Below, piece after piece: positions 1 to 8,112 of a DNA stretch of 8,112 bases. The notes beneath the pieces were generated by a model. That model was not told the origin of the DNA and ran no database searches. It saw nothing but the letters and a program-made list of their open reading frames with translations. A program made the translations under genes and the position numbers. The stretch lies in IMG/VR virus record IMGVR_UViG_2925877141_000003, one strand, 5' to 3'. The DNA is from a virus. Lineage: Duplodnaviria > Heunggongvirae > Uroviricota > Caudoviricetes. Positions within the stretch are counted from its first letter, which is position 1. Every line of letters starts with the position of its first letter.

Positions 1-384
1 TTAATTAGAGTTATTAACAACGATATCCATCTCTAACCGGATATCTAATGCCATTAACATCCCTTCAATTATACCCTCAGCCTTCTGTAACCTTTTCCCG
101 ATATAACCATCAGAGCAGCAATGCTTACCTGCCAGTGACATGAATGTCATACCGACTACATAATAATCTACTAATAAATCGTGCAAATCACTGTTGTTCT
201 TTTTCAGACGGGCCATGCACCCGCAAATGATCATCGCGTCATCGTCACAACATTGCGGGCGAGATTTTACTTTTGAAGTAATTAATCCCTTAAAACCGGC
301 GGCAATGGACGACCAGGTCACATCTTCATGATTATTAGCCGCCCACGCTCCCCAACGCTCAAGAACCATCTGAATATCACGCAT
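1..384 (-). CDS. quuD: Late-gene antitermination protein Q (QuuD-like, phage 82/DLP12 type)
   Basis: Translation [26 protein letters not shown]...[14 protein letters not shown] matches my recollection of DLP12 QuuD. ATG at 384-382 is preceded by GGAG (minus strand GTGGAGTAAGTTGATG). Stop TAA is the complement of 1-3. The ORF track's TTG-extended start at 399 is not preferred. Confidence 0.88.
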
Positions 385-469
385 CAACTTACTCCACAAA
401 AATCAGACCAGAACGCCAATTACAAGCAAAAATCAACAAAACAGTATTAGTTGATTGTTATCTCTGACT

Positions 470-607
470 TCATACTCCTGCTCCTGTCAGGGTTTTGGCG
501 TAATTCTTCAGTATTCGGTAATCGGTCAAAACAGAACCGGGGAAACGATATAAGCGCAGACGCCCCCAGCGGTGGCGAAGAAGTTCTGCCATATTAAACT
601 CAAACAT
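470..607 (-). CDS. ylcG: Small DLP12-type prophage protein YlcG (45 aa)
   Basis: Minus-strand translation MFEFNMAELLRHRWGRLRLYRFPGSVLTDYRILKNYAKTLTGAGV, read by hand. ATG at 607-605 overlaps the native rusA stop (TGATG). Stop TGA is the complement of 470-472. Sits between rusA and quuD as in DLP12. Confidence 0.7.
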   Translation of the reverse strand: MFEFNMAELLRHRWGRLRLYRFPGSVLTDYRILKNYAKTLTGAGV

Positions 608-678
608 CATTCATTCCCCATTTCGGTGATGGTCAGTTCCAGCCTCCCACCTTTGGTAACAGGCATCTTCACAACGCG

Positions 679-969
679 TTAATCAACGACCTGAGCATCA
701 TCCAGCCAGAAACCTGCTTTAGTGAGTGCGTCAAAAGCGGCTTTTTGCAGATTATCCAGGTCACGGCGACGGCGATCCGGCATGTGGCACTCAATGCGGA
801 TTTTCACAGGCATAGCCAGGCCGATATCCAGCATTGCGTTTTTAATGATTCGGGCGACGTTATCGCGGTATGCCTGCCCCTCTGCGCTGACGTGCGTGCG
901 CCCGCGATTATGGCGGTAATAGCGATTATTGCTCGGAGGCCAGGGTAATGTGATGTTGTAGGTATTCAC
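679..969 (-). CDS. rusA: Holliday-junction resolvase RusA, C-terminally truncated: in-frame TAA at codon 97 where the family has Tyr; native frame would run on to 607
   Basis: Translation [96 protein letters not shown] then TAA (complement of 679-681). The same frame continues RVVKMPVTKGGRLELTITEMGNE to TGA at 609-607. GTG start at 969-967 overlaps the ybcO stop (GTGA). The 154-aa ORF in the track is an upstream over-extension. Confidence 0.82.
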
Positions 970-1256
970 GCCTTGATTACCCCCTCTTTCATCCAGATAA
1001 CCTGCGTTCTCGCCATACCTTCCAGCGCGCATTCTTTTGCATATGCGGCATCGACAAAATGTGTGCGGCGGTCGATTTCGTCGTGGCAGGCAGAACATGC
1101 AATGGTGGCAATCAGGTCTGGCGGTTTGGTACCGGTGCCGCACAATCCAGTCAGCCGGATATGTGCCAGTACAGACGTTTCAGGGTTGCCATTACATACG
1201 CCAAGGATTCTTACCTGGCATTCCCGACCACGCGCTGCTTTTCTCAAATCAGCCAT
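966..1256 (-). CDS. ybcO: YbcO-like DUF1364 protein (putative nuclease, cysteine-rich)
   Basis: Translation [99 protein letters not shown] at 1256-1254 is preceded by a strong SD (AAGGAGGAATCATG) and overlaps the ninE stop. Confidence 0.85.
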
Positions 1257-1419
1257 GATTCCTCCTTGCTGCCAGTCGCAACCATTTTTTATCAACCAGG
1301 CTGGCGGTATATCCGAGCAGTGTTGGTATTTCGGATGGCTTCAGCTCAGGTTTACGCTTACGACGATTTGGTACTCTGTAGATGTGTCCGTTCATGACAC
1401 GAATAAGCGGTGTAGCCAT
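1249..1419 (-). CDS. ninE: NinE protein (56 aa)
   Basis: Hand translation [59 protein letters not shown] at 1419-1417 overlaps the ybcN stop (TAATG). Stop TGA is the complement of 1249-1251. Confidence 0.9.
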   Translation of the reverse strand: MATPLIRVMNGHIYRVPNRRKRKPELKPSEIPTLLGYTASLVDKKWLRLAARRNHG

Positions 1420-1874
1420 TACGCCTCCTGCTTGTCGCGCAGCAGCTGGAACTCGCAGCTCTGCGGAATAGTCAGGTGGCAGCCAATATTCATCGCCCAG
1501 GCTTCAACCTTACACAGGAAGACATACATCTCTCCGGCATCAAGATCGGAGGTATGGCGTAACGACTGGATAGTGGTGATTTCACCGGTTACGACATCAA
1601 CCAGGTCCTTGGTTTCATAACCGAGGTATGTGTGTTTGAGAGCTTCTTTTACCCATGCTGCGGTAGCGAACGATTTCCCCCTGCTGATAAGGTATTCACT
1701 GATTTCGCTGTACCACATGTGGCTGAGTGCATTCTGGGAAAGACTGCGTTTCTCACGCCACGGTTTAAGCACCATGCGAAAGCATTTTCCGTCCTCCAGA
1801 TAAGGCTGGATCTGCTGGCCGATAGCGGTGAAGTTGCCGCGATGTAATTTGATGCCATCTTGTGGTAGGTTCAC
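1419..1874 (-). CDS. ybcN: YbcN (DLP12-type prophage protein, reported DNA base-flipping protein)
   Basis: 151-aa translation [45 protein letters not shown]...[12 protein letters not shown] matches my recollection of K-12 YbcN. GTG start (complement of 1872-1874) is preceded by GGAGGTGAAGC. Confidence 0.9.
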
Positions 1875-2179
1875 GCTTCACCTCCGCAGAGGTCAAACGT
1901 TGGATGCAAAAAATCGCAGGTGCATTTCTGCATCTGTGAAGGGAGAAGAGAGTTTAGATTGTATGTGCGCATAAACGTCCCCGTTTAGCGCAACCCCACC
2001 GCCGGGTGTTCAGGCCGACAGTAACTATATTATTCCCTACTGTTTTTTAAAAATCAAAGGCCTTTATACGTCACACGAGAGCAAATATTTCCGAAGAAGA
2101 AACCTTTCGCCTTGAAAGGATAAAGAGTTCATTTCATAAATTGAAATATTCAATAAGAATATTGCAAAAAATGAAATTA

Positions 2180-2208
2180 TTTACTAGCGAGTCTATCTAA
2201 CTGATAAT
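2180..2208 (+). promoter_or_regulatory. Candidate sigma70 promoter for the downstream nuclease-like gene: TTTACT, 17-nt spacer, GATAAT
   Basis: -35-like TTTACT at 2180-2185 and -10 GATAAT at 2203-2208, about 90 nt upstream of the ATG at 2301. Pattern match only. Confidence 0.25.
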
Positions 2209-2300
2209 TATGAAGATTGTAAGCGGTAGCAATCACCCGCATACACATTGAACAGGATTTAATACAAAACGTCTTAAATTGTCCGTAAGGAATAGCACGA

Positions 2301-3803
2301 ATGACTCAAACTCCACTATTACTTGCAATCATATTTTTATTGGTTGTTCTTGTTCTATATATAGCTGCAATCAAACGCATCAAAAAAATACAATTAGAAT
2401 TAAGTGATAGCAATCAAAAAAATGAAGAATACAAATCTCGCTTTGCAGATTATTTTAATGTGGAAGAGGAATGTAAGAAGCTTATTGAGAAAACAGAGCA
2501 AGAATGCTCCATTATAAAAGAAGAGTCCCAAAAAGTAAAAGAAAATGCCAATAATGAACTAACAAACACCATTGAAAAAATGGATGGTATCAATAAACAA
2601 ATCCAAGAACTAAGAAGAACTTATAAAGAGAAGAAAGAAATATATGATAAGCTAGTAAAGCAAATTTCTATTTATTCAGAAGATGTTGAACTAGCCGAAC
2701 TAGGATTTTACGAACCTCATTTTAATTTTGAAGATTCAGAGCAATTTAAAAACAAAATAAAATCCATCAGGGATGAACAGAAATTAATGCTGCGGGATAA
2801 AACCCACTCTGGTGCAGTATATTGCACAACCCAATGGACTGTTGAAGGCTCTCGAGCAGAGGGTAAAAAAATGACAGACAGAAATATTAGGCTAACTACT
2901 AGAGCATTTAATAATGAATGTGATGCTGCAATTAGTAATTGCACGTGGAAAAATATCACTAAAATGGAAGAACGCATCACAAAGGCATTTGAGGCCATAA
3001 ATAAACTAAACGAGCAAAATCACATATATATAAATACTAAATACCTTAATAAAAAACTTGAGGAGTTGTGGCTTACCCATGAATATCGTGAGCAAAAACA
3101 GAAAGAAAAAGAAGAACAGGCAGAAATAAGGGCACAAATGAGAGAGGAGGAGCGTGCACAACGAGAAATAGAAAAGGCCATGCAAGACGCAGAGGCAGAA
3201 GAGCGCCGTTATAAAAAAGCAATTGAAGCTGCAAGAAAGGAAATGGAAAAAGTTACTGGTGACATGAAGCAGCGCCTCGAAAATCGCATTGCCGAACTAG
3301 AACAGAGTTTGTCGCAGGCTGAATCAAAGCATCAAAGAGCATTATCCATGGCACAACAAACCAAACAAGGTCATGTTTATATTATTTCGAACATAGGTTC
3401 TTTTGGGGAGAATGTTTATAAAATAGGCATGACACGACGTCTTGATCCACAAGACCGTGTAAATGAGCTTGGTGATGCATCTGTTCCTTTTATTTTTGAT
3501 GTGCATGCCATGATTTATTCGGAGGACGCTCCATCATTAGAAAAAAAACTACATGATGTCTTCGATAAAAAGAGAGTCAATCTTGTAAATCGTAGAAAAG
3601 AGTTTTTCTATGTTACTCTGGATGAGATCAAAGAAGCTGTTAAAAAACACTCTGATTCAGAAATTGAATTTATTGAGACAGCAGTCGCAAAAGACTTTAA
3701 TGAGTCATTGGCTATTCGTAATCATGAAAATAAAAAAATCGACAACAGCAACTCATCAATCATACTTGAGCGAAAAATCACAGAGTTTGCAGATGCAATT
3801 TAA
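2301..3803 (+). CDS. Membrane-anchored coiled-coil protein with C-terminal GIY-YIG/T5orf172 nuclease-like domain (DUF4041 or SNIPE-like architecture); candidate anti-phage effector
   Basis: 500-aa ORF with SD-like AAGGA at 2287-2291. N-terminal hydrophobic helix LLLAIIFLLVVLVLYIAAI, then about 300 residues of K/E/Q/R-rich coiled coil. C-terminal GHVYIISNIGSFGENVYKIGMTRRLDPQDRVNELGD (from nt 3369) fits the GIY-x(10)-YKIG-x(3)-R...E pattern. Confidence 0.85.
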   Translation: MTQTPLLLAIIFLLVVLVLYIAAIKRIKKIQLELSDSNQKNEEYKSRFADYFNVEEECKKLIEKTEQECSIIKEESQKVKENANNELTNTIEKMDGINKQIQELRRTYKEKKEIYDKLVKQISIYSEDVELAELGFYEPHFNFEDSEQFKNKIKSIRDEQKLMLRDKTHSGAVYCTTQWTVEGSRAEGKKMTDRNIRLTTRAFNNECDAAISNCTWKNITKMEERITKAFEAINKLNEQNHIYINTKYLNKKLEELWLTHEYREQKQKEKEEQAEIRAQMREEERAQREIEKAMQDAEAEERRYKKAIEAARKEMEKVTGDMKQRLENRIAELEQSLSQAESKHQRALSMAQQTKQGHVYIISNIGSFGENVYKIGMTRRLDPQDRVNELGDASVPFIFDVHAMIYSEDAPSLEKKLHDVFDKKRVNLVNRRKEFFYVTLDEIKEAVKKHSDSEIEFIETAVAKDFNESLAIRNHENKKIDNSNSSIILERKITEFADAI

Positions 3804-3828
3804 TTAATTTGTAGTTAAAACAAAACAG

Positions 3829-3858
3829 GCATCGTTGATACTTTTTGGTCAGCGATGC
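3829..3858 (+). terminator. Hairpin downstream of the nuclease-like gene (10-bp stem, 10-nt loop), possible terminator or RNA-stability element
   Basis: 3829-3838 gcatcgttga pairs with 3849-3858 tcagcgatgc (one G-U pair). Only TT follows, so the U-tract is weak. Confidence 0.3.
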
Positions 3859-4037
3859 TTACATCCTCCTCTCGGAAAACGTCGATTACTTGCAACTTTA
3901 TTTTTAATTTCCAGCAGCAAGTACTAATGCACAACCTCCATTACATACTGATTTGAACATCACGAATCCCGCCTCTAGCTTAAACTACAAAGTATTACCA
4001 GAATCAATCTTATTCATAATTAAACTCCACAGACCAA

Positions 4038-4101
4038 TTGAACATATGAATCCATATTGATATGCTACATCACAATGTGTTAACCATTAGATAACACATT
4101 G
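4038..4101 (+). promoter_or_regulatory. Candidate promoter (TTGAAC, 17-nt spacer, TATGCT) followed by a perfect 10-bp inverted repeat (candidate operator) upstream of the HD gene
   Basis: TTGAAC at 4038-4043 and TATGCT at 4061-4066. Inverted repeat caatgtgtta (4074-4083), spacer ccattaga, taacacattg (4092-4101), about 60 nt upstream of the ATG at 4163. SD-like AAGGAAA at 4151-4157. Confidence 0.3.
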
Positions 4102-4162
4102 AAACTATAAACATCATTACTATTTAAATTTCGTATTATAACTACAGCAAAAGGAAAGCCTC

Positions 4163-5710
4163 ATGACAAACAAAAACAAACTTGAGAACTTTGAAGACTT
4201 ACTTCTGGGGAAGTTTTTAGATCCCATACATGGAGTGATTCGAATAACTAAGCTAGAAAAAAAGATAATTGACCATCCTTTATTCCAACGACTACGAGAT
4301 ATCAGGCAGAACACGTTTCTATATAAAGTATTTCCTTCTGCAATGCACTCTCGCTTTGAACACTCTGTCGGTGTAATGCATTTATCGTATGAGATTTTGA
4401 AAAATATAAATTTGAATGCATTAATTTATGACCGAAAAAATATGGGCATTGATCTATATTTAGATATAAAAAAAATGCCTTCAAGTCTTATACAGGAGTT
4501 ACGTATTGCAGCATTGTTACACGATGTTGGGCATGGCCCACTTGCCCACCAATTCGATAGTTTTGCAATATCCGTAAAAGATTTCAAAGAAAAATGCAAA
4601 ACTGAAGGAAATAAACAATACGATAAGATTATATCTTTAAGTGATAATGACAAGTTAACCCACGAACAAGTATCATGTATTTTTATTAAAGAAATTATTG
4701 AAGAATTAAAAAATGAAGCCCAAGATAAATCAAATGACGACGATGTCTATAAAGAAAACATAGCGGCTATTAATCCAGAAAGCATTATAAAAATTGTTGA
4801 TAAAAGATATGATTTTAAAAATAACATTGAGGGAGTAAATGTATATCCTTTATTAGGTTCAATCATATCATCTTCACCTATAGATGCGGACAGAATGGAC
4901 TACCTACTTAGAGATAGCTACTTCTCCGGCGTTAAATATGGGATTTATGATTATGGACGATTATTAATGTCATTTATTCCTGTGAAAGTTGAAAATAGTG
5001 TTTACCTGGCATATAAAGAAAGTGGTATGGATTCAATACTAGAATTTGCCAATGCAAGAAGTGGGCTTTATAGTCAAGTTTATTTTCATAAGACCAATCG
5101 TGCACTATCTGCGATGCTTAACAAAGCGTGTTCTAGAAAAAAAACTGATGATGTTGTCTCTTTAAAATCTAAAAACACTCTCATTGAGTCCATCAAACAC
5201 TTTTATCGTGAAAACCCAGACAAAACGTTTTTAGAAAACACTCTTAAAAACACATTAGATAAAAATTCTCAAGCTATAATTCAAGATATTGTTGATAGAA
5301 ATGTTTGGAAAAAAATATATGAAAAAAAACACACGTTTTCTAATGTTAACATTTCCGACAACAGATACAAAGAATATAAACAAAATATATCTAAGAAAAT
5401 CAACAAAATCATTGAGGATAATTTAAAAGGAGATGAATGGGTTCTTGATTTTCAGATTGAAGATAACTTTAAAGATATCGATACAAGTCAAGCTAAAATA
5501 ATAAAAAAAGAAACAGGCGGCAAGTATACAATAAATGATTTATGTAAGTATAACGATGTACTTCAACCCTATCACTATGTTAAATTCTTTATTCGAGTTT
5601 TTGTTTCTAAGACAACTCAACTCCAAAACACCGAAGAAATTAATGTGTTAATAAAAAAAATAGATAAATGTCTTAATGATGAGATTGAACATATTAAAAA
5701 AGACAAGTAG
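4163..5710 (+). CDS. HD-domain phosphohydrolase of the SAMHD1-like dNTP triphosphohydrolase family (COG1078-type); candidate dNTP-depleting defence protein
   Basis: 515-aa ORF. N-terminus DPIHGVIRITKLEKKIIDHPLFQRLRDIRQ, then HSRFEHSVGVMHL, LLHDVGHGPLAHQFD and PIDADRMDYLLRDSYFSGV, the characteristic His / His-Asp / Asp metal-ligand motifs of this family. The C-terminal roughly 200 residues are K/N-rich and unassigned. Confidence 0.88.
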   Translation: MTNKNKLENFEDLLLGKFLDPIHGVIRITKLEKKIIDHPLFQRLRDIRQNTFLYKVFPSAMHSRFEHSVGVMHLSYEILKNINLNALIYDRKNMGIDLYLDIKKMPSSLIQELRIAALLHDVGHGPLAHQFDSFAISVKDFKEKCKTEGNKQYDKIISLSDNDKLTHEQVSCIFIKEIIEELKNEAQDKSNDDDVYKENIAAINPESIIKIVDKRYDFKNNIEGVNVYPLLGSIISSSPIDADRMDYLLRDSYFSGVKYGIYDYGRLLMSFIPVKVENSVYLAYKESGMDSILEFANARSGLYSQVYFHKTNRALSAMLNKACSRKKTDDVVSLKSKNTLIESIKHFYRENPDKTFLENTLKNTLDKNSQAIIQDIVDRNVWKKIYEKKHTFSNVNISDNRYKEYKQNISKKINKIIEDNLKGDEWVLDFQIEDNFKDIDTSQAKIIKKETGGKYTINDLCKYNDVLQPYHYVKFFIRVFVSKTTQLQNTEEINVLIKKIDKCLNDEIEHIKKDK

Positions 5711-5752
5711 AGCCCCCCTGATGTTTTAAAAAAACATCTTAACTATAAACAA

Positions 5753-5787
5753 AACGCCATTAGTTACTCTCAGTAACTAGTGGCGTT
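5753..5787. terminator. Near-perfect 16-bp stem hairpin (3-nt loop) downstream of the HD gene; T-rich tract lies on the minus-strand side, possibly bidirectional
   Basis: 5753-5768 aacgccattagttact pairs with 5772-5787 agtaactagtggcgtt (one G-U pair), loop ctc. On the minus strand it is followed by TTTTGTTTATAG. Confidence 0.4.
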
Positions 5788-5823
5788 CATGTCTAATGAT
5801 TGATCCGCAGTATTATCTGGTGC

Positions 5824-5852
5824 TTGTCAATCAGATTTATTCATTGTTTAAT
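5824..5852 (+). promoter_or_regulatory. Candidate sigma70 promoter in the cargo-side intergenic region, reading toward bet'-exo-int: TTGTCA, 17-nt spacer, TTTAAT
   Basis: TTGTCA at 5824-5829 and TTTAAT at 5847-5852. A 7-bp inverted repeat tgattga (5798-5804) / tcaatca (5827-5833) overlaps the -35. Pattern match only. Confidence 0.25.
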
Positions 5853-6058
5853 ACTACCTCAGCATCCTGTTATACGCTACACAACCATTATTACTCATCC
5901 TTTGAGTTACATTTAATATCTGAAATATTTTTGTGTTAATCAATGTGTGGATATATTCCCTACTAATTCACTAATTCATACAGCACCAAGCTAGAAACAT
6001 TGTTATAGTTCCCCGCACAAAGCAAACCATTAAATTTGATTGGATGTTTTCGAGATAA

Positions 6059-6286
6059 CCATCAAATCAAGTAATAACTAATCTCCCATATAACGATGAA
6101 ACCATGCAGGAGATTAACACTCTGCTGATTGCCCTGGACAAAACATGGGATGACGACTTATTGCCGCTCTGTTCCCAGATATTTCGCCGCGACATTCGCG
6201 CATCGTCAGAACTGACACAGGCCGAAGCAGTGAAAGCTCTTGGATTCCTGAAACAGAAAGCCTCTGAACAGAAGGTGGCTGCATGA
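6059..6286 (+). pseudogene. bet: 3' remnant of the lambda bet (Red-beta) gene; only the last ~60 codons remain, 5' part replaced by cargo
   Basis: Translation ...[62 protein letters not shown] matches the Bet C-terminus as I recall it. Stop TGA (6284-6286) overlaps the exo ATG (ATGA) as in lambda. The frame is open from the stop at 6056-6058; recognisable homology starts near 6095. Confidence 0.8.
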
Positions 6287-6963
6287 CACCGGACATTATC
6301 CTGCAGCGTACCGGGATCGACATGAGAGCTGTCGAACAGGGGGATGATGCGTGGCACAAATTACGGCTCGGCGTCATCACCGCTTCAGAAGTTCACAATG
6401 TGATAGCAAAACCCCGCTCCGGAAAGAAATGGCCTGACATGAAAATGTCCTACTTCCACACCCTGCTGGCTGAGGTTTGCACCGGTGTGGCTCCGGAAGT
6501 TAACGCTAAGGCGCTGGCCTGGGGAAAACAGTACGAGAACGACGCCAGAGCCCTGTTTGAGTTTACTTCCGGCGTTAATGTTACTGAATCCCCGATCATC
6601 TATCGCGACGAAAGTATGCGTACCGCCTGCTCTCCCGATGGTTTATGCAGTGACGGCAATGGCCTTGAGCTGAAATGCCCGTTTACCTCCCGGGATTTCA
6701 TGAAGTTCCGGCTCGGTGGTTTCGAGGCCATAAAGTCGGCTTACATGGCCCAGGTGCAGTACAGCATGTGGGTGACGCGAAAAGATGCCTGGTACTTTGC
6801 CAACTATGACCCGCGTATGAAGCGTGAAGGCCTGCATTATGTCGTGGTTGAGCGGGATGAAAAGTACATGGCGAGTTTTGACGAGATGGTGCCGGAGTTC
6901 ATCGAAAAAATGGACGAGGCACTGGCTGAAATTGGTTTTGTATTTGGGGAGCAATGGCGATGA
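6283..6963 (+). CDS. exo: Lambda-type exonuclease (Red-alpha, Exo), full length (226 aa)
   Basis: Translation [54 protein letters not shown]...[15 protein letters not shown] is essentially lambda Exo end to end. Confidence 0.95.
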
Positions 6964-7056
6964 AGCATCCTCACGATAATATCCGGGTATTCGCTCCCGG
7001 GCGGGAAACGAATTAAGGAATCTCTTGGCACAAAGGACAAGCGGCAAGCTCAGGAG

Positions 7057-8112
7057 TTGCACGACAAGCGAAAAGCAGAACTCTGGCGAGTAGAAAAGCT
7101 AGGGGATTTACCTGATGTCACTTTTGAAGAGGCCTGCCTAAGATGGCTTGAGGAAAAAGCTGATAAAAAATCTCTCGATTCAGATAAAAGCCGGATTGAG
7201 TTCTGGCTTGAACATTTTGAGGGTATAAGGCTTAAAGATATCTCGGAGGCAAAGATTTACTCTGCTGTAAGCAGAATGCATAACAGAAAGACGAAAGAAA
7301 TATGGAAACAGAAAGTTCAGGCCGCCATCAGGAAAGGTAAAGAACTGCCTGTTTATGAACCAAAGCCAGTATCAACTCAGACAAAGGCAAAGCATCTTGC
7401 CATGATAAAGGCCATTCTCCGTGCTGCAGAACGCGACTGGAAGTGGCTGGAAAAAGCGCCTGTCATCAAGATACCAGCGGTCAGAAACAAGCGAGTCAGA
7501 TGGCTGGAAAAGGAGGAAGCAAAACGCCTTATTGATGAGTGCCCCGAACCACTGAAATCTGTCGTCAAGTTTGCGCTGGCAACTGGTCTGAGAAAGTCGA
7601 ACATCATAAATCTGGAATGGCAACAAATCGACATGCAGCGACGAGTTGCCTGGGTGAATCCAGAAGAGAGCAAATCAAACCGCGCCATTGGTGTGGCGCT
7701 GAACGATACCGCCTGTAAAGTGTTGCGTGATCAAATAGGCAAGCATCACAAATGGGTGTTTGTACATACCAAGGCGGCTAAGCGAGCAGATGGAACATCA
7801 ACGCCTGCGGTCAGGAAGATGCGCATCGACAGCAAGACATCATGGCTATCAGCTTGTCGTCGTGCAGGAATTGAAGATTTCCGTTTCCATGACCTCAGAC
7901 ACACCTGGGCAAGCTGGCTGATTCAGTCAGGCGTCCCATTATCAGTGCTTCAGGAAATGGGCGGATGGGAGTCCATAGAAATGGTTCGTAGGTATGCTCA
8001 CCTTGCGCCTAATCATTTGACAGAGCATGCGAGGAAAATAGACGACATTTTTGGTGATAATGTCCCAAATATGTCCCACTCTGGAATTATGGAGGATATA
8101 AAGAAGGCGTAA
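7057..8112 (+). CDS. int: Tyrosine integrase (P22/DLP12-family), N-terminally truncated; start codon uncertain (TTG at 7057 is the first canonical start)
   Basis: Catalytic signature [10 protein letters not shown] and LAPNHL with the Tyr in RRYAHL; stop TAA at 8110-8112. In-frame integrase-like sequence [27 protein letters not shown] already begins near 6988, directly after the exo stop, with no ATG or GTG. Confidence 0.85.

Follow-up and report, generated by a model that had tools for sequence, protein, structure and literature searches.

Does the rusA gene in this stretch of Escherichia coli prophage DNA (8,112 bases, hereafter the window) end early because of an inherited mutation, a sequencing error or a naturally shorter gene, and could its shortened product still act as a Holliday-junction resolvase? 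The question arises from an in-frame TAA at 679-681 on the minus strand, which interrupts the rusA frame at codon 97. A first inspection of the letters (the sequence-only reading) had explained this stop as a single-base change of a Tyr codon (TAY) to TAA in a decaying cryptic prophage, and had offered a sequencing error as the alternative.

Translation of the minus strand of 607-969 recovered the TAA within the rusA frame. The full ancestral frame, now a pseudogene, runs from a GTG start at 969-967 to the original TGA at 609-607; this TGA overlaps the ATG (610-608) of ylcG (470-610, minus strand, 46 amino acids) as ATGA, as the sequence-only reading had described. At the other end, the TGA of ybcO (966-1256, minus strand, 96 amino acids, with a Pfam YbcO match) overlaps the rusA start as GTGA. 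The remaining ORF (682-969, minus strand) comprises 96 codons encoding RusA residues 1-96, and it is followed, past the TAA, by an untranslated relic of codons 98-120 (610-678, minus strand; RVVKMPVTKGGRLELTITEMGNE). Both earlier figures hold: Tyr97 and the 23 codons after it make 24 lost codons, and the product has 96 amino acids. A longer listed ORF of 154 amino acids (679-1143, minus strand) is no separate gene; it is an artefact that arises when the rusA frame is run upstream to an in-frame GTG within ybcO.

When set base by base against its counterpart in E. coli K-12 MG1655, the window rusA is identical at 361 of 363 nucleotides. One of the two differences, nt 14 G>A, replaces Ser5 with Asn (S5N), while the other, nt 291 C>A (window position 679, G>T on the plus strand), converts TAC (Tyr97) into TAA. 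The 23 codons past the TAA encode K-12 RusA residues 98-120 with no difference, and they are therefore no chance open frame; the K-12 RusA sequence itself agrees with PDB 1q8r across all 120 residues. Alignment with RusA of related strains upheld the proposed nonsense change, as codon 97 is TAC in K-12, in O157 and in the nearest intact relative. With a sense codon in the relatives and a homologous frame that continues past the stop, this rusA is a pseudogene by nonsense mutation. It should be noted that the DNA search, in which the next-best matches differed at three bases, had suggested that S5N was a second private mutation; this was rejected, as the intact Asn5 protein (P0121) is common and present on at least 1000 contigs.

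The window comes from a defective lambdoid prophage of DLP12 type, in which it extends from quuD into intD, where it ends. This assignment is based on the order of the nin region (ybcN-ninE-ybcO-rusA-ylcG-quuD, followed by an nmpC-like porin gene), in which YbcO, RusA and phage antiterminator Q were matched by Pfam, and on the order fimZ, tRNA-Arg (argU in K-12), intD in the E. coli chromosomes EcPNK006 and M23917, which is that of the DLP12 integration site. The picture of a decaying cryptic prophage was also borne out: bet is truncated, essD (lysis) and the tail genes are fragments, and the annotation of the remnant in EcPNK006 and M23917 contains no N, cI, cro, O or P region. The remaining bet is a C-terminal fragment of about 200 bp beside the region of an HD-domain gene (window about 6090-8112, plus strand; 899-2925 of L001), and exo (6283-6963, plus strand, YqaJ domain) appears intact.

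Two further genes lie elsewhere in the window. The ORF at 2301-3803 (plus strand), divergent from the ybcN-rusA-quuD block, encodes a 500 amino acid protein with an N-terminal hydrophobic stretch, likely transmembrane, and with DUF4041 and T5orf172/MUG113 (GIY-YIG-like) domains. Along its whole length the protein fits PD-Lambda-1, an anti-phage defence model of PADLOC (E = 5e-198), and its relatives in RefSeq are named "SNIPE associated domain-containing protein". Just downstream, the ORF at 4163-5710 (plus strand) encodes a 515 amino acid HD-domain protein (Pfam HD, E = 8e-7) with a weak PADLOC match to dGTPase (9e-4). The same pair adjoins replication genes in a more complete prophage of strain B-1109 (L004), and the gene of the HD-domain protein could be another gene for defence, or else a partner.

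Over all 8,112 bases, the window agrees at 100% identity with the complete chromosomes of two urine isolates, EcPNK006 (Dallas, USA) and M23917 (Buenos Aires, Argentina). The same rusA allele was found in the complete genomes of 2017-03-3CC (faeces, Viet Nam) and Ec-U7 (urine, Burkina Faso). Among the complete E. coli genomes having this stretch, the exact 61-mer centred on the TAA was present in 4 of 3343; the corresponding 61-mer with TAC (Tyr) at codon 97 was found in 2292 records, that with TAT (Tyr) in one and that with TAG (stop) in none. The four complete genomes with TAA represent, by their sequences, one clonal event. Beyond complete genomes, at least 132 contigs in NCBI, ENA and Logan encode the exact 96 amino acid product (P0122), under accessions that include EMW37282.1 and BEC52397.1. 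In ten further loci that were read, the rusA DNA was identical in all ten, and every carrier of the TAA allele read in this N5/DLP12 background also has the linked N5 variant.

The remnants that surround this allele vary in structure. In 2017-03-3CC and Ec-U7, which are 99.97-99.99% identical to each other, the exo/bet'/HD/DUF4041/ybcN block is missing and the internal structure differs from that of EcPNK006 and M23917, while EcPNK006 and 2017-03-3CC are 100% identical over common segments of 2570 and 2024 bp. The ten further loci vary beyond quuD and the porin gene, some having an intact holin and lysozyme and others a deletion that extends to tail-fibre fragments; in one locus unrelated genes replace the porin gene, and in one a different gene occupies the SNIPE position. 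Because the allele is identical in many independent assemblies with structurally varying remnants, we conclude that it is real, inherited and older than several later rearrangements of the remnant. Among the carriers, the locus L015 (GCA_019038285.1, about 3586-5795) represents a further structural variant; it encodes a 125 amino acid Q protein, with lipocalin and 2-thiouracil desulfurase-like genes downstream in place of the porin. The intD protein is WP_134778651.1 (1146 nt) in the remnant described here and WP_001299447.1 (1164 nt) in 2017-03-3CC and Ec-U7.

To judge what the truncation removes, the 96 amino acid product was compared with the Pfam RusA profile (PF05866), with homologues and with known structures. 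The product scored 73 bits against PF05866 (E = 4.2e-20; gathering score 22.8), covering profile positions 1-106 of 124, compared with 1-123 for the intact protein; the profile extends 18 positions past the stop. It is 98% identical to the full-length homologue P0004 over the aligned part. The RusA catalytic residues Asp70, Asp72, Asp91 and Lys76 (PMC10956419, PMC1636454) all lie upstream of the stop and are invariant in an alignment of the product with 25 homologues (69-97% identity to the reference, almost all of 118-122 amino acids). In this alignment, eight positions of the lost segment are at least 90% conserved (Y97, R98, V99, M102, G107, G108, L110 and T115).

The RusA monomer consists of two helices that flank a four-stranded mixed β-sheet (PMC1636454). 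An AlphaFold (AF2) model of a full-length RusA homologue, with a mean pLDDT of 85, agreed with the crystal structures 2h8e, 1q8r and 2h8c (TM 0.94-0.97, rmsd about 0.8-1.2 Å) and placed β1 at residues 3-9, α1 at 29-44, β2 at 55-62, α2 at 71-85, β3 at 94-102 and β4 at 109-116. With translation ending at Asp96, β3 is cut to three residues and β4 is missing altogether, the relic past the TAA having encoded the end of the former and all of the latter, such that half of the core sheet is lost and the product does not make up a complete RusA fold; R69, the flexible 15-28 loop, the N-terminal strand and both helices are retained. In its full-length form RusA acts as a Mg2+-dependent dimer that cleaves Holliday junctions symmetrically and can suppress ruv mutants. 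Because a segment conserved in homologues, the greater part of β3 together with β4, is missing, RusA(1-96) is, as judged from the model, most likely misfolded or unfolded, degraded, and inactive as a Holliday-junction resolvase. A literature search found no published C-terminal truncation of RusA. A naturally shorter gene end was considered and rejected: profile, crystal structures and homologues alike extend to about residue 116-120. The only proteins in the databases with ...AQVVD at their end, which could have pointed to such an end, are either the same nonsense allele called as a CDS (P0122) or partial products at contig ends.

Stops at nt 291 also occur outside the N5/DLP12 background. 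A look-up of the 96 amino acid product with Ser5, a search that could find only products ending at residue 96, returned two contigs with a different lambdoid module, in which NinB-Dam-NinX stands upstream in place of ybcO. The ENA contig ERZ27287492 (L019; rusA at 1501-1791) has TAA at nt 291, the Logan contig SRR13992057 (L018; rusA at 1501-1791) has TAG, both are of Ser5 background, and they are 98.9% identical to each other. Comparison of these sequences with the window allele shows at least two independent mutational events at rusA nt 291. In addition, four short-read contigs from different samples and assemblers (L020-L023) all end at rusA nt 290, which implies a branch in the assembly graph at the base of nt 291. 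Heterogeneity within the samples was considered for these ends and set aside in favor of query bias, together with contig breaks at several other rusA positions; partial RusA products of 66, 73, 78, 89, 92 and 106 amino acids are also on record. Taking into account that rusA is multi-copy in some genomes (up to three places per genome), the ends at nt 290 probably reflect query bias combined with this multiplicity.

The proposal that the true base is C, with codon 97 read as TAC and rusA intact, would fit the fact that the difference is one base, and contigs that stop one base short of nt 291 could in principle reflect a site-specific problem of base calling. However, such contig ends are expected from a look-up that covered 96 amino acid products only, and the same allele is found in four complete genomes, each sequenced independently and each from another country, in the ten loci read and, as its product, on at least 132 contigs. 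An error would also not follow a lineage, as the linkage to N5 in all carriers read indicates that this allele does. The sequencing-error alternative of the sequence-only reading was discarded on these grounds, and we give an error of sequencing or assembly practically no weight. Equally negligible is the chance that the TAA is read through or suppressed so that full-length RusA is still produced: the frame past the TAA is perfectly intact, but this is expected after any recent mutation, and the annotated flanks of the carriers contain tRNA-Arg only and no suppressor tRNA. UAA is, moreover, generally known as the stop codon least prone to readthrough in E. coli. That RusA(1-96) itself works, be it as a weakened resolvase, as a junction binder or as a dominant-negative partner of full-length RusA from co-resident lambdoid prophages, has somewhat more to commend it. 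The four catalytic residues, R69, the 15-28 loop and both helices are kept, in crystals of D70N the helices are displaced at the dimer interface, suggesting a role in dimerisation (PMC1636454), and the allele persists on many contigs. Nevertheless, two of the four core strands are absent, the lost segment is conserved across homologues, rusA is quiescent in K-12, and clonal descent of a neutral allele explains the persistence equally well, which makes a working protein very unlikely.

The recurrence of stops raises another alternative, namely that the loss of RusA at codon 97 is favored, whether because a potentially toxic resolvase is selected against or because nt 291 is a local mutational hotspot. 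The same nucleotide is stopped in two other prophage backgrounds, and this could point to selection or a hotspot over neutral loss. There are three such settings in total (TAA with N5 in DLP12, TAA with S5 and TAG with S5), and among the complete genomes the nonsense A at nt 291 outnumbers the synonymous T. However, the sampling is biased: because the look-up found only products ending at residue 96, the recurrence is no evidence of a hotspot. The four complete genomes with A count as a single clonal event, the S5 TAA allele could stem from a recombination event placed between nt 14 and nt 291, and a later A>G change inside a pseudogene could account for the TAG. Other rusA lesions, frameshifts as well as internal deletions, also exist elsewhere in the gene (P0017, P0081, P0117, P0119). 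Through the C>A change, ACCGCGTT (675-682, minus strand) becomes AACGCGTT, a perfect palindrome of 8 bp with an MluI site (ACGCGT) inside it. Template switching at this quasi-palindrome was considered as a cause of the recurrence and judged unlikely, as an 8-bp palindrome with a loop has a stem of 2 bp, too short for template-switch mutagenesis, and as the C>G change of the TAG allele would be left unexplained. We therefore consider a favored loss unlikely. Highly improbable, in our judgment, is the more specific proposal that codon 97 is a recurrent target, through selection that disables a resolvase harmful in a transcribed cryptic prophage, or through a helix-dimerising RusA(1-96) that poisons or modulates full-length RusA of incoming or co-resident phages.

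The explanation we prefer, with a probability of roughly 0.88 as a whole, is that rusA of this degraded DLP12-type prophage bears a genuine nonsense mutation acquired by descent, with a product that is most likely inactive and a loss that is probably neutral. A coding-strand C>A change turned TAC (Tyr97) into TAA in one E. coli lineage and was then passed on vertically in the DLP12-type remnant at the tRNA-Arg beside fimZ. Translation ends after Asp96. The product keeps the catalytic residues, the strand at its N terminus and the two helices, and the loss of half of the four-stranded sheet would most likely cause the fragment to misfold and be degraded, with resolvase activity gone. A cell with RuvABC would pay no cost for losing an accessory resolvase that is silent, and such a loss fits the stepwise decay of the remnant.

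The K-12 rusA gene is quiescent and suppresses ruv mutations only after an upstream insertion of IS2 or IS10 activates its transcription (PMC1636454, PMC10956419). Since K-12 rusA is quiescent and dispensable in the presence of RuvABC, its loss would be selectively neutral here if the same holds in the carriers. A consensus promoter and terminator scan of 1-2400 detected 6 promoter sites against 4.1 expected, which is no excess over shuffled sequence and does not bear on expression either way. Between the new stop and the ylcG start downstream of it there are now 68 nt (678-611), and because of this distance the translational coupling through the ATGA overlap is presumably lost. The sequences and structures show the mutation, its ancestral codon, its recurrence in many independent assemblies and the part of the fold that is removed, and it is by inference that we regard the product as inactive, the gene as unexpressed and the loss as neutral.

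The rusA of the window is a clean and datable case of point-mutational decay in a cryptic prophage, with little weight beyond correct annotation. The TAA allele could nevertheless mark a lineage, as it is linked to structurally varying DLP12 remnants on several continents. In the lineage of the carriers, rus-type suppression of ruv defects through activation of rusA by insertion sequences should be unavailable. In addition, submitter entries that give the 96 amino acid ORF as a normal RusA are better read as a pseudogene.

Compared with K-12 RusA of DLP12 (PDB 1q8r, 2h8c and 2h8e), the window allele is the same gene at the same prophage position (ybcN-ninE-ybcO-rusA-ylcG-quuD-porin, beside tRNA-Arg and fimZ), and it encodes all four catalytic residues (D70, D72, K76 and D91). 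In contrast to K-12 RusA, it stops at the Tyr97 codon, leaving residues 97-120 untranslated, and it has Asn instead of Ser at residue 5. It resembles other defective rusA alleles in public databases, such as those with a C-terminal frameshift (P0017, P0119), internal deletions (P0081, P0117) or a stop at codon 97 (TAG in L018, TAA in L019), in having an inactivating lesion of the same gene, whereas those alleles are separate mutational events in other prophage backgrounds. The rusA genes annotated by RefSeq/PGAP in EcPNK006, M23917, 2017-03-3CC and Ec-U7 are identical in sequence to that of the window, and in all four genomes they are labelled "crossover junction endodeoxyribonuclease RusA" with "internal stop" and so marked as a pseudogene, unlike the GenBank submitter annotations (EMW37282.1, BEC52397.1), in which the 96 amino acid ORF was entered as a normal CDS. 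The pseudogene is thus already flagged in RefSeq, and it is a case of ordinary gene decay in a cryptic prophage, with nothing new in kind.

Follow-up and report, generated by a model that had tools for sequence, protein, structure and literature searches.

The AT-rich block at 1993-6044 of the window (the whole stretch of DNA analysed here, 8,112 nucleotides) is the cargo of a lambdoid prophage, sitting in a variable slot bounded on one side by ren and on the other by ylcH-ybcN, where the nin region begins. The account that we favour, at a probability of about 0.7, is that this slot holds two independent single-gene modules, one for the nuclease SNIPE and one for a SAMHD1-clade enzyme, and that a deletion of ~6.2 kb later removed a neighbouring part of the prophage. 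The locus joins a known defence system to a probable new member of the dNTP-depletion kind. The features are given below in window coordinates; L003 and L004 are intact relatives of the prophage.

1871-1972, minus strand: ylcH-like ORF of 33 aa, conserved prophage backbone, hypothetical protein in RefSeq
1993-3865, plus strand: SNIPE module (AT-rich upstream region, gene, downstream hairpin), with boundaries from genome comparison
2301-3803, plus strand: SNIPE/PD-lambda-1 gene, 500 aa, with putative N-terminal membrane helix, DUF4041 and C-terminal GIY-YIG (T5orf172)
3829-3858, plus strand: hairpin within the SNIPE module, 26 nt after the SNIPE stop codon, with 10-nt arms and a 10-nt loop
3866-6044, plus strand: HD module of 2.18 kb (own upstream region, HD gene, downstream hairpins), present in L003 and L004
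4073-4101, no strand: perfect 10-bp inverted repeat, CAATGTGTTA N9 TAACACATTG, ~60 nt upstream of the HD start codon
4163-5710, plus strand: gene for a SAMHD1-clade HD-domain protein of 515 aa, a predicted dNTP triphosphohydrolase
5753-5787, plus strand: hairpin 43 nt after the HD stop codon, with 16-nt arms (94% complementary) and a 3-nt loop
6066-6092, minus strand: ren remnant, the last 8 codons and stop (reverse-strand translation ...YGRLVIT, then stop), collinear with the ren 3' end in L004
6091-6092, no strand: ren'/bet' deletion junction, with a 2-bp microhomology (TA)
6093-6286, plus strand: bet remnant, the C-terminal 64 codons by translation; RefSeq 'phage recombination protein Bet, incomplete, missing N-terminus'
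6283-6963, plus strand: lambda-type exonuclease gene of the backbone (Pfam YqaJ, E 2.4e-30; RefSeq lambda exonuclease family protein)

The cargo slot and the prophage around it

Both cargo genes are intact and lie in a cryptic DLP12-like prophage at argU. The G+C content is 0.328 across 1993-6044, 0.487 at 1-1992 and 0.494 at 6093-8112, and in a sliding profile it falls from ~0.50 to 0.25-0.35 across ~1990 to ~6090; the hand counts given in an earlier reading made from the sequence alone (17/60 at 2341-2400, 34/60 at 1441-1500) were exact. Two long ORFs are found on the plus strand, 2301-3803 (500 aa) and 4163-5710 (515 aa), and both modules are transcribed opposite to the nin genes. That the backbone is lambdoid on both sides, as the sequence-only reading had it, is borne out by Pfam, which detects a Q antiterminator, RusA, YbcO and NinE on the left (together with a weak NinB-like match, under Pfam's cut-off, to the gene that RefSeq calls ybcN) and a YqaJ exonuclease and an integrase on the right. 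It is also borne out by the RefSeq annotation of E. coli 2 HS-C, which is 100% identical to the window and reads quuD-ylcG-rusA(pseudo)-ybcO-ninE-ybcN ... Bet(partial)-exo-intD-tRNA-Arg. No RNA family was detected in the whole window by an Rfam scan at E <= 0.1.

Comparison with DLP12 of K-12 shows the same argU tRNA-Arg attachment site, the same intD and exo-int junction, and the same ybcN-ninE-ybcO-rusA-ylcG-quuD block. The window is nevertheless not simply the K-12 prophage, since both the internal deletion (P'-exo' in K-12, ren'-bet' here) and the slot content (emrE-ylcJ-ybcK-ybcL-ybcM in K-12, SNIPE and the HD gene here) differ. The flanks of the slot are conserved and its content is variable, with five different contents between ren and ylcH among the prophages compared, one of them, in O157:H7, a HEPN protein with a small partner ORF; a sixth genome has another gene after ylcH, with no ren annotated within the stretch shown. 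The accessory nature of the block, already proposed, is confirmed by its frequency in 5426 complete E. coli genomes, where the cargo-adjacent backbone is present in 2802, while 131 have SNIPE and 21 have the HD gene. The cargo had been placed at 1875-6095, and while its AT-rich core stands, its two ends do not: the equivalent of 1875-1992 occurs in the same 2802 genomes, K-12 included, whatever cargo follows, and 6045-6092 (48 bases) is made up of the final 27 bases of ren and the backbone that follows that gene.

A separate deletion removed the immunity and replication genes

The sequence-only reading had the cargo sitting in place of the immunity and replication region, an interpretation that we reject. 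L003 and L004 hold the same two genes between ren and ylcH-ybcN, and to the right of the cargo they retain ren, P, O, a cII-like gene, cro, the repressor, kil, gam and bet, i.e. the cargo together with the whole region that it was supposed to have replaced. The window is collinear with L004 in two blocks (469-6095 with 8595-14220, and 6091-6989 with 20465-21363), the collinearity ending near the ren stop codon and resuming within bet. Between these points ~6.2 kb of L004 is skipped, and the loss of the immunity/replication region is therefore a separate deletion. At the junction the window reads ...CCCATATA followed directly by ACGATG..., the ren side ...CCCATATACCGCC and the bet side ...GGTTAACGATG. 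The claim that the right junction cuts through bet by illegitimate recombination holds, the junction having a 2-bp microhomology and only the last 64 codons of bet being left. The prophage would then have decayed after the cargo was in place, a single deletion from the ren 3' end to mid-bet taking the whole immunity/replication region and leaving both cargo genes untouched.

Gene 1 is SNIPE

Judged by its sequence, gene 1 is SNIPE/PD-lambda-1, an already characterised system (Vassallo et al. 2022, PMC9519451; Saxton et al. 2026, PMC13190303). The PADLOC profile PD-Lambda-1 (PDLC03976) matches it at E 5e-198, with residues 1-484 on profile positions 1-484 of 491, and Pfam places DUF4041 at 198-252 and T5orf172/MUG113 at 357-449. 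Residues 5-24, PLLLAIIFLLVVLVLYIAAI, are hydrophobic and are followed by KRIKK, which would give a single membrane helix, and E414 (the catalytic glutamate), E223 and W257 stand at the published SNIPE positions (PMC13190303). The earlier assignment of this gene as a membrane-anchored GIY-YIG-type nuclease was therefore right as to type but missed that the protein had been characterised experimentally. SNIPE is an inner-membrane nuclease that cuts siphovirus DNA during injection; it blocks lambda and other siphoviruses at that step, loses its defence with the E414A mutation, and suffices for defence alone (PMC13190303). Compared with the published protein, of 500 aa and built of the same membrane helix, DUF4041 and GIY-YIG parts, gene 1 shows no difference of substance, and what the window adds is context only, a degraded argU prophage that has lost its immunity region and an HD gene downstream. 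A block of lambda and other siphoviruses by this allele can be read across from the published protein, given the same length and the same named residues.

The limits of the module come from genomes that carry it in other company. Most genomes stop matching at query base 118, which sets the left edge, and a prophage with SNIPE only, L002, stops matching at window 3865, which sets the right. The module is also found in the temperate phage PhiR26_1, where it is annotated PD-lambda-1.

Gene 2 encodes a SAMHD1-clade HD protein

By sequence and predicted fold, gene 2 is a true SAMHD1-clade HD protein, in keeping with its first description as SAMHD1-like. Residues 19-430 align with 119-502 of human SAMHD1 (phmmer E 4e-26), and phmmer also aligns the protein to EF1143 (2o6i) and 2hek. 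In a Foldseek search of the PDB with the AlphaFold model (pLDDT 86.3), the best 50 matches shown were all SAMHD1 chains, with TM-scores of 0.57-0.72 and a probability of 1.00, over ~500-530 alignment columns that include the C-terminal lobe. The metal motif H67, H120-D121, D243 aligns with SAMHD1 H167, H206-D207, D311 and is invariant in 26 homologues of 42-77% identity. The same holds for the equivalents of SAMHD1 R164, H167, H206, D207, H210, H215, D311, Y315, D319 and Y374, and of the allosteric residues Q142, R145, R333, H376 and K377. In allosteric site 1, which is guanine-specific, D37, Q42 and R45 are identical to SAMHD1 D137, Q142 and R145; in site 2, R266, H309 and K310 correspond to R333, H376 and K377, with K285 in place of R352 and with S287 and S291 differing from K354 and N358. 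By this alignment gene 2 appears to keep the SAMHD1 regulatory pockets, a match that we treat as a lead, coming as it does from a pairwise alignment at 22% identity. With SAMHD1 and the EF1143-type proteins (4bzb, 6txc, 2o6i, 2hek, 9mr6) gene 2 shares the fold over ~500 residues, the metal site of the HD motif, the histidines of catalysis and most residues of the allosteric sites, at an identity of only 21-24%; it differs in having no SAM domain and in being carried by prophages and islands. Between the two E. coli alleles the dN/dS in the core of the protein is 0.02-0.08, indicating purifying selection.

The HD module has a G+C content of 0.311. In L002 its place (11991-14169 of L004) is taken by an unrelated 168 bp (10992-11159 of L002), and its boundaries show neither direct repeats nor shared sequence that would mark an insertion. 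The ATG of the HD gene is preceded, at 8 nt, by a Shine-Dalgarno-like AGGA. The inverted repeat at 4073-4101 may be the binding site of a regulator, and the hairpin at 5753-5787 is likely to be the transcript end.

Two probably independent modules

The sequence-only reading had left two alternatives, independent single-gene defences stacked in one hotspot or a cooperating pair, and it is the former that the comparisons support better. A cooperating pair, in which the HD protein would be needed for or enhance SNIPE, or would be activated by DNA fragments that SNIPE releases, draws its appeal from the arrangement in E. coli, where the HD gene follows SNIPE directly, on the same strand and 359 bp away, in 21 of 21 genomes; this adjacency could reflect dependence or, equally well, one ancestral insertion. 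Against cooperation, the HD gene is missing from 110 of the 131 genomes that have SNIPE and also from PhiR26_1, and by the published work SNIPE defends by itself (PMC13190303). Conversely, no SNIPE-like gene lies within 8 kb of the HD homologue at any of 54 loci outside E. coli, and in at least 4 of the 21 HD genomes SNIPE is broken by IS1 or a frameshift with the HD gene still annotated. The two modules also have separate boundaries and have diverged unequally, the second allele group being 89.9% identical in the HD gene and 99.3% in SNIPE. Taken together, these observations make cooperation distinctly improbable and favour two modules that came to share a slot.

As for the signals between the genes, the hairpin that had been noticed there is present, its arms (3829-3838 and 3849-3858) forming 9 of 10 pairs inside the SNIPE module, whose right edge is at 3865. 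The hairpin lacks a T-tract, and the consensus terminator scan, in which no plus-strand terminator came up between or after the two genes, did not call it. Neither the promoter scan nor the terminator scan yielded more sites than it did on shuffled sequence, so the case for separate transcription rests on module structure rather than on mapped signals.

The case for a defence role of the HD gene

With SNIPE already explained, the value of the locus lies in gene 2. Context and homology suggest an anti-phage role for its module, and we infer the activity, substrate range, oligomer state and phage phenotype of the protein from its sequence and relatives. The enzyme would act as an oligomeric dNTP triphosphohydrolase, switched on by nucleotides at its SAMHD1-type allosteric sites, and would lower the dNTP pools during infection so that phage DNA replication is starved. 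Such a block would come later and act more broadly than that of SNIPE, which in the published data is confined to siphoviruses. The wider proposal, that the gene represents a distinct bacterial immune dNTPase family homologous to SAMHD1, with the guanine-nucleotide switch kept and with prophages, integrons and islands as its vehicles, is a tentative one to which we give slightly less than even odds. The relatives occur as single genes, and their settings are cargo slots of prophages, defence islands and an integron: one in Klebsiella is in a P2-like prophage tail-gene slot (described in PMC13586616), one in Proteus penneri directly after a lambda-type J tail gene, one in P. mirabilis in an island within a split icd gene, beside CBASS, and one in V. 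cholerae in a cassette array that also holds toxin-antitoxin modules. The neighbours of 27 homologues, up to three genes away, include matches to Avs3, Lamassu, Zorya II, Olokun, Hachiman, DarG, dGTPase and PDC-S45/46/49, a raw count without a matched control. No conserved partner was found among the gammaproteobacterial loci. A CYTH-domain neighbour is seen only in a distant, shorter HD subfamily.

Two other readings leave the HD gene without such a role. It could be a housekeeping-type dNTPase or other phosphohydrolase, taken up by the prophage and serving nucleotide balance, mutation avoidance or lysogen physiology, with no anti-phage role. The broader family is indeed very large (7861 proteins at E <= 0.001 among 8000 candidates scored), the matches in Pfam and NCBIfam are limited to generic HD families and a weak one to dGTP_triPase, and EF1143, the solved bacterial relative, is known as a housekeeping-type dNTPase. 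A Klebsiella pneumoniae cluster of 3530 member sequences has LysR and dehydrogenase genes as neighbours and an ordinary chromosomal look; because some members are of this kind, family membership alone is no proof of defence. This reading fits poorly, however, with the rarity of the gene in E. coli (21 of 5426 genomes, and only in the prophage cargo slot), with close relatives in the P2 tail slot, defence islands and an integron cassette array, and with the pattern of divergence between the two E. coli alleles, which differ mainly in two surface segments, 119-225 and 319-425, around a conserved core. We consider it unlikely, though the more serious of the two. The other reading makes the protein a phage-side counter-defence enzyme that would, for example, degrade nucleotide second messengers of host immunity. 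HD-domain enzymes include cyclic-nucleotide phosphodiesterases, the gene is prophage-borne, and the protein matches phrog_35128, a family of unknown function. Yet the whole SAMHD1 architecture is kept, including residues for the dNTP substrate and the allosteric nucleotides, and the gene also turns up outside any phage, in an integron and in defence islands of the chromosome. We regard counter-defence as highly improbable.

If the wider proposal of an immune dNTPase family is correct, antiviral dNTP depletion of the SAMHD1 type, beyond the distant Dgt type, would be common to bacteria and animals, and the HD gene behind SNIPE would provide layered protection, a block at entry and then one at replication. 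Gene 2, should it defend against phage, would be a closer bacterial counterpart of the human restriction factor and a tractable system in which to study how such enzymes are turned on by nucleotide sensing. In the literature, of which our coverage was incomplete, we found no tested SAMHD1-clade bacterial defence gene, which amounts to absence of evidence only. As the family goes undetected by PADLOC, current defence counts may miss it. The locus also exemplifies how a single prophage slot can accumulate defence genes, and how these outlast the decay of the prophage.

Relation to other nucleotide-depletion systems

Clover, which pairs a dNTPase (CloA) with a nucleotidyltransferase (CloB, PMC12265719), resembles gene 2 as a dNTPase effector that, in the case of gene 2, would likewise be under nucleotide control. 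Its nucleotidyltransferase partner is absent here, there being no long ORF in 1993-6044 beyond the two described and no conserved neighbour at the HD loci. The Dgt-type defence dGTPases (Sp-dGTPase, Tal et al. 2022; Vdg, PMC13519002) are HD-domain triphosphohydrolases, each encoded by one gene in defence islands, that deplete a DNA building block during infection, the mode of action proposed for gene 2. They belong to a different family, and we rejected the assignment of gene 2 to it for want of a significant full-length match to the family profile. The PADLOC dGTPase profile PDLC02374 reaches E 8.9e-4 and 16.7 bits over residues 59-153 only, NCBIfam dGTP_triPase scores 23.4 bits against a cut-off of 152, and BLASTP against a clear dGTPase member (profile E 2.9e-135) gives E 0.007, on the HD motif only. 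Tal et al. (2022) could not align their own dGTPase genes directly to SAMHD1, whereas gene 2 aligns directly; for the defence dGTPases that have been tested, the resemblance to SAMHD1 is confined to the active site, and for gene 2 it extends along the whole length. At one Vibrio locus, a Dgt-type dGTPase and a SAMHD1-clade HD gene stand side by side.

The cargo slot and a separate deletion

The chromosome of Escherichia coli strain 2 HS-C is 100% identical to the window, and its RefSeq annotation shows a lambdoid prophage there, heavily decayed and adjoining tRNA-Arg. The gene order is quuD, ylcG, rusA (a pseudogene), ybcO, ninE, ybcN and a ylcH-like 33-aa ORF in the left block, a DUF4041 protein and then an HD-domain protein in the cargo, and a Bet fragment, lambda-type exonuclease and intD in the right block. 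The backbone gene calls were confirmed by Pfam, the ybcN-NinB match being weak and below the Pfam cut-off. The G+C content is 0.328 in 1993-6044 versus 0.487 and 0.494 in the flanks, and the hand counts of the sequence-only reading, 17/60 and 34/60, proved exact on recount. That reading had placed the cargo at 1875-6095; its AT-rich block stands, but its ends were drawn too wide, as both margins are backbone.

Features of the cargo and its margins
1875-1992: conserved backbone, including ylcH
2301-3803 (+): SNIPE gene (PD-lambda-1), 500-aa product
3829-3858: hairpin, part of the SNIPE module
4073-4101: perfect inverted repeat (10-bp arms, 9-nt spacer), 60 nt before the HD start codon
4163-5710 (+): HD gene, 515-aa product
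6045-6092: the final 27 bases of ren together with the adjoining downstream backbone

Of 5426 complete E. coli genomes, 2802 have the backbone stretch adjoining the cargo, 131 have SNIPE and 21 have the HD gene, which bears out the proposal that the block is accessory. In L003 and L004, two intact prophages with both genes, the cargo lies between ren and ylcH-ybcN and is followed rightward by P, O, a YdaT/cII-like gene, cro, the repressor, kil, gam, bet and exo. SNIPE-only prophages have the same layout without the HD gene, and the temperate phage PhiR26_1 carries this SNIPE-only version, annotated as PD-lambda-1. The slot holds emrE-ylcJ-ybcK-ybcL-ybcM in K-12. In O157:H7 it is filled by an antirepressor fragment and by a HEPN protein that has a small ORF as partner, and in one further strain by two hypothetical proteins; in an O25:H4 strain ylcH is followed by a hydrolase gene, with no ren annotated within the stretch shown. 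Since the contents from ren to ylcH differ among prophages, this interval at the ren/nin boundary is a slot for variable cargo and not the site of the immunity region. The earlier view that the cargo took the place of the immunity/replication region is contradicted by L003 and L004, which keep both.

The window and L004 are collinear at 469-6095 and then at 6091-6989, with 6.2 kb skipped between. The junction reads CCCATATA followed directly by ACGATG, and the parental sequences have only TA in common. This is a simple illegitimate deletion with one endpoint in the last codons of ren and the other at codon 64 of bet as counted from its end, and it is common to three genomes (H1-H3). It had been suggested that the right junction cuts through bet by illegitimate recombination, which is correct, but the event was a separate deletion and not a replacement by the cargo. 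K-12 DLP12, in contrast, has a different internal deletion, joining P' to exo', though its exo-int junction is nearly the same as that of the window. The block is genuine accessory cargo, explained by a slot plus a separate deletion and not by replacement.

Several signs of decay were seen around it. Window 6964-6989, between exo and intD, has neither xis nor an early-left gene, and a further 131 bp are absent relative to K-12 DLP12, so that intD lacks the 38 nt with which its K-12 reading frame begins; RefSeq gives intD a 381-aa product with an alternative start at 6967. In 2 HS-C, rusA at 607-969 (-) has an internal stop codon and is annotated as a pseudogene, which is why the RusA domain appears inside an odd 154-aa ORF (679-1143) in a mechanical ORF list. 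Left of the window in the same strain (L001, its wider locus, 2384-5266) are partial essD and tail fibre genes, and methyltransferase and T6SS VgrG fragments. Both cargo genes are intact although the rest of the prophage is badly eroded.

Two modules, the first of them SNIPE

The product of the first gene matches the PADLOC PD-Lambda-1 profile over its full length (E 5e-198), and Pfam finds DUF4041 together with T5orf172/MUG113 of the GIY-YIG superfamily. With its hydrophobic N-terminal helix, predicted from sequence, and with E414, E223 and W257 at the published positions, it is the already known system SNIPE, in keeping with the initial description of a membrane-anchored GIY-YIG-like nuclease; some RefSeq records already use the product name 'SNIPE associated domain-containing protein'. 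PD-lambda-1 was discovered by functional selection in E. coli (PMC9519451) and later renamed SNIPE. It is an inner-membrane protein with its nuclease on the cytoplasmic side, has ManYZ and the tape measure protein as partners, and cleaves phage DNA during injection, sparing resident prophage and transformed plasmid DNA; lambda-like phages and many other siphoviruses are blocked, but not myoviruses or podoviruses (PMC13190303).

Homology to the SNIPE-only prophage stops at window 3865 and resumes at about 6045, and that prophage has an unrelated 168 bp where the 2.18-kb HD module would be. Each module has its own AT-rich upstream region. The inverted repeat before the HD gene could be an operator for a regulator, and a hairpin with 16-nt arms follows the HD stop codon. 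Among the 21 genomes with the HD gene, SNIPE is disrupted by IS1 in three, and at least one other has it split by a frameshift; in all of these the annotation retains the HD gene, for which no disruption was noted. No SNIPE-like gene was found within 8 kb at 54 HD loci outside E. coli, nor did such loci show a conserved partner gene. The two genes had been proposed to be either independent or a cooperating pair, and the separate boundaries, the SNIPE-only prophages and the 54 loci favour independence: these are two modules, not one operon. A single ancestral insertion behind SNIPE is the best explanation for their co-occurrence in E. coli, where the HD gene is directly downstream of SNIPE in 21 of 21 genomes.

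Natural isolates with SNIPE inactivated include TB354, Evo1 and CP137705 (IS1), 23AR0806 (frameshift) and OZ392478 (IS5, SNIPE-only), and this repeated inactivation is a hint that SNIPE may be costly, or under relaxed selection, in some hosts.

A SAMHD1-clade HD protein

Pfam gives the HD protein a generic HD match only. By phmmer, its residues 19-430 align with human SAMHD1 (E 4e-26), and it also aligns with the bacterial proteins 2hek and EF1143/2o6i. An AlphaFold model built with 26 homologues as input had a mean pLDDT of 86.3, and the best 50 PDB matches listed by Foldseek were all human or fungal SAMHD1 (TM-score 0.57-0.72; alignments spanning about 500-530 columns). Alignment to full-length human SAMHD1, where the numbering offset is exactly 100 in the N-terminal part, gave the residue equivalences tabulated here; all except D37 are invariant among 26 homologues (42-77% identity).

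Residues of human SAMHD1 and their equivalents in the HD protein
Catalytic: R164, R64
Catalytic, metal site: H167, H67
Catalytic, metal site: H206-D207, H120-D121
Catalytic: H210, H124
Catalytic: H215, H129
Catalytic, metal site: D311, D243
Catalytic: Y315, Y247
Catalytic: D319, D251
Catalytic: Y374, Y307
Allosteric site 1: D137, Q142, R145; D37, Q42, R45
Allosteric site 2: R333, H376, K377; R266, H309, K310

Membership of the Dgt-type 'dGTPase' defence family was rejected, as the PADLOC profile scored only 16.7 bits and NCBIfam dGTP_triPase 23.4 bits against a cut-off of 152, and BLASTP to a clear family member recovered the HD motif only (E 0.007). Tal et al. reported that defence dGTPases are not directly alignable to SAMHD1, whereas the HD protein is. 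Because of this direct alignment and the exclusion of the Dgt-type family, the original label of SAMHD1-like HD dNTPase is well supported as a family assignment by phmmer, Foldseek and the residues. The protein is very probably a dNTP triphosphohydrolase.

Proposed mode of action

SNIPE blocks siphoviruses at entry. For the HD enzyme we infer the following scheme from the conserved residues, SAMHD1 and the Dgt-type defence enzymes (PMC12265719, PMC13519002). It would have low activity until a guanine nucleotide and a dNTP occupied the allosteric pockets of an oligomer; once activated, it would convert dNTPs to deoxynucleosides and triphosphate, and phage DNA synthesis would stall for shortage of substrate. 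Such a block would come after entry and could extend to phages that SNIPE leaves alone. Both initial gene calls were good: SNIPE is known in detail, and the HD gene is a reasonable candidate phage-defence gene, probably a new nucleotide-depletion member that stands out by its direct homology to SAMHD1. A literature search found no paper testing this SAMHD1-clade bacterial family, and we estimate a probability of about 0.6 that the HD gene gives protection from some phages.

Genomic context and divergence of the HD family

The case for a defence role of the HD gene is one of genomic context, surveyed here for homologues at 43-77% identity. In P2-like prophages of Klebsiella the homologue lies between the tail fibre gene and gpU, in a tail-gene cargo/defence slot already described (PMC13586616), and in Proteus penneri immediately after a lambda-type J tail gene. 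It neighbours CBASS genes in an island inside a split icd gene of P. mirabilis, is a single-gene insertion after proA in Serratia, and lies beside HigBA in Enterobacter and beside condensin-like DUF3584, MksE, DUF7281 and a DarG-like macro-domain gene in Vibrio splendidus. In V. cholerae (L076, 3519-5021) it belongs to an array of short cassettes with many toxin-antitoxin pairs (RelE/MqsA, YafQ/RelB, YoeB/Phd) and DUF3709/DUF645 genes, which looks like the chromosomal superintegron. PADLOC matches with E below 1e-60 within three genes of 27 homologues comprised Avs3, Lamassu, Zorya II, Olokun, Hachiman, DarG, dGTPase and PDC-S45/46/49, a count made without a matched control. One large Klebsiella cluster of relatives is chromosomal-looking, and therefore not every family member need be defensive.

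V. caribbeanicus (L006) has a Dgt-type defence dGTPase (6394-7716; PADLOC E 2.9e-135) and an HD homologue (7998-9536) adjacent on the same strand, bringing two different dNTPase families together. In a distant, shorter subfamily, a CYTH-domain protein of ~200 aa (Pfam E 4.8e-17) lies directly beside the HD gene, about 100-450 bp away, at 10 loci (L040, L041, L043, L045, L046, L048-L051, L053) from Paenibacillus, Planococcus, Fictibacillus, Balneolaceae, Corallococcus and others. As CYTH enzymes use triphosphates as substrates, this neighbour might clear away the triphosphate product or synthesise a signal. Directly upstream of the homologue in Aeromonas aquatica and A. hydrophila (L009 7183-7803, L079-L081) is a 206-aa protein with no Pfam match, a possible lineage-specific partner.

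A comparison of the two HD allele groups of E. coli gave identities of 99.3% for SNIPE and 89.9% for the HD gene. The differences are concentrated in HD codons 119-225 and 319-425 (window 4519-4818 and 5119-5418), where DNA identity is 79-85% and dN/dS 0.32 and 0.52; dS is 0.27 overall, and the catalytic parts are nearly unchanged, with dN/dS of 0.02-0.08. The low ratios there and the higher ones in the variable segments show that the enzyme is under selection, with surface regions changing faster. The variable segments may be surfaces pressed by phage inhibitors or triggers, or may reflect mosaic recombination.

Follow-up and report, generated by a model that had tools for sequence, protein, structure and literature searches.

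The question posed by this locus is whether the gene at 2301..3803 (+) of the window, by which we mean the whole 8,112-nucleotide stretch of DNA analyzed here, encodes a dedicated anti-phage nuclease and, if so, whether that nuclease functions alone or together with the gene that follows it. The open reading frame, identified from the ORF list, PADLOC and the RefSeq annotation (WP_001516217.1), is intact, with an ATG start and 500 codons plus a stop, and a putative Shine-Dalgarno element, AAGGA, can be read directly in the sequence at 2287..2291 (+), 9 nt 5' of the start codon. From the translation, a preliminary description had proposed the name SNIPE, and the proposal turns out to be correct: the PADLOC PD-Lambda-1 model (PDLC03976) matches with E=5e-198, residues 1-484 aligning with positions 1-484 of the 491 in the profile, and a tblastn search of phage genomes retrieved a CDS annotated as 'PD-lambda-1' in Escherichia phage PhiR26_1 (PV340555.1; XSB42081.1), the product of which has the same length of 500 aa and is identical to the window protein in 494 residues (98.8%). 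The protein also matches phrog_1847 (E=9e-196); a search of NCBIfam yielded no family over its cut-off.

The N-terminal region contains a single predicted transmembrane (TM) helix, as the preliminary description had proposed. Residues 5-24 (PLLLAIIFLLVVLVLYIAAI; 2313..2372, +) are the sole strongly hydrophobic segment of the protein, with a Kyte-Doolittle 19-residue mean of 3.37 compared to a maximum of 0.87 past residue 30, and, by their map positions, the deltaTM primers oDS47/48 of the published study take out precisely codons 5-24. The hydrophobic segment is directly followed by KRIKK, which fits a single-pass anchor with the N terminus outside and the C terminus inside the membrane, the topology demonstrated experimentally for SNIPE with PhoA-LacZ (PMC13190303). 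As for other elements of the DNA, an Rfam search of the whole window found no RNA family, the small ORFs in two intergenic gaps showed nothing notable, and a repeat search of the window returned short two-copy matches only, including a 22-nt repeat (86%) of the TM-coding stretch at 3885-3906; we judge these repeats to be chance matches in AT-rich DNA.

With respect to the remainder of the protein, the sequence between the anchor and the C-terminal domain had been described as a coiled coil of about 300 residues. The high charge is indeed there (39% K/R/D/E in residues 25-356), but instead of one continuous coiled coil, the AlphaFold2 (AF2) model, built from 51 homologues with 49-56% identity (mean pLDDT 78), displays two long helical stalks, residues 5-133 and 246-355, around a globular domain, so that the order of elements is helix, globular domain, helix and alpha/beta domain. 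The first stalk is a continuous helix that includes the TM segment, and its charged portion (residues ~25-133; 2373..2699, +; 43% charged) is a variable 'adapter' region; this N-terminal helix region is poorly conserved in the SNIPE family (PMC13190303). The globular domain (residues ~143-245; 2727..3035, +) is modeled with pLDDT >90, a level that holds across residues 151-260, and includes the match to Pfam DUF4041 (PF13250) at residues 198-252 (nt 2892-3056; E=1.2e-19; 55 of the 56 profile positions covered), in agreement with the earlier proposal that DUF4041 is present. The second stalk, a long linker (residues ~246-355; 3036..3365, +), consists of the helices 246-317 and 321-355 and keeps L253, W257, E264, K305, I308 and T319, all of which were mutated in the published study (PMC13190303). 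In the first stalk, a profile of the homologues aligns residues 32-115 (window ~2394-2645) with the coiled coil of the P22 tail needle gp26 at a non-significant E of 0.35-0.41. A resemblance to gp26 has been noted for the N-terminal regions of some SNIPE homologues (PMC13190303); in the window protein, sequence comparison does not separate it from the similarity that coiled coils share in general.

The C-terminal alpha/beta domain (residues 357-483 in the model) contains the GIY-YIG-type nuclease (residues 357-449; 3369..3647, +), which is detected by Pfam T5orf172 (PF10544; residues 357-449, E=6.9e-17) and by MUG113 (residues 373-449, E=7e-19); these matches and that of DUF4041 are all well over the curated cut-offs. 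In the AF2 model, this domain adopts the GIY-YIG fold, with a three-stranded sheet flanked by helices, a tyrosine on each of strands 1 and 2, a conserved arginine, a glutamate in the helix that follows strand 3 and an asparagine further downstream. Comparison with GIY-YIG folds and with the PF13250 and PF10544 profiles had been suggested as a check on the assignment as a DUF4041 plus GIY-YIG/T5orf172 protein; the model and both profile matches, each significant, bear the assignment out. The catalytic glutamate of GIY-YIG nucleases canonically resides in the helix after the third strand, and E414 (3540..3542, +) sits precisely there, within APSLEKKLH. Invariant positions in the alignment of 51 homologues are Y360, K374, G376, R379, R380, R386, E389, H402, E414, N427 and N430; R379, R380 and R386 are the candidates for the catalytic arginine. 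The preliminary description had taken the glutamate of NELGD for the downstream Glu of the motif; this residue, E389, is invariant as well, but the experimentally validated catalytic glutamate is E414, to which the primers oDS92/93 that create the E414A mutation map. A search of the PDB with the 51-homologue profile returned nothing significant (best E=0.12), so that sequence comparison revealed no experimental structure for the family.

The correspondence with the published system extends to fine detail. A functional selection for resistance to lambda yielded PD-lambda-1 from E. coli ECOR26 (Vassallo et al., 2022, Nat Microbiol, PMC9519451), in which it is encoded on contig QOXL01000020 (protein RCP76574.1; CDS 49060-50562; active clone 48998-50844), and the gene was renamed SNIPE with the characterization of its mechanism (Saxton et al., Nature 2026, PMC13190303). 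The domain positions given by Vassallo et al. for PD-lambda-1 (197-252, 357-448 and 373-449; PMC9519451) agree with the Pfam positions in the window protein, and by primer mapping, the published deltaDUF4041 removes residues 197-252. The 27 primers taken from the supplement of the SNIPE paper (PMC13190303) all match perfectly, both in PhiR26_1 and in the allele common in E. coli (WP_000195116.1), save the two bases that introduce E414A. On the window copy, the primers show scattered mismatches, with just the 2 designed ones at the E414 codon (oDS92/93). The match to PhiR26_1 spans 1,962 nt without gaps at 97.6% identity and includes the 62 nt 5' of SNIPE that are present in the active published clone; within the CDS, 28 of 1503 nt differ.

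These nucleotide differences result in six substitutions (window residue first, PhiR26_1 allele second): Q77L and K120R in the first charged helix, and I480S, L489P, I493T and T494P in the C-terminal tail (3738..3782, +), where the model has low pLDDT (residues 484-500). No substitution falls within the TM helix, the segment matched by Pfam DUF4041 or the nuclease core, and the nine residues mutated in the SNIPE paper, namely E223, N250, L253, W257, E264, K305, I308, T319 and E414, are all kept. No publication was retrieved in a literature search with the accession WP_001516217. Every defining feature of SNIPE that can be examined in sequence is present and, by these features, the gene at 2301-3803 is an allele of this already known system; the discovery has been published, on a protein that shares 98.8% identity with that of the window, and what the window provides is a natural allele with six substitutions. 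As a separate observation, the SNIPE alleles linked to the HD-domain gene discussed below differ from the common allele in tail residues 480-494, within the last 21 residues.

We therefore consider it very probable that the window gene is a single-gene, direct (non-abortive) anti-phage SNIPE, carried as cargo by lambdoid E. coli prophages, and infer that this allele is expressed and active. For the ECOR26 allele, protection is direct and non-abortive; the protein is distributed uniformly in the membrane, with its N terminus in the periplasm and its main body in the cytoplasm, and without the TM helix, it is toxic, the chromosome then being bound and cut (PMC13190303). This toxicity requires E414 and depends partly on DUF4041, which promotes DNA binding, and the E414A substitution removes both defense and toxicity (PMC13190303). 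Adsorption is unaffected, the appearance of injected lambda genomes is reduced about 30-fold, and injected 32P-labelled lambda DNA is fragmented in an E414-dependent manner, with induced resident prophages untouched (PMC13190303). Defense against lambda-like phages depends largely on ManYZ, and a weaker, ManYZ-independent defense spans most siphoviruses; DUF4041, which combines DNA binding with contact to the tape measure protein, can be altered by substitutions that strengthen tape-measure binding and boost the ManYZ-independent defense (PMC13190303). The preliminary proposal of a membrane-tethered nuclease that acts on incoming phage DNA is thus supported by the experiments on anchoring, on E414A and on cleavage of lambda DNA at injection, performed with the 98.8%-identical protein (PMC13190303).

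By extension, the membrane placement of the window protein would keep the nuclease off the chromosome, as published for the 98.8%-identical protein. The window allele can be predicted to associate with the ManYZ mannose permease, lambda's genome entry route; upon infection, its DUF4041 would bind DNA and contact the phage tape measure protein, and the GIY-YIG nuclease, with the catalytic E414, would thereby be positioned to cut phage DNA during injection. The expected outcome is that siphoviruses are blocked, with plasmid transformation, resident prophages and the host chromosome spared.

The genomic context is that of a decayed DLP12-like prophage adjoining a tRNA-Arg gene, of which the window is a part; three complete E. 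coli chromosomes, those of 2 HS-C, EcPNK006 and M23917, contain the entire window at 100% identity. In the orientation of the window, the gene order is quuD, ylcG, rusA, ybcO, ninE, ybcN, a small ORF, SNIPE, the HD gene, a bet remnant, exo and intD. SNIPE occupies the slot that, in lambdoid prophages, has the replication genes (P/ren) on one side and ninB (ybcN) on the other. PhiR26_1 and the majority of E. coli carriers have it beside ren, at the end of the replication genes that faces ybcN (ninB), and relatives at times have extra cargo genes between SNIPE and ybcN. The GC content is 0.34 in the SNIPE cassette and 0.31 in the HD cassette, compared to 0.49 in the flanks. A hypothetical ORF of 33 codons at 1871-1972 (-), overlapping the start of ybcN, is part of the annotation of each relative examined. 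Furthermore, a 75-nt stretch (1904-1978) is present twice in prophages with extra cargo between ybcN and SNIPE (loci L004 and L011) and may represent a recombination boundary of the cargo slot.

SNIPE is encoded in 131 of 5426 complete E. coli genomes; 109 of these 131 genes are 95-99% identical to the window copy at the DNA level, the rows sampled from this band all being 97.9-98.1% identical, and the exact protein sequence of the window was found on 210 contigs. In several complete E. coli genomes, the gene is split by IS1 (two hits) or IS5 (one hit), which indicates that it is dispensable, and in strain P276M (locus L004, 6485-7501), a copy 95% identical with gaps is annotated as a shortened CDS of 1017 nt, about 338 aa. 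Besides being retained, the gene has been lost on repeated occasions.

Given this context, the possibility has to be weighed that the window allele is silent, inactive or endowed with a shifted phage specificity, either because it resides in a prophage relic or because the six substitutions alter recognition. The decay of the prophage is extensive: rusA (607-969, -) has a premature stop at 679-681, after codon 96 of 120 (DDAQVVD, stop, RVVKMP; a RefSeq pseudogene), and of bet, the C-terminal ~60 codons alone are left (6086-6286, +). Homology with intact prophages containing the HD cassette stops at about position 6095 which, together with the bet remnant, indicates that a deletion, running from ren into bet, took everything between the HD cassette and bet, leaving exo and intD; in intact relatives, the lost segment holds at least replication and immunity genes. 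With these genes gone from a decayed prophage, expression of SNIPE is not guaranteed; moreover, a consensus promoter scan found no strong or convincing promoter just 5' of SNIPE, and in a promoter and terminator scan of positions 1800-6300, the number of sites was no higher than in shuffled sequence. The existence of IS-disrupted copies in other strains and the clustering of four of the six substitutions at residues 480-494 point in the same direction, as does the finding that single substitutions shift SNIPE specificity by orders of magnitude, although these map to DUF4041 and the following helix (PMC13190303). Nevertheless, the ORF is full length, the identical protein recurs on those 210 contigs and the entire window in the three chromosomes, the substitutions leave the functional residues named in the published work untouched, and the upstream region, including the 62 nt of the active clone, aligns with PhiR26_1 without a gap. 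The tail, in addition, appears to be tolerant since a C-terminal GFP fusion of SNIPE is still active (PMC13190303). On balance, we regard a silent or altered allele as unlikely, and the survival of an intact SNIPE within a heavily decayed prophage is consistent with a benefit to the host.

The second alternative concerns the neighboring cargo gene (4163..5710, +), which encodes a predicted SAMHD1/EF1143-like HD-domain phosphohydrolase of 515 aa (Pfam HD, E=8e-7). In a phmmer search of the PDB, this protein matches Aquifex 2hek (5e-30), Enterococcus EF1143 (2o6i; 1e-26) and SAMHD1 (about 4e-26 over residues 19-430), and retains complete H...HD...D motifs (RFEH67, H120-D121 and D241-x-D243 in D241ADRMD). 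The PADLOC dGTPase (Dgt-like) profile gives a weak local match (E=8.9e-4, 16.7 bits), and with TIGR01353, the score is 23.4 bits, the cut-off being 152; thus, the protein appears to be related to Dgt-type dGTPases at the superfamily level without being a clear member.

Several observations could be taken to mean that SNIPE and the HD phosphohydrolase form one two-gene system in which one component is needed for, or regulates, the other. The HD gene was detected in 21 complete E. coli genomes and, in all 21, lies directly 3' of SNIPE on the same strand; in the window, both genes belong to one low-GC island, and a terminator-like site looked for between them was not found. However, the published clone that confers defense holds SNIPE alone, starting 62 nt upstream of the gene and ending 282 nt past its stop codon (PMC9519451), compared to the 359-nt gap that separates the two window genes and places the HD start codon 360 nt past the SNIPE stop. 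Moreover, 110 of the 131 SNIPE-positive E. coli genomes are devoid of the HD gene, ren coming directly after SNIPE in these, and the HD homologues of Enterobacter and Serratia (75-76% identity) occur alone in small insertions, with no SNIPE nearby. An obligate two-gene system is rejected on these three grounds, namely the clone with SNIPE alone, the carriers that lack HD and the stand-alone homologues; we consider a single system very unlikely and conclude that the HD gene is independent cargo, outside the SNIPE system.

The SAMHD1-like HD gene with which SNIPE is recurrently paired is itself a reasonable candidate for a defense gene, plausibly an uncharacterized one that depletes nucleotides. 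It is tempting to go further and envisage the HD enzyme as an uncharacterized dNTPase directed against phages, deliberately combined with SNIPE into an island of two defense layers and possibly coupled to it functionally, a scenario that we find unlikely. Should it hold, entering DNA would first be cut by SNIPE, and the few genomes that escape would be arrested by nucleotide depletion; coupling could consist, for example, in the HD enzyme working on nucleotides released by SNIPE. In a lesser variant of this line of thought, the variant C-terminal tail of the window SNIPE could retune its phage range.

Finally, the notion that the window protein is a structural or SMC-like coiled coil, a 'chromosome segregation ATPase' or a T5orf172 DNA-binding regulator rather than a defense nuclease, encouraged by homologue names such as 'chromosome segregation ATPase', 'ParA' and 'SbcCD ATPase subunit' and by a weak SMC-related NCBIfam match that is due to the charged helices (20.7 bits against a cut-off of 300), is hardly credible and is rejected: neither Pfam nor NCBIfam detects an ATPase domain (Walker A/B heads) in SNIPE, and nuclease-dependent defense has been shown directly, by E414A and by 32P-DNA cleavage, in the 98.8%-identical protein (PMC13190303). 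Given that no ATPase domain is detectable, the older names are misannotations. Other names attached to homologues include 'helicase', 'putative regulatory protein' and 'DUF4041 domain-containing protein', and 'SNIPE associated domain-containing protein' is used by the newest RefSeq records only.

The closest known relative of the window gene, and the basis for its interpretation as SNIPE, is the allele of the ECOR26 prophage PhiR26_1, with which it shares the TM helix 5-24, DUF4041 (197/198-252), the GIY-YIG domain (357-449) and E414, along with its slot in a lambdoid prophage, flanked by the replication genes and ybcN/ninB and with the same relative orientation. The two differ in their surroundings: the window prophage is a decayed DLP12-like remnant at tRNA-Arg, whereas PhiR26_1 is an inducible phage, and the window SNIPE is followed by the 2.2-kb HD-phosphohydrolase cassette in the place of ren in PhiR26_1. 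Among candidate systems, PDC-S57 of PADLOC has a T5orf172-type domain in common with SNIPE (residues 354-461, E=2.8e-18), but the match is confined to the nuclease domain, with no counterpart of DUF4041 or the TM segment.

Other GIY-YIG nucleases, such as Slx1/HIGLE, I-TevI and the N-terminal domain of UvrC, are just 12-13% identical to SNIPE. Unlike Slx1/HIGLE, SNIPE has no RING/zinc finger and no Slx4 partner; the motif of the T5orf172 subfamily to which it belongs is KIGxTxR...R, in contrast to the classic GIY...YIG of other GIY-YIG nucleases; and the SNIPE nuclease is tethered to the membrane and gated by location, whereas the others are gated by DNA structure or sequence. What makes SNIPE biologically notable is that self and non-self are told from each other by the place and time at which the DNA is encountered, that is, the injection site, and not by sequence or modification. 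In acting at the inner membrane while the genome is injected or shortly thereafter, SNIPE resembles Zorya, Kiwa and the superinfection-exclusion proteins of prophages (PMC13190303). No sequence relationship with these systems was detected, the PADLOC matches being PD-Lambda-1 and PDC-S57 only, and unlike all of them, SNIPE is one polypeptide that carries its own nuclease.

What the first reader, a model, noticed from the sequence alone, without database searches (positions are those of the whole stretch)
4163..5710. SAMHD1-like HD-domain dNTPase homologue as prophage cargo
All hallmark motifs of the COG1078 dNTP triphosphohydrolase family are present in order: DPIHG...IIDHPLFQRLRDIRQ, HSRFEHSVGV, LLHDVGHGPLAH and DADRMDYLLRDSYF. 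Established knowledge: SAMHD1 restricts viruses by depleting dNTPs, and bacterial dGTPase-type enzymes have been reported to defend against phage by nucleotide depletion. A COG1078-type enzyme in a prophage cargo slot next to a nuclease-like defence gene is therefore a strong candidate for a nucleotide-depletion defence. The C-terminal ~200 residues (K/N-rich, no motif I recognise) could hold a regulatory or phage-sensing function.
Basis: partly seen in the sequence, partly recalled or inferred. Interest (0 to 1): 0.75.

Follow-up and report, generated by a model that had tools for sequence, protein, structure and literature searches.

The report
Prophage-borne SAMHD1-type dNTPase cassette
A rare, self-contained gene carried by E. 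coli prophages encodes a close bacterial relative of the human antiviral enzyme SAMHD1; it probably protects the host by destroying DNA building blocks during phage attack, which is plausible but untested and works by an already known principle.

Summary

The window is a decayed DLP12-type lambdoid prophage. The gene lies in a 29-35% GC island in the ninB(ybcN)-ren slot, antisense to the phage early operon and directly after PD-lambda-1/SNIPE, a known single-gene defence. The two are independent: SNIPE stands alone in 110 E. coli genomes, and HD relatives in other genera never have SNIPE beside them.

The HD gene travels with its own upstream region and terminator-like hairpin. It occurs in 21 of 5426 complete E. 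coli genomes, its catalytic core is under strong purifying selection, and relatives sit in other prophage slots and defence islands.

It belongs to the SAMHD1/EF1143 clade, not the Dgt-type clade that holds the proven defensive dGTPases I compared (PADLOC dGTPase model, CloA, VC1979 as stand-in for Vdg). It is absent from PADLOC v2. Defence is inferred, not shown, and the 44%-identical Klebsiella pneumoniae homologue is a fixed chromosomal gene.

Verdict: a good but unsurprising candidate, a new variant of nucleotide-depletion defence.

The parts
4163..5710 (+). 515-aa SAMHD1/EF1143-type HD-domain (d)NTP triphosphohydrolase homologue. Metal ligands H67, H120-D121, D243. Further catalytic residues H124, H129, H167-E168.
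3866..6066 (+). The HD cassette as an insertion, relative to prophages that carry SNIPE alone. Homology to SNIPE-only prophages ends at 3865. The 3' limit is the start of the ren remnant.
   Evidence: blastn of the window against L069 (SNIPE only) and L002 (SNIPE + HD + ren); annotations.
3928..5829 (+). Widest stretch conserved at DNA level (77-80%) with Serratia. The Enterobacter (4014-5829) and Proteus (4038-5620) matches are shorter. The gene, up to ~235 bp upstream and up to ~120 bp downstream move together.
   Evidence: blastn against L064, L060, L059 and L003; alignments A3 and A4.
4038..4066 (+). Candidate sigma-70 promoter TTGAAC-N17-TATGCT inside an upstream block that is invariant across genera. 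Inferred; it falls below the threshold of the consensus scan.
   Evidence: Alignment A3 invariant columns. Not listed by the scan.
4150..4158 (+). Ribosome-binding site AAAGGAAAG, 4 nt before the ATG, invariant in six sequences from four genera.
   Evidence: Sequence; alignment A3.
5753..5787 (+). Terminator-like hairpin (16-nt arms, 3-nt loop) 43 nt after the stop codon, preceded by a smaller hairpin at 5720-5738. There is no T-run, so terminator function is inferred.
   Evidence: the repeat finder I10. RNA fold z = -6.8. Arms kept across genera with a compensatory change.
2301..3803 (+). Neighbour only, not part of the system: PD-lambda-1/SNIPE, a DUF4041 + T5orf172 membrane nuclease and a known single-gene defence.
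   Evidence: PADLOC 5e-198. Pfam. PMC13190303. It stands alone in 110 E. coli genomes.
1419..1874 (-). ybcN/NinB, the left border of the cargo slot. Phage early-right genes are on the minus strand, so the cargo is antisense to them.
   Evidence: Pfam NinB; RefSeq annotation.
6091..6989 (+). bet remnant plus exo (YqaJ). The junction at about 6092 marks a ~6 kb deletion (ren to gam) of the prophage, found in only 3 genomes.
   Evidence: blastn against L002; annotation; whole-window search.

Best explanation
The gene is an autonomous single-gene 'moron' cassette carried by temperate phages. It encodes a SAMHD1/EF1143-clade HD-domain deoxynucleoside triphosphate triphosphohydrolase. Shown: the fold, the catalytic residues, most allosteric-site residues, its mobility, its position as prophage cargo, and purifying selection on the core. 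Inferred: it is transcribed in the lysogen from its own promoter, antisense to the phage early operon. Inferred: the enzyme is largely inactive until (d)GTP and dNTPs fill conserved allosteric pockets and drive oligomerisation, as in SAMHD1 and EF1143. Inferred: the dNTP surge caused by an infecting lytic phage would then switch it on, dNTPs would be hydrolysed to deoxynucleosides plus triphosphate, and phage DNA replication would stall. It would act as a second, post-injection layer behind its neighbour SNIPE, which cuts DNA during injection, but independently of it.

For: Catalytic and pocket residues. In the alignment to full-length SAMHD1 (7ujn numbering), Q149, R164, H167, H206-D207, H210, H215, H233, Y315, D319, R366 and Y374 correspond to Q49, R64, H67, H120-D121, H124, H129, H167, Y247, D251, R299 and Y307. 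D311 corresponds to D243 and K312 to R244. All of these positions are invariant in 39 family members.

Allosteric residues. D137/Q142/R145 correspond to D37/Q42/R45, and R333, R352, H376 and K377 correspond to R266, K285, H309 and K310. The residue roles come from the SAMHD1 literature, recalled rather than re-read.

Cargo status. The gene is in 21 of 5426 E. coli genomes, and the 21 best-matching records all share colinear homology up to position ~6092 at the ren border. The nin-SNIPE-HD-ren order was read from annotation in two of them. The island is 29-35% GC against ~50% in the flanks. The cassette, with its upstream block and hairpin, is conserved across genera and inserted at unrelated loci.

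Other phages. IMG/VR holds 20 viral loci, including a 43%-identical homologue in a P2-like myovirus, between the tail-fibre and tail-tube operons.

Defence neighbourhoods. These include CBASS and others in the Proteus mirabilis icd island. A Tal-type dGTPase lies directly upstream in Vibrio caribbeanicus. Hits to Zorya II, Lamassu, DarTG, PDC-S08 and Aga occur among the +/-5 ORFs of 16 loci.

Selection. Core dN/dS is 0.07.

Precedent. dNTP-depleting HD enzymes defend bacteria (10.1101/2021.04.26.441389). Clover CloA is switched on by a phage-induced rise in dTTP (PMC12265719).
Against: There are no functional data for this family; I found no paper that tests it. It is not recognised by any PADLOC v2 model apart from a marginal dGTPase hit. 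The K. pneumoniae homologue (44% identity, a 90%-identity cluster of 3530 sequences) sits at one fixed chromosomal locus, LysR-SDR-HD-DJ-1-T6SS, like a core gene. Many relatives lie among ordinary metabolic genes. I did not compute a defence score with a background control. Allosteric residues K116, N119, K354 and N358 are not conserved, and D37 varies within the family. The family-invariant N50 replaces SAMHD1 L150, which as I recall is part of the 2'-OH gate, so deoxy-specificity is not assured. The promoter and terminator are only consensus or conservation inferences.
Confidence: 0.55

Rival explanations
1. It is a dNTP-pool housekeeping or sanitising enzyme, controlling pool size, mutation rate or stationary-phase physiology as Dgt-type enzymes do. 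It happens to be carried as a fitness-conferring moron and has no role against phage.
For: The K. pneumoniae homologue has a fixed, non-mobile chromosomal context. Many relatives have metabolic neighbours. A bacterial dNTPase with a cell-cycle role has been reported in Caulobacter (PMC11071499, listed). E. coli K-12 manages without any member of this clade.
Against: In E. coli it is rare (0.4% of genomes) and confined to prophage moron slots. It is repeatedly acquired by different phage types. It is found in defence islands and next to a proven-type defensive dGTPase.
Confidence: 0.2
2. It is the second component of a two-gene system with PD-lambda-1/SNIPE, for example an effector or regulator that works with the membrane nuclease.
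For: All 21 E. coli genomes with the HD gene also have SNIPE immediately upstream on the same strand.
Against: SNIPE stands alone in the same slot in 110 genomes and defends as a single gene (PMC13190303). None of 54 loci from other species, and none of the 13 non-E. coli-type viral loci, has a SNIPE homologue near the HD gene. A hairpin and a 360-bp spacer with its own conserved promoter-like block separate the two genes. SNIPE is 99.3% identical between the two prophage types but HD only 90%, so their histories differ. SNIPE is IS-disrupted in some HD-bearing strains.
Confidence: 0.05
3. It is an HD hydrolase with a different substrate, such as rNTPs, (p)ppGpp-like alarmones or immune signalling nucleotides. 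It would then act as a toxin-like NTP depleter, or as a phage counter-defence that degrades host second messengers.
Confidence: 0.12
4. It serves the prophage itself. It might keep dNTPs low to stabilise lysogeny, or exclude competing plasmids and other mobile elements rather than lytic phages.
For: Its orientation is antisense to the pR operon, so lytic transcription could silence it on induction (inference). The gene is retained in a dead prophage remnant.
Against: Retention in a prophage that can no longer replicate (ren to gam deleted) argues that the benefit goes to the host. Many relatives are not in prophages at all.
Confidence: 0.08

Closest known systems
Human SAMHD1 (HD-domain dNTP triphosphohydrolase, retroviral restriction factor)
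   Different: There is no SAM domain and no C-terminal phospho-regulatory tail. Identity is 22-24%. There is an extra helical insert at aa ~135-227. N50 replaces L150, and K116, N119, K354 and N358 are not kept. Oligomeric state and activators are unknown. It is carried by prophages.
EF1143 (Enterococcus faecalis), Aq_1910 (2hek) and BT4208 (2q14): bacterial SAMHD1-clade HD proteins (COG1078-type, from my knowledge)
   Different: Those are chromosomal proteins with no reported role in phage defence. The present family is ~80-140 residues longer than Aq_1910 and BT4208 because of the insert and a fuller C-lobe. It is mobile.
Defensive dGTPases of Tal et al. 2022 (Sp-dGTPase; PADLOC/DefenseFinder 'dGTPase'), Clover CloA and Vibrio Vdg: the Dgt-type clade
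   Same: All are stand-alone or small-operon HD triphosphohydrolases whose proven role is nucleotide-depletion defence. One such gene lies directly upstream of a family member in Vibrio caribbeanicus. CloA's activation by a dNTP rise is the model for the mechanism proposed here (PMC12265719).
Lambdoid and P2-like prophage moron or defence hotspots (for example the ninB-ren slot holding PD-lambda-1/SNIPE; P2/P4 hotspots of Rousset et al. 2022, PMC9122126)
   Same: The genomic habit is the same: a low-GC, independently transcribed cargo gene in a variable slot of temperate phages.
   Different: The cargo has not been validated. Neither the SNIPE paper nor the Rousset paper mentions an HD gene in these slots.

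Membership tests
SAMHD1/EF1143-clade dNTP triphosphohydrolases | HD-superfamily metal site H...HD...D | tested here: met
   H67, H120-D121 and D243 align to SAMHD1 H167, H206-D207 and D311. They are invariant in 39 homologues.
SAMHD1/EF1143-clade dNTP triphosphohydrolases | Additional catalytic histidines and glutamate (SAMHD1 H210, H215, H233-E234), plus triphosphate and sugar contacts (R164, K312, Y315, D319, R366, Y374) | tested here: met
   The equivalents are H124, H129, H167-E168, R64, R244 (K to R), Y247, D251, R299 and Y307. The exceptions are L150 to N50, H370 to Y303 and Q375 to F308.
SAMHD1/EF1143-clade dNTP triphosphohydrolases | Two-lobe fold: HD core plus C-terminal lobe | tested here: met
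SAMHD1/EF1143-clade dNTP triphosphohydrolases | Nucleotide-binding allosteric sites that drive tetramerisation | tested here: inconclusive
   D37/Q42/R45, R266, K285 and H309-K310 are conserved relative to D137/Q142/R145, R333, R352 and H376-K377. K116, N119, K354 and N358 are not conserved, and D37 varies in the family. The oligomer was not modelled.
SAMHD1/EF1143-clade dNTP triphosphohydrolases | dNTP to deoxynucleoside + triphosphate activity | not testable with these tools
   Needs purified protein.
Defensive dGTPase family (Tal et al. 2022; PADLOC 'dGTPase'; Dgt-type) | Full-length match to the family profile (Tal et al. required >=25% identity to Sp-dGTPase over >=90% of both proteins) | tested here: not met
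   PADLOC PDLC02374 gives 16.7 bits, E 9e-4, over aa 59-153 only. A real member scores 449.7 bits. TIGR01353 gives 23.4 bits against a cutoff of 152.35. Direct identity to Sp-dGTPase was not computed because I did not have the sequence.
Defensive dGTPase family (Tal et al. 2022; PADLOC 'dGTPase'; Dgt-type) | Dgt-type fold | tested here: not met
Defensive dGTPase family (Tal et al. 2022; PADLOC 'dGTPase'; Dgt-type) | Experimentally shown phage defence with dGTP depletion | not testable with these tools
Clover (CloA dNTPase + CloB nucleotidyltransferase) | Adjacent Pol-beta-type NTase (CloB) in the same operon | tested here: not met
   The neighbours are SNIPE (DUF4041/T5orf172) and a bet remnant or ren. 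There is no NTase. Distant relatives pair with a CYTH protein instead.
PD-lambda-1/SNIPE as a multi-gene system including the HD gene | Obligate co-occurrence of the two genes | tested here: not met
   SNIPE occurs without HD in 110 of 131 E. coli genomes. HD relatives lack SNIPE in 54 of 54 loci from other species.
Prophage moron / accessory defence cargo | Sporadic distribution, atypical GC, own expression signals, location in a variable slot of temperate phages | tested here: met
   It is in 21 of 5426 genomes. GC is 29-35% against ~50% in the flanks. It is antisense to the nin/Q genes and has a conserved upstream block and hairpin. It occupies the same slot in an intact lambdoid prophage and a different slot in a P2-like myovirus.

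The most novel reading that the evidence does not exclude
This family may be the true bacterial counterpart of SAMHD1. It would be a stand-alone, phage-borne, SAMHD1-clade dNTPase that needs no partner, because its conserved allosteric pockets read the dNTP surge of infection directly. If so, SAMHD1-type immunity, and not only the Dgt-type branch, already operated in prokaryotes and was spread by temperate phages. The hypervariable surface segments (aa 135-227 and 325-424) would mark an arms race with phage-encoded inhibitors analogous to T7 Gp1.2 or Vpx.
Probability: 0.35. Interest if true: 0.65.

Novelty: new variant of a known kind. Interest (0 to 1): 0.45.

Why it matters
Nucleotide-depletion defence in bacteria has so far been demonstrated for Dgt-type dGTPases, dCTP deaminases and a few others. 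The clade that actually contains human SAMHD1 has, as far as I could find, no tested bacterial defence member and no model in PADLOC v2.

A positive test would add a widespread single-gene system to the defence catalogue; thousands of homologues exist in Gammaproteobacteria, Bacteroidota and Firmicutes. It would tighten the evolutionary link between bacterial and human antiviral dNTPases. It would also give a simple model for how allosteric sensing of dNTP levels distinguishes infection from normal growth.

If the test is negative, the gene is an example of a metabolic moron, and that would warn against calling defence from prophage position alone.

Tried and rejected
1. Two-gene SNIPE + HD system. 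Rejected by the co-occurrence counts and the different allele histories.

2. Clover-like system. There is no NTase neighbour, and CloA is structurally distant.

3. Membership of the Tal/PADLOC dGTPase family. Rejected by profile scores and fold.

4. A novel C-terminal sensor domain. Rejected, because it aligns to the SAMHD1 C-lobe.

5. Terminal repeats or a recombinase that would explain the cassette's mobility. None was found; the only notable repeat is the hairpin.

6. Rfam search of the window found nothing. The consensus promoter and terminator scan was no better than shuffles.

7. Bona fide isolated phages carrying a close homologue. INPHARED has none above 60% identity. The Klebsiella 'phage' hit I inspected (H23) is a mis-delimited prophage record that includes chromosomal flank.

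8. Plasmid carriage. There are only distant or chromosome-like hits.

9. Literature searches by accession, 'SAMHD1-like', EF1143 and 'HD domain-containing protein' found no paper on this family. Brenes and Laub 2025, on E. coli prophage defence systems, is not held and could not be checked.

10. Mapping every PADLOC hit to its locus. This was only partly done, for the dGTPase in L004. No background-controlled defence score was computed.

Full report
**1. What is in the window**

The 8.1-kb window is part of a decayed DLP12-type lambdoid prophage of E. coli, integrated next to a tRNA-Arg gene; I take this to be the classical argU site from the DLP12 gene names (intD, quuD). It is 100% identical to strain 2 HS-C.

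On the minus strand lie the late-regulatory and nin genes: quuD (1-399), a rusA pseudogene, ybcO, ninE and ybcN/NinB (1419-1874). On the plus strand at the right end are a bet remnant, exo (6283-6963) and intD (7057 onwards).

Between them is an island of 29-35% GC, against ~50% in the flanks. It holds two plus-strand ORFs. ORF 2301-3803 is PD-Lambda-1 (PADLOC E 5e-198; DUF4041 + T5orf172). ORF 4163-5710 is the finding.

**2.

The 515-aa product carries every quoted motif in order. It matches Aq_1910 at 5e-30, EF1143 at 1e-26 and human SAMHD1 at 4e-26 over aa 19-430. The alignment to mouse SAMHD1 runs to aa 485.

The protein therefore belongs to the SAMHD1/EF1143 clade.

**3. Residues**

I used the HMMER alignment to full-length SAMHD1 (7ujn numbering) and the family alignment.
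- The metal ligands and catalytic residues H167, H206-D207, H210, H215, H233-E234 and D311 correspond to H67, H120-D121, H124, H129, H167-E168 and D243. All are invariant.
- Of 13 SAMHD1 substrate-pocket residues, ten are identical and one is conservatively replaced (K312 to R244).
- L150 becomes N50, which is invariant in the family. H370 becomes Y303 and Q375 becomes F308.
- The guanine-specific allosteric triad D137/Q142/R145 corresponds to D37/Q42/R45. Q42 and R45 are invariant; D37 varies.
- The second-site residues R333, R352, H376 and K377 correspond to R266, K285, H309 and K310.
- K116, N119, K354 and N358 are not kept.

The residue roles are from my knowledge of the SAMHD1 literature, not re-read here.

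**4. The C-terminal part**

Coverage is 92-100% in the full-length family members of ~495-535 aa, which make up most of the 120 listed homologues, and R379, W382, K384, E387, F436-K437-D438, K449 and R478 are invariant. This part superposes on the C-terminal lobe of SAMHD1 (Foldseek ~510 aligned columns). It is the normal regulatory and oligomerisation lobe of this enzyme class, not a new sensor.

**5. Relationship to the neighbour**

PD-lambda-1 has been renamed SNIPE. It is a membrane nuclease that cuts phage DNA during injection and works as a single gene (PMC13190303).

In complete E. coli genomes, this SNIPE allele group occurs in 131 genomes and the HD gene in 21. All 21 HD-bearing genomes have SNIPE upstream. 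In the other 110, SNIPE stands alone between ybcN and ren. None of the 54 HD-homologue loci from other species has a SNIPE homologue, and neither do the 13 non-E. coli-type viral loci.

Homology between the window and SNIPE-only prophages stops at 3865, just after a hairpin that follows the SNIPE stop codon. Between the argU-type and the icd-type prophage, SNIPE is 99.3% identical and the spacer 99.7%, but the HD gene is only 89.9% identical. The two genes are separate cassettes stacked in one slot.

**6. The cassette**

DNA homology at 77-80% with Serratia runs from 3928 to 5819, with Enterobacter from 4014 to 5829, and with Proteus from 4038 to 5620. The gene therefore travels with up to ~235 bp upstream and up to ~120 bp downstream.

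The upstream part contains a block that is invariant across four genera. It includes TTGAAC-N17-TATGCT (4038-4066) and an invariant AAAGGAAAG ribosome-binding site.

Downstream are two hairpins, at 5720-5738 and 5753-5787. The RNA fold has z = -6.8, and the second hairpin is kept across genera with a compensatory change. Promoter and terminator functions are inferred; the generic scan was uninformative.

The cargo genes are antisense to the phage early-right operon (ren, nin, Q), which is typical of morons expressed in the lysogen (inference).

**7. Distribution and context**

In E. coli the gene is always in the ninB-ren slot. It occurs in intact lambdoid prophages, for example at icd in SCU-111, and in remnants. 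The ren-to-gam deletion seen in this window occurs in only 3 genomes.

Close relatives (64-77% identity) are single-gene insertions at unrelated loci:
- In Proteus mirabilis the gene is in an icd island with CBASS (CD-NTase + Cap15) and other candidate defence genes.
- In Enterobacter it lies next to HigBA and an Hcp-Tlde1 pair.
- In Serratia it follows proBA.

IMG/VR holds 20 viral loci. In four of them a 43%-identical homologue lies in a P2-like myovirus, between the tail-fibre genes and the tail tube, tape-measure and sheath operon. That is a different phage type and a different variable slot.

Among the +/-5 ORFs of 16 gammaproteobacterial loci, PADLOC finds hits to Zorya II, Lamassu, DarTG, PDC-S08, an Aga-type REase and a Tal-type dGTPase. 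The dGTPase lies immediately upstream of the homologue in Vibrio caribbeanicus. I did not map the other hits to loci and did not compute a background-controlled score.

Against a purely mobile picture, the 44%-identical K. pneumoniae homologue (a 90%-identity cluster of 3530 sequences) is always found in the order LysR-SDR-HD-DJ-1-T6SS. This holds even inside mis-delimited 'phage' and 'plasmid' records.

**8. Selection**

Between the two E. coli alleles, the catalytic core (aa 1-134, 228-324, 425-515) has dN/dS 0.07. For aa 228-324, dS is 0.50 and dN 0.004. The gene is therefore maintained as a functional enzyme.

Of the 78 amino-acid differences, 67 fall in aa 135-227 (the helical insert) and aa 325-424 (the linker and start of the C-lobe), where dN/dS is 0.46. 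The first 300 nt are almost identical, which indicates a mosaic, recombinant gene.

**9. Most likely mechanism**

The enzyme class is well supported. That it defends against phage is an inference. It rests on the prophage-moron habit, the defence-island neighbours and the precedent of dNTP-depleting HD enzymes (10.1101/2021.04.26.441389; PMC12265719; PMC13519002).

My model is as follows. The enzyme is made in the lysogen. It stays mostly inactive until (d)GTP and dNTPs occupy the conserved allosteric pockets. It is switched on by the dNTP surge of lytic infection, and it starves the phage polymerase.

I put this at about 0.55. The rivals are housekeeping pool control (0.2), another substrate or counter-defence (0.12), benefit to the prophage itself (0.08) and partnership with SNIPE (0.05).

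**10. Novelty**

The proven bacterial defensive dNTPases that could be compared here all fall in the Dgt-type clade. The PADLOC model built for the Tal et al. dGTPases barely touches this protein. CloA, and VC1979 as a stand-in for Vdg, are structurally distant. Sp-dGTPase itself was not compared directly.

I found no paper and no PADLOC v2 model covering this SAMHD1-clade family. One relevant paper (Brenes and Laub 2025) could not be read.

I rate it a new variant of a known kind. It is worth a simple plaque assay, but a specialist would not be greatly surprised.

Noticed in passing
L038, L039, L043, L044, L046, L047, L049, L051 (ORF next to the HD gene, e.g. L043:11653-12279, L047:11442-12059): In 8 of 54 genome loci with distant relatives (30-40% identity; Paenibacillus, Planococcus, Fictibacillus, Balneolaceae, Gracilimonas, Verrucomicrobiales), a ~200-aa CYTH-domain (triphosphate tunnel) protein is the immediate neighbour of the HD gene (Pfam E 5e-17 and 2e-15). 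This may be a two-gene dNTPase + CYTH system, conceptually like Clover's dNTPase + NTase. L043 and L044 also have a ~620-aa helicase-like ORF within two ORFs upstream.
   Followed up: partly
L004:8394-9713 (+), directly upstream of the HD homologue at L004:10001-11428: In Vibrio caribbeanicus a Tal-type defensive dGTPase (PADLOC 2.9e-135) and a SAMHD1-clade homologue (47% identical to the window protein) sit side by side. These are two different dNTPase clades in tandem.
   Followed up: partly
window 4163-5710 compared with L002:12001-13548: The two E. coli alleles are mosaic. The 5' 300 nt and the upstream spacer are ~99.7% identical, while the interior is 10-19% divergent. Amino-acid changes cluster in aa 135-227 and 325-424 (dN/dS 0.46, against 0.07 in the core). 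This could reflect gene conversion, or surface diversification against phage inhibitors.
   Followed up: partly
window ~6067-6100 (junction at ~6092): A ~6-kb deletion joins the 3' end of ren to the middle of bet, removing ren, P, O, the immunity region and gam. Only 3 of 5426 complete genomes share this junction. The prophage is dead, yet both cargo genes are intact.
   Followed up: yes
window 679-1143 (-): rusA carries an internal stop in the RefSeq annotation of the identical strain, so it is a pseudogene. This is further evidence of prophage decay around intact cargo.
   Followed up: no
L085-L088 (IMG/VR), HD homologue at ~8001-9518: A 43%-identical homologue lies in a P2-like myovirus prophage, between the baseplate and tail-fibre genes and the oppositely oriented tail protein, tape-measure and sheath genes. 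This resembles the variable cargo slots that Rousset et al. (PMC9122126) describe in P2-like phages.
   Followed up: partly
L057, L058, L067, L068, L008 (K. pneumoniae): The Klebsiella homologue has a fixed chromosomal context (LysR-SDR-HD-DJ-1/PfpI-T6SS). It appears inside GenBank 'phage' and PLSDB 'plasmid' records that evidently include chromosomal DNA, so the INPHARED hit inspected (MK416019, H23) is a mis-delimited prophage.
   Followed up: yes
E. coli hits H56, H57 and H62: SNIPE is interrupted by IS1 in two strains that carry an intact HD gene (TB354, Evo1). It is interrupted by IS5 in a third genome (H62) that is not among the HD-bearing ones.
   Followed up: no
P0004, P0006, P0009, P0010, P0013 (420 aa), P0029 (333 aa); H16 (1547-nt match): Truncated or frameshifted versions of the E. 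coli HD protein occur in several assemblies, which suggests occasional decay or mis-called starts.
   Followed up: no
L059 (Proteus mirabilis) 300-10017: The HD cassette lies in an icd-associated island in which short Iso_dh (icd 3'-end) fragments alternate with cargo (CBASS CD-NTase + Cap15, YaaC, mSLOG/DUF4326, DUF488, DuOB). It looks like serial insertions at the icd attachment site.
   Followed up: no
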